Shown here one piece after another: positions 1 through 40,410 of a stretch of DNA of 40,410 bases; the stretch's first letter is position 1; each line of letters begins with the position of its first letter. Both the position numbers and the translations under genes were made by a program. Where the stretch lies: contig DAOPJC010000002.1 in assembly GCA_035399485.1 (NCBI GenBank), positions 1-40,410 on the forward strand, written 5' to 3'. Below the pieces are notes generated by a model. That model saw only the letters and a program-made list of their open reading frames with translations. It made no database searches and was not told where the DNA came from. Origin of the DNA: Bacilli bacterium. Lineage in GTDB: Bacteria > Bacillota_I > Bacilli_A > RF39 > UBA660.

Positions 1-484
1 CTTTTGATGCATCATAATCTAAACTTTCCGGATATACAGTATCTATTCCATTAGTTGAAGAAATGTTAATAATTCTACTATCTTTTTCTTCTAACATATA
101 CTTAGAAGCATATTTTGAAACTAAGAAGGTTCCAATTAGGTTAATATCTAGTATTTTTTTAAAGTTTTCCAACGTTTTATCATTAAAATCACAATCAATT
201 GCGATTGCAGCATTATTTACCAAAATATTTATACTGTGGAAAACTTCTATAGTTTTTTCAATCATATCATTTACTTCTAATTCATTTGATACATCACATT
301 TTATTATTAATACTTTTACTTTATAGTTTTCTTCTAATTCACATTTTAAATCTTTAGCTTCTTTTTCACTATTTAAATAATTAATTACAATATTTGCATG
401 TAGTTTGGCAAATTCACGAGCAATTGCCGCTCCTATACCACGACTAGAACCTGTAATTAATACTGTTTTCCCTTTAAAATCCAT
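1..484 (-). CDS. short-chain dehydrogenase/reductase (FabG-like); C-terminus cut off by the window edge
   Basis: Minus-strand ORF, absent from the track, starts at ATG 484 after the RBS 'aaagggga' and stays open to position 1. Translation begins MDFKGKTVLITGSSRGIGAAIAREFA (TGxxxGIG Rossmann motif). It reaches ...NISSTNGIDTVYPESLDYDASK, so the catalytic YxxxK sits at the edge. Confidence 0.85.
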   Translation of the reverse strand, partial: MDFKGKTVLITGSSRGIGAAIAREFAKLHANIVINYLNSEKEAKDLKCELEENYKVKVLIIKCDVSNELEVNDMIEKTIEVFHSINILVNNAAIAIDCDFNDKTLENFKKILDINLIGTFLVSKYASKYMLEEKDSRIINISSTNGIDTVYPESLDYDASK

Positions 485-516
485 AATATTCCCCTTTTCG
501 CATTAAAATCATACAT

Positions 517-544
517 ATTATATCACAAAATAAAAAAGGTTTAA
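517..544 (-). promoter_or_regulatory. sigma-A-type promoter for the SDR gene
   Basis: On the minus strand: TTAAAC (539-544), 16-nt spacer, extended -10 TGaTATAAT (517-525). It lies about 30 nt upstream of ATG 484. Confidence 0.5.
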
Positions 545-546
545 CA

Positions 547-951
547 CTAAATAGCATTAACCTCTAATTTACTTCGACAATCACTACATATTCCTTCAAA
601 TATCATATTATGAAATACTAAAGTATATCCAACATCTTCATATACTCTTTTCTTTATTTCATCAACAGGGCAATAGTTAATAGCGACTTTCTTATTACAT
701 TTTATGCAACTAATATAATGAATATGTTCTTCGTTAACAGTATAGTATACTTTCCCATTACCATCTACATTAGTCATAAATAAATTTTTTTCTACAAATA
801 ATTCTACTATTCTATATATTGTAGAATTATCTATATTAGTACTATTACTAATAATCTCTTTTATCGTTGAAGGATTACATTTTACTATATTATATATTTC
901 CTTACGTTGACTAGTTAATTTAATGTTGTTCTCTTTAAATAGTTCTTCCAT
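547..951 (-). CDS. Fur-family metal-responsive transcriptional regulator (Zur/PerR/Fur type not resolvable)
   Basis: 134 aa with an N-terminal winged-helix region (LTSQRKEIYNIV...). Has an HIHYISCIKC (His-rich plus CxxC) motif and a C-terminal CSDC motif typical of the Fur structural Zn site. Its start overlaps the stop of the upstream permease by 1 nt (TAATG). Confidence 0.8.
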   Translation of the reverse strand: MEELFKENNIKLTSQRKEIYNIVKCNPSTIKEIISNSTNIDNSTIYRIVELFVEKNLFMTNVDGNGKVYYTVNEEHIHYISCIKCNKKVAINYCPVDEIKKRVYEDVGYTLVFHNMIFEGICSDCRSKLEVNAI

Positions 952-1796
952 TATATGATCATTCCTATTAATTCAATTATAATTCCACTAATCACACCAA
1001 GACCATAAATAATAAATAATATATATATATTTTCTTTCATATTTTTATTTTCTTTAAATAAAATTAATAATCCTACACCTGCTCCAGTTAATAAACCCGC
1101 TATCATAGAACCAAAACTAATTGCTTTTGTTAAATATAATTCAGTAATAACGACACTTGCAGCGCAGTTTGGTATTAATCCAATTAAACTTGAAATAAAT
1201 GGTCCAAAAATACTTTCTTTTAAGAATATTTTACCAATATTTTCTTCACCAATAAAATATATTAATGTATTTAATACGAAAGATGCGATTAATATAAAGA
1301 ATATTATTGATAATGTATGAATAATACTTGATTTAATTATACCGTGACTACAATCACAGTGATCATGTTCACACATATCATGAATATGTTCTTTAGATTT
1401 TTCCTTTTTTCTTAATATAAAATCTATTATAAATCCACATATCATTCCTATTACAATTTTCAAACCTATAATTGATAATATTAATCCAAATGAAACTTTT
1501 TCTGATAATAGTATTGGTAGCATTTCATCTGATGTAGATAAATATATACTAATTAAAGTACCTACTGATATTACTCTAGCAGCATATAGATTTGTAGCAG
1601 CTGCAGAAAATCCACATTGTGGAAATGCTCCTAGTACTGAGCCAAAAAATGGTCCAAACTTTCCTGATTTTTCTACTACTTTCTTATTTTTATTACTCAT
1701 TTTATGTTCAATAAACTCTAATAGTAAGAATGTTATAAATAAAAATGGTAATAATTTTACTGAATCTATCAATGTATCCATTAAAACATCTTTCAT
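951..1796 (-). CDS. polytopic membrane permease with a His/Cys-rich loop; putative heavy-metal transporter (ArsP_2-like 10-TM family)
   Basis: 281 aa with about 8-10 hydrophobic segments. A central cytoplasmic loop reads KEHIHDMCEHDHCDCSHG. Translationally coupled to the Fur-family gene. Confidence 0.6.
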   Translation of the reverse strand: MKDVLMDTLIDSVKLLPFLFITFLLLEFIEHKMSNKNKKVVEKSGKFGPFFGSVLGAFPQCGFSAAATNLYAARVISVGTLISIYLSTSDEMLPILLSEKVSFGLILSIIGLKIVIGMICGFIIDFILRKKEKSKEHIHDMCEHDHCDCSHGIIKSSIIHTLSIIFFILIASFVLNTLIYFIGEENIGKIFLKESIFGPFISSLIGLIPNCAASVVITELYLTKAISFGSMIAGLLTGAGVGLLILFKENKNMKENIYILFIIYGLGVISGIIIELIGMII

Positions 1797-1810
1797 ACTT
1801 ATTTCCTCCT

Positions 1811-1862
1811 AAATGCAAAAAAGTTGCAACTAAACAATATCATTATCTATTTAAAAATGCAA
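1811..1862 (-). promoter_or_regulatory. candidate promoter and operator of the permease/Fur operon
   Basis: Minus strand: TTGCAT (1857-1862), 17 nt, TATTGT (1834-1839). A Fur-box-like hexamer array aGATAATGATATTGT (1834-1848) overlaps the spacer and -10. Downstream is an inverted repeat TGCAA-N5-TTGCA plus the palindrome GTTGCAAC (1814-1830), between the -10 and the RBS. Confidence 0.35.
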
Positions 1863-1926
1863 TACTTTATTACAATTAAACATATTTTTTTAATTATTGT
1901 TAATATAATATCAAAAAGGAGGTAAT

Positions 1927-2364
1927 ATGGAAAAAGTAAAATTTGTCACAACATCTATATTTTTAGGAATTATATGTTTTTTTAATAGTTTATCTATACC
2001 TCTCCTTCTTTTAATAATTACCAATATTATTGATATTATTACTGGTCTTTTAAAATCCTTACACATAAATGAAAATATTACTTTTAAAAAATTAATTTGG
2101 GGATTAATAAAAAAATTTAGTATGTATTTATTAATTATTATTGGTTATATAATAGATATAATAATTATTTATACTGTGGAAAACTTTAATATTGCAATCA
2201 CTAATCAAAATATATTTGAAAGTTTAATTACAATATGGTTAATACTAGATGAATTATTAAGTATTTTAAAAAATTTTATGATTCTAGAAGTACCAATGCC
2301 TAATTTTCTTATTAAAATTGTTAAAAAATTAAAAAACAAAATAGATGATACTGAAAATGTATAA
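1927..2364 (+). CDS. holin, TcdE-like (phage_holin_4_1 family)
   Basis: 145 aa with 3-4 TM segments. The C-terminal motif ILDELLSILKNFMILEVPMPNFL parallels TcdE ILYESVSILKNMCLCGLPVPKRL. Strong RBS aaaggagg precedes it. No endolysin gene is adjacent. Confidence 0.8.
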   Translation: MEKVKFVTTSIFLGIICFFNSLSIPLLLLIITNIIDIITGLLKSLHINENITFKKLIWGLIKKFSMYLLIIIGYIIDIIIIYTVENFNIAITNQNIFESLITIWLILDELLSILKNFMILEVPMPNFLIKIVKKLKNKIDDTENV

Positions 2365-2370
2365 TTTTCT

Positions 2371-2399
2371 TTGACAAAAATATCTTATCGGAATATAAT
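2371..2399 (+). promoter_or_regulatory. perfect consensus sigma-A promoter in front of the HExxH gene
   Basis: TTGACA (2371-2376), exactly 17 nt, TATAAT (2394-2399). It sits about 24 nt upstream of the RBS 'tggagg' and ATG 2423. Confidence 0.7.
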
Positions 2400-2422
2400 A
2401 AAATCTTATATGGAGGCTAACT

Positions 2423-3232
2423 ATGAAAGATTCAACAACAATTATAAAAGATTTATTAAAAGGAAATTATTACATAAATTCTGAGGATATTAAAAATGTC
2501 ATTAATGCAATTTCAAATGAAGAAGATTTTAATAAATATATAGATAATATATCTATCGGTGAAAGAAAAAGAAAATACCAAGGTTCTTATGATCCTAATA
2601 AAAAAGAATTATCAATTCAACCAATTTATATAAATTATACTTGGGCACAAACATTAAGAAACTATAATTCTGTTAATGATAATGATAAGCTTGCTAAATA
2701 TAATAACTTGTTTTATTTAATTATTATATTACATGAATTAGAGCATGTTAAACAAGTTAAATACTCTGTTGAAAATAATGATAATAGAGCAATTAATAAA
2801 TTAGTAAATGAAGGTATAGAATTAGGTAGAAGAAGTCCAGATAAATTATCTGTAGGAGAAAAAATATTATATAACTTTACACCATTTACTGTATTAACTG
2901 AACGTGATGCAGAAATTAAATCAATATATAATATTGTTTTTAATGATGAGATTGCCGAACTTTTAACAAAAGAAGAATACTATTGTTTAGTTTGTAGATT
3001 GCATAAACTACTAATAAGAAACTATGAAATGCATGGCGAGAATGTAATAAGTCCTTCAAAAAGATATTATCAATTAAGAGGAAAATCTAAAGAATATAAA
3101 GACATCGAATTTGAAGATGATTATGATCATCTTACTAAACTTTCTTGGGGTATGCCTGTAGATTATAGATTCATTGAATATTTTACTAATGAAGCTAAAG
3201 TAAAAGATGTAAAAAGATTAATAAAAAAATAA
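2423..3232 (+). CDS. hypothetical protein with an HExxH zinc-metalloprotease motif; no signal peptide
   Basis: 269 aa. Contains LIIILHELEHVKQV (HExxH), followed about 27 aa later by NEGIE, a possible gluzincin third ligand. The hydrophilic N-terminus has no TM segment or signal sequence. I do not recognise the family. Confidence 0.45.
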   Translation: MKDSTTIIKDLLKGNYYINSEDIKNVINAISNEEDFNKYIDNISIGERKRKYQGSYDPNKKELSIQPIYINYTWAQTLRNYNSVNDNDKLAKYNNLFYLIIILHELEHVKQVKYSVENNDNRAINKLVNEGIELGRRSPDKLSVGEKILYNFTPFTVLTERDAEIKSIYNIVFNDEIAELLTKEEYYCLVCRLHKLLIRNYEMHGENVISPSKRYYQLRGKSKEYKDIEFEDDYDHLTKLSWGMPVDYRFIEYFTNEAKVKDVKRLIKK

Positions 3233-3256
3233 CCAATATAAATTGGTTATTTTTAT
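3231..3256 (+). terminator. rho-independent terminator of the HExxH gene
   Basis: Stem aaccaat / attggtt with loop ataa, followed by atttttattt. It overlaps the stop codon. Confidence 0.6.
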
Positions 3257-3294
3257 TTACCTTTATTTCATTAATACTATCAGATTCTTTCTAA

Positions 3295-4044
3295 TTAAAC
3301 ATTAGAAAATATTGAAACAATTATATTCCATACATTCGGAAATTCTTTTAAAATGGCAGTTCTTACTTCTTGTGAAGTATATAAATGTTTACCATCCTCT
3401 ATCATAAATTTAATTGGCCCATTAGGATTATAACCTAAGGCAATATGACCTCCTGATATACCCCCTGCCGCAATATCTCGTGCTACAGCAATTCCACCTA
3501 TGGAGTATATTCCTACAGCAACTCCTCCTATTGCAAATATTCCAAGTGCTACACCACCTATTGCAATTGTACCAATTGAAATACCACCTATTGCTAGTAA
3601 TAATGCTAATGCTAAACCACCTGTTGCAAATAAACCTAATGAAATACCACCTAAAGCAAATATTCCTAATGAAATTCCTCCTAAAGCAAATATTCCTTTA
3701 GCATAATTTCCTAAGGCAAATACTCCTTTTGCCTTTCTCAAATTTCTTAAATTATATCCAATATTAATATGAACTAATGGAAGATTTCCTATTTTTGTTT
3801 TACTTATATATTCATAATATTGCTTTTTATTATTAATACTTACATAATTATCATTTCCTATTAAATCATCAACACTTACGTTAAATAATTTAGATAATTC
3901 TTTTAATTTACCTAATTCTGGAGTAGTTTCACCAGTTTCCCATTTTGATATTGTTTGTCTTGCTACATTGACTTTATAACCTAATTCTTCTTGTGATAAA
4001 CCTTCTTGTTTTCTTAATTGTATTAATTTGTCACTAAAATTCAT
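3295..4044 (-). CDS. XRE-family HTH regulator fused to a glycine-zipper repeat (membrane?) domain
   Basis: N-terminus MNFSDKLIQLRKQEGLSQEELGYKVNVARQTISKWETGETTP is a classic HTH_3. Residues ~107-204 are 9-10 copies of G-[ILV]-[FY]-A-[LI]-G-G-[IV]-[SA]-[LV]. I chose ATG 4044 (RBS gaggagg at 4051-4057) rather than the track start 4077, which has no RBS. Confidence 0.8.
   Translation of the reverse strand: MNFSDKLIQLRKQEGLSQEELGYKVNVARQTISKWETGETTPELGKLKELSKLFNVSVDDLIGNDNYVSINNKKQYYEYISKTKIGNLPLVHINIGYNLRNLRKAKGVFALGNYAKGIFALGGISLGIFALGGISLGLFATGGLALALLLAIGGISIGTIAIGGVALGIFAIGGVAVGIYSIGGIAVARDIAAGGISGGHIALGYNPNGPIKFMIEDGKHLYTSQEVRTAILKEFPNVWNIIVSIFSNV
3433..3726 (-). repeat. in-frame tandem array of ~30-nt (10-codon) units inside the XRE gene
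   Basis: Encodes GVFALGNYAK GIFALGGISL GIFALGGISL GLFATGGLAL ... GIFAIGGVAV GIYSIGGIAV. DNA copies at 3635-3664 and 3665-3694 differ at only 2 positions (cctaatgaaat[a/t]cc[a/t]cctaaagcaaatatt). Confidence 0.85.
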
Positions 4045-4082
4045 AATATACCTCCTCTGACATAAAAATAATAACATTTAAA

Positions 4083-4131
4083 TGTCCCGGATATCTACCA
4101 TTTAAAATAGGCAATTTGTCCCGGATACCTA
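4083..4131 (-). promoter_or_regulatory. two copies of a GC-rich 15-nt direct repeat upstream of the XRE gene (candidate operator)
   Basis: TGTCCCGGATAtCTA at 4083-4097 and TGTCCCGGATAcCTA at 4117-4131, 34 nt apart. They stand out in very AT-rich DNA. The proximal copy overlaps the -35 position of a possible TGtTATTAT extended -10 promoter for the XRE gene. Confidence 0.45.
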
Positions 4132-4134
4132 ACA

Positions 4135-4314
4135 TTACTTTTTTTTCTTTAAATTTGATATCAATAAGAGTATAGCATTTATATTGACACAACATAAACC
4201 AATTATTAAAAAAATATTATTTCCATCTTGAAACATAGATATTATTATTGAAATTAAGCCAATAAAAGCTAATATTAATTCTACTATTCTTAATACATTT
4301 AAATTCTTTTTCAT
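4135..4314 (-). CDS. small hydrophobic protein (59 aa), absent from the ORF track
   Basis: Hand translation gives MKKNLNVLRIVELILAFIGLISIIISMFQDGNNIFLIIGLCCVNINAILLLISNLKKKK*. It has an RBS 'tgaggt' 7 nt upstream, two predicted TM helices and a Lys tail. It lies directly upstream of, and co-oriented with, the XRE gene. Confidence 0.5.
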   Translation of the reverse strand: MKKNLNVLRIVELILAFIGLISIIISMFQDGNNIFLIIGLCCVNINAILLLISNLKKKK

Positions 4315-4355
4315 TTAATTACCTCATTCTTTATATAAATTATTATATCATAGAA

Positions 4356-4384
4356 TTGACTTTAACATAAAAAAGATATAATAT
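4356..4384 (+). promoter_or_regulatory. candidate sigma-A promoter for the 226-aa gene
   Basis: TTGACT (4356-4361), 17 nt, TAATAT (4379-4384). RBS agaggtg follows, then ATG 4413. Confidence 0.45.
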
Positions 4385-4412
4385 ATAACACAATTATTTA
4401 AGAGGTGTAATT

Positions 4413-5093
4413 ATGATATTATATAGGGCTTTAATTGCGGAAGATTTAGAAGAATTTAGAAGAACTGGAAAAATAAATTCTACTTTGTATCGTTCTTATA
4501 AAGATTTAAAAAAGGCGAAAAATAAAAAAATGACAGAAATTAATTATCAACTTTGTTACAATGATAAAAATAAAGAAACTATGCTTAGTTTTATTTTTGG
4601 ACACGTAAGTGGTTCACTAGTAAGTAAAGCCAAAAGAAGTCCATGGATTTCTTTGACATCAAGTTTTACGGCAGCATATAAATATGCAAGTTTTGAAGGT
4701 TGTAATAAAGAAAATATGAAACGATATATCATATGCTTTTATTATGATGATGATAAGATTATTAATACTTCTGAAGATTTCAATAAAAAAGATTTTTTAA
4801 ATGGAAATTTAATTAATCTATCTAATGGTGAATTATCTGATTATAGAATAAAAGGAATTATTACACCATATGGTGAAAGTAAAGATAAAGTGCGTACAGG
4901 TAAAAATATTATGTTTGATAAATACTCTAAAACAGACAAAGAATTCTTAATAGCTTATTCACTTAAACCTGATAATTATATTTTATTAAATCCTAATGTA
5001 CAAAACAAATTATTGAATACTTATAATGATGATATTGAAAAAAAGATTAGCGATCGATTAGAAAAAAATAAAATATTAATAAAAAGAAAATAA
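4413..5093 (+). CDS. hypothetical cytoplasmic protein; possible R-S-E type ADP-ribosyltransferase-like fold
   Basis: 226 aa with no signal peptide. Three ordered motifs fit R-S-E ARTs: LYRAL (aa 3-7), WISLTSSF (about aa 78-85) and DKEFLIA (about aa 175-181). This is pattern-level evidence only. Confidence 0.3.
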   Translation: MILYRALIAEDLEEFRRTGKINSTLYRSYKDLKKAKNKKMTEINYQLCYNDKNKETMLSFIFGHVSGSLVSKAKRSPWISLTSSFTAAYKYASFEGCNKENMKRYIICFYYDDDKIINTSEDFNKKDFLNGNLINLSNGELSDYRIKGIITPYGESKDKVRTGKNIMFDKYSKTDKEFLIAYSLKPDNYILLNPNVQNKLLNTYNDDIEKKISDRLEKNKILIKRK

Positions 5094-5099
5094 AACTTA

Positions 5100-6266
5100 T
5101 TAAAGTTTTATTTTTTTGCTCAAAGTATAATATTTAAATGAATCTTTACATAAATTATCATCATCAAATGGTGATGTTTCTTGTATTTGAACTAACTTAA
5201 TTCTTGATTCATCTTCATTTTTAACATTATTTATATCTCTATCAATGCTTATATTTGGTGTTAATGTATATCTACCTATAAATTTCTTTTCACTGCTCAA
5301 TTTTTTTGATAGTTCTATTAATTCTTGTTTTGTTTTTTCTTCACAATCATTTACTATCTTATTATACCACTCTACTTTTGTTAATTTCTCTACATAGATT
5401 TTTTCAAGAAAATCTTGTCTAATATTTTGTAATACTAATTTGTGGCAAGCTTCCATACTAATATCACCGATGTAAATGTTCTCAATTTTTTTTAATCTAT
5501 CTAATTTTTCAAATGAATCATAGTTGCTGACTTGGCCATTAATATTTATTTTTTCTAAATTATAAAATCCACTAATAAAAAGAAAATCTTTATCATGTAA
5601 ATAATTGATTTTTCTTTTTATTTCACTCAATTCTGGTTCTTTTATATCTCTAGTAATATACTTTTTGTTAATTATTAATTCTTTTAAATTAGGAGCATCT
5701 GTAGTCAAAAAGAATTTTTCATAGTCAATTTCAATGTTTCTTAGTTCCATTGAAACACAATTTAAGTGTAAAAAATTAATATTTTCATTTTCTATATTAC
5801 TATCTTCTAATACTATAAAATCTCCACAAAAATTATTTAATATATCAAGACTATATATATTGGACTTTTCATCTGAAAAATTGCAATTTAATAATCCGAT
5901 ATTACAATTTTTATCAAATCTGCAATTATATGTAACTAATCTTCTCAAGGCAGTAAAACCATTTTTTATATATTTAATATCTTTTTCATCTATTTTCAGA
6001 TTTTCTAGTTCTATATTAATACTCAATGGTTTTATTAATTCTCGATTAAGATAGTAATCAAATATAGATTTTTCTCTATCATTTTTTAGTGAATATGATT
6101 CAACGCATCTTAATATATCTATTATATTTATATTTTCAATATTTGCTTCATTTAATCCGAAAATTTTAATTCCTATTGCATAACGACGTGATTTAAATAT
6201 ATGGCAAACCGCATCTTCAAAATAAAACTCTGCCTTATATCCTTTATCTTTAACATCATATTTCAT
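5100..6266 (-). CDS. hypothetical protein with irregular leucine-rich-repeat-like segments
   Basis: 388 aa with a long open frame and no TM segment. It has recurrent L/I/N-rich ~20-25 aa segments: NLKELIINKKYI, FLHLNCVSMELRNIEID, NLEKININGQ, LKKIENIYIGDISME. I do not recognise the family. Confidence 0.35.
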   Translation of the reverse strand: MKYDVKDKGYKAEFYFEDAVCHIFKSRRYAIGIKIFGLNEANIENINIIDILRCVESYSLKNDREKSIFDYYLNRELIKPLSINIELENLKIDEKDIKYIKNGFTALRRLVTYNCRFDKNCNIGLLNCNFSDEKSNIYSLDILNNFCGDFIVLEDSNIENENINFLHLNCVSMELRNIEIDYEKFFLTTDAPNLKELIINKKYITRDIKEPELSEIKRKINYLHDKDFLFISGFYNLEKININGQVSNYDSFEKLDRLKKIENIYIGDISMEACHKLVLQNIRQDFLEKIYVEKLTKVEWYNKIVNDCEEKTKQELIELSKKLSSEKKFIGRYTLTPNISIDRDINNVKNEDESRIKLVQIQETSPFDDDNLCKDSFKYYTLSKKIKL

Positions 6267-6319
6267 ATATATACTCCTTTTAATTAGGTGTTATTATATC
6301 ATCTTGTATTTTATTAGTC

Positions 6320-6345
6320 AAAAAAAACAGGAATAAATCCTGTTG
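6320..6345 (-). terminator. rho-independent terminator after the tRNA pair
   Basis: Stem aacagga / tcctgtt with loop ataaa. On the minus strand it is followed by a T7 run (the complement of a6321-6327). Confidence 0.65.
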
Positions 6346-6353
6346 TTTTTTAA

Positions 6354-6430
6354 TGGGGCGCGATGTGGGAATCGAACCCACGCATAATAGAACCACAATC
6401 TACCGTGTTAACCACTTCACCAATCACGCC
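6354..6430 (-). tRNA. tRNA-His (anticodon GTG)
   Basis: The reverse complement folds as a cloverleaf: G(-1)+GCGTGAT acceptor, anticodon stem GTAGA/TCTAT with loop TTGTGGT, T-arm GTGGG-TTCGATT-CCCAC. The 3' side reads ATCGCGC-C-CCA. The extra 5' G pairing with C73 is the His identity feature. Confidence 0.9.
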
Positions 6431-6502
6431 ATTTATGCATTACTGCTATATTTTACCAATAAATATAATTTTTTACAAGTCTTTTTGAAAAAAAATATAA
6501 AT

Positions 6503-6588
6503 TGGTACCGGTAGTCGGACTCGAACCGACACGGGCAAAACCCACTTGATTTTGAGTCAAGCATGACTACCAATTCCATCATACCGGC
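6503..6588 (-). tRNA. tRNA-Leu (anticodon CAA), class II with a long variable arm
   Basis: Reverse complement: GCCGGTA acceptor, anticodon stem CTTGA/TCAAG with loop CTCAAAA. Variable arm is GGGTTTTGCCC, T-arm is GTCGG-TTCGAGT-CCGAC, and the 3' end is TACCGGT-A-CCA. Position 1:72 would be a G:U pair. Confidence 0.85.
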
Positions 6589-6597
6589 ATATGAATA

Positions 6598-6606
6598 ATT
6601 ATATCA
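6598..6606 (-). promoter_or_regulatory. extended -10 promoter element for the tRNA-Leu/tRNA-His transcript
   Basis: Minus strand TGaTATAAT, with the -10 ending about 10 nt upstream of the mature tRNA-Leu 5' end. There is no strong -35. Confidence 0.45.
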
Positions 6607-6636
6607 CATCTATAATTAATTTTAAATATGATATAA

Positions 6637-7191
6637 TTAATTTTCTTTATATTTAGAATTATATAAATCAGTTACTTTTTCTTCTGATATTTCTACTTCT
6701 TCTAATTCTGGTAATTGTTCTAATGAAGATATTCCTAAGTAATCTAAAAATTCGTCTGTTACTGAATATAATATAGGTCTACCAGGTAATTCTGCTCTTC
6801 CTACCTCTTTAATTAAATTTCTATATAATAGTTTTCTCATTTGATATGAACTATCTACACCCCTAATATCATCTACATAGCTTCTTGTTACTGGAGAATT
6901 ATAAGCAACTACTGCAAGTGTTTCTAATGCAGATTGACTTAATTCATCATTTTTTTCTACTTCTACTAATTTTTCATAATATTCTTTATGTTCTTTTTTT
7001 GTTACTAATTTATATTTATTAGCATAATATTCTATATTTAAACCATGTTTTTCATCTTTATATATATCTTTTAAATTATCTATATATTTAGTTAAATCTT
7101 GTTCACTTATATGTAGTAAATCAATTAATCTATCTTTATCAATACCTTCATTACCTACTACAAATAATATACCCTCTAATACGCCTTCCAT
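6637..7191 (-). CDS. scpB: segregation and condensation protein B
   Basis: 184 aa. N-terminal LEGILFVVGNEGI and ALETLAVVAYNSPVTRSYVDDIRGV...LPGRPILY match ScpB winged-helix motifs. Its start overlaps the scpA stop. Confidence 0.9.
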   Translation of the reverse strand: MEGVLEGILFVVGNEGIDKDRLIDLLHISEQDLTKYIDNLKDIYKDEKHGLNIEYYANKYKLVTKKEHKEYYEKLVEVEKNDELSQSALETLAVVAYNSPVTRSYVDDIRGVDSSYQMRKLLYRNLIKEVGRAELPGRPILYSVTDEFLDYLGISSLEQLPELEEVEISEEKVTDLYNSKYKEN

Positions 7192-7916
7192 TAAATACCT
7201 TCCATTTCTTCAAGAAAAATACTATCAAAGTTTTTATCTTGTTTAATTAATAATTCTTGTTTTCTTGCCATATTTAATACTGATAAAAATGTTACAACTA
7301 CATATTCCTTAGTTCTTATATTAAATAATTCTTTAAATTCTATTTTCTTTTGTTTTTTTAATATATCTTTTATTTCTTTACTTCTTATGGTAACAGAATA
7401 CTCTTTTGTTGTAATTTTAGTATTTAATGGCTTATCTAATTCTTTTCTACTTAACATACTATTAAATGCTTTTATTAGATCATCCATAGAAAAACTTTCA
7501 TCCAATTTTGTTGGTTTTTCAATATAATCACTTAAATCATATGGTTCTTTTGAATGAATTTCTAATCTTTCTTGTTCATACTCTTTCAATGAACTTGTAA
7601 TATTTTTATATTTTTCATATTCTAATAATCTATTTATTAATTGTTCTCTTGGATCTTCTTCATATTCATCTTCAGTGTCTAATTCTTTTTTAGGTAATAA
7701 ATAATATGATTTAATTTCCATTAATTCTGCAGCCATAACTAAATATTCACTAGCAATATTTAAATTCAATTCTTCCATTTCATTAATAAAATCTAAATAT
7801 TGTTTAGTAACATCTTCAATATTTATATCATATATATCTATATCTGATTTTTTTATTAAATGAAGTAATAAATCCATTGGACCTTCAAAATCATTAATCA
7901 TTAATTTACAATCCAT
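7191..7916 (-). CDS. scpA: segregation and condensation protein A (kleisin)
   Basis: Contains the FEGPMDLLLHLIKK motif and a conserved C-terminal winged helix (VVTFLSVLNMARKQEL). The track start at 7925 is a GTG directly abutting AGGA. ATG 7916 has better RBS spacing, so the start is uncertain by 3 codons. Confidence 0.88.
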   Translation of the reverse strand: MDCKLMINDFEGPMDLLLHLIKKSDIDIYDINIEDVTKQYLDFINEMEELNLNIASEYLVMAAELMEIKSYYLLPKKELDTEDEYEEDPREQLINRLLEYEKYKNITSSLKEYEQERLEIHSKEPYDLSDYIEKPTKLDESFSMDDLIKAFNSMLSRKELDKPLNTKITTKEYSVTIRSKEIKDILKKQKKIEFKELFNIRTKEYVVVTFLSVLNMARKQELLIKQDKNFDSIFLEEMEGI

Positions 7917-8037
7917 TTTTATCACATCCTAAATAGTATATTTGTAAAAACATCTTTATTTATAATATCTTTCACTGTATTTTATTATAACATATAACTT
8001 TTTTATTTCAAACATATATGTTATAATTAATTTGGTG

Positions 8038-8346
8038 ATGAGTTTGAAAAATTTTACAGTTAAAGATGAAAATTTCGTATGTGAAAATTGTGGTCATGAT
8101 GTTGATAAATTACATTATTCTTCAAGAGATCATTGCCCAAATTGTTTATATTCTAAACATGTAGATATTTTACCTGGCGATAGATTAAATGATTGTCAAG
8201 GATTATTAAAACCTATTGGAATAGAAAAATTTAAAGACACATACAAAATAATATATAAATGTTTAAAATGTGGTGAAACTCATAAGAATGTAATTGCTAA
8301 AGATGACAATATGGATTTAATTATTGATTTATCCATACAAAAATAG
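8038..8346 (+). CDS. RNHCP-domain zinc-ribbon protein
   Basis: Contains CENCGH...RDHCPNCLYSKHVD...CLKCGETH, the Cys-rich RNHCP signature. The start is ambiguous between TTG 8032, GTG 8035 and ATG 8038. There is no convincing SD. Confidence 0.7.
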   Translation: MSLKNFTVKDENFVCENCGHDVDKLHYSSRDHCPNCLYSKHVDILPGDRLNDCQGLLKPIGIEKFKDTYKIIYKCLKCGETHKNVIAKDDNMDLIIDLSIQK

Positions 8347-8370
8347 GGCTATTAAAGTCCTATTTTTTTT
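8344..8370 (+). terminator. terminator of the RNHCP gene; overlaps the 3' end of the convergent gene
   Basis: Stem tagggct / agtccta (one mismatch), loop attaa, then a T8 run. Confidence 0.5.
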
Positions 8371-8792
8371 GTTATTAATGGTAATAGAATAATAAATGCA
8401 ACTATTAATATTACTACTATAGCTATAAATATAAAATTCTTTTTATATTTCTTATCTTCATTTACTATTTCTTGTTTTATTTCATATTCATCTAATACTT
8501 CTACTTTTTCTTTATTTGATTCTTTTAATATATCTTCTTCTGTTGCAGTACCACTTGTTACTATATTTGACGTATTTGTTTCTGGTGGTAAATCAGGAGT
8601 TATTGATACATCAGGTAATGGCTTAACCTCATTTTCTACTGGTGACATATCCATTATCAAATCTGGTGTTAGACTATTTTCTACATTGTTTACAGAAACT
8701 TCTGGCATTGGTGTTATAGGTATATCAAGCATAGAATTAATATCTATTAATTCTTCTTGACTATTATCTTTTATTAAATCATTTTCGTTCAT
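8352..8792 (-). CDS. hypothetical tail-anchored acidic protein
   Basis: 146 aa with RBS ggtga. It has an acidic, Pro/Glu-rich N-terminal region and a single C-terminal TM (FIFIAIVVILIVAFIILLPLI). Confidence 0.5.
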   Translation of the reverse strand: MNENDLIKDNSQEELIDINSMLDIPITPMPEVSVNNVENSLTPDLIMDMSPVENEVKPLPDVSITPDLPPETNTSNIVTSGTATEEDILKESNKEKVEVLDEYEIKQEIVNEDKKYKKNFIFIAIVVILIVAFIILLPLITKKIGL

Positions 8793-8796
8793 TTAA

Positions 8797-9407
8797 TCAC
8801 CATTGACAACTATAGTTATTACTTACATATTTATTTGATAATTCATATATATCATCATTATATTCACCAATAACATCTAATTTATCATCTTTCCCCAATT
8901 TCATATCTTTTAAATCTGCATTAACTAAAAGAAATACTTCTGATATTTTTAATGAAGTTGTTCCATCTAAATTTACTTCTATACTATATCCTTTATTAGT
9001 TAAGTTTGAAGTTTTTCTTTGTTTATATTTGCTTTGTTCAGCTAAAATATAATTACTATATTCATCTGTTATACTTGAATATGATATATCTTCTTTAATA
9101 CTTTTTAATTTATTATCTGTATAATATAAATATGCATAAATTGTTTTATCCCCGCCATTATCAGATACCACACTCTTACATGTTAATTTATTTGTACCTG
9201 AAGGTTTTAATATAACATATTTTTCTTCTTCTACCGGTTTAGTTTCTACTTTTTTTGTTTTTTCAAATAAAGTACCACTCTTTAATTTATCAAATGTTTT
9301 ATATATTGGTTTTAAACCAAAAATAAAAATTAATATTATTACTGCTATAAATATAAAAAGTAAAAGATCGTTATTTTTTTCCATATTTAGTCCTGCTTTT
9401 TTCATAT
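8797..9407 (-). CDS. hypothetical N-terminally anchored extracytoplasmic protein
   Basis: Start reassigned to ATG 9407 (AGGAG 7 nt upstream); the track start 9411 is a GTG. N-terminal TM is LLLFIFIAVIILIFIFGL, followed by a soluble domain with Cys near both ends. Confidence 0.5.
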
Positions 9408-9452
9408 GCACTCTCCTATTCTTCTTATATTATATCAAACTTTTATATATTT

Positions 9453-10673
9453 TTATATATTAAAATTACCATTTTTAAATATTAATATTTTACCTTTATC
9501 TGTTGTTGCTTCTATTTCTAAATCTTTGGTACCCACCATAAAATCAACATGTACATTTGAAGAATTTAAGCCATTTTCTTTTAATTCAACTTGACTTAAA
9601 TTTCTACCATTTTTAATACCTACTGGTGAGGCTGCACCAATTGCAAAATGACATGATGCATTCTCATCAAATAATGTCTCATTAAAAACTAAATTAGTAT
9701 TTGATATTGATGAATTATAAGGAACTAAAGCTATTTCACCTAAATATTGTGCTCCTTCATTTTTGTATATCAATGTTTCTAATGTTTTTTGTCCTTCTTT
9801 TGCATAACATGATACAATTTGCCCATCAATAATTTTTAAATAAAAATCATTTATCAATGTATCATTGTAATATAAAGGTCTACTGGAATATACAATACCA
9901 TTTATTTTTCGATAATCTGGTGCAGTAAATATTTCATATGAAGGCATATTAGCAATCATTTGGTTTCCTTTAGCATCTTTTTTATCTAAATTTAACCATA
10001 CATAATCTTTTGGAAGTGCTACTTCTAAATCTGTTCCTAAAGAATTTTTATAATGCATTGTTTTAATATTTAAACTATTAAGAAGATTTTTATAATAATT
10101 ATTCATATTTATATGTTCTTGCCATGCTTTTATTGGATCATTTTTATCAACCATACACATTTTCATAATACTCAAATATAATTTTTCATAAGCATTTTTA
10201 TCATCTTTGAAGATTTGTTTAGCCCATCTTTCATTAGGAAGTGCAACTATACACCAAGGGAATGTATATTTTCTTACATTTCCGCGATAATATTCTGTTG
10301 TCTTTTGTCTTTCTTCTACTAATCTTTGCATTTTTTCTTCTTCAATATCATTCATTAATCCTGGAACAGTAGAATTTAAGAACAATAATGATGCTCCTTT
10401 TTTTGCATAATCGTTCCAATTTGTTCTGTCTGTTAAGTAATTAGGTTTTATGTCTTCTAATTTTGTGTTTTTTAAATAATCATGAATTTCATCTAAATCT
10501 GCCACATTTATACATACATCATATATACCCATTTCATTAGCTCTTTTTTTGACTTTTTCAGCAAAGGTTATATGTTCTTTAAAATCACAATTAATCATTA
10601 AGGATTTCGCTTGTTCGAAATTTAAGCATCTATTTAATATTAAATCTATATATTTACTTTCTAATTCTTCCAT
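9453..10673 (-). CDS. ampS: aminopeptidase, M29 (AmpS/PepS) family
   Basis: About 406 aa. M29-type motifs: GEIALVP, LFDENASCHFAIG, VHVDFMVG. Start set at ATG 10673 behind RBS GAGGTGG, which lies inside the track's 4-codon extension. Confidence 0.8.
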   Translation of the reverse strand: MEELESKYIDLILNRCLNFEQAKSLMINCDFKEHITFAEKVKKRANEMGIYDVCINVADLDEIHDYLKNTKLEDIKPNYLTDRTNWNDYAKKGASLLFLNSTVPGLMNDIEEEKMQRLVEERQKTTEYYRGNVRKYTFPWCIVALPNERWAKQIFKDDKNAYEKLYLSIMKMCMVDKNDPIKAWQEHINMNNYYKNLLNSLNIKTMHYKNSLGTDLEVALPKDYVWLNLDKKDAKGNQMIANMPSYEIFTAPDYRKINGIVYSSRPLYYNDTLINDFYLKIIDGQIVSCYAKEGQKTLETLIYKNEGAQYLGEIALVPYNSSISNTNLVFNETLFDENASCHFAIGAASPVGIKNGRNLSQVELKENGLNSSNVHVDFMVGTKDLEIEATTDKGKILIFKNGNFNI

Positions 10674-10720
10674 AATCCACCTCATTAATTATTTATTATA
10701 ACATATTAAAAAAAATTTGA

Positions 10721-11236
10721 TTAATCAATCTTAATCAAATCTTGTGTTTCTATATATTTTAAAAACTGTTTACTATTTATATTATAACTAGGTTTATTAT
10801 ATTTATAAATATTAATGTCATTATTGCCATTATCTAAAAATTTAACTTTTACGTCTTGTAATAGTTCATTTATTGAATTATATTCATAAATACCTTTATA
10901 TTTTTCCCATGAATGCTCTAACCAATAGTATTTATTCAAATCTTTTGCAACAACAAAGGTATGCGTTTGAAAACTATCATTATTACCTTTACTTATTAAA
11001 TACGAATCACAATCTATATTTTCTTTATTTAGTAAATATCTTTCTAATTCGACTTGATCCCAACAAACACCACATTTTTTTTGTAATAACTCTTCTGGAG
11101 ATAACAAATGATAATGTTTATTAAAATTATCTTGCCAAGTATCCATATTATCAATCATATTATAATTATTAGAGTCTTTAAAACCATATTCTATATGATT
11201 TAGTTCATCCATTATTTTATTAAGTTTTTCTAACAT
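10721..11236 (-). CDS. hypothetical protein, possibly transglutaminase-like/papain-fold (Cys-His)
   Basis: 171 aa. The spacing of KKCGVCWDQVELERYLL ... QTHTFVV ... WLEHSW resembles the Cys/His/acid core of transglutaminase-like proteins. Weak call. Confidence 0.35.
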   Translation of the reverse strand: MLEKLNKIMDELNHIEYGFKDSNNYNMIDNMDTWQDNFNKHYHLLSPEELLQKKCGVCWDQVELERYLLNKENIDCDSYLISKGNNDSFQTHTFVVAKDLNKYYWLEHSWEKYKGIYEYNSINELLQDVKVKFLDNGNNDINIYKYNKPSYNINSKQFLKYIETQDLIKID

Positions 11237-11248
11237 AAATTCACCTAC

Positions 11249-11923
11249 TTAAAGTAATCCTATTATTAAAGCAATATAACCAACTATATTGATTATTGAA
11301 TGAAGTATTATCGATGCAAATACATTTTTATATTTTACATAAAAGGATGTTAGAATTAACGATGGTAGTAAATAATAAAAGAATTCTTCTATTCTAACTA
11401 TATGAATACAATCAAATAAAACTATAGAAATAATAAAAGCAATAACTAAATTAATTTTATTATCTCTCTTATTTATTATAGAGAAGCGAAAAGTCATTTC
11501 TTCTATTACTGGGGCAAATATACAGCCTTGAATAATTGTTAAAATAATTGGTACAGCTATCATTTGTTCTTTTACTGTACTATTATTTTGAGGTAATATA
11601 TCTAATTTTAGTTTACTTGTTAAATATATTAATAATCCTGAAAGAAATAAATCTAATATAAGAAATATTAATATATTTAGCCAAAATTTTCTATTTTTAA
11701 ATTGTTTACTTTTTAATTCTTTCCATTCATTTACTAATTCTTTCTTAAATATGATTATAACTAATATAAATAAAATTACATAAACAATAAGTGAAGCCCA
11801 TTCTTTTGAAACGATTGGAGCTATTATTTCCCATAATCCAAAATTAATTGAGTAAAATAAAATTATTAAAACTAATTCCTTCCACTCATTTTTTACAAAT
11901 TTCATTAATGCATTATCATTCAT
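11249..11923 (-). CDS. CPBP-family intramembrane glutamic endopeptidase (CAAX/Abi)
   Basis: Multi-TM protein with the three CPBP motifs: APVIEEMTFRF (EExxxR), LFDCIH (FxxxH) and LHSIINI (HxxxN). Confidence 0.85.
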   Translation of the reverse strand: MNDNALMKFVKNEWKELVLIILFYSINFGLWEIIAPIVSKEWASLIVYVILFILVIIIFKKELVNEWKELKSKQFKNRKFWLNILIFLILDLFLSGLLIYLTSKLKLDILPQNNSTVKEQMIAVPIILTIIQGCIFAPVIEEMTFRFSIINKRDNKINLVIAFIISIVLFDCIHIVRIEEFFYYLLPSLILTSFYVKYKNVFASIILHSIINIVGYIALIIGLL

Positions 11924-11972
11924 ATTTCACCCCTAAATACTCTATTTATATAGTATTAATTAATATATTATT

Positions 11973-12893
11973 TTAAAATTTAATTAGTTCTATAACTTTA
12001 TTAGCAATATATTCCATGCCTTTATCACCAGGATGAATTGCTACTCCACTATGATCTATTTTATGAGATGTACCATCTTTACCAATTATTGTTGTTCCTA
12101 AACCTGCTTCATATTCTTTTTTATTCCATATTGGAGATAAATCTGCATATGGTATATTTAATTTAGTAGTAACTTTTTTCTTAATGTTCTCTCTTGCTTC
12201 TTTTACCCAGAAATCTCCTACTGCCACAACTTGAGCATTTGGGGCATACTTTTTAACATATTCAATTAATTCTTCTAAATCACTTTCAAATGTATCAATA
12301 TTACTTACATTTTCGCCTAATTGAATAACTACTAAATCTAATTTAAAGTTTAAATATGATTTTATAAGTGGAAGCATTTCCGCACGATCATGTGATTGTA
12401 CTTCCCATGTTGCATAATTGTATGAATACTTATTAACTGGAAGTTTTTGTTTTTCTCCTATTGCTGATGTCACTAAACTAACATAATCTTTTTCTAATGT
12501 AGAAGCAGCCATTCCACGATCATTACTCCACCAGTTGTTATTATAGTCATGTCTTGTAATTGAATTTCCAATATACATAACATTATAATGATCATCATCA
12601 CATTTCTTTAAGTATTCTTTTGCTTCATCATCAATTGAAGGATTCAATTCAGCTATACTAATTTCATCTAATCCAATTTTTTCTGAAATGTCATTAATTT
12701 GATTAGTTTGATCTTTTACAGTTTTTTTCAAAGATTGAATTGTAATAGCTTGCCATATTCCACAACCAATAATTGTTAAAATCAAACATACTATTACGAT
12801 AATTCCTCTCCATGAATTCATTATTGAATTTTTCTTTTTACTATTTTTCTTTTTTGTACTCTTTATATTCTTTACTGCATTCTTTTTTGCCAT
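11973..12893 (-). CDS. membrane-anchored SGNH/GDSL-family hydrolase
   Basis: Lys-rich N-terminus plus one TM. SGNH blocks: MYIGNSIT (block I, Ser present), QLGEN (block III), DHSGVAIHPGDKG (block V Asp/His region). Confidence 0.7.
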   Translation of the reverse strand: MAKKNAVKNIKSTKKKNSKKKNSIMNSWRGIIVIVCLILTIIGCGIWQAITIQSLKKTVKDQTNQINDISEKIGLDEISIAELNPSIDDEAKEYLKKCDDDHYNVMYIGNSITRHDYNNNWWSNDRGMAASTLEKDYVSLVTSAIGEKQKLPVNKYSYNYATWEVQSHDRAEMLPLIKSYLNFKLDLVVIQLGENVSNIDTFESDLEELIEYVKKYAPNAQVVAVGDFWVKEARENIKKKVTTKLNIPYADLSPIWNKKEYEAGLGTTIIGKDGTSHKIDHSGVAIHPGDKGMEYIANKVIELIKF

Positions 12894-12908
12894 TTTATCT
12901 TCTCTTTT

Positions 12909-13184
12909 CTACTTTAAATTACACCACTTTTTGCAAGTTTCTATTCTTAAACCATTATCACCTTGTTCTTTATCATAAGCAAAAGCTTTTAATAATTCAC
13001 ATGGAAAATCATTGCATTCTCCACAACATTTAATATTTTTATCTTCGCAACATTTCTTTACTGGACATGAATCTGCCCAAAATGGTTTATTTATTTTAGT
13101 ACATCCATTACATCTGTCTTTAAATTCACATGTACTGCAACAAATGCCACATCTTGATTCTATCATATTTTCTTCACTTATCAT
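12909..13184 (-). CDS. Cys-rich DUF3795-like protein
   Basis: 91 aa with 16 Cys, including CGICCSTCEF...CNGC...CCGEC..FPC. Strong RBS ggagg. Confidence 0.6.
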   Translation of the reverse strand: MISEENMIESRCGICCSTCEFKDRCNGCTKINKPFWADSCPVKKCCEDKNIKCCGECNDFPCELLKAFAYDKEQGDNGLRIETCKKWCNLK

Positions 13185-13352
13185 CTATTTACCTCCATAA
13201 AACATTTATTTTCTAATAATGAAATACACTCGATATGCCTTATATGTATATTATGAATACATACCTTTGATACGTCTGGGCATTACTGAATATGTCATAG
13301 CATACATTGTCGTATAGTACACTTTATATTATGTTTATATCATTTATTAGTT

Positions 13353-13904
13353 TTAACATTTATAGTTATTCAGCATTTTACCAATCAATTCTACTGTTTC
13401 ATTTGAATTTAATCTATTACTATCTCCACCGTTATTCATAAAATCATTCCACTCTTCTAAAGCAATATCTATAGTATCCTTATTAATTTTATCTTTAAAT
13501 ATTTCTAATGCTGTATTCTTATAATTCATTAAAGATACTGCAGCTAATGTTTTATAATATGCTTTTTCAGGTATAGTTGATTTTTTATAGAACTCCAATG
13601 CAATTTCATCAGTTATTAATCTTGGATTAGTAACAATAATTTTATTACTCCTAAATACTCCATGCGGAGTTGAAGATTTAACGCAATCAACAACTTCAGC
13701 CCCATCTGGAATTATTACATCATATAAAATATTGCCCCTATGTAACCATCTTATTATTTTATCTTCTGTACTAAAGTTAAATCCTCCAAAATCTTTCCCG
13801 CTTTTAGCACTTGGATTCCATATTTTTGCAATATTAATATCATATATTTTATATTCATAATTTACACCTTTCGTATTAAACATTACTTTTATATATTTAC
13901 ACAT
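13353..13904 (-). CDS. hypothetical protein
   Basis: 183-aa ORF with RBS aaagggg. Soluble, and I recognise no motif. Confidence 0.45.
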   Translation of the reverse strand: MCKYIKVMFNTKGVNYEYKIYDINIAKIWNPSAKSGKDFGGFNFSTEDKIIRWLHRGNILYDVIIPDGAEVVDCVKSSTPHGVFRSNKIIVTNPRLITDEIALEFYKKSTIPEKAYYKTLAAVSLMNYKNTALEIFKDKINKDTIDIALEEWNDFMNNGGDSNRLNSNETVELIGKMLNNYKC

Positions 13905-13973
13905 TATTACTACCCCTTTCTAATTATTAATTATTATCTTCTTCAAAAAAAATCAAAATTATCTTTTAAAGGG

Positions 13974-15182
13974 TTAGCGTAGTTTCATAACACAAACACA
14001 TTCAACATGATATGTATTTGGAAACATATCAAATGGTGTTACTTCTTTAACATCATATAAATCAGATAATAATTTAATGTCACGTGCTAATGTTATTGGA
14101 TCACATGATACATATATAATTTCTTTAGCATTAAATCTTTTAATATCTTCAATTACTTCTTTATCTAATCCTGCTCGTGGTGGATCTAATATAATTATAT
14201 CTGTTTTATAGTCTTTATTCTTTAATATTGTTTTTGTATCTCCAGCAATAAAATCTATATTGTTAACATTATTTATTTTAGCGTTATTTTTAGCATCAAT
14301 GATTGCCATTTTATTAATTTCTATACCTAATATTTTCTTAGCATAATCGCTTACACATATTCCTATTGTTCCGGTACCACAATATAAATCTAATACTGTT
14401 GGATTAACATTTTTCTTTACATATTCTGTTATTTTATTATATAAATTGGTAACTTGTTGCGTATTTACTTGGAAAAAAGCAGTTGGACTAACTTCAAACT
14501 CTTTATTGCATATCTTTCCGATTATCTTACTTTTATCTATTGGTTTTATTAATCTATTATCTACTGTATAATTAATTTTTAACGATGGATATGTAATATT
14601 TTCTGTATATTTTTGTAAATCAAAAGTGATTTGCTTATCAGATTCATTAATATCTCTTACTACTATTTCTTTAATTCTATTTCTTGTTCTTATGTTATTA
14701 ATATTTTCTATTTCTTTATTTAAAGATTCATTTAATAAATGGCAATAATTAATATTAACTATATCATTAGTGTTTCTTTTATAATATCCTACTTTACCAT
14801 TATATTTAAATGTTACTTTATTGCGATAATTAAATTGATTAGGACTTTCAACTATTTTTTTTACTTTACCTTCTTCTAATAAAGCAAATCTTTTCATTAT
14901 ATCAATTACTTTATTTTGCTTATATTCTAATTGATCTTTATATGACATATGTAATAAATTACATCCACCACATTCTTTATAATATGGACAAACACTCTCT
15001 ATTCTTTTATCACTTTTCTTGATATATTTTTTAACTATAGCTTCTGCTATCTTTTTATTTTGTTTTGTTATTAAGATATCAACTATTTCACCAGGTAAGG
15101 CATTTTCTATAAATACTATTTTATCATTTATATGAGCAATTCCTCTTCCTTGATGATCAAGTTTTTCAATTTCTAAATTCAT
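13974..15182 (-). CDS. rumA: 23S rRNA (uracil-5-)-methyltransferase, RumA/RlmD family
   Basis: N-terminal TRAM region (KLDHQGRGIAH), Fe-S Cys cluster CPYYKECGGCNLLHM, SAM motif LDLYCGTGTIG, and catalytic-Cys region IIYVSCDPITLARD. Start set to ATG 15182 behind aggtgg; the track extension has no RBS. Confidence 0.88.
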   Translation of the reverse strand: MNLEIEKLDHQGRGIAHINDKIVFIENALPGEIVDILITKQNKKIAEAIVKKYIKKSDKRIESVCPYYKECGGCNLLHMSYKDQLEYKQNKVIDIMKRFALLEEGKVKKIVESPNQFNYRNKVTFKYNGKVGYYKRNTNDIVNINYCHLLNESLNKEIENINNIRTRNRIKEIVVRDINESDKQITFDLQKYTENITYPSLKINYTVDNRLIKPIDKSKIIGKICNKEFEVSPTAFFQVNTQQVTNLYNKITEYVKKNVNPTVLDLYCGTGTIGICVSDYAKKILGIEINKMAIIDAKNNAKINNVNNIDFIAGDTKTILKNKDYKTDIIILDPPRAGLDKEVIEDIKRFNAKEIIYVSCDPITLARDIKLLSDLYDVKEVTPFDMFPNTYHVECVCVMKLR

Positions 15183-15208
15183 ATAACCACCTGTAATAAG
15201 TATAACAT

Positions 15209-15237
15209 AAAAAAACACTTAATTAATCAATTAAGTG
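15209..15237 (-). terminator. hairpin plus T-run at the end of mreB/mbl
   Basis: Stem cacttaatt / aattaagtg with loop aatc, followed on the minus strand by TTTTT. It overlaps the stop codon and is an all-weak, AT-rich stem. Confidence 0.4.
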
Positions 15238-16209
15238 TATATTATCTAGCATTATTCCTGTACCTTCAGCAACACATGTTAGTGGATTACTTGCGACATA
15301 AACTGGTATTTGTAATTCTTTTTCTATAATTTTATCTAGACCTTCCATTAATGCTCCTCCACCTGTCATAATTATTCCTTTATTTATGATATCGGCAGAT
15401 AATTCTGGTGAAGTTTGTTCTAATACCAATTTAGCATTATGTATTATATTTTTTACTGAATCTTTTAATGCTTCTTCTACTTCATCAGAAGTAATTTCTA
15501 TAGTATCAGGTAAACCTGTTACTATGTTTCGACCTCTAACTTTCATAGCTTCTTTTTTCTTTTTATTATATACTGTACCTATTTTAATTTTAATATCTTC
15601 AGCACTTCTTTCACCAATTAATAATTTATATTTATTCTTAATATATTTAATTATTTCTTGATCAAAAGTATTACCAGCCACTTTGATTGAAGCACTATTA
15701 ACTATTCCACCTAGTGATAATACAGCTATATCAGTTGTTCCACCACCAATATCTATTATCATACTTCCTGTTGGTTTAGATATATCAAGACCTGCTCCTA
15801 CAGCAGCTACTTTTGGTTCCTCTTCAATAAAAACTTTTTTAGCTCCTATTTTTTCAGCAGCTTCCTTAATAGCATTCTTCTCAACTTGAGTTATATTTGA
15901 AGGACAACATATTAAAATTCTTGGTTTAGAAAAAGGATTCTTACCATTTATTTTTTTTAGAAATTCTTCTAACATTGTTTCTGTTACTTCAAAATCTGCA
16001 ATTACTCCATCTTTCATTGGTTTAATTGCTGAAACTTTAAATGGAGTTCTGCCTAACATTTCTTTAGCTTCTTTACCTACAGCTAATACTTTTTTTGTTT
16101 CTGCTTCTATTGCGACAACACTTGGTTCATCTAATACTATTCCTTGACCTTTTACATATATTAGTACATTTGCTGTTCCTAAATCTATTCCTATATCTTT
16201 TGAAAACAT
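15223..16209 (-). CDS. mreB: rod-shape-determining actin homologue MreB/Mbl
   Basis: MFSKDIGIDLGTANVLIY..., DIGGGTTDIAV and IIMTGGGALMEGLD are actin-fold phosphate/adenosine motifs. Its position directly after spoIIID matches mbl in Bacillus subtilis. Confidence 0.93.
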   Translation of the reverse strand: MFSKDIGIDLGTANVLIYVKGQGIVLDEPSVVAIEAETKKVLAVGKEAKEMLGRTPFKVSAIKPMKDGVIADFEVTETMLEEFLKKINGKNPFSKPRILICCPSNITQVEKNAIKEAAEKIGAKKVFIEEEPKVAAVGAGLDISKPTGSMIIDIGGGTTDIAVLSLGGIVNSASIKVAGNTFDQEIIKYIKNKYKLLIGERSAEDIKIKIGTVYNKKKKEAMKVRGRNIVTGLPDTIEITSDEVEEALKDSVKNIIHNAKLVLEQTSPELSADIINKGIIMTGGGALMEGLDKIIEKELQIPVYVASNPLTCVAEGTGIMLDNIHLID

Positions 16210-16218
16210 TTCATCACC

Positions 16219-16470
16219 TTATTTTATATTTAAATATCTAAGTTTTGTAGATTCGCCACCTCTTATATGTCTAACGTTAATATGATGTTTCAAAATTTTT
16301 TCAATTTTCCTATATTTTTCTTCATCAATTCCTTTTAATCGTTGATGTAAGTCTTTATGGACTGTACTTTTAGACACATTAAATTTCTTAGCTATTTCTC
16401 TTATTGTTTTTTGTGAATCTATCATATAATCTACTTCTTTTGATATTCTATTAAAAATAGTAGAATTCAT
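16219..16470 (-). CDS. spoIIID: sporulation transcriptional regulator SpoIIID
   Basis: 83 aa. TIREIAKKFNVSKSTVHKDL...HINVRHIRGGESTKLRY closely parallels B. subtilis SpoIIID (VIAKEFGVSKSTVHKDL...SIRHLRGGEATKLKY). Confidence 0.92.
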   Translation of the reverse strand: MNSTIFNRISKEVDYMIDSQKTIREIAKKFNVSKSTVHKDLHQRLKGIDEEKYRKIEKILKHHINVRHIRGGESTKLRYLNIK

Positions 16471-16516
16471 ATAACACCCCTTAATTAATTATATAAATTC
16501 TACTTTTATTTATTCT

Positions 16517-17149
16517 TTATAATTCACTTATATTTTTATTATAGTATTCTTCAGGATTAACAATTTGACCTTTATATAACATTTCAAATAGTAAATGCTC
16601 ATTTAAATCTTTATTTATATTAGATGTACCTGCTTTACCAATTACATCACCTTGTTTAACAACTTGATTTTCTTTTACTGTAATATCAGCTAAACTTTGA
16701 TAAACACTAATTAATTCATTATCATGTTTTATCTCTACTACATTTCCAAGTAAATCATCTTTTTTTATACTTAATACTGTGCCATCTAGAACAGAAATTA
16801 CTTCAAAATTTTTAGCTCCACCATACGCTACGGCATAATTAGGCATGTAAGTTGATTCATAATATATTATTGAGTTTTGTTGTTCTTCATCTGTACCTTG
16901 ATAATTATAGAAATTTTTTACTATTTTTACATTGGTATCTAAGTATGGCTTTATTATTATTGATTCGGTATTAACTACTGGTATTTCATCATTAATTACA
17001 ATCTTACTAACATATTCCTGATCAATATCAATATTTTCTTTACCTTTATCAAATGATAAATTAACCAAACTTAATGAAGATATTAAACCTATCATTGCAA
17101 CTCCACATAATAAATATTTACTTGTTTTTGTTAATCTAAACTTTTTCAT
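16517..17149 (-). CDS. spoIIQ: membrane-anchored degenerate LytM/M23-domain protein, SpoIIQ-like
   Basis: N-terminal TM plus a C-terminal M23 fold (GTVLSIKKDDLLGNVVEIKHDNELISVYQSL...VKQGDVIGKAGTS). The HxxxD motif is absent and HLHFE is degraded to HLLFE. The spoIIQ-spoIIID-mbl order matches Bacillus. Confidence 0.6.
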   Translation of the reverse strand: MKKFRLTKTSKYLLCGVAMIGLISSLSLVNLSFDKGKENIDIDQEYVSKIVINDEIPVVNTESIIIKPYLDTNVKIVKNFYNYQGTDEEQQNSIIYYESTYMPNYAVAYGGAKNFEVISVLDGTVLSIKKDDLLGNVVEIKHDNELISVYQSLADITVKENQVVKQGDVIGKAGTSNINKDLNEHLLFEMLYKGQIVNPEEYYNKNISEL

Positions 17150-17189
17150 ATTATCACCTCTATTTTAATTGTGCACATTAAATTAAATT

Positions 17190-18110
17190 TTATACAATTT
17201 TTTTAATTTCTACACCTTGATAATAATATTTAATAATTTGATCATATGAATAACCTATTTTACCCATTGCTTCAGCACCATATTGACTCATTCCAACTCC
17301 ATGACCATAACCTTTTGTATCTATTTTAATAATATTATTTATTTGGGAAATATTAAAATATGTAGATCTTAATCCTAAATTAGTAGTAATTTCACTAGCA
17401 TTTTTAATTATGTTATTAATTTTTAAATTTTTAATTCGACCTGTTGAAGTTTTATTTAAATATGTAACTTCAACTTTAGAATTGTATTCCATTTTTAATT
17501 TTTGATAAAATTCATTTAAAGTAAAATATTTACTTTCTTGATATACTGGAGAAATATTATCCCATGTAGAGTCTACACTTTTTAAATAAGGCAAATCACT
17601 TTCAAATATTTCTTTACAGTTTTCTGTCTTTCCTGTTGAGGTAAAAAAATATAATGCTTCTATTATTTCATCATTATATGTAATATATTCACTATATGTT
17701 TCTAATACAGCTTTTTTTAATATATTAATTTTATTTACATATTCATCTTTCCAAGTGTCTTTTAAATAATTATTATCTAAATATACTTGATTCATAACTG
17801 TATCTACAACATCATAATCATTATTTATATTATATTCCATTTTTTTCATAACATAAGTTCTTGCGGCTACTGCTTGAGCTTTTAATGCTTCAATATGAAA
17901 AGAAGTAGGCATTTCTCCTGCAAGAACACCTACTACATAATCTTCTAATGGCACTTTATCAATATTACCGTTAGATCTTTTAACTCTAACATTCATATTT
18001 TCACTATACTCAAATTTTATTTCTTCATTTTTAATAAATATATTTACTATTAATATAGGAATCAATATTATTAGCAAAGAAAAAAGTAGTACTTTTTTCA
18101 AATTAATCAC
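17190..18110 (-). CDS. spoIID: stage II sporulation protein D (lytic transglycosylase)
   Basis: Contains EDYVVGVLAGEMPTSFHIEALKAQAVAARTY and GHGVGMSQYGA, which are SpoIID-family signatures. The start is uncertain: GTG 18110, or TTG 18101 behind GGGGTGA. Confidence 0.88.
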   Translation of the reverse strand: MINLKKVLLFSLLIILIPILIVNIFIKNEEIKFEYSENMNVRVKRSNGNIDKVPLEDYVVGVLAGEMPTSFHIEALKAQAVAARTYVMKKMEYNINNDYDVVDTVMNQVYLDNNYLKDTWKDEYVNKINILKKAVLETYSEYITYNDEIIEALYFFTSTGKTENCKEIFESDLPYLKSVDSTWDNISPVYQESKYFTLNEFYQKLKMEYNSKVEVTYLNKTSTGRIKNLKINNIIKNASEITTNLGLRSTYFNISQINNIIKIDTKGYGHGVGMSQYGAEAMGKIGYSYDQIIKYYYQGVEIKKIV

Positions 18111-18124
18111 CCCATTAATTTTAC

Positions 18125-18325
18125 TTATACTACTATTTGTGAATTAAGAAAAAAATCATAGAAAAAATTAACAGTTAAATATGATAATGCGATAGCAACG
18201 ACGAAGAAGAAAATCCTTGCTTGCAATACCTTATTTGCCTTAATAAATTTTTCATAATTTATTCCGTCCATACTATATATTATAAGTGGAACTGTTAAAA
18301 TATATAATATAGCCTTAATTGTCAT
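18125..18325 (-). CDS. DUF1146 (YwzB-like) small membrane protein
   Basis: NYEKFIKANKVLQARIFFFVVAIALSYLTVNFFYDFFL resembles B. subtilis YwzB. Start set to ATG 18325 (GAGGA 9 nt upstream) instead of 18340. It overlaps the rpiB 3' end. Confidence 0.7.
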   Translation of the reverse strand: MTIKAILYILTVPLIIYSMDGINYEKFIKANKVLQARIFFFVVAIALSYLTVNFFYDFFLNSQIVV

Positions 18326-18770
18326 TTTTAGAATCCTCATGATAGTTATCTAACATATCATTTCTAATTTTATATCTTTCCAATGTGTTTGGCTCAGCAT
18401 TTAGGAAAGCTTCAAGCATATCTTTTATTAAAAATATACTTAATTCGGAAGAGATAGAGATTGCATTAGCGTTATTGTGTTCTTTTGCTAATTTAGCTTC
18501 TTTAACATTATCTATCTTAGCACATCTAATCCCTTTTACTTTATTAGCTGCGATAGACATACCTATCCCGGTACCACATATTAAAATTGCTAAATCAGCA
18601 TTTTTATTTTGAACCATTTTGGCTGCTTTAAAAGCATATTCTGGATAATTAACAATAATTGTATTATTAGTACCCAAATCTAATACTTCGTATCCTCTTT
18701 TTTTTAAATAATCTTTTATTTTTGTTTTCTTTTTTACACCACGATGATCGTTGGCGAGTACTATTTTCAT
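18315..18770 (-). CDS. rpiB: ribose-5-phosphate isomerase B (RpiB/LacAB family)
   Basis: Contains MKIVLANDHRG..., ILICGTGIGMSIAANK and AKEHNNAN motifs. Start set at ATG 18770 behind tggagg. Confidence 0.9.
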   Translation of the reverse strand: MKIVLANDHRGVKKKTKIKDYLKKRGYEVLDLGTNNTIIVNYPEYAFKAAKMVQNKNADLAILICGTGIGMSIAANKVKGIRCAKIDNVKEAKLAKEHNNANAISISSELSIFLIKDMLEAFLNAEPNTLERYKIRNDMLDNYHEDSKNDN

Positions 18771-18794
18771 AATTACCTCCATAATTCTATATAT

Positions 18795-18823
18795 ATTATA
18801 GCATTTATAATTTATAGAGTAAA
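18795..18823 (-). promoter_or_regulatory. sigma-A promoter of the rpiB-DUF1146-spoIID transcription unit
   Basis: Minus strand: TTTACT (18818-18823), 17 nt, extended -10 TGcTATAAT (18795-18803). It lies about 25 nt upstream of ATG 18770. Confidence 0.55.
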
Positions 18824-19457
18824 TTAAAGTAAAACGATAAATATCGACATTTTTTATATAGCCAACCCTTATTAAATATTTAATTTACAACCGTAAATAT
18901 TTAATTTTTTAGGTAATAATATTAATTGCGCGCGAATATTAAAATTATCACTTTTATTAAATTAATTAAATTATCTACTTTTCCCTTTTTCTCATATATC
19001 TACTCTCAATTATTTGGAATTCAAATTTAATTAATTTTTAAATTATTAAGAATGCACTTATATAGTCTCTTATTCTTACATATAACAATTTCTTATATAA
19101 CTATCAAAATATCAAACACGTTTACATGAAGTCGAATGTAAATATTTTTCATATCTTTTCATATTATCAATTTCTATTAACTTAATAATTTTTAAAATAT
19201 AATAAACCCAGTTTAATATAATTATCATATTTAAGAAATTATATGCCTATATATAGGTCTTATATTCAGTTAATATTATAGTTATATATATTTAGCTCAA
19301 TCTTTCTACCTCCTTCTATATTAATTATATCATCTGTAATTTTGTTAATATCTAGTAAAATACAAATTTATAAAATTATACACTTAATTTTACATTTTAA
19401 TATATCTCACTATTTTATTACTTTTATATATTGATAATATTATTATAATTTTGGGAA

Positions 19458-19495
19458 ATAAAAAAATAGTAGGCTTAAAAATATTTCCCACTATT
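19458..19495 (-). terminator. rho-independent terminator of rpmE
   Basis: Minus-strand RNA forms aauagugg g...ccuacuauu, a 9-bp stem with one G:U pair. A T7 run follows. Confidence 0.7.
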
Positions 19496-19526
19496 ATATA
19501 CATAAAAAAAATAATATATTTCTATA

Positions 19527-19730
19527 TTATTTATTTAATCCATATTTACGATTGAATTTTTCTACACGTCCTGTTTTTGTAGCAGTACCTTGTTTACCTG
19601 TAAAAAATGGATGACATTGATTACAAACTTCAACGTGTAATTCATTTTTGTTTGATTTTACTGTGAAAGTGTTTCCACAAGCACAAGTTACTTTTGTATC
19701 AACATAATTTGGATGAATATCTTTTTTCAT
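19527..19730 (-). CDS. rpmE: 50S ribosomal protein L31, Zn-ribbon (C+) form
   Basis: [26 protein letters not shown]...[15 protein letters not shown]. Both CxC/CxxC pairs are present. Confidence 0.95.
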
Positions 19731-19814
19731 TCTAATTCTCCTTCCGCCATGACAATACTTGTCATAGTAATTTTGCTTTTATATTATAACAATAATATGT
19801 TAAATATGTCAATA

Positions 19815-20459
19815 TTATTTTCTACTTTTACCAAATAATCTTAATAATTCTATAAATATATTAATAAAATCTAAGTATAATTCGAATGCTCCTATTATAG
19901 CAACTCTATCATCATCTTGCATAGCTTCTTGTAAACGTTTAATTTTTTGCATATCATAAGCAGTTATTCCCATAAATAAGCATACACATAGAATTGATAG
20001 CACCATATCTAATCCTGTACTTTTAATGAACATATTAAATATAGAAACAAGTATTACACCTAATAATCCCATAAATAGAATAGTTGATATTTTTGATAAA
20101 TCCATTTTTGTTTTTGATCCTACGTATGCAAATATACCAAATATGCCTGCAGTTAGAACAAATACATAAATAATAGAATTTACTGAAAAATAAGCAAATA
20201 ATACTGCAAATGTTAAACCTGTCATAAATGAATACAAACAGAATAATACTTTAGCAGTTAATGGTTGCATTTTGTTAATGCGAGCTGTTAATACTACTAC
20301 TATAACTATTTCTATTAAATAGATAAAAACTTGTATCCCAGATGTAAAAATATTATATAACATATTTTCATTACCAGATACTACATAACCAGTAACAAAT
20401 GTTATTAATAATCCAATAAACATCCATAAAAATACTTTACTAACTAATTTATTTTCCAT
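19815..20459 (-). CDS. Bax inhibitor-1/YccA-family membrane protein
   Basis: 214 aa with 7 TM segments. The C-terminal signature AIIGAFELYLDFINIFIELLRLFG is typical of the BI-1 family. Confidence 0.85.
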   Translation of the reverse strand: MENKLVSKVFLWMFIGLLITFVTGYVVSGNENMLYNIFTSGIQVFIYLIEIVIVVVLTARINKMQPLTAKVLFCLYSFMTGLTFAVLFAYFSVNSIIYVFVLTAGIFGIFAYVGSKTKMDLSKISTILFMGLLGVILVSIFNMFIKSTGLDMVLSILCVCLFMGITAYDMQKIKRLQEAMQDDDRVAIIGAFELYLDFINIFIELLRLFGKSRK

Positions 20460-20460
20460 A

Positions 20461-21132
20461 TTATACCTCCGTATTCATTATATCATTTTTTATATTTCTT
20501 ATCAATTCATCACTTATATATTTATATTCATATTTATTTGGTAATTTATTATTTATTTTATTATATATATCTATATAATTGATATCACTTTCTTTTGCTA
20601 TATCTTTGTAATGTTTATTTAATTCTTTTAATACCTTATCTAATTCTTTATTATTAGGATAAGGATTATATATACCTATTAAATATATTTTTTCTTTACT
20701 AATATTTCTTATATTTATAAGTAATTCTCTCATATCTTTTTTTAAATTTATTATATTATTATATAGAATCTTTGGATTATCTACATAGTTAATAAAATCA
20801 TTCATTCCAATTGATATAGTTATTAAATCTGCCTTAATAATAGCGTTTTTAATAGAAATCATTTTATTTTCATATAAAATTTTCTCATTATTATTTATTA
20901 ATATATTTAGATCTGTTGTTCTATAATTGTTTTTAATGAACTCTTTATTAATTCTTTCAAACTTGTCAATACTTTTTAAATATTTTTTAATTTCATCTGT
21001 AAAATTATTGTTTTCTACTCCTATCGTTATTTCATCACCTAAAGCAAGATAATATACTTTATTATCCTTTGTTTTTATATATATAATTATTATTGATATA
21101 CATATTAGTAAAATATATAATATTTTTTTCAT
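20461..21132 (-). CDS. membrane-anchored SGNH-like protein lacking the block-I nucleophile Ser
   Basis: Signal anchor, then YYLALGDEITIG (GDE where SGNH enzymes have GDS) and ISIGMNDF (block III GxND). I see no clear DxxH block V. Confidence 0.5.
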   Translation of the reverse strand: MKKILYILLICISIIIIYIKTKDNKVYYLALGDEITIGVENNNFTDEIKKYLKSIDKFERINKEFIKNNYRTTDLNILINNNEKILYENKMISIKNAIIKADLITISIGMNDFINYVDNPKILYNNIINLKKDMRELLINIRNISKEKIYLIGIYNPYPNNKELDKVLKELNKHYKDIAKESDINYIDIYNKINNKLPNKYEYKYISDELIRNIKNDIMNTEV

Positions 21133-21141
21133 ATTCCTCCT

Positions 21142-21167
21142 AAAAAAAAGTAGATTTACTCTACTTT
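21142..21167 (-). terminator. terminator of murA
   Basis: Stem aaagtag / ctacttt, followed on the minus strand by a T-run. It overlaps the murA stop codon. Confidence 0.5.
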
Positions 21168-22425
21168 ATTTTATTTCTTCTATATAAATTTTAGCACCTA
21201 CATTTGTAAGTTTTTCTACTATATTTTCATATCCTCTTAAAATATACTCTACATTTGTAATTATTGTTTCACCATCTGCTTTTAAAGCTGCTAGTACTAA
21301 ACAAGCTCCTGCTCGTAAATCAGTTGCTTCAACTTTACTACCATGCAATTGTGTATTACCTTCTACTACAATTTTATTATTATTATTTATTGTGATAGAA
21401 GCACCCATTGTATTTAGATAAGGAATGTTTTTAAATCTATTTTCATAAATTGTTTCCTCTAATTGTGATTCGCCACAACATTGTGTTAATAAAGCTGTAA
21501 CTGGTTGTTGCAAATCAGTAGGGAAACCTGGATATCCAAGAGTCTTTATTTTTACTGGTTTCATATCTTTAGTAGCATTTATAATTATATAATCATCATT
21601 CACTTCCATATCAACACCCATTTCTTCTAATTTAGAAATTAGCATTTCAACATGTTTAGTAATAATATTATCTATTTTTAATTTTTTTCCTACTAAGGCA
21701 CCTAATATAATATAAGTTCCTGCTTCTATTCTATCTGGTATAACTTCAGTAAATCCCTTACCTAGTTTTTCAACTCCAGTTATTGTTATTTTACTTGTTC
21801 CAGCCCCTCTAATTTTAGCTCCCATATTATTTAAAAATGTTGCAACATTTACTATTTCAGGTTCCTTAGCGGCATTTTCAATTACGGTTACACCTTTTGC
21901 TTTTACTGCTGCTAACATTGTATTGATAGTTGCTCCTACACTTGGCATATCTAAAGATATGTTAGCTCCTTTTAATACTTTAGCTGTTATAGTAAATTTA
22001 TTATCTTTTTCAATTATTTTAGCTCCTAGTGCTCTAAATCCTTTTAATGTTTGATCAATTGGTCTTGCACCTATAGAACATCCACCTGGAAAATACATTT
22101 CAACTTTTTTATATTTTCCTAATAAAGCAGACATAAAATAATATGAAGCTCTTAATTTACTTGATATTTCTTTTGGTATTTCTTTATTTTTTATTGGTCT
22201 AGAATCAATTATCATTGTATTATCTTTTTTAGTTACTTTTGCACCTAAATATTTTAATATATCATTTAAGGCATCAATATCTGAAATATTTGGAACATTA
22301 TCAATAGTTACTTCCTCATCTGAAAGAAGCGAAGCTGGAACTAGTGCTACAGCACTATTTTTAGCACCACTAATTGATATAGTACCTTGCAACGTATGAT
22401 TTCCTTCAATTCTAATTTGTTTCAT
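21166..22425 (-). CDS. murA: UDP-N-acetylglucosamine 1-carboxyvinyltransferase
   Basis: 419 aa. Contains ISGAKNSAVALV, the active-site loop FPGGCSIGARPID with the catalytic Cys, and YPGFPTDLQ. Confidence 0.95.
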   Translation of the reverse strand: MKQIRIEGNHTLQGTISISGAKNSAVALVPASLLSDEEVTIDNVPNISDIDALNDILKYLGAKVTKKDNTMIIDSRPIKNKEIPKEISSKLRASYYFMSALLGKYKKVEMYFPGGCSIGARPIDQTLKGFRALGAKIIEKDNKFTITAKVLKGANISLDMPSVGATINTMLAAVKAKGVTVIENAAKEPEIVNVATFLNNMGAKIRGAGTSKITITGVEKLGKGFTEVIPDRIEAGTYIILGALVGKKLKIDNIITKHVEMLISKLEEMGVDMEVNDDYIIINATKDMKPVKIKTLGYPGFPTDLQQPVTALLTQCCGESQLEETIYENRFKNIPYLNTMGASITINNNNKIVVEGNTQLHGSKVEATDLRAGACLVLAALKADGETIITNVEYILRGYENIVEKLTNVGAKIYIEEIK

Positions 22426-22439
22426 ACTACACCCCCATA

Positions 22440-23291
22440 CTATGCTTTGTTTTCAGAACCGAATAATAATATTTTATTTTTAATAGCTGTCTTCATAGAA
22501 GTTTCTCCACCACCTATTACTTTACGTGGATCATATGCTTTTTGATTATTATTTAAAAATTCAACCATTCCATTTCTCCAAGCTATTTGAAGTTCTGTGT
22601 TAACATTAATCTTGCAAGTTCCACACTCGATAGCTCTTTTAATTTTATCGTCTGGAATTCCTGTTCCGCCATGTAATACTAGTGGCATTTTTGTCATATC
22701 ACTAATTTGTTTCATTCGATCAAAATCTAAATTTGGTTCACCTTTATATAATCCATGAACACTACCTAGTGCTGGAGCAAAAGCATCTAATTTAACATTG
22801 TCAACCATTTGCTTACAATCTTCTACTTTTGCATACATTAAATCAGCTGACATATTATCTTCTTGTCCACCAACATGCCCCATTTCAGCTTCCACACTAG
22901 CTTTATATTTTTTAGCAAGTTTTACAACTTGTTTAGTAATATTTATATTTTCAGCAACTTCATATTTTGAAGCATCAATCATAACTGATGTAAATCCTGC
23001 TTTTAAAGCCTCATTACATGATTCAACACTACTACCATGGTCTAAATGAATTGCAACAGGTACAGTAATTTTTAAACCATTGCATAAATTTCTTACTAAT
23101 GAAGCAACTACTTGGTATCCACCCATATATTTTATAGCACCTTCACTAACTCCAATTATTACAGGACTATGCATTTCTTCACATTCTTCTAAGATATATC
23201 TAGTCCATTCAAGATTATTAATATTAAAATGTGGTACTGCATATTTGCCTTCATATGCTTTCTTTAACATTTTGTTCATATTTTCTATCAT
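22440..23291 (-). CDS. fba: class II fructose-1,6-bisphosphate aldolase
   Basis: Contains YAVPHFNINNLEW, VAIHLDHG and LVLHGGTGIPD motifs. I prefer ATG 23291 (MIENMNKML..., GGTGA RBS) to the 20-codon upstream extension in the track. Confidence 0.92.
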   Translation of the reverse strand: MIENMNKMLKKAYEGKYAVPHFNINNLEWTRYILEECEEMHSPVIIGVSEGAIKYMGGYQVVASLVRNLCNGLKITVPVAIHLDHGSSVESCNEALKAGFTSVMIDASKYEVAENINITKQVVKLAKKYKASVEAEMGHVGGQEDNMSADLMYAKVEDCKQMVDNVKLDAFAPALGSVHGLYKGEPNLDFDRMKQISDMTKMPLVLHGGTGIPDDKIKRAIECGTCKINVNTELQIAWRNGMVEFLNNNQKAYDPRKVIGGGETSMKTAIKNKILLFGSENKA

Positions 23292-23347
23292 ATTATCACC
23301 ATTATCATTATATATTTTTTTTTCACAAAAGGCAAATAATGTGTAAA

Positions 23348-23875
23348 TCAAAAAATATAAAAAAATCCTAATAGAATAAGTATTATACCGCCTATTATAT
23401 TAGCAATCATCCCTAATAAACTATTAATAACTTTTCCTAATTTTAATCCTAAATATGTAAACAAAGAACTAATTATAGAAAATACTAATGGTGGTATAAA
23501 TAAATTATTTGTTATGGCATTTAAACCTATACCTATACTAAAACTATCAATGCTAACCGCAAGTGAAAACGCTATTATTTCTATATTATATATATTCTTT
23601 ACTTCTTTTTTTCTCCTACTATCTAATATCATATTTATACCTATAATAGAAAGAATAAGAAAAATTACTATATCCGTATCTATTTCAAATATATTAAATA
23701 TAATATTTCCCAAGATGTAACCTAGGATAGGCATAAAAAAATGAAACATTCCTACACTTAATGATAGTTTTTTAATATCTTTTTCTTTTATATTTTTACT
23801 TCCATAAAGAATAGCAAGTGAAAATGCATCCATACTTAAACTTATTCCTATTAATATTATTGTTAAAATTTTCAT
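23348..23875 (-). CDS. mntP: manganese efflux pump MntP (DUF204 repeats)
   Basis: 175 aa with 6 TM segments. It has a duplicated SxDAF/SxDSF motif (LSMDAFSLAI and AVSIDSFSIGI). Confidence 0.85.
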   Translation of the reverse strand: MKILTIILIGISLSMDAFSLAILYGSKNIKEKDIKKLSLSVGMFHFFMPILGYILGNIIFNIFEIDTDIVIFLILSIIGINMILDSRRKKEVKNIYNIEIIAFSLAVSIDSFSIGIGLNAITNNLFIPPLVFSIISSLFTYLGLKLGKVINSLLGMIANIIGGIILILLGFFYIF

Positions 23876-23921
23876 TATTCCTCCTACAATAATATATTAA
23901 ATAGGATTAACATATATGAGT

Positions 23922-24452
23922 TTAAAAATATTTTTTTATCATCTCTTTTACAAAAAATTGATATTCATATTCTGTTTGTTCTTCAGCTTCAATAAGACAT
24001 AATGGAGGAAATAAAACACACCACCAATTTTTTCCAGCACCATCACCTAATGTGACTACTAATGATTTATAATTACCTTCTCTATATTTAACACAATAAT
24101 ACTCTTTTTCCGGGAAGTAATTATATCCTAATTCTACTTTAAATCCTTTTATATATTTTTCTTTAACTAAAGTTTCTTCTACTACATTATTTAAGTATTC
24201 AATATTATTTTCTAATATTTGTTCCGTTTCAGATACAGATTCTGTATCTTGCAATATTTGTCCTAAACTGTTTTCTAAATTACTTTTTACTTTTAGTTTT
24301 ATATTTTGATCATACTTACTATCACTATTAGCAACTATTCTAAATCGCATTGAATTATCAGGAATAACAATTTCTTTCTTATTTATATTTCCTATATATA
24401 AATAAGCTAATCCCACTAATATTACTATATAAATTGGTTTCAAAAAAATCAT
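23922..24452 (-). CDS. spoIIR: stage II sporulation protein R
   Basis: Contains FRIVANSDSKYDQNIKLKV and NWWCVLFPPLC, the SpoIIR signatures. The start may be TTG 24443, because AGGAG abuts ATG 24452. Confidence 0.88.
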   Translation of the reverse strand: MIFLKPIYIVILVGLAYLYIGNINKKEIVIPDNSMRFRIVANSDSKYDQNIKLKVKSNLENSLGQILQDTESVSETEQILENNIEYLNNVVEETLVKEKYIKGFKVELGYNYFPEKEYYCVKYREGNYKSLVVTLGDGAGKNWWCVLFPPLCLIEAEEQTEYEYQFFVKEMIKKYF

Positions 24453-24492
24453 CTCCTATTTAATAGTGAGATGATTTTAATATTTTATTCAA

Positions 24493-24948
24493 TTATTTAT
24501 GATAACTTTCATTTTTATTTATTTTGAATGCTCTATATATTTGTTCTAACAAAACTACTCTAAATAATTGATGAGGAAATGTCATTTTTGAAAATGATAA
24601 ATGATAATTACTCATTTGTTTAATTTCATCAGCAAGTCCATATGAACCGCCAATTATAAAAGTAATATTAGAATTAGTATTAAATATACTATCTATTTTT
24701 TTGGCAAATTCTTCACTTGTTATCATATTACCTTCTAATTCAAGAGTAATAATATAATCCTTTGAATTAATATTTTTTAATATTAATTCTTTCTCTTTTT
24801 CCTTAGTTAATAAATCATTCTCATAATCATAATCAGGTAATGAAATTATTTCTAATTTTGTATATTTACTTAAGCGCTTTTGATATTCTTTTATTGCGTC
24901 TTCTAAATATTTTTCTTTTATTTTACCTACACATATGATTTTGAGCAT
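24493..24948 (-). CDS. rlmH: 23S rRNA (pseudouridine1915-N3)-methyltransferase
   Basis: 151 aa. Contains MLKIICVGKIKEKYLEDAIKEYQKRL, FIIGGSYGL and SFSKMTFPHQLFRVVLLEQIYRAF (SPOUT knot). Confidence 0.92.
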   Translation of the reverse strand: MLKIICVGKIKEKYLEDAIKEYQKRLSKYTKLEIISLPDYDYENDLLTKEKEKELILKNINSKDYIITLELEGNMITSEEFAKKIDSIFNTNSNITFIIGGSYGLADEIKQMSNYHLSFSKMTFPHQLFRVVLLEQIYRAFKINKNESYHK

Positions 24949-25688
24949 AGTTCTATTACCTCTAATCTTTCATTTTGTTCTGCCACTATAACATTCTCAA
25001 CATTTATATTGTCTTTTATATTATTTAGAGCAAGATCATGATCATTATTATCATGACTTATATGGGCTAAAACAATTTGTTTAGTATTATTTCCCACAAA
25101 TTTTGTTAAATAATATAAACAATCTTTATTTGATATATGTCCTTCATCGCCAATTACACGCATTTTTAGATAATATGGTCTACTACCATTCATTATCATA
25201 TCTATATCGTGATTACTTTCAATGATATAAGCAGTTCTATTAGATAATTTTTCAAAATATTTTTGGTTTATATAACCTGTATCAGTTATATATACTAAAC
25301 TTGTATTTTCATAATTAAATATATATCCTTTACATTCAGGAGTATCATGCGATAGTTTTATTGTTTCAACTAAATTATCATTTATTATTTCATCTTCTTC
25401 AATAAAATGATAATTATTAATTTCTATATTAATATTATCATATATTTTTTGAGTCAAATACACTATTGGGTTATACACTTTTATAAATCTTTTTAATCCT
25501 GCTATATGATCTTCATGAATATGAGTAATAAATATTCCTTCTATTTCACTAGGATCTACTTCTATTTCTTTTAATTTATTAGAAACATAAAGGAAATTCA
25601 TACCTATATCTATTAGATATTTATGATTATCTATTTCGATATAAGTACAATTTCCTTTTGAACCACTTGCTAAAACACAAAATTTCAT
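24927..25688 (-). CDS. yycJ: MBL-fold metallo-hydrolase, YycJ/WalJ-like
   Basis: MKFCVLASGSKGNCTYIE..., plus the HxHxDH motif in ITHIHEDHIAG. It overlaps rlmH by 22 nt. Confidence 0.85.
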   Translation of the reverse strand: MKFCVLASGSKGNCTYIEIDNHKYLIDIGMNFLYVSNKLKEIEVDPSEIEGIFITHIHEDHIAGLKRFIKVYNPIVYLTQKIYDNINIEINNYHFIEEDEIINDNLVETIKLSHDTPECKGYIFNYENTSLVYITDTGYINQKYFEKLSNRTAYIIESNHDIDMIMNGSRPYYLKMRVIGDEGHISNKDCLYYLTKFVGNNTKQIVLAHISHDNNDHDLALNNIKDNINVENVIVAEQNERLEVIELCSKSYV

Positions 25689-25689
25689 T

Positions 25690-27165
25690 TTAATATAATC
25701 TCATTGGATTAAAATGATAAGATGAATTTCCCCATGGTGCGCCCATCCATGTTTCGTAATGAACGTGAGGACCTGTTGCGTCACCTGTTTGACCAATATA
25801 ACCTATTATTTGACCACGGCCAACTGTGCTACCAACTTTTATACCTCTTGCCACTCCTGACATATGGGCATATAAAGTATAATAACCATTATTATGATTA
25901 ATTACAATGTAATTACCATAACCATTTCCACCATATTTTCTTGCTGGGCTATAAGTAATTGTTGATACTGTACCATTATTTGCAGCAAATATTGGTGTGC
26001 CATATCCTACATATATATCAATAGCTTGATGTAGACTATATGTACCTGTAGTTGGACTATTACGATAACCATACGCAGAACTAATACGCCAACCAGGTTG
26101 AGTAGGCCATGCCCACCAACGGCCACCTACATTAGATTGATATCTTGTACCAACCATAACAATTTGATTAGTTGCTGGTTTTAATGTTGAAGATGAAATA
26201 TTTTTAAGATATGTAATTTCACCATTTGTTCTTTCAATACGTGCCTTTACACGATCAATTCCTTTTTCACCTTTTTGAATTAATTCTTCATCACCAATAT
26301 TCATTGTAGAATCTTGTTTTTCTTCAATACTATATTCTGATTCTTTATCTTCAACTTGTGTATATTCAGAAATAACTGTTACAGCAGGTTTTGGAACTGC
26401 TAATGAAACTACTTGTCCTGCATATAAAATATTGTCAACAGAGTTTAGTTCAGAATTTGATATCAAAAATGCTTCAACACCTATTTTTTTATTCTCAGTT
26501 ATTTTTTGAATTGTATCTCCATTTTGAACAATATATTTTTCACTCTCTTTAGTTGTTCCAAATAATATATACTTTGATAAATTATCAGAATCTATATATA
26601 TTTCTTCTGTTACAGGAATTTTAACTTTTTTCTCCATAATAGTTTCATTTATATATATATCATCTATTTTTATACCTGTTGTTACTATTTCTTCTTGTGT
26701 TTCATTTTTAAATGAATTGTATTCTTCTTTTCCAACATAAGTTTTAATTGTATTTTCTAATGCATCTTGCATTATTGTTTCAGAAGTTGTATATATTGTT
26801 TTCTTACTATTTTCACCTTTAATAGTAAATTGGTATCCACTTATTGTAAAAGGTTTTAATTTTTTTAACTTCTTATATACTTCTTTAACTGTATCTATTT
26901 TTTCATCATAAGTGATAATTTTCTTTATCTCCAAACCATTTGGAGCATATACTTTATCAACATTATATTTTTCTTTTATACTAGCTCCTTCTTTATCGAT
27001 ATATTTTTCTAATTCTTTTTTAGATTTTATCACACCTAAAACTTCATCATCTAAATATACTTGATAATAGTAGTTTGGTACAATGGTTTTTCTTTCTTGA
27101 AAACCTAAAACAAATACCACTGCACTAAGTAAAAGAACAAGTATATATATACTTATTTTTTTCAT
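25690..27165 (-). CDS. membrane-anchored M23 metallopeptidase with LysM-like and G5 domains
   Basis: N-terminal TM. LysM-like segment YIVQNGDTIQKI...YAGQVVSLAVP. G5-like segment IQKGEKGIDRVKARIERTNGEI...VMVGT. Intact M23 motifs: HQAIDI, YAHMS and GPHVHYE. Confidence 0.85.
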   Translation of the reverse strand: MKKISIYILVLLLSAVVFVLGFQERKTIVPNYYYQVYLDDEVLGVIKSKKELEKYIDKEGASIKEKYNVDKVYAPNGLEIKKIITYDEKIDTVKEVYKKLKKLKPFTISGYQFTIKGENSKKTIYTTSETIMQDALENTIKTYVGKEEYNSFKNETQEEIVTTGIKIDDIYINETIMEKKVKIPVTEEIYIDSDNLSKYILFGTTKESEKYIVQNGDTIQKITENKKIGVEAFLISNSELNSVDNILYAGQVVSLAVPKPAVTVISEYTQVEDKESEYSIEEKQDSTMNIGDEELIQKGEKGIDRVKARIERTNGEITYLKNISSSTLKPATNQIVMVGTRYQSNVGGRWWAWPTQPGWRISSAYGYRNSPTTGTYSLHQAIDIYVGYGTPIFAANNGTVSTITYSPARKYGGNGYGNYIVINHNNGYYTLYAHMSGVARGIKVGSTVGRGQIIGYIGQTGDATGPHVHYETWMGAPWGNSSYHFNPMRLY

Positions 27166-27186
27166 TATCCACCTTTTCTACTTCTT

Positions 27187-28533
27187 TTATTCTTTTTCTT
27201 GATTATTTACACAATTAACAAATGTACTTGTATCCCTTTGGAATATTAAAGGAATTGTCTTAGTAGGTCCATTACGATGTTTTGCCACTATGAATTCACT
27301 TTCACTTACAGGGTTTGTATCAGTAGCTGATTTAGTATAATAGTCATCACGATATAAGAACGCTACTATATCAGCATCTTGTTCAATTGATCCAGATTCT
27401 CTTAAATCACTTAACATAGGTCGTTTATCTTCTCTTGCCTCAACACCACGAGATAATTGAGCTAAAGCTACTACTGGAACACCTAATTCCATTGCCAATG
27501 TTTTTAATGATCTTGATATTTCTGATACTTCTTGTTGTCTATTTCCTTGATATTTAGCTGAACCTTGAATTAAAGTTAAATAATCTATTACGATTAAAGC
27601 TAAACCATCTTTTTGACTTGCTAAGCGACGACATTTTGCTTTAATTTCTGCAATTGTCATACCAGCAGTATCATCAATAAATAATTTAGTATCTGCTAAT
27701 CTACTTATAGCTTCATTAATTCTTTTCCAATCATCATGTTCTAAATAACCATTTTTTAATTTATTTTGTTTAATTTGTCCTATGCTTGATAACATACGTA
27801 TTGCCAATTGTTCAGCAGGCATTTCCATATTAAATAATGCTACTGCCTTATCTTGATTCATGGCCGCATTTACTACTAAGTTTAAAGCAAATGCAGTTTT
27901 ACCCATAGCAGGACGAGCTGCAACTATTATTAATTCATTAGGATGTAGTCCAGATGTTAATTTATCAATATCATAAAATCCTGTAGATAAACCTGTTAAA
28001 GCTCCTTTATTTTGAGCTAATTTTTCTAAATCTGATTGTGTTTTGAATAAAACATCTTGAATTGTTCTAAATTCTGAACCTTTTCTTGTTTTAACAACAT
28101 TTAATATTTTCTTTTCAGCATTATCTAAGATGTCATTAATATTATCATATGACTCATATGCATTAGTAGCAATATCAGATGATTCTTTAATTAATCTTCT
28201 TAATACAGCTTTTTCATTAACTATCTTAATATATTCATCTACATTAGTAGCACTTGGTACTGAATTTATTAATTCACCTAAGTATTGAGCACCACCAATT
28301 TCTTTTAATATTTTCCTTTTATCTAATTCTGAAGTTACTGTTGTAATATCTATTGGAGTATTATTATCCATTAAATCTCTTATTGTTGAAAATATTTTTT
28401 CATGGGCATCCATATAAAATAAGTCACTTGTTAAATTTTCTAAACTTTTTTGAGCTGCATATTTAGAAATTAGCATTGATCCTATTACAGATTGTTCTGC
28501 TTCTATATTATGTGGCATTGTTTTTGATTCCAT
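27187..28533 (-). CDS. dnaB: replicative DNA helicase (DnaB family; DnaC of Bacillus)
   Basis: MPHNIEAEQSVIGSML at the N-terminus. Walker A is ARPAMGKTAF, and IVIDYLTLI and SRSLKTLAMELGVPVVALAQLSR are also present. Its normal length of 448 aa means there is no intein. Confidence 0.95.
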   Translation of the reverse strand: MESKTMPHNIEAEQSVIGSMLISKYAAQKSLENLTSDLFYMDAHEKIFSTIRDLMDNNTPIDITTVTSELDKRKILKEIGGAQYLGELINSVPSATNVDEYIKIVNEKAVLRRLIKESSDIATNAYESYDNINDILDNAEKKILNVVKTRKGSEFRTIQDVLFKTQSDLEKLAQNKGALTGLSTGFYDIDKLTSGLHPNELIIVAARPAMGKTAFALNLVVNAAMNQDKAVALFNMEMPAEQLAIRMLSSIGQIKQNKLKNGYLEHDDWKRINEAISRLADTKLFIDDTAGMTIAEIKAKCRRLASQKDGLALIVIDYLTLIQGSAKYQGNRQQEVSEISRSLKTLAMELGVPVVALAQLSRGVEAREDKRPMLSDLRESGSIEQDADIVAFLYRDDYYTKSATDTNPVSESEFIVAKHRNGPTKTIPLIFQRDTSTFVNCVNNQEKE

Positions 28534-28541
28534 AATATCAC

Positions 28542-28988
28542 CTAGCTTTCTTTAATTAATTGTACTTTTAATTTACCTATTACTTTTTTATGAAGTTCAA
28601 TATTTACTTCATGTACACCTAAAGATGTAATTTGATTATCTATTAATATTTGTTTTTTATCTATCTTAATATCTTTTTTTAGTAATTCAGTTACTATTTG
28701 TTTTGAACTTACAGAGCCAAATACTTTATCTTGAGCACCAGTTTTTACTTTAAATTTTAATGTTATATTTTCTAATCTTTTAGCTTCTTTTTTTGTTTCT
28801 TCAATTAATATATTTTCTTCTTCTTGTTTTTTTAAATTTAAAGTGTTTTGATGTTTTAAATTACTTTCATTTGCTAAAACGGCATATCCATTCTTTATTA
28901 AAAAGTTTTGACCATAACCATCTTTAACATTTTTAATTTCATCTTTTTTCCCTTGACCTTTTAAATCTCTTATAAAAATAACTTTCAT
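28542..28988 (-). CDS. rplI: 50S ribosomal protein L9
   Basis: [31 protein letters not shown] matches the L9 N-terminus. Start at ATG 28988 behind taggtga. Confidence 0.93.
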
Positions 28989-29022
28989 AAAATCACCTAA
29001 GTACATTATACTATATATTTAC

Positions 29023-29062
29023 TTAAAAAAAAAGCATTTAAATCAAATGAAATAAATGCTTT
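29023..29062 (-). terminator. terminator of the yvcK-whiA unit
   Basis: 10-bp stem aaagcattta / taaatgcttt with a 12-nt loop. A T8 run follows on the minus strand. Confidence 0.65.
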
Positions 29063-29978
29063 ATTTAATTTTTTCGGCTAATTGAGATATTTTTTTAAGT
29101 CTATGATATAATCCTGATTTAGTAATTTTATTTCCCGTTTCCATAGTTATTATTTCACTTAATTCTACTAAAGAAACTTCTGGATATTTTAATCTATAAA
29201 TAGCTACTTCTTTTACCTTTTCATCAAGTAAATCTAAACCACCAATACTTTTTATTTTTTCTATCTCTTCTACTTGTTTCATACCAGTTTCAATTATCTT
29301 ATCTACATTGGCTTGTTCCATATTATTAAGTCTATTTGTCATATTTTTATGGTCACGATAAATTCTTATATCTTCATAGTATAACAATGCTGAAGTAGCA
29401 TTTATTATTCTTAAAAAATCCCCTATTTTTTCTGCTTCTTTTATATATATCATATACTTATTGTCTCTTTTGATTACCTTACTATTTAAATAAAACTCAT
29501 TTAAATTATTCATCATAAAGTTTGCATAAGCTTCATTATCTACTAAAAATTCTAAATGATATCGAGATTTCTTAGGATCATTAATACTTCCATTTATTAA
29601 GAATAAACCTCGCATATATGCTCTCATTGTATCCATATCATCTATTATATAAGTTTTAGGTATATCCAAGATATTATTATTATCTTTGATTGCTAAACCA
29701 TCTAAAACTTTTTCGACATGATTATTTATTTCTAATATATATATTAAACTCTTATTATAGTTATAACCTTTTCTTACAGTAATTTTTGCATACTCATTAA
29801 ATAATTCTTTTATTAAAGAATATATTCTTCTTGCTACACTTGCATTTTCTGTACTAATTTTAATGTGTTCTAATGAAATTTCACTATTATGTATAATTGC
29901 AGATAATTCAGCTATTTTCTCTATTTCTAATATATTTAATTTACTTACTTCATTTTTAACTACACTTGTAAATGACAT
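29061..29978 (-). CDS. whiA: sporulation/cell-division regulator WhiA
   Basis: MSFTSVVKNEV..., RAYMRGLFLINGSINDP (LAGLIDADG-like region) and a C-terminal HTH KSGLYHRLKKI. Located downstream of yvcK, as in other Firmicutes. Confidence 0.9.
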   Translation of the reverse strand: MSFTSVVKNEVSKLNILEIEKIAELSAIIHNSEISLEHIKISTENASVARRIYSLIKELFNEYAKITVRKGYNYNKSLIYILEINNHVEKVLDGLAIKDNNNILDIPKTYIIDDMDTMRAYMRGLFLINGSINDPKKSRYHLEFLVDNEAYANFMMNNLNEFYLNSKVIKRDNKYMIYIKEAEKIGDFLRIINATSALLYYEDIRIYRDHKNMTNRLNNMEQANVDKIIETGMKQVEEIEKIKSIGGLDLLDEKVKEVAIYRLKYPEVSLVELSEIITMETGNKITKSGLYHRLKKISQLAEKIK

Positions 29979-29979
29979 A

Positions 29980-30930
29980 TTAACCTCGCGTTAATAGAGA
30001 AAATATATAGAAAGATAGTTTCATATTATCATGTCTGATCATTTCATTATCTATATGAACAAAATTATCTACAATAGTTTTTATTTTCATATTTTTTAAG
30101 TTTTCTTTATCATATATTACTTTATCTTTTTGTTCTAATGTTGCATATTTTTCTATTATTTCATTATTTATTTCGCCTATATTCGCAATTACATATTCTA
30201 TTTTTCTTTTACCTAAATATTTATTTATTGTTTTAACATGATCACTTACTTTATAATCATCAGTTTCTCCAGGTTGTGTCATCATATTACATACATATAC
30301 TATTTTTGCATTGCTTTTATCTATTTCTTTTATCATTTCTCTACATAATAAATTAGGAATAATACTTGTATATAAACTACCCATACTAAATATAATACAA
30401 TCAGCTTCTCTTATTGTTTTTAAAGCTTCTTCTGTTACTTTTGGTTCTACTTTATAATATACATCTTTTATTTTTTTATCTATCTCTGTAATATTATGTT
30501 CCCCTTCAACAATAGTATTGTCTTCCATTTTTCCCATTAATATTACATTATCTTCTGTTAGTGGTATAACATTACCTTTTAAATTTAATACCTTACTTAA
30601 GGCAGTTATTCCATCTGTCATATTACCTGTTATATTCTTTAATGCTGTTAAAAGCAAATTACCTACAGCATGACCATTTAAATCACTACTTGTATTAAAT
30701 CGATAATTTAATAGTTCTTCTACTAGTGGTTCAGTTTCTGATAATGAAACAATTACCTTTCTTATATCACCAACTGCTGGTATATTAAATTCTTCACGTA
30801 ATTTACCTGTACTAGCCCCATCATCGCAAACTGAAACTATTGCTGATATATCAAGAGGATATAATTTTAATCCTTTTAATAAGGCAGATAATCCAGTTCC
30901 GCCACCTAATACTGCAACTTTTTTATACAT
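29980..30930 (-). CDS. yvcK: gluconeogenesis factor YvcK (CofD-like, UPF0052)
   Basis: Contains KVAVLGGGTGLSALLKGLK, DDGASTGKLR and GSLYTSIIPNL motifs. Confidence 0.9.
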   Translation of the reverse strand: MYKKVAVLGGGTGLSALLKGLKLYPLDISAIVSVCDDGASTGKLREEFNIPAVGDIRKVIVSLSETEPLVEELLNYRFNTSSDLNGHAVGNLLLTALKNITGNMTDGITALSKVLNLKGNVIPLTEDNVILMGKMEDNTIVEGEHNITEIDKKIKDVYYKVEPKVTEEALKTIREADCIIFSMGSLYTSIIPNLLCREMIKEIDKSNAKIVYVCNMMTQPGETDDYKVSDHVKTINKYLGKRKIEYVIANIGEINNEIIEKYATLEQKDKVIYDKENLKNMKIKTIVDNFVHIDNEMIRHDNMKLSFYIFSLLTRG

Positions 30931-30964
30931 AATATCACCTAATTCATTATAACATATTAATTAA

Positions 30965-30995
30965 TTAAAAAAGAATAATATAACTATTATTCTTT
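30965..30995 (-). terminator. terminator of lgt
   Basis: Perfect 10-bp stem aagaataata / tattattctt with loop taac. A T-run follows on the minus strand. Confidence 0.6.
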
Positions 30996-30997
30996 AA

Positions 30998-31810
30998 TTA
31001 AAATTTTATTGTTTCGACTTTTGTATTACTATATTGGTTTTCAAATTTAGATCCCTTACCTAATATAATAAACATAATTATTCCTACTATTACCATAACA
31101 ACAGATACTATTTGTGCCATTCTGAAATTTGCTAACATCAAACTATCTGTTCTCATGCCTTCAACAAAAAATCTTCCTACTCCATACCATATAAAATATA
31201 AAGAAGTTAGTTGGCCTACTTTAATATATTTTGTTCTTCTAATTATTAAGAATATTATAAATCCAATAAAACACCAAATAGATTCAAATAAGAATGTTGG
31301 AATATAGTAATTTCCTCCAATATTCATTCCCTCTATAATAAAATTAGGTATTAACATATTCTTTAAATTTGCTAATGTTGTTATTGCACCATGAGCCTCA
31401 CCATTAAAGAAATTTCCCCATCTGCCTATTGCTTGACCTAATAATAATCCAACTACAATGAAATCAGTCACACATAATGGTTTTGCTTTATATTTTTTAG
31501 AATATAGTAATGTAAATATTAATCCAAATAATATACCACCATGTATAGCAAGTCCACCTTCCCATACTTTTAATATATCAATAAGATTTGCTGAGAAGTA
31601 ATCCCAGTTAAATGCTACATAATATAATCTAGCTCCTATAAAAGCAACTATAATATCCCAAAAAAATAAGTTTAAAACAAAATCTTCTGTATAATTATAT
31701 TTTTTTGCTTCTCTTAATACTAGAGTACCTCCTATTAAGATTGCTAAAAATATACATATTGAATACCAATATATTTTAATTACACCTAAATCTAATAAAA
31801 CTGGATTCAT
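30998..31810 (-). CDS. lgt: prolipoprotein diacylglyceryl transferase
   Basis: IYWYSICIFLAILIG, GARLYYV, GGLAIHGGI and GRWGNFFNGEAHG are Lgt signatures. Confidence 0.93.
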   Translation of the reverse strand: MNPVLLDLGVIKIYWYSICIFLAILIGGTLVLREAKKYNYTEDFVLNLFFWDIIVAFIGARLYYVAFNWDYFSANLIDILKVWEGGLAIHGGILFGLIFTLLYSKKYKAKPLCVTDFIVVGLLLGQAIGRWGNFFNGEAHGAITTLANLKNMLIPNFIIEGMNIGGNYYIPTFLFESIWCFIGFIIFLIIRRTKYIKVGQLTSLYFIWYGVGRFFVEGMRTDSLMLANFRMAQIVSVVMVIVGIIMFIILGKGSKFENQYSNTKVETIKF

Positions 31811-31811
31811 A

Positions 31812-32234
31812 TTATCTACCCTTTCTTATTATTGGTTTTATAATTAAACTATCCATTAATATATTCATTATTGAAATAAATATTGCCACTATGAAAGACA
31901 TTAATATACCACTTATATTAAAGTGATTTCCCATAATAAAATCTGTTATATTTAAAATAATTACATTTACGAATGGATAAAATAATCCCATAGTTATACC
32001 TGTTATTGGTAATGTTAACCATATTAATATTGGTTTAATTGTTTTGTTTAATAAATATATGATAATAGCTGTTATTAATCCCCATAAACCATAACATGAT
32101 GAATCAATTTGAACAGTTTTTTTAAATATCAATGATACTAATATTAATATTAAAGTATATCCTATCATATGGATAAGCCAATCAAATAATATATTTATCT
32201 TTGTTTTTTCTTTTACTATACTTACTACTTTCAT
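31812..32234 (-). CDS. YvlD-like membrane protein (phage_holin_4_2 superfamily)
   Basis: 140 aa with 4 TM segments. The KPILIWLTLPITGITMGLFYPFVNVIIL motif resembles B. subtilis YvlD. Confidence 0.7.
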   Translation of the reverse strand: MKVVSIVKEKTKINILFDWLIHMIGYTLILILVSLIFKKTVQIDSSCYGLWGLITAIIIYLLNKTIKPILIWLTLPITGITMGLFYPFVNVIILNITDFIMGNHFNISGILMSFIVAIFISIMNILMDSLIIKPIIRKGR

Positions 32235-32276
32235 AATCCATCTCCTATTTTTAGTATAACATAATTTATAATATTT

Positions 32277-33113
32277 TTAAATGTTTTTTAGAAAGTTACA
32301 GTGTTTACATAATTCTTCATTTCTCTTATTATTATTAAAACTATTAATTATTTCTACACTTCTTTTACTGTTAAGTATTTCTTCTAATGATTTTTCAAAT
32401 ATATTACCTAATGCTATTATTCCTTCACCATCTAAACAACATGGAACTACTGTACCATCACTTAATATTCCTATATGTGTTTTCAATCCATAACATTTTC
32501 CAGTCTCAACATATAGATTATTACTTAATTCAGGCCATATAAATTCTAAACCCTTATTAATAAATAAAGTTTCATTAATTTTTATATTAGATTCATTATA
32601 TATTTTTTCTTTAATATCATTATTTATTTTATAATAATTTATTAATGAATTTATATAAATATTATCTTTTATACTTTCATTTTCTTTTAATATCCAATAT
32701 CTATATACTATATATATATTACTATTATTATTTATGTAGTCTATTGTATCAAATAATATTTTTAAATCATTTAGATTCGTATATGAATGTAGACTTATAT
32801 TAATTTGTCTAATACATTTTTTATTAATAATAAATTCTTTATATTTATATAATAAAGTTCCATTAGTTGTTATATTAACATTAATATTATTTTCTTCACA
32901 AACATTAATTATTTCTTTAAAATTACTATGTAATAAAGGTTCTCCTTTTACATGAAGATATACATAATCAGTAAAAGATTTAATTTCCGTTATTACATGT
33001 TTAAATTCTTCTAAATTCATTTCTTTCTTTATTCTATTTGTTTTTGAACAAAAACTACAATTTCTATTACAAGAGTTAGTTATCTCTATATAAATTTTTT
33101 TGAACCTAATCAT
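32277..33113 (-). CDS. radical SAM enzyme with a C-terminal SPASM-like Cys cluster
   Basis: [15 protein letters not shown] gives the CxxxCxxC motif. C-terminal Cys residues are CYGLK...VPCCLDGEG...CKHCNF. Its start overlaps the uvrB stop (ATGA). Confidence 0.8.
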
Positions 33114-35059
33114 TTTTCACCTTTTAATTCAAATAAAGCATCTCTTAATTCCATAGCTCTTTCAAAGTCAAGATTCTTAGCAGCATTCTTCATTTCTGCT
33201 TCTATTTGATTTATTAAACTAATTTTATCTGCTTTAGTTAATTTTTCTGATTTTTCTATTTTTTCTTCTGAAATATTTGAAATAACTTCTCTTATCTCTT
33301 TCTTTATTGTTTTTGGTGTTATATTATGTTCCTCATTATATTTTTGTTGAATTTCACGTCTTCTGTTTGTTTCTTTAATTGCCATTTCCATAGCTTCACT
33401 TATTGTATCAGCATACATTATTACTTTACCTGAAGAGTTTCTAGCAGCACGACCAATAGTTTGTATTAAACTTCTACTACTTCTTAAGAAACCTTGTTTA
33501 TCAGCATCCATGATTGCAACTAAACTAACTTCAGGAATATCAATTCCTTCTCTTAATAAGTTTATACCTACTAAAACATCATATACTCCTGCTCTTAAAT
33601 CGTGAATTATTTTTAATCTCTCTAAAGTTTTTACTTCACTATGTAAATAAGCAACTTTGATATCTAATTTTTTCAAATATGTTGTTAATTCTTCTGCCAT
33701 TCTTATAGTTAAAGTTGTAATTAAAACTCTTTCATTATTTTGTTTTCTATCATTAATTTCATTAATAATATCATCTATTTGATTATTAGTTTTTCTTACA
33801 TCTATCAATGGATCAATTAATCCGGTTGGCCTAATAATTTGTTCTACAACATTATTACAATGTTCATATTCATAATCACCTGGAGTTGCTGATACAAATA
33901 TTGCTTGATGTATTTTATTTTCAAATTCTTCAAATCTTAAAGGTCTATTATCCATTGCACTTGGCAATCTAAATCCATATTCTACTAATACATTTTTTCT
34001 AGCTTGATCTCCATTATACATTCCTCTTACTTGTGGCAATGTAACATGTGATTCATCTACTATTAATAAATAATCATCTCCAAAGAAATCCATTAAAGTT
34101 GTTGGAGTTGCACCTTGTTCCTTTAATGCTAAATGTCTTGAATAATTTTCTACGCCTCTACAAAAACCTGTTTCTAAAAGCATTTCCATATCATAATTTG
34201 TTCTTTCGTTTAAGCGTTGGAATTCTAATAATTTATTTTCATTCTTAAATTTTGCTAATTGTTCTTCTAATTCTTTCTTTATATTCACAACAGCTAATTT
34301 TAATTTTTCATCTGATGTAACAAAATGACTTGCTGGAAATATTGTTATGCTTTTTTTACTTTGTAAAACTGCACCTGTTACGGCATCAAATTCAGTAATT
34401 CTTTCTATTTCATCTCCAAAGAATTCTATTTTTAATCCTTTACCATGTTGACTTACAGGAATTATTTCTAAAATATCGCCTTTTACTCTAAAACTACCAC
34501 GTTTTAAATCTATGTTATTTCTTTCATACAACATATCTATTAATTGTTCAATTACTTTATCGCGATCTATTATTTGACCTTTATTTAAAATTAACATTTT
34601 ATTACGATATTCTTCTACTTCACCAATTCCATATATACATGAAACTGAGGCGATTACTATTACATCTTTATTATTCAATAAAGATGCAGTTGCACTATGT
34701 CTTAATTCATCAATTTCATCATTTATTGAAGAATCTTTTTCAATATATGTATCTGTTTTAGCTACATAAGCTTCTGGTTGATAATAATCATAGTATGAGA
34801 CAAAATATTCTACATGATTTTCTGGAAAAAATTCTTTAAATTCTGCATATAATTGACCTGCTAAAGTTTTATTATGTGCAAGGATTAAAGTAGGTTTATT
34901 TACACTAGCAATAATGTTAGCCATAGTAAATGTTTTACCACTTCCTGTTACTCCCATTAATACTTGTTCTTTTTCACCATTATTTATCCCTTCAACTAAT
35001 TTTTTTATTGCTTCTGGTTGATCTCCAGTTGGCTTATATTCAGAATGTAATTTAAACAT
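33110..35059 (-). CDS. uvrB: excinuclease ABC subunit B
   Basis: [18 protein letters not shown], Walker [15 protein letters not shown] box (VDESHVT) and a C-terminal UVR domain ([11 protein letters not shown]). Start at ATG 35059 behind gaggaggg. Confidence 0.96.
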
Positions 35060-35112
35060 TTTATCCCTCCTCAAAAAGCTTTTTTACGTGATACAATTCT
35101 ATCATTTTTTCT

Positions 35113-35146
35113 ATAAAAAAACAAGGTTTTGAATTTTACCTTGCCT
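35113..35146 (-). terminator. terminator of the upstream XRE gene
   Basis: Stem caaggt / accttg with a 10-nt loop. A T7 run follows on the minus strand. Confidence 0.55.
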
Positions 35147-35155
35147 TATATTTAA

Positions 35156-35677
35156 TTAATCTTTTACTACAACTAATTTTGTTCCTTTAACTTTAGAATT
35201 ATATTTTAATTTATATGTATTTTTTCCATACTTAATTGCTTCTAAAATTTCCTTTAATTCTTCCTTAGCTTTTTCTTTAGTAGCATAGTATCCTAATACT
35301 ATTTCATGGTCACCAAAAAGAAATTGATGTTTATCTACCCCACACAATATACATACTGGAACACCTTTATCTTCTTTTGTAAATGCTATATCTCTTATTA
35401 CAAATTTATATACTGAAGAAACAATACTACTATCTTCACTCTCTATATAAATAGTACTTTGATTATTACTTATTTTTTCTTCTTTACCTAATAATAAATA
35501 ATCTAAAGAAACATCTAATATTTTAGTTAATGATATTAATTTATCTGTTTCAGGATAAAATTCATTACTTTCCCATTTTGATATAGTTTGTCTTGTCACA
35601 TTCAATAAAGCTGCTAATTGTTCTTGCGTTAAATTAGATTTTTTTCTAGTATTAGCTAATCTCTCACCAAAATCCAT
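35156..35677 (-). CDS. XRE-family HTH transcriptional regulator with an uncharacterised C-terminal domain
   Basis: MDFGERLANTRKKSNLTQEQLAALLNVTRQTISKWESNE is an HTH_3 domain. Start at ATG 35677 behind aggagg. Confidence 0.8.
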   Translation of the reverse strand: MDFGERLANTRKKSNLTQEQLAALLNVTRQTISKWESNEFYPETDKLISLTKILDVSLDYLLLGKEEKISNNQSTIYIESEDSSIVSSVYKFVIRDIAFTKEDKGVPVCILCGVDKHQFLFGDHEIVLGYYATKEKAKEELKEILEAIKYGKNTYKLKYNSKVKGTKLVVVKD

Positions 35678-35699
35678 TATTATTCCTCCTAACAAAACA

Positions 35700-35728
35700 A
35701 TTATATTTAAATAGTATTATTTTTACAA
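35700..35728 (-). promoter_or_regulatory. sigma-A promoter of the XRE gene
   Basis: Minus strand: TTGTAA (35723-35728), 17 nt, TATAAT (35700-35705). Confidence 0.55.
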
Positions 35729-35768
35729 TAAACTATAACTTGCTTTTTGTATATATAGTCTTTACATA

Positions 35769-36506
35769 TTATAATTTTGCGACACTATTTTTATTTAATA
35801 AAGTATTTGAAATAAATTTTTGATTATTAAATACTGCCCAGTTATTAAATATACATGGAACATTTTTTGCTTTTTCTAGACTATCTATTTTAATTAATCT
35901 AATATCTTTTTTTGTTTCTTCGATATATTCATTTGTTTCTTTTATACAGTTCTCTACATAAGGACATTGATTTGTATAATATATTATAATACCTGAATCA
36001 GAAATACTCATTAATTTTACAGATTCAGTAAACTTAGGTTTTTCCTTATCATTAAATGATAAACATAGTAATTCATAATCTCCTAGTGTTTCAATAACTT
36101 CAAATCCATATTTTATAAAGAAAGATTTTTCTGATATAAATGGTTTCTTCTTTTTTGAAGATAATACACATATCCCATTTTTGTTGTTATCTTTGGCATC
36201 TTTAATTGCGTACTCTAATAATTCTTTACCATAACCATTATTTTTATAGCTACCTGCTACCCATAAGCAATATATATAATTATAATTATTTCCTTCAATT
36301 GGTACCCAAGCTTTTTCTAATGGGGCATATTCAATAAACACTTTACCTTGTGCATTTAATTTTCTAAATACATGTCCTTCTTTTATTCTATCTTTTAACC
36401 ATTCTTTTTTTGCTAATACGCCTTGTTCATGTTTTTTATCACTTATTGCGCAACATAAGTGCTCATTACTAATATTTTCTAATGTTATATTTATATATTC
36501 ATTCAT
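35769..36506 (-). CDS. GNAT N-acetyltransferase with a YoaP-like C-terminal domain
   Basis: GNAT core is LWVAGSYKNNGYGKELLEYAIKDAK. C-terminal IIIYYTNQCPYVENC is the YoaP-like thioredoxin-fold signature. Confidence 0.7.
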   Translation of the reverse strand: MNEYINITLENISNEHLCCAISDKKHEQGVLAKKEWLKDRIKEGHVFRKLNAQGKVFIEYAPLEKAWVPIEGNNYNYIYCLWVAGSYKNNGYGKELLEYAIKDAKDNNKNGICVLSSKKKKPFISEKSFFIKYGFEVIETLGDYELLCLSFNDKEKPKFTESVKLMSISDSGIIIYYTNQCPYVENCIKETNEYIEETKKDIRLIKIDSLEKAKNVPCIFNNWAVFNNQKFISNTLLNKNSVAKL

Positions 36507-36528
36507 TTATTTCTTACTCCTTTATAAA

Positions 36529-36552
36529 AAGTCTACTAATCAGTAGACTTTT
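36529..36552 (-). terminator. terminator closing the signal-peptidase operon
   Basis: Stem agtctact / agtagact with loop aatc, flanked by A/T runs so it is bidirectional in form. It overlaps the stop codon at 36536. Confidence 0.55.
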
Positions 36553-37597
36553 TTTCATTATCTAATAAATATTGATACAAAATGTTATTATGTATTAATG
36601 TAAATTCACCTTTAATATTTTCCTCTATTTCATAAAACATTATTGGTATTCTCAATTCTTCCTCTAAATCTACCATTTCATTAAAATTCTTAACTAATAT
36701 TATTTCATAATTACTCTTGTCTACTTGATCAATTACTTCTATTATTATATCACCATATTCTTTTAATATTTTATTTAATCCTATAGTATATAATGTTTTT
36801 GGTGGTATGTTAAATATTATTTTATATAAAGCCACAATTAGAATTACTGAACATATTAAAGATATAATTCCACAAGTTAATTTTCTATAATCTAGGCTTT
36901 CTATTTCAGTATTAACAAATATATTTTGATTTTTTGTTTCAACATATTCAGCATTAATTTTAAATGCTTGTTGATTTAATGGAATTGTTAATACTTGCTC
37001 TGATGAATCATATATTTTACTTGGATTATTTTTAGATTGAACAGTAACTGCCATTTTAACAATTAAATTTGCATTTATTGGTAGTTTTAATTCTTTTCTA
37101 AAAGTTGTTACTTCTCCATCATAATTATGAAAATCTAAACTTACTTTTTCTTTAATTGTAAATTGAGAAGTATCAGTTAATTCTTTTGATGTTGATTCTA
37201 CAAAAGTATATTTTTTGGTCCATACCTTTGATTTAGAATTTTCTTCATCTAATTTATAATCACCATAAATTGTTCCTAATATACTATATTTATATATTAA
37301 TGGTTCTACTGTCGTACCTGAATAATTATAAGTAAATGTAGGAACAATAGTACTTATTAAATCAGCTATGTAGGTTTCGTTTTTACCTAAATGATCTTCT
37401 TCTATAAAACTATTTTTATATAAATTTACTACATAATCTAGATTCTGACCTACATGATATGTATATTCTATTTCTTTATTCTTTTTAGTATTCCAATTGA
37501 CACTTTTTATTATAAGATTGCAAGATACTATGAAAACAGCGATTATAGCAAAAAAGATAGCTATTCGTACCCATTTTTTTAACACTCTCTTTTTCAT
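36536..37597 (-). CDS. bitopic membrane protein, DUF5305-like (family typically adjacent to SipW-type peptidases)
   Basis: 353 aa. TM1 is WVRIAIFFAIIAVFIVSC. A roughly 210-aa beta-rich external region follows, then TM2 LTCGIISLICSVILIVALYKIIF and a roughly 90-aa cytoplasmic tail. RBS agaggtg. The family assignment is from memory of that architecture, not a search. Confidence 0.5.
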   Translation of the reverse strand: MKKRVLKKWVRIAIFFAIIAVFIVSCNLIIKSVNWNTKKNKEIEYTYHVGQNLDYVVNLYKNSFIEEDHLGKNETYIADLISTIVPTFTYNYSGTTVEPLIYKYSILGTIYGDYKLDEENSKSKVWTKKYTFVESTSKELTDTSQFTIKEKVSLDFHNYDGEVTTFRKELKLPINANLIVKMAVTVQSKNNPSKIYDSSEQVLTIPLNQQAFKINAEYVETKNQNIFVNTEIESLDYRKLTCGIISLICSVILIVALYKIIFNIPPKTLYTIGLNKILKEYGDIIIEVIDQVDKSNYEIILVKNFNEMVDLEEELRIPIMFYEIEENIKGEFTLIHNNILYQYLLDNEKKSTD

Positions 37598-37611
37598 AAC
37601 TTCTCACCTCT

Positions 37612-38790
37612 TTAAGTTTCAACTTCTACCTTTGTTTTATTAAATATTTCATTTAATAATACTGCGGCATAGCCTATTTTTGGAACTTTAAATTGTACTA
37701 TTGATATTATTTGATCTTTATATACTGGTTTTATATCATTTGCATTATTATGATCACCCTTGGTAATAAAGTAAATTTCTCCTTTTGTTGTTTTTTTAAT
37801 ATCAACTATTCTATGAACAACAATATAAGTATCTAGCTTATATTCTATTATATCATTTATTCTTAAATTTTCTTTTTCTTCATCTTTAATTTTTTTGACT
37901 ACTACTACATCTCCACGTTTTATCAAATCAGCCATACTATTTGACATTATTGCAACTGGCATATAAGTTAATATACCTGCAACAAACGCTACAAATATTA
38001 ATAAAAATATTATGAATGGAGCTTGCTTAATAGGATTACTTTTTCTTATTTCTCTTCTTGAATCTCTAAACATTCTTCTTTCCTGAATATAATTTATAAA
38101 CAAGAAAGTGATAAATGGTACTAGTAAATCAATAATTGCTACTATAAACCATTCCAAATTTGGAAATAATGGCATAAATAATGTTGTTAGTATTACTGGG
38201 ATTCTATAACATAAGTTACAACCATATCCACCTACAACAGCTAAATATGTAAACAATATATTTTTTACTAAGACAGGTAATATAAATGAAGATATGTATT
38301 GAAATCCTGCTTCTAAATCAACAAAATTATCACCTATTTTATAAAAGCTTATTTCCGCACAAGTAAATATTAAAACTATTAATATATAATTAAACATTTT
38401 ATGTTTGCCTGATGGAAGCATAGCTTCTCTTATATATTCTTGAAAGAAAATAATGATTACAAAACCCCATATATTTTTTATTACTGATATTAACTCATGA
38501 CTATATGGTGATCTCTCATAACCAAAGAATATACCTAAAAAGAAATAAATAAATAAATATAACATTGTTATTATTAATACTGTTTGAGTTTTTTCTGTTT
38601 TAGCCCTTAATCTTCTTTTCTCTGAATAATTTAGTATTAAAGAAAAAATAAACATATTCATCCAAAACAATGGATTTACTATATAATTATAATCGAATTT
38701 TTTACTATCAATTAATAATATAGAAAATACTATTATATATATAATTAAAAAACTATAAACCAATACATTTTTAATATTAATATTTTTCAT
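37612..38790 (-). CDS. fusion of a ~8-TM domain of unknown function to a SipW (ER/archaeal)-type S26 signal peptidase
   Basis: 392 aa. Residues 1-~250 are polytopic with about 8 hydrophobic segments. The C-terminal ~135 aa carry AIMSNSMADLIKRGDVVVV (SxSM Ser box), YIVVHRIVDI (the xTHRI His box of SipW) and ITKGDHNNANDI (the TKGDNN box). Confidence 0.75.
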   Translation of the reverse strand: MKNINIKNVLVYSFLIIYIIVFSILLIDSKKFDYNYIVNPLFWMNMFIFSLILNYSEKRRLRAKTEKTQTVLIITMLYLFIYFFLGIFFGYERSPYSHELISVIKNIWGFVIIIFFQEYIREAMLPSGKHKMFNYILIVLIFTCAEISFYKIGDNFVDLEAGFQYISSFILPVLVKNILFTYLAVVGGYGCNLCYRIPVILTTLFMPLFPNLEWFIVAIIDLLVPFITFLFINYIQERRMFRDSRREIRKSNPIKQAPFIIFLLIFVAFVAGILTYMPVAIMSNSMADLIKRGDVVVVKKIKDEEKENLRINDIIEYKLDTYIVVHRIVDIKKTTKGEIYFITKGDHNNANDIKPVYKDQIISIVQFKVPKIGYAAVLLNEIFNKTKVEVET

Positions 38791-38797
38791 ACTTCAC

Positions 38798-39640
38798 CTA
38801 TTTCCCTTTTGCATTAGAAATTATAGGGTTTATTGTTTGTTCTGTTGAGGATAATTGAAAATCTATTGTAATACTTGCTCCTGCCCCTATTTGACCATTC
38901 CAATCTTTATTAGAAACAGTAATTATTCCATTTTCTGTATCAATATAATTTGAATTCCACATACCTTCAATCTTAGTACTTGATGATACTCCCATATCAA
39001 AACTCCAAGATGTTATAGGTTCAGTAGTATTATTTGTTAAAGTCACATTATATTGAAAAACTTTTTTATTATCTCCACCTGGCCAACTATTTGCAAGAGT
39101 TATTGAAGAAGATAATTCTTTTGCAGGAATTTGTGGATTATCTCCGCCACTTCCACCTTTATTTGTATCTTTAAATATTTTAATATTATCTAATTCTAAA
39201 TTTTCTGTTGGTGTACTAAACATTACTCCTAAACTAACTTCTACATTAGGAGCCAATAAAGAATCATAATCTAAATTCTTTAAAGTTAATACATTTCCCG
39301 ATGCTGTTGCACTGACATTCCAGAAAGATAAATTTTGAATTTCATCTGGCATTTCTATATCAATGCTCCAACCATCTATATCTTTTGAAGATTTATTTAC
39401 TATTTTTATTTCAAATTTATAATATCTATCTCCATTTTCATTATACCATGTATTTTTAATATATGTAAATTCTATATCATCAGTTATTTCTACTTTTTCT
39501 ACTAAATTACCTTTTCCTGTTAGTGATAGATTTTGATATAAATAAGAATAACCTACACTTATAAATAATAAAGTACACGTAAAAATTATAATTAAATGAT
39601 GTAATTCTAATCTTTTATGAATTTTTCTTTTCTTTTTCAT
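38798..39640 (-). CDS. secreted or anchored protein with two CBM2-like beta-sandwich domains
   Basis: 280 aa. The N-terminal anchor ends in ISVGYSYLYQNLSLTGKGNL. Domain 1 reads IKIVNKSSKDIDGWSIDIEMP...FWNVSATASGNVLTLKNLDYDSLLAPN...LGVMFS. A GGSGGDNPQ linker follows. Domain 2 reads VTLTNNTTEPITSWSFDMG...MWNSNYIDTENGIITVSNKDWNGQIGAGASITIDFQLS. Confidence 0.55.
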   Translation of the reverse strand: MKKKRKIHKRLELHHLIIIFTCTLLFISVGYSYLYQNLSLTGKGNLVEKVEITDDIEFTYIKNTWYNENGDRYYKFEIKIVNKSSKDIDGWSIDIEMPDEIQNLSFWNVSATASGNVLTLKNLDYDSLLAPNVEVSLGVMFSTPTENLELDNIKIFKDTNKGGSGGDNPQIPAKELSSSITLANSWPGGDNKKVFQYNVTLTNNTTEPITSWSFDMGVSSSTKIEGMWNSNYIDTENGIITVSNKDWNGQIGAGASITIDFQLSSTEQTINPIISNAKGK

Positions 39641-39651
39641 ATTATCTACCC

Positions 39652-39682
39652 CTAAAAAAATAAGGCAAAAAACTTTGCCTTT
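39652..39682 (-). terminator. intra-operon terminator after the first gene
   Basis: Stem aaggcaaa / tttgcctt with a 4-nt loop, followed on the minus strand by ATTTTTTT. It lies between stop 39700 and the RBS of the next gene. Confidence 0.65.
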
Positions 39683-39699
39683 ATTTTTAAAAAACTAAA

Positions 39700-40224
39700 C
39701 TATGCAGTTTTTTGTACGAAATTTAAATTAATTGTTGCTGTTTTAGTTGTTGTTGTTGGTATTGTATCTGGATGTTCTGGATCTGTTGAAGCAACCCAAG
39801 TAACTGTTACTAATACTTTTTTAGAAACTTGTGAATCTAAAGAATCATTAGCAGCCATACCTGTTACGGCATATTGAATTTCTACTGGAGCAGTAGTATT
39901 AGCTGTGTCTACTCCTGTAATACTTTCAAGTGTCGCATCAATTGAACCTTTGTTTTCAACAGTAATTTCATATGTTGCTGTTGCACCAGGATATTGTAAA
40001 TCTACTTCGAAGCTTGCACTTGTACCAGTTGCAGTAATTTCTCCAACTGTTGTAGCTCCTGTCATAGTTTTTTCAGCAATATCAGTAAATTCAATATTCC
40101 AACTTGCATTGATATTTGATTTACCATTAATTACTAATTGTTGTGCTAATGCTGCGTAACCAACTGACATACCAACTATTGCTACGATTAAAGCAACAAT
40201 TACTATATTTCTTTTATTTATCAT
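39700..40224 (-). CDS. small secreted Thr/Ala-rich beta-sandwich protein, TasA/camelysin-like (putative major structural subunit)
   Basis: 174 aa with strong RBS aggagg. N-terminal anchor is IVIVALIVAIVGMSVGYAALAQQLVINGKSNI. The core FEVDLQYPGATATYEITVENKGSIDATL recalls the TasA/camelysin pattern (...L.PGD......N.GS.D..L). There are no Cys residues. Confidence 0.5.
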   Translation of the reverse strand: MINKRNIVIVALIVAIVGMSVGYAALAQQLVINGKSNINASWNIEFTDIAEKTMTGATTVGEITATGTSASFEVDLQYPGATATYEITVENKGSIDATLESITGVDTANTTAPVEIQYAVTGMAANDSLDSQVSKKVLVTVTWVASTDPEHPDTIPTTTTKTATINLNFVQKTA

Positions 40225-40335
40225 TCCAAACTACCTCCTATTTTTAATCTAATTAAAGTTTATCATAGTATTTCATTTTTTACAACAAAATGATTTTTTT
40301 CTTTACAATTATTTACATCTATATTTATATATAAA

Positions 40336-40362
40336 CAAAAAAAGCATGTTTATACATGCTTA
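40336..40362 (-). terminator. terminator of an upstream minus-strand gene lying mostly outside the window
   Basis: Stem aagcatgt / acatgctt with loop ttat. A T7 run follows on the minus strand. It insulates the 39700-40224 gene from upstream transcription. Confidence 0.6.
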
Positions 40363-40410
40363 TTTATTAATTTTGAAAATTATTTGATATGCTGATTCAA
40401 AATCTATTTC

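Follow-up and report, generated by a model that had tools for sequence, protein, structure and literature searches.

The question raised by this locus is whether four neighbouring genes near the end of the window (the whole 40,410-nucleotide stretch of DNA analysed here) form one extracellular assembly system and, if so, whether a system of this kind has already been described. The first-pass annotation had proposed four co-directional genes bracketed by terminators, and the coordinates and spacing were as it claimed: the ORF list gives, on the minus strand, genes A (39700-40224, 174 aa), B (38798-39640, 280 aa), C (37612-38790, 392 aa) and D (36536-37597, 353 aa), with gaps of 59, 7 and 14 nt. 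The bracketing was only partly borne out. Upstream, a terminator-like hairpin on the minus strand with an 8-bp stem, three G-C pairs and a T-run (40342-40361) appears to close the preceding transcription unit and to mark the 5' boundary of the cassette. Downstream, the palindromic hairpin at the 3' boundary of the conserved cassette (36526-36553, not assigned to a strand) is real, but it overlaps the stop codon of D, its T-run forms part of the stem, and it is directly followed by the ribosome-binding site of the next gene, whose start codon lies 29 nt past the D stop; therefore, it is a weak terminator at best. This next gene, of the GNAT/YoaP type, had no counterpart in any of the 32 related loci.

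From a reading of the sequence, the 5' leader of the cassette and its putative promoter region were placed at 40225-40341 (minus strand), with a ribosome-binding site AGGAGG at 40234-40239, 9 nt before the ATG of gene A; a promoter search of this region returned only weak sigma-70-like matches. A hairpin search also revealed a hairpin with a T-run directly after gene A, between A and B (39662-39681, minus strand), which was absent from the earlier description. Reading of the folds showed a comparable stem-loop after the A gene in about 22 of the 32 related loci. As a candidate attenuating terminator, this hairpin would increase the proportion of major subunit relative to the accessory proteins and probably maintains A at a higher level than B, C and D.

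The co-occurrence and synteny of the four genes had been proposed as a check, and the gene order A-(B)-C-(A2)-D was identical in 32/32 related genome loci, which span Bacilli-type, Clostridia-labelled and Saccharibacteria genomes. The flanking genes differed and were unrelated, so that only the cassette was common to these loci, which come from uncultured, low-GC Bacilli of the gut and rumen and from Saccharibacteria. Recurrence in every locus with nothing else in common makes the cassette more than a chance grouping. Therefore, the four-gene cassette is real and widely conserved in uncultured gut bacteria.

The product of gene A begins with a signal peptide ending in GYA (residues 1-24, nt 40153-40224), followed by a predicted donor strand, ALAQQLVINGKSNI (residues 25-38, nt 40111-40152), and a beta-sandwich (residues 44-171, nt 39712-40095); the core FEVDLQYPGATATYEITVENKGSIDATL quoted by the first-pass annotation is present in the protein. 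In the AF2 model (pLDDT 85), residues 4-25 are a helix and 44-171 form strands, with residues 26-43 left as coil outside the confident beta-sandwich. The predicted mature protein has a pI of 4.2. By hhalign, the A family profile scored 97.2% against the AbpX profile (E 2.8e-11, 158 columns) versus 19.9% against TasA, and the best PDB sequence matches of the profile were AbpX 9SJ2 and 9RHP; the identity of A to AbpX is only about 20%. The parallel with tapA-sipW-tasA drawn earlier is right at the superfamily level, but A matches AbpX rather than TasA. Pfam assigned A to no family, and a Foldseek search of PDB with the full-length model gave nothing below E 1e-3, with TasA at rank 9 and AbpA at rank 20 among generic beta-sandwiches. 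A is predicted to be the major fibre subunit, AbpX-like and within the TasA superfamily.

Gene B carries a leader (residues 1-32, ending in GYS) in register with that of A, and a donor-type strand, YLYQNLSLTGKGNL. Both proteins have a common motif, ...GY[AS] followed by xLxQxLx[IL]xGK, which lines up in register with the donor strand of AbpX: at this junction, the A family has ...SVGYA and then A[LF]xQxLxIxGT, and the AbpX precursor ...GLTYA and then QWSETLSLSATI. No twin-arginine motif was found in A or B. A search of all ORFs of the window and of the 32 loci found the motif in 63, each lying within or next to a cassette, namely the A-type and B-type genes and a few further adjoining ORFs; at least two motif-bearing ORFs were present in 27/32 loci. 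The leader does differ from that of TasA, as had been noted, but its type is already known, being that of AbpX. Two donor-strand residues, at positions 2 and 4, have been called critical for AbpX (bioRxiv 10.64898/2026.01.04.697558). In the A family, position 2 is L (61%) or F (36%), versus an aromatic residue throughout in AbpX, and position 4 is Q, T or S, versus an acidic residue; the AbpX residues tied to calcium-triggered assembly are absent. Therefore, the assembly of A may differ or need another trigger.

Beyond the strand, B contains the two CBM2-like modules that had been predicted for it (approximately residues 61-150, nt 39191-39460, and 181-274, nt 38819-39100), matching Pfam CBM_2 in two stretches with 80.8 bits (cutoff 24), and CBM49 as well. 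Aligned to the Cex CBM2a structure 1EXG and to 6F7E, B keeps, in our own reading, the binding-face Trp residues, which we take to be W17, W54 and W72 of Cex. CBM_2 was matched by nine of ten tested B homologues (eight above the Pfam cutoff), and B is conserved across loci, Saccharibacteria included. We predict that B acts as a donor-only cap or adhesin.

The product of gene C consists of a predicted eight-helix membrane domain (residues 1-240, nt 38071-38790, minus strand; AF2 helices 6-28, 31-53, 64-89, 100-123, 131-146, 159-186, 189-205 and 214-240) and a region with a ninth transmembrane helix and an extracellular Sec11/SipW-type signal peptidase I domain (residues 257-392, nt 37612-38022, minus strand). 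This C-terminal part matches TIGR02228 (archaeal/ER-type signal peptidase I; 79 bits, cutoff 51.85) and human SEC11A/C (SEC11A at E 1e-16 with the family profile), and the catalytic Ser285 (SNSM), His326 (VHR) and Asp346/Asp352 are invariant in the family, confirming a peptidase of the Ser/His (SipW, ER/archaeal) type. With Foldseek, the predicted membrane domain superposed on SpdC of S. aureus (PDB 6U0O, chain A; E 5e-3, TM 0.56 over 268 columns) and on Rce1 (PDB 4CAD; TM 0.46-0.50). The motifs of CPBP/Rce1 proteins are EExxxR, FxxxH and HxxxN. Unlike these proteins, C has neither sequence similarity nor any of the three motifs or a conserved His: none of the 32 family members matched Pfam CPBP, hhalign against a genuine CPBP protein of this window gave 0.2%, and no His in the domain is invariant in the family alignment, where the invariant residues are N106, E118, R121, P207, P210 and W214. 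As modelled, residues 1-240 thus appear to have a CPBP/Rce1-like fold with no recognisable CPBP catalytic motif. The 411-aa peptidase of an archaeal AbpX-like locus (L034) aligned with C over both domains (hhalign 99.8%, E 2e-28, 327 columns), and the 380-aa peptidase of Pyrodictium abyssi over the catalytic domain only. In one locus from Saccharibacteria (L028), the peptidase is short and lacks the eight-helix domain, which is therefore not indispensable.

Protein D is DUF5305-like, as suggested (Pfam DUF5305, 62.4 bits, cutoff 29), but not bitopic: hydropathy gives two transmembrane helices, 12-30 and 244-262, with an extracellular domain of about 210 aa between them and a cytoplasmic domain of about 90 aa after the second. 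It occurs in 32/32 loci, where either C or a second copy of A immediately precedes it, and it matches the DUF5305 protein of the archaeal locus L034 (BLASTP E 3e-6); no link to solved structures was found by sequence. As DUF5305 proteins have been proposed to be accessory subunits of the peptidase (PMC11821415, PMC12337348, bioRxiv 10.64898/2026.01.04.697558), the same role is proposed for D by analogy.

Taken together, we judge it probable that the four genes form a fibre operon of the AbpX type, within the TasA superfamily, with C processing A and B, and B as end cap. A and B would be exported through Sec via their N-terminal hydrophobic leaders and cleaved after the conserved G-Y-[A/S] by C, whose catalytic domain would face outward after nine transmembrane helices, with D as accessory subunit. 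Cleavage would release the amphipathic N-terminal strand of each protein, and that of one A would enter the incomplete beta-sandwich of the next by donor-strand complementation, yielding an acidic extracellular fibre. Because B offers a strand but lacks an acceptor domain of the A type, it would be limited to the open-groove end of the fibre, as cap or nucleator, where its CBM2 modules could tether the fibre to a cellulose-like polysaccharide, for instance on gut or rumen plant particles. The most likely product would be a surface fibre bearing a cellulose-binding protein at its tip.

The same genes could instead serve a surface-display or sorting system with no homopolymeric fibre, the GY[AS] leader being a sorting signal read by the multi-helix peptidase and the A-domain proteins, many with cargo, standing singly or in short oligomers tethered at the membrane through D or through a leader left uncleaved. 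We consider this unlikely, if far from negligible. It would fit the many longer proteins headed by an A domain and carrying BspA-type LRR, DUF6273 or Listeria-Bacteroides repeats (about 40% of diverse A family members have C-terminal cargo), and one Bacilli genome in which a 21-kb stretch has four leader-bearing genes dispersed between housekeeping genes and no gene for a peptidase. It would also fit the missing calcium-related residues of A and the cassette itself, which encodes no cell anchor (LPXTG, SLH). However, AbpX, the closest characterised relative, is a fibre; the best-conserved part of mature A is the amphipathic N-terminal strand, as expected of an intermolecular interface; and a small cargo-free A gene always comes first in the cassette, often with the attenuator-like hairpin next, as in major-subunit genes.

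Orthology with the biofilm matrix operon tapA-sipW-tasA of Bacillus (or sipW-bsaA of Clostridium) would explain the shared peptidase type and the weak TasA match of A (E 0.021 in NCBIfam, E 0.49 in PDB with the profile), but the equivalog models fell below their cutoffs (TasA on A, 14 bits versus 450; SipW on C, 62 versus 190), hhalign gave 19.9% for TasA against 97% for AbpX, and neither a camelysin/TasA-family Pfam match nor a TapA-like protein was found. SipW is not known to carry an eight-helix domain, nor is a DUF5305 gene known from the Bacillus operon. This orthology is very improbable and effectively refuted, standing only as membership of the same superfamily. More improbable still is a housekeeping signal peptidase beside functionally unrelated secreted proteins. 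A scan of the window found no signal peptidase I besides gene C, and nothing else speaks for this reading; it is contradicted by the synteny, with identical order in 32/32 loci from Bacilli-type, Clostridia-labelled and Saccharibacteria genomes with unrelated flanks, and the common leader is restricted to cassette ORFs.

The fibre operon can be set against four known systems. In the eukaryotic signal peptidase complex (SEC11A/C; PDB 7P2P, 7P2Q), SEC11 is the closest relative of the C catalytic domain, and D, as proposed, would likewise be an accessory, separate membrane protein with a far-side domain, but the eight-helix domain has no counterpart there. The TasA fibre of B. subtilis is reported to form by N-terminal donor-strand exchange, with a strand contributed by the accessory protein (PMC9674648, PMC10151520). 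TapA-SipW-TasA also has a dedicated archaeal/ER-type signal peptidase, but is not orthologous to the cassette, which has a nine-helix peptidase, a DUF5305 protein and a CBM2 lectin as accessory. In the haloarchaeal Tat-fimbriae (Tafi; subunits TafA/TafE), the peptidase TafD is encoded near the DUF5305 protein TafG, and deletion of TafD blocks TafA processing and fibre formation (PMC11821415, PMC12337348). Tafi resembles the cassette in its donor-strand fibre and in clustering a dedicated signal peptidase with a DUF5305 protein, but its subunits use Tat signals, and TafD combines four helices with an Ig-like domain at its C-terminus, whereas C has an N-terminal eight-helix domain.

The closest relatives are the AbpX loci of archaea (Thermoproteota), Bacillota and Chloroflexota, which combine an AbpX-like major subunit and minor/tip subunits with a signal peptidase I of ten helices and an accessory protein of the DUF5305 type, and P. 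abyssi AbpX (PDB 9SJ2, 9RHP) polymerises by donor-strand complementation (bioRxiv 10.64898/2026.01.04.697558). A, C and D are homologous to proteins of such loci, and the archaeal locus L034 has the same order as the cassette (A-like, 226 aa, peptidase, DUF5305). Shared features are a small acidic beta-sandwich subunit, a Sec leader ending in Y-A with an amphipathic donor strand in register, a second strand-bearing minor/tip protein, a multi-helix Sec11-type signal peptidase I and a DUF5305 protein. The original proposal stands in so far as the cassette is a coherent module for extracellular assembly, with its own dedicated Ser/His peptidase and at least two putative substrates, A and B, which have a common leader; "undescribed", and the view that no characterised system has such a composition, do not hold, since this January 2026 preprint reports matching loci. 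Rather than a new kind of system, the cassette is a divergent variant of a design that work from 2025-2026 described for archaea and other bacteria. It differs in lacking the LPXTG/SLH anchors and c-di-GMP genes of the preprint's bacterial loci, and in its hosts and the frequent cargo of its A family. What is new is a subfamily, very large and without annotation, in gut Bacilli and Saccharibacteria, with a donor strand that lacks the calcium-binding residue (no acidic position 4, and L or F at position 2) and a conserved partner protein that is a tandem CBM2 lectin.

The four genes of the cassette, here called A to D, lie on the minus strand, which carries nearly all the genes of the window (G+C about 24%). 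Gene A (39700-40224, 174 aa) is followed by gene B (38798-39640, 280 aa), gene C (37612-38790, 392 aa) and gene D (36536-37597, 353 aa), with intergenic gaps of 59 nt between A and B, 7 nt between B and C and 14 nt between C and D. The coordinates and spacing claimed for these ORFs in the first-pass annotation, made from the sequence alone, were exactly borne out when the ORFs were read. Upstream, the unit is closed by a terminator-like hairpin (40342-40361), and at its other end a hairpin at 36526-36553 overlaps the stop codon of D. A third hairpin with a T-run, which that annotation did not list, is located between A and B (39662-39681). In our own reading of the folds of the intergenic regions of the related loci L001-L031, about 22 of the 32 loci have a stem-loop 3' of the A gene; as an attenuator, it may set the stoichiometry of the subunits and so favour an excess of A. 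An 84-aa ORF, antisense within gene A (39905-40159, plus strand), is taken to be a by-product of coding-strand composition and not a gene.

Outside the cassette, an L31-Firmicutes ribosomal-protein leader was detected at 19738-19767 (Rfam RF03156, 36.8 bits), together with housekeeping genes including those for DnaB, ribosomal protein L9, WhiA, Lgt, MreB and ScpA/B. Therefore, the window is part of a Bacillota chromosome. It also encodes tRNA-His and tRNA-Leu (6354-6588) and two holin-family proteins at 1927-2364 and 31812-32234 (Phage_holin_4_1 and Phage_holin_4_2); no prophage context is apparent. The gene of a GNAT acetyltransferase with a YoaP-like C-terminus (35769-36506) starts 29 nt past the stop codon of D and may be co-transcribed with the cassette; a counterpart was found in none of the related loci. 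About 3.4 kb downstream of the cassette, a gene for a radical-SAM/SPASM protein (32277-33113) overlaps uvrB by 4 nt, and in three related loci a homologue of it lies upstream of A in the same orientation (L020 from 719, L024 and L030 from 7112).

The conservation of the cassette was followed by scanning one genome per species for relatives of A, which yielded 32 loci, nearly all of them in metagenome-assembled genomes of gut, rumen or faeces. The depositors had labelled them as Bacilli, Lactobacillales, "Tenericutes", Clostridia or Clostridium sp., and three as Candidatus Saccharibacteria. In all 32, A is followed in most cases by B, then by C, in some by a second copy of A, and then by D, and a chance adjacency of the four genes is rejected by this same order. 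The other genes of the window each have a counterpart in three loci at most. Therefore, the unit that has been kept is the cassette itself. In the three Saccharibacteria loci the G+C content is 44-51% in the cassette and in its flanks alike, and these cassettes are thus native and not misassigned low-GC contigs. Two loci labelled as uncultured Muribaculaceae (L008 and L020) have a G+C content of only 20-26% and a cassette typical of the Bacilli loci; given the G+C expected of Muribaculaceae, the bin label is probably wrong, and low-GC Bacilli fit better. Loci L029 (10832-11638) and L031 (2902-3765) have the gene of a leader-bearing protein (268-287 aa) 3' of D rather than between A and C, which shows that the place of the second substrate gene varies. 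A literature search for TasA together with Saccharibacteria returned nothing relevant.

Gene A had no match above threshold in Pfam or NCBIfam. None of the 113 close clusters of its relatives has a descriptive name, and those looked up by exact sequence were labelled "hypothetical" at most. An exhaustive profile search collected 9,531 clusters (at 50% identity) at E ≤1e-3 and 472 at E ≤1e-30, with a weak tail that includes giant proteins matching only a YPGA...N.G repeat segment. A single-sequence search of the PDB with A found nothing useful. With the family profile, the best PDB match (E 1.4e-3) was AbpX of Pyrodictium abyssi (9SJ2, 9RHP), with TasA far behind. AbpX is a fibre protein of the TasA superfamily, the structure and donor-strand complementation of which were shown in a preprint of January 2026 (bioRxiv 10.64898/2026.01.04.697558). 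When the A family was aligned by hhalign, the probability obtained was 95.4% over 92 columns with the AbpX sequence, 97.2% (E 2.8e-11, 158 columns) with a profile of the AbpX family, and 19.9% with TasA.

The likeness extends to the junction of leader and strand, marked here by an arrow. The AbpX precursor reads ...LTAIGLTYA↓QWSETLSLSATISTG in the supplement of the same preprint, in which donor-strand residues 2 and 4 were tied to calcium-mediated assembly (bioRxiv 10.64898/2026.01.04.697558). The A protein reads ...VGMSVGYA↓ALAQQLVINGKSNI, with hydrophobic positions 2, 6 and 8 and a small residue at position 10 in the same register as in AbpX. Among 129 diverse members, the A family has the motif M-[AS]-V-G-Y-A-A-[LF]-x-[QTS]-x-L-x-I-N-G-T-A-x-I, with L (61%) or F (36%) at position 2 of the donor strand and Q, T or S (93%) at position 4; A itself has L2 and Q4 in its predicted donor strand. 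The AF2 monomer model of A (pLDDT 85) consists of a leader helix (4-25), an unstructured stretch (26-43) and a confident beta-sandwich (44-171), and looks as would be expected of a subunit awaiting a partner strand. Foldseek with this full-length model gave only weak matches in the PDB, to generic beta-sandwiches, probably because the leader helix and the free strand spoil the comparison.

About 40% of the 129 diverse members of the A family exceed 250 aa, and in the long ones examined the A domain is followed by BspA-type LRR, DUF6273 or Listeria-Bacteroides repeats. In a further Bacilli genome (GCA_021771185.1, JAETPN010000004.1; locus L036), four genes with a GYA leader and an A domain are dispersed over 21 kb (2295-3815, 10001-11185, 16104-16703 and 19318-20175), and two of them also encode BspA-type LRR repeats. 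Their neighbours are housekeeping genes, and these 21 kb contain no peptidase gene, an arrangement that hints at a wider sorting role.

The domains assigned to B, C and D in the first-pass annotation were upheld by Pfam and NCBIfam matches. Protein B matches Pfam CBM_2 (80.8 bits) in two stretches, corresponding to two CBM2/CBM49 modules, and has no A-type domain. Its leader and strand, ...ISVGYS↓YLYQNLSLTGKGNL, match those of A at each position. When module 2 was aligned to the CBM2a of Cex, Trp was found at three presumed binding-face positions, which we take to be Cex W17, W54 and W72; in module 1, W, W and Y occupy the presumed binding-face positions as judged by eye. Protein B thus has the CBM2 signature, including the aromatic surface strip, and is predicted from it to bind carbohydrate. 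A CBM_2 match was obtained for nine of ten tested homologues of B, those of Saccharibacteria included, in eight cases above the Pfam cutoff.

The C-terminal third of C is a signal peptidase I of the archaeal/ER type: it matches TIGR02228 above the cutoff of that model, and its best solved relatives, human SEC11A and SEC11C, were also the Foldseek matches of this domain. In the AF2 model of C (pLDDT 76), a strongly basic loop separates eight helices within residues 6-240 from a ninth one (257-273), which is followed by the peptidase domain; in all, nine helices are confident and one C-terminal helix is of low confidence. If the basic N-terminus is inside, this arrangement puts the peptidase domain on the outer side of the cell. 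Ser285, His326, Asp346 and Asp352 are invariant in the C family, as are N106, E118, R121, P207, P210 and W214 of the membrane domain. Foldseek matched the membrane domain to SpdC (TM 0.56, 268 columns) and Rce1, both of CPBP fold. A CPBP/Rce1-like protease (PF02517; EExxxR, FxxxH, HxxxN) was nevertheless rejected for this domain: none of 32 C-family members matched PF02517, the family alignment of the membrane domain contains no invariant His, and a PDB profile search for the link was negative. The window has a genuine Rce1-like CPBP membrane protein (PF02517, 11249-11923), with which the membrane domain of C shows no sequence similarity (hhalign 0.2%). The likeness to the CPBP fold, as modelled, would thus be one of fold only. 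In four loci (L017, L018, L021 and L023), C is split into two ORFs that separate the membrane part from the peptidase part, a split that could reflect a frameshift, decay to a pseudogene or an error in the assembly. In the Saccharibacteria locus L028 (9319-9768), the cassette peptidase is 149 aa long and lacks the eight-helix domain; this gene is partly N-masked.

Protein D, present in all 32 loci, matches Pfam DUF5305 (PF17231) with 62.4 bits against a cutoff of 29. A single-sequence PDB search with it gave nothing useful. It had been described as bitopic in the first-pass annotation; it has two transmembrane helices instead (12-30 and 244-262), which enclose an outside domain of about 210 residues and are followed by a cytoplasmic domain of about 90 residues, a topology that agrees with the published description of DUF5305 proteins.

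Other surface systems were compared with the cassette and rejected. For a TasA orthologue, A has no camelysin/TasA match in Pfam, reaches 14.3 bits against 450 with the TasA equivalog of NCBIfam, and has the 19.9% in hhalign already mentioned; for a SipW orthologue, C reaches 62.4 bits against 190 with NF046067, whereas the broader archaeal-type model TIGR02228 is satisfied. In the haloarchaeal Tat-fimbriae (Tafi), the peptidase TafD is required for processing of the subunit TafA and for the fimbriae, and TafG, the DUF5305 protein of the cluster, has been proposed as a partner of TafD (PMC11821415, PMC12337348). A system of this type is contradicted by the N-termini of A and B (MINKRN... and MKKKRK...), which lack an RR motif, and the Tafi peptidase, with four helices and a C-terminal Ig domain, differs in architecture from C.

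Sortase-built pili were rejected because no LPXTG is present, A ending in ...NLNFVQKTA and B in ...ISNAKGK; no sortase domain was detected in the four cassette proteins. Type IV pilins were rejected on two grounds, as the conserved motif of the cassette proteins lies after the hydrophobic helix, whereas in pilins a short charged leader and the motif G↓(F/M)xxxE precede it, and the peptidase of the cassette is a Ser/His signal peptidase I and not a prepilin peptidase. No LPXTG or SLH anchor and no c-di-GMP gene accompanies the cassette.

Homologies, motif, synteny and catalytic residues were observed here; beyond them, we infer a route of cleavage and polymerisation, with a place and a ligand for B and roles for D and the eight-helix domain. 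Proteins A and B would be exported through Sec and cleaved after GY[A/S] by C, aided by D. The freed strand of one A would complete the sandwich of the next A, giving a fibre, with the hairpin after the A gene favouring an excess of A. As B could donate a strand and not accept one, it would be placed at the open-groove end of the fibre, bringing two cellulose-type binding modules there. A broader reading, which as a whole we consider possible yet rather doubtful, makes the cassette the core of a widespread and unannotated system of N-terminal sorting and polymerisation in host-associated Bacilli and Saccharibacteria. According to it, the fusion of CPBP-fold domain and peptidase, together with the DUF5305 protein, would recognise the ...M[AS]VGYA↓A[LF]xQxLxIxGT leader on many dispersed proteins (plain A, lectins of the CBM2 type, and fusions of the A domain with BspA-type LRR, DUF6273 or other adhesin modules); these would assemble, calcium-free, into mixed donor-strand fibres, and the eight-helix domain would play its own part, for example by holding the leader or handing over the strand. 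In function, such a system would correspond to sortase-built pili.

If the fibre route is confirmed, a type of donor-strand fibre studied so far in a hyperthermophilic archaeon would reach uncultured, abundant bacteria of gut and rumen and the Saccharibacteria. The A family is covered by no model in Pfam or NCBIfam, so that an annotation as subunits of fibres, or as adhesins borne on them, could be given to thousands of "hypothetical proteins". For bacteria with small genomes, the conserved CBM2 partner points to a simple means of plant-fibre attachment. A donor strand without the calcium-binding residue offers a natural test of the assembly trigger, and the fusion of peptidase and eight-helix domain, with DUF5305, a tractable bacterial model of why these fibres require a signal peptidase of their own.

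The AbpX-like loci described in archaea and bacteria encode minor subunits and tip proteins, as well as a DUF5305 accessory protein and a signal peptidase I that spans the membrane with ten helices (bioRxiv 10.64898/2026.01.04.697558). For comparison, two archaeal loci were fetched, that of P. abyssi and L034. The gene order of L034 is that of the window: AbpX-like (186 aa), a gene of 226 aa, peptidase (411 aa) and DUF5305 (357 aa). The C family aligned with the 411-aa peptidase over 327 columns covering membrane and catalytic domains (hhalign 99.8%, E 2e-28), whereas the alignment of C with the peptidase of P. abyssi itself was confined to the catalytic domain, so that the link of the membrane domain to AbpX loci rests on L034. 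Protein D matched the L034 DUF5305 protein in the cytoplasmic domain (E 3e-6). Therefore, by the profile matches and this comparison, A, C and D are homologous to parts of an AbpX-type locus with the same architecture.

The candidate assembly system of the first-pass annotation is thus a real finding, and its functional logic was largely right; its kind cannot be called undescribed, since the architecture was published in 2025-2026. The cassette is a divergent, experimentally untouched variant of the fibre loci of the AbpX/TasA superfamily, found in host-associated Bacilli and in Saccharibacteria. It shares with AbpX loci a homologous major subunit, a multi-helix signal peptidase I and a DUF5305 protein, and the predicted mature A is acidic (pI 4.2) like AbpX, although its content of Asp plus Glu (11%) is somewhat under the approximately 15% cited in the preprint. 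In contrast to AbpX, the donor strand of the A family keeps the register without an acidic residue at position 4, and its position 2 is more often Leu than aromatic. Unlike the known systems, the partner protein of the cassette is a conserved CBM2 lectin.

Follow-up and report, generated by a model that had tools for sequence, protein, structure and literature searches.

The DNA analyzed here, referred to as the window, is a 40,410-nucleotide stretch of contig DAOPJC010000002.1 from a Bacilli bacterium (assembly GCA_035399485.1). Its minus strand carries a gene for a 392-residue fusion protein (37612..38790, running from ATG to TAA, with the stop TAA at 37612-37614), in which an eight-helix membrane domain is followed by a transmembrane anchor and an S26 signal peptidase domain. 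The gene lies in an operon whose order is an AbpX-like fibre subunit, a CBM2 protein, the peptidase and a DUF5305 protein. The first gene (39700..40224, minus strand) encodes a 174-residue fibre subunit of the AbpX/TasA superfamily, the putative main substrate, with a predicted cleavage between …SVGYA24 and ALAQQLVING; a search of PDB sequences with this subunit returned a chance match only. It is followed by the gene for a 280-residue CBM2/CBM49 protein (38798..39640, minus strand; CBM_2 E 9.8e-23), putatively both a substrate and a minor or tip subunit, whose N-terminus (…SVGYS/YLYQNLSLTG, the slash marking the cut) carries a signal peptide and donor-strand signature as in the AbpX-like subunit. 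Fourteen nucleotides downstream of the peptidase begins the gene for a 353-residue DUF5305 membrane protein (36536..37597, minus strand; PF17231 E 5.4e-17), a putative accessory subunit. A terminator-like hairpin at 39662..39681 (minus strand), which separates the gene of the major subunit from those downstream of it, is a possible attenuator, and a palindromic terminator-like hairpin at 36526..36553 (not assigned to a strand), at the end of the DUF5305 gene, is the probable end of the operon. The first-pass annotation, made from the sequence alone, did not see this AbpX/TasA-like fibre operon with its obligatory DUF5305 partner.

The fusion gene is real and intact, and encodes a SipW/Sec11-type signal peptidase joined to a conserved eight-helix membrane domain. 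It was originally described as a SipW-type peptidase with an eight-helix N-terminal extension of about 250 residues, a description borne out by HMM, hydropathy and AF2 analyses; the sequence motifs quoted in its support are all present (SNSM at 283-286, VVHRIV at 324-329, TKGDHNNAND at 343-352, FFQEYIREAM at 115-124 and GGYGCNLCYR at 187-196). Homology searching yielded 339 homologues, and the best 120 of these 339 measure 325-400 residues, at least 366 in all but one, with query coverage of at least 89% in nearly all. A genome scan with full-length alignment confirmed 484 relatives, its 80 best loci coming from species-representative genomes, while a profile of the N-terminal domain reached 1465 clusters (50% identity) at E<=1e-3. 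These matches are nearly always fused to an S26 domain, and nearly all of the top 150 are fusions of about 380 residues, so that the arrangement is both conserved and widespread. An artefactual fusion of two genes, through a frameshift or faulty assembly, was a concern raised in the first-pass annotation and is a practically negligible possibility. Nothing in the window speaks in its favour, where the 37612-38790 ORF runs without interruption, and the hundreds of full-length homologues are independent, derived from differing samples and assemblers. One database entry is split (P0178, 244 aa), but its contig is 1.6 kb long with 1.98x coverage, a 116-aa ORF follows it, and it was rejected as a genuine split gene because it is probably a frameshift. 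This entry was the only split candidate, and no separate gene for the N-terminal domain was found beside sipW homologues, an arrangement that the first-pass annotation had suggested looking for. Short profile matches were likewise discarded as split genes because their ends fall inside hydrophobic segments, which marks them as fragments. A database search with 14 divergent N-terminal domains returned 13 proteins, all fused peptidases, and no stand-alone family, annotated relative or archaeal member.

The S26 module spans residues ~253-392 with its anchor helix included, and the catalytic domain itself occupies residues 278-392 (37615..37959, minus strand). It matches TIGR02228, the archaeal/ER-type S26 model, with 79 bits against a cut-off of 51.85 (residues 260-381), and remains below threshold for the Pfam model PF10502 (only 19 bits against 22.9) and for the SipW equivalog NF046067 (62.4 bits against 190). 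In an alignment of 231 sequences, Ser285, Met286, His326, Arg327, Asp346 and Asp352 are each invariant (231/231), with His rather than Lys as the general base, in an HR motif; the codons of the catalytic residues lie on the minus strand at 37936-37938 (Ser285), 37813-37815 (His326), 37753-37755 (Asp346) and 37735-37737 (Asp352). The SNSM Ser box proposed earlier is correct as a motif, but its catalytic serine is Ser285, before Met, and not Ser283, a position occupied by Ser or Thr. The top Foldseek matches are human SEC11 chains (7p2q_A, E 9.7e-4; 7p2p_A, E 2.6e-3; target-normalised TM 0.56-0.57), SEC11A and SEC11C being the structures closest to the catalytic domain. Motifs, profile match and fold all identify the C-terminal module as an S26 peptidase of the Sec11/SipW type with Ser-His-Asp chemistry, predicted to be active in cleavage. 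An Arg/Lys-rich cytoplasmic linker and the ninth transmembrane helix (residues 251-277; 37960..38040, minus strand) are indicated by hydropathy, AF2 models and the positive-inside rule. The anchor helix proper, residues 253-273, is preceded by RRMFRDSRREIRK and stands directly before the Ser box; the positive-inside rule, applied to the sequence, would orient it N-in/C-out, with the active site outside the membrane. A hydrophobic C-terminal tail was found in 0/227 members. At residues 273-287 the AF2 pLDDT falls below 50, and the model is not a reliable guide to how the two domains sit relative to each other.

The N-terminal domain (residues 1-250; 38041..38790, minus strand) is modelled by AF2 with a pLDDT of 94.4 and a pTM of 0.91. 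Hydropathy and two AF2 models agree on eight helices within residues 6-240, ahead of the ninth; they are placed at 6-25, 31-53, 64-89, 100-124, 131-146, 159-187, 189-205 and 214-240. Short strands at 91-93 and 208-210 lie on the outer face, and conserved residues of these strands and of the Pro/Tyr/Trp-rich loops include Pro95, Tyr96, Pro207, Pro210 and Trp214. The conserved polar positions are Asn106, Glu118, Arg121, Tyr182, Tyr195 and Arg196. Earlier attention to Glu, Arg and Cys residues within the helices was partly justified, as Glu118 and Arg121 are conserved but the two cysteines of GGYGCNLCYR are not. One segment of TM4 (38428..38475, minus strand) carries Asn106 (38473-38475; 231/231), Glu118 (38437-38439; 228/231) and Arg121 (38428-38430; 226/231), conserved about as strictly as the S26 catalytic residues. 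Conservation of this degree is more characteristic of a site for catalysis or ligand binding than of a passive scaffold. Judged from helix topology, not coordinates, Glu118 and Arg121 would lie near the cytoplasmic end of TM4, and most of the conserved polar residues of the domain would fall in the cytoplasmic half of the membrane. Across the first 250 residues, the 231-sequence alignment shows not one conserved His, Cys or Ser. Neither Pfam nor NCBIfam gave a consistent match to this region when the full protein and 30 N-terminal domains were scanned, and the domain profile had 0 matches at E<=10 among all PDB sequences.

In structural comparison, the best PDB neighbour of the domain is the CPBP protease MmRce1 (4cad_C; probability 0.98, TM 0.49 over 280 aligned columns), a borderline match (E 0.13, rmsd 6.7 A), with the next PDB match reaching a probability of only 0.38. 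Like Rce1/CPBP proteins (Abi, PF02517; 4CAD), the domain is an eight-helix bundle of about 250 residues whose TM4 bears a conserved Glu and a conserved Arg close to the cytoplasmic face; unlike them, it lacks a PF02517 match, has ExxR in place of EExxxR, and is without FxxxH and HxxxN/D. PF02517 was not matched at E<=10 by the query or by 30 members. When the domain was compared by hhalign with a CPBP profile built from the PF02517 protein of the window, the scores were not significant (0.6% in global mode, 1.7% in local mode, 3.0% in another run), and FQEyiR was aligned with IEEmtFR in two independent runs, neither of them significant. Since this CPBP profile also fails to retrieve Rce1 from the PDB, sequence comparison is a test of little power in this case. 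The PF02517 protein itself, encoded at 11249-11923, is a genuine CPBP protein and clearly different from the N-terminal domain. An Rce1-like fold is on these model comparisons somewhat favoured, and the similarity could be convergence between eight-helix bundles. The first-pass annotation, which could not fit CPBP or exosortase motifs, was right at motif level: the domain has no conserved His or Cys, and no exosortase or archaeosortase model of NCBIfam matched at E<=1. Its proposed profile and structural searches with residues 1-250 gave no sequence match and Rce1 4cad as the sole credible, if borderline, structural neighbour, a fold-level resemblance that it had missed.

This resemblance raises the prospect that the domain is itself an active protease within the membrane, the second of the protein, which would have branched off from the CPBP/Rce1 glutamic proteases without keeping their histidines and would use Glu118 with Arg121 and/or Asn106. 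It might degrade the released signal peptide, giving the protein its own signal-peptide peptidase, or cut the precursor a second time. In its favour are the Rce1-like fold, the near-invariance of these three residues, on a par with the S26 catalytic residues, and the location of Glu and Arg on the same helix as the EExxxR motif of Rce1, which in the 4CAD structure is TM4. The motifs EExxxR, FxxxH and HxxxN/D are nevertheless absent, and only E118-x-x-R121 is present; the spacing is ExxR, with a variable position 117 (Q/K/I/E/R), and position 146, after Phe142, is N/E/D. The histidines of FxxxH and HxxxN/D are established catalytic requirements in Rce1, and the N-terminal domain has no conserved His anywhere. 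Three natural members without Glu118 retain their S26 catalytic residues. With the missing PF02517 signal in 30 members also against it, a second protease is unlikely.

At related loci, a DUF5305 homologue lies directly downstream of the peptidase on the same strand in 84/84 cases, and tandem AbpX-like genes lie upstream in 68/85. A profile of 118 AbpX-like neighbours aligned with Pyrococcus abyssi AbpX at an hhalign probability of 95.7% (HMM score 40 bits), and the cleavage sites GYA/AF and TYA/QW coincide in this alignment. The subunit signal peptides are of the Sec type, with n-, h- and c-regions, small residues at -3 and -1, and an end in highly conserved V-G-Y-A/S, a consensus that in part reflects the regular expression by which the subunit sequences were gathered. 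The predicted cleavage site is exactly where the donor strand, A-(F/L)-A-x-x-L-x-I-x-G, starts. A conserved stretch of 20 residues following the h-region was at one point considered a pro-segment; this idea was dropped, as the AbpX alignment identifies it as the mature donor strand, with cleavage after GYA.

These neighbours also bear on whether the helices form a transporter or an export conduit for subunits or polysaccharide, as the first-pass annotation had proposed for a polymer. The domain is polytopic and has conserved intramembrane polar residues, and Foldseek gave weak matches to the nucleotide-sugar transporter 5oge (probability 0.38, TM 0.28). No sequence likeness or credible structural likeness to any transporter family was found, however. 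The conserved operon contains no polysaccharide-synthesis genes, and export of the subunits is already accounted for by their classical Sec signal peptides. A conduit of this kind is very improbable.

Several known systems resemble the locus. Bacillus subtilis SipW is a protein of about 190 residues with one N-terminal and one C-terminal transmembrane helix. Like SipW (of the tapA-sipW-tasA operon) and Sec11, the present enzyme has Ser-His-Asp S26 chemistry with the motifs SxSM, HR and GDxNxxxD, and like SipW it is very probably dedicated to a fibre subunit of the TasA superfamily, with an aromatic or hydrophobic residue at the P2' position of the mature N-terminus (for TasA P2', PMC10269814). 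It differs from SipW in its eight additional N-terminal helices, in having no C-terminal helix, and in its partner, which is DUF5305 rather than TapA. In the haloarchaeal tafi system (PMC11821415; PMC12337348), a dedicated S26 peptidase, TafD, and a DUF5305 protein, TafG, likewise lie beside TasA-superfamily donor-strand subunits, and genetics has shown that TafD is needed for processing of the subunit TafA (PMC11821415). TafD, unlike the present peptidase, has four transmembrane helices and a second extracytoplasmic domain but no eight-helix N-terminal domain, and the tafi subunits use the Tat pathway rather than Sec. The eukaryotic signal peptidase complex (SEC11 with SPC22/23, SPC25 and SPC12; 7P2P/7P2Q) also sets a Sec11-type catalytic subunit amid extra membrane helices and accessory subunits, although its accessory parts show no detectable homology to the present protein, in which the extra helices are fused in cis.

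A January 2026 preprint (bioRxiv 10.64898/2026.01.04.697558) reports a "ten-TM", structurally distinct SPase I at bacterial and archaeal abpX loci, with P. abyssi WP_338249487.1 as an example. It proposes DUF5305 as an accessory subunit, a role also put forward in PMC11821415, and draws a functional analogy between DUF5305 and the eukaryotic complex. The preprint gives this SPase I one sentence, in which the extra helices are not analyzed and Rce1 is unmentioned. As far as that description goes, the "ten-TM" enzyme and the present protein share a TIGR02228-type module, a large polytopic membrane part, AbpX-like and DUF5305 neighbours, and occurrence in Bacillota; they may differ in helix number, with nine predicted here (8 + 1) and no C-terminal transmembrane helix in 227 relatives. 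The present peptidase is taken as a new member of this recently noted kind, matched by description and locus, not by sequence. The preprint's mention of such a peptidase type was missed by the first-pass annotation.

On this evidence, the gene product is very probably a type I signal peptidase dedicated to its own operon, one for donor-strand fibres of the AbpX/TasA-like kind. In the proposed mechanism, the peptidase would cut after GYA, freeing the N-terminal donor strand and allowing subunits to polymerise by strand complementation. The N-terminal domain would be an Rce1/CPBP-like fold minus the catalytic histidines, acting as a non-catalytic membrane module that, within the bilayer, takes up the signal-peptide helix from the side and brings the cleavage site to Ser285/His326. 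The outer-face loops and Asn106 would then lie near the cleavage site, and the cytoplasm-proximal polar cluster of Glu118, Arg121, Tyr182, Tyr195 and Arg196 near the Lys-rich n-region. The domain may also dock DUF5305, giving bacteria an equivalent of the eukaryotic signal peptidase complex with its several subunits, and may replace the C-terminal transmembrane helix that is present in SipW and missing from these peptidases. Among the three roles first imagined for the extension, substrate docking is the best supported, by indirect reasoning; a second catalytic domain is conceivable, though one without the catalytic histidines of CPBP proteins, and a polymer-export conduit is unsupported because the signal peptides of the substrates are of the ordinary Sec type. 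The assignment of the N-terminal domain to a non-catalytic docking or scaffold role is tentative and falls somewhat short of an even chance. The combined explanation, a dedicated fibre-subunit peptidase with a non-catalytic, Rce1-fold docking or scaffold domain, is given a probability of about 0.5.

The domain might instead be mainly an assembly platform or anchor that, together with DUF5305, keeps the growing fibre close to the peptidase, either by its base or by the acceptor groove of the subunit added last. Each new donor strand would be handed straight into the fibre, coupling cleavage to polymerisation, and the signal peptide would not be recognised. The obligatory DUF5305 pairing, the start of the donor strand exactly at the predicted cleavage site, and the conserved outer-face strands and loops are consistent with such a role. 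Against it, mature recombinant AbpX self-assembles in vitro without machinery, according to the preprint (bioRxiv 10.64898/2026.01.04.697558), and most of the conserved polar residues are expected, from helix topology, in the cytoplasmic half of the membrane, away from the fibre. A platform of this type is rather improbable. A further proposal, doubtful though not far-fetched, sees in the domain a branch of the Rce1/CPBP fold not described before, one that is histidine-less and has an essential site of its own (Asn106, Glu118, Arg121). Together with DUF5305, it would constitute a self-contained bacterial 'signal peptidase complex', performing either a second intramembrane proteolysis for signal-peptide clearance or a mechanical coupling of cleavage to donor-strand polymerisation of the AbpX/TasA-like fibres.

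Donor-strand fibres of the TasA/AbpX type are an emerging cross-domain biofilm-matrix system that has been described as chaperone-free. The present locus type shows that fibres of this sort are encoded by many uncultured gut Bacilli, Mollicutes-like bacteria and Clostridia, in this case with a cellulose-binding (CBM2) subunit, and that an enlarged peptidase always accompanies the fibre genes, together with its DUF5305 partner. Large, widespread and under strict conservation, the eight-helix domain is absent from Pfam and NCBIfam; it merits its own family model, as the genes are now annotated simply as 'signal peptidase I'. Its function, once known, would explain how substrates are selected and whether cleavage is coupled to assembly, and would be the first for a histidine-less Rce1-like fold. 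If the histidine-less branch is real, these loci would encode a minimal assembly machine for filaments thought to need none.

The peptidase is encoded by a single unbroken ORF of 392 aa (37612-38790, minus strand, ATG to TAA). The motifs quoted in the first-pass annotation are all present, namely SNSM (residues 283-286), VVHRIV (324-329) and TKGDHNNAND (343-352), as well as FFQEYIREAM (115-124) and GGYGCNLCYR (187-196) in the N-terminal region, and the roughly eight N-terminal helices it described are recovered as eight helices in residues 6-240 by hydropathy and two AlphaFold2 models. Helix 8 is followed by an Arg/Lys-rich loop and then by helix 9 (253-273), to which the peptidase domain is joined. 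Loop charges alternate, compatible with the N-terminus inside, the end of helix 8 inside and helix 9 directed outward; by the positive-inside rule, the S26 domain would be located outside the membrane, because helix 9 crosses outwards. Residues 260-381 score 79 bits against NCBIfam TIGR02228 (archaeal-type signal peptidase I; cut-off 51.85) and reach only 62 bits against the Bacillus SipW equivalog (cut-off 190). Across 231 aligned full-length relatives, Ser285, Met286, His326, Arg327, Asp346 and Asp352 never vary; the catalytic serine of the SNSM box is therefore Ser285, not Ser283. The closest PDB structures to the full-length model are human SEC11C and SEC11A (7p2q_A, 7p2p_A). Whereas SipW has a C-terminal membrane helix, no hydrophobic segment follows the KGDxN box in any of 227 relatives, and this family thus lacks that helix.

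The fusion is a real single gene, and its interpretation as an artefact is refuted: besides the unbroken ORF, there are hundreds of full-length homologues, and the sole split example lies on a contig at 1.98x coverage. A word-indexed search returned 339 homologues, the best 120 of which measure 325-400 aa (all except one at least 366 aa), nearly all spanning 89-100% of the query; the few among them that have a name carry the label 'signal peptidase I [Bacilli bacterium]'. An exhaustive search of 1.84 billion cluster representatives with a profile built from the N-domain only (residues 1-250) matched 1465 proteins at E<=1e-3, 1067 of them at E<=1e-10. The best 150 of the 1465 are almost all fusions of ~380 aa, the short ones being fragments. 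Scanning species-representative genomes confirmed 484 relatives, whose best 80 loci belong to uncultured Bacilli, 'Tenericutes/Mollicutes', Clostridia and Christensenellales-type MAGs, mostly from the gut. An additional search using divergent N-domains yielded fused peptidases only, and no stand-alone N-domain gene, beside sipW homologues or elsewhere, was found by the word-indexed, profile, genome-scan or divergent-N-domain searches. Identity to the peptidase is only 41% at best among the matches listed in species-representative genomes, and metagenome proteins reach 99% and 66%; poor representation of this lineage among those genomes may be one account of the 41% value. At locus L086 (705-2672), a database gene call (P0252, 655 aa) fuses a CBM2 protein, the N-domain and the peptidase. 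Translating the locus does not give the protein on record; instead of a true triple fusion, the entry may therefore represent a read-through, another genetic code or an error.

The peptidase gene belongs to a tight cluster of co-directional genes on the minus strand. The cluster begins with a gene for a 174-aa protein (39700-40224), followed after 59 nt by one for a 280-aa CBM2/CBM49 protein (38798-39640), after 7 nt by the peptidase gene and after a further 14 nt by a DUF5305 gene (36536-37597), with a palindromic hairpin next. Terminator-like hairpins bracket the operon at 39662-39681, 40342-40361 and 36526-36553 (six such sites found, against 0.6 expected in shuffles). The hairpin at 39662-39681 occupies the 59-nt gap that separates the gene for the major subunit from those downstream, where it may act as an attenuator and so set the stoichiometry of subunits to machinery. 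Related loci have, upstream, between one and four genes in tandem that encode proteins of 165-200 aa, and in 84/84 loci the next gene downstream, in the same orientation, encodes a DUF5305 homologue. Genes resembling those of the subunits could be recognised in 68 of 85 loci, a set in which contig ends truncate many members. Closely following the operon on its downstream side are genes for a GNAT acetyltransferase that has a YoaP-like domain at its C-terminus (35769-36506, minus) and an XRE-family HTH protein (35156-35695, minus), neither kept in related loci. In several relatives, genes for type IV pilin-like proteins with the N-terminus KGFTLVEL are found within a few kb of the operon (L001 10368-10979, L006 10666-11031, L060 857-1847), recalling the type IV pili-associated secretion reported for the C. 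perfringens matrix protein BsaA (PMC11580942), possibly by coincidence.

The small proteins share an N-terminus composed of a Lys-rich n-region, a ~14-residue hydrophobic core and V-G-Y-(A/S), followed by A-(F/L)-(A/S)-x-x-L-x-I-x-G-T-A…W-(D/N)-V, with consensus percentages partly imposed by the pattern used for collecting the sequences. A profile of 118 of them matches Pyrodictium abyssi AbpX (hhalign probability 95.7%, 40 bits), whose sequence was taken from the supplement of a preprint (bioRxiv 10.64898/2026.01.04.697558). In this alignment GYA↓AF falls on TYA↓QW of AbpX, the start of the mature protein and donor strand according to the same preprint. Cleavage is accordingly placed, as a prediction, after Ala24 of the 174-aa protein (…SVGYA↓ALAQQLVING) and after Ser32 of the CBM2 protein (…SVGYS↓YLYQNLSLTG). 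A pro-peptide reading of the conserved stretch past the signal peptide was rejected, as the AbpX alignment makes it the donor strand. The CBM2/CBM49 (cellulose/chitin-binding) protein carries a signal peptide and donor-strand signature as in AbpX-like subunits; such proteins also occur at L003 (6874-7992) and L004 (4508-5626). As a minor or tip subunit of the fibre, which it probably is, it would enable the fibre to attach to plant fibre or chitin in the gut. In a Clostridia MAG (L036 8390-10678 and 10722-12803), 762- and 693-aa proteins encoded downstream of DUF5305 bear the same N-terminal signature and are possibly adhesin-type subunits.

Pfam and NCBIfam contain no match to the N-domain, 30 members scanned one by one gave no consistent domain match, and its profile matched no PDB sequence. 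Modelled alone from 132 diverse sequences (pLDDT 94.4, pTM 0.91), the N-domain has a single credible Foldseek neighbour in the PDB, the archaeal CAAX protease Rce1 (4cad_C; probability 0.98, TM 0.49, an alignment of 250 and 251 residues over 280 columns), which the full-length model also matched; the next matches reach a probability of at most 0.38 and TM of at most 0.28. The window encodes a genuine CPBP/Rce1-like protein (11249-11923, minus; PF02517 E 1.1e-14) with EExxxR, FxxxH and HxxxN intact, from which a CPBP comparison profile was built. Against this profile hhalign gives the N-domain 1.7-3% probability, so that kinship is not demonstrable in sequence, and both runs pair FQEyiR with the CPBP IEEmtFR. 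The CPBP-defining motifs are absent: in place of EExxxR the N-domain has E118-x-x-R121, preceded by a variable residue, and after Phe142 the place where CPBP proteins would have His (position 146) is taken by Asn, Glu or Asp. The earlier failure to fit CPBP motifs thus holds for motifs and family membership, but the modelled fold bears a borderline resemblance to Rce1.

Across the 231-sequence alignment, Gly86 (230/231), Asn106 (231/231), Glu118 (228/231) and Arg121 (226/231) are near-invariant; Tyr182, Pro207 and Pro210 are also conserved, and Tyr195, Arg196, Pro95, Tyr96 and Trp214 less strictly. Residues 1-250 contain no His, Cys or Ser that is conserved among the relatives; of the Glu, Arg and Cys residues taken as conserved in the first-pass annotation, Glu118 and Arg121 are so, but no Cys is. 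Going by helix topology, Glu118, Arg121, Tyr182, Tyr195 and Arg196 would fall within the cytoplasm-facing half of helices 4, 6 and 7, where the active-site cavity of Rce1 (4CAD) is situated. Asn106, the Pro/Tyr/Trp-rich loops and the short strands 91-93 and 208-210 would lie on the outer side, level with the S26 active site.

What is established is the class of the enzyme, the conservation of the fusion and that of its operon partners. On the mechanism we propose, the enzyme would cut the signal peptide off the AbpX-like and CBM2 subunits at GYA↓, exposing the donor strand for polymerisation by strand complementation. The N-domain would most likely be a non-catalytic Rce1-fold module that binds the signal-peptide helix laterally, sets the site for Ser285/His326 and docks DUF5305, standing in for the missing C-terminal anchor; such a complex would be analogous to the eukaryotic signal peptidase complex. 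In haloarchaeal tafi, the S26 peptidase TafD, paired with the DUF5305 protein TafG, is required to process subunit TafA (PMC11821415). AbpX loci often contain a gene for a DUF5305 protein, which in some cases is fused to the peptidase and which has been interpreted as accessory to SPase I (bioRxiv 10.64898/2026.01.04.697558). The mechanism proposed above is given a probability of 0.4-0.5, since Asn106, Glu118 and Arg121 are conserved almost absolutely, as would befit a catalytic or ligand-binding site just as well. The same conservation would suit a second intramembrane protease without histidine, for example one clearing signal peptides, which is unlikely; an assembly platform passing the new N-terminus to the growing fibre is similarly improbable. 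A transporter, or the polymer-export conduit envisaged in the first-pass annotation, is very improbable and lacks support, because the substrates bear ordinary Sec signals.

The peptidase belongs to a kind of signal peptidase recently noted and still uncharacterised. The system it serves is known and the multi-helix architecture had been remarked on before, as a ten-TM SPase I at AbpX loci, in a preprint that neither analysed the extra helices nor mentioned Rce1 (bioRxiv 10.64898/2026.01.04.697558). Added here are the family size and taxonomic range, the invariant DUF5305 pairing, the substrate signature, the invariant residue set, the lack of a C-terminal helix, with nine helices predicted rather than ten, and a borderline fold-level resemblance to Rce1 combined with negative sequence-level tests of CPBP membership. 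The N-domain is large, widespread and unannotated.
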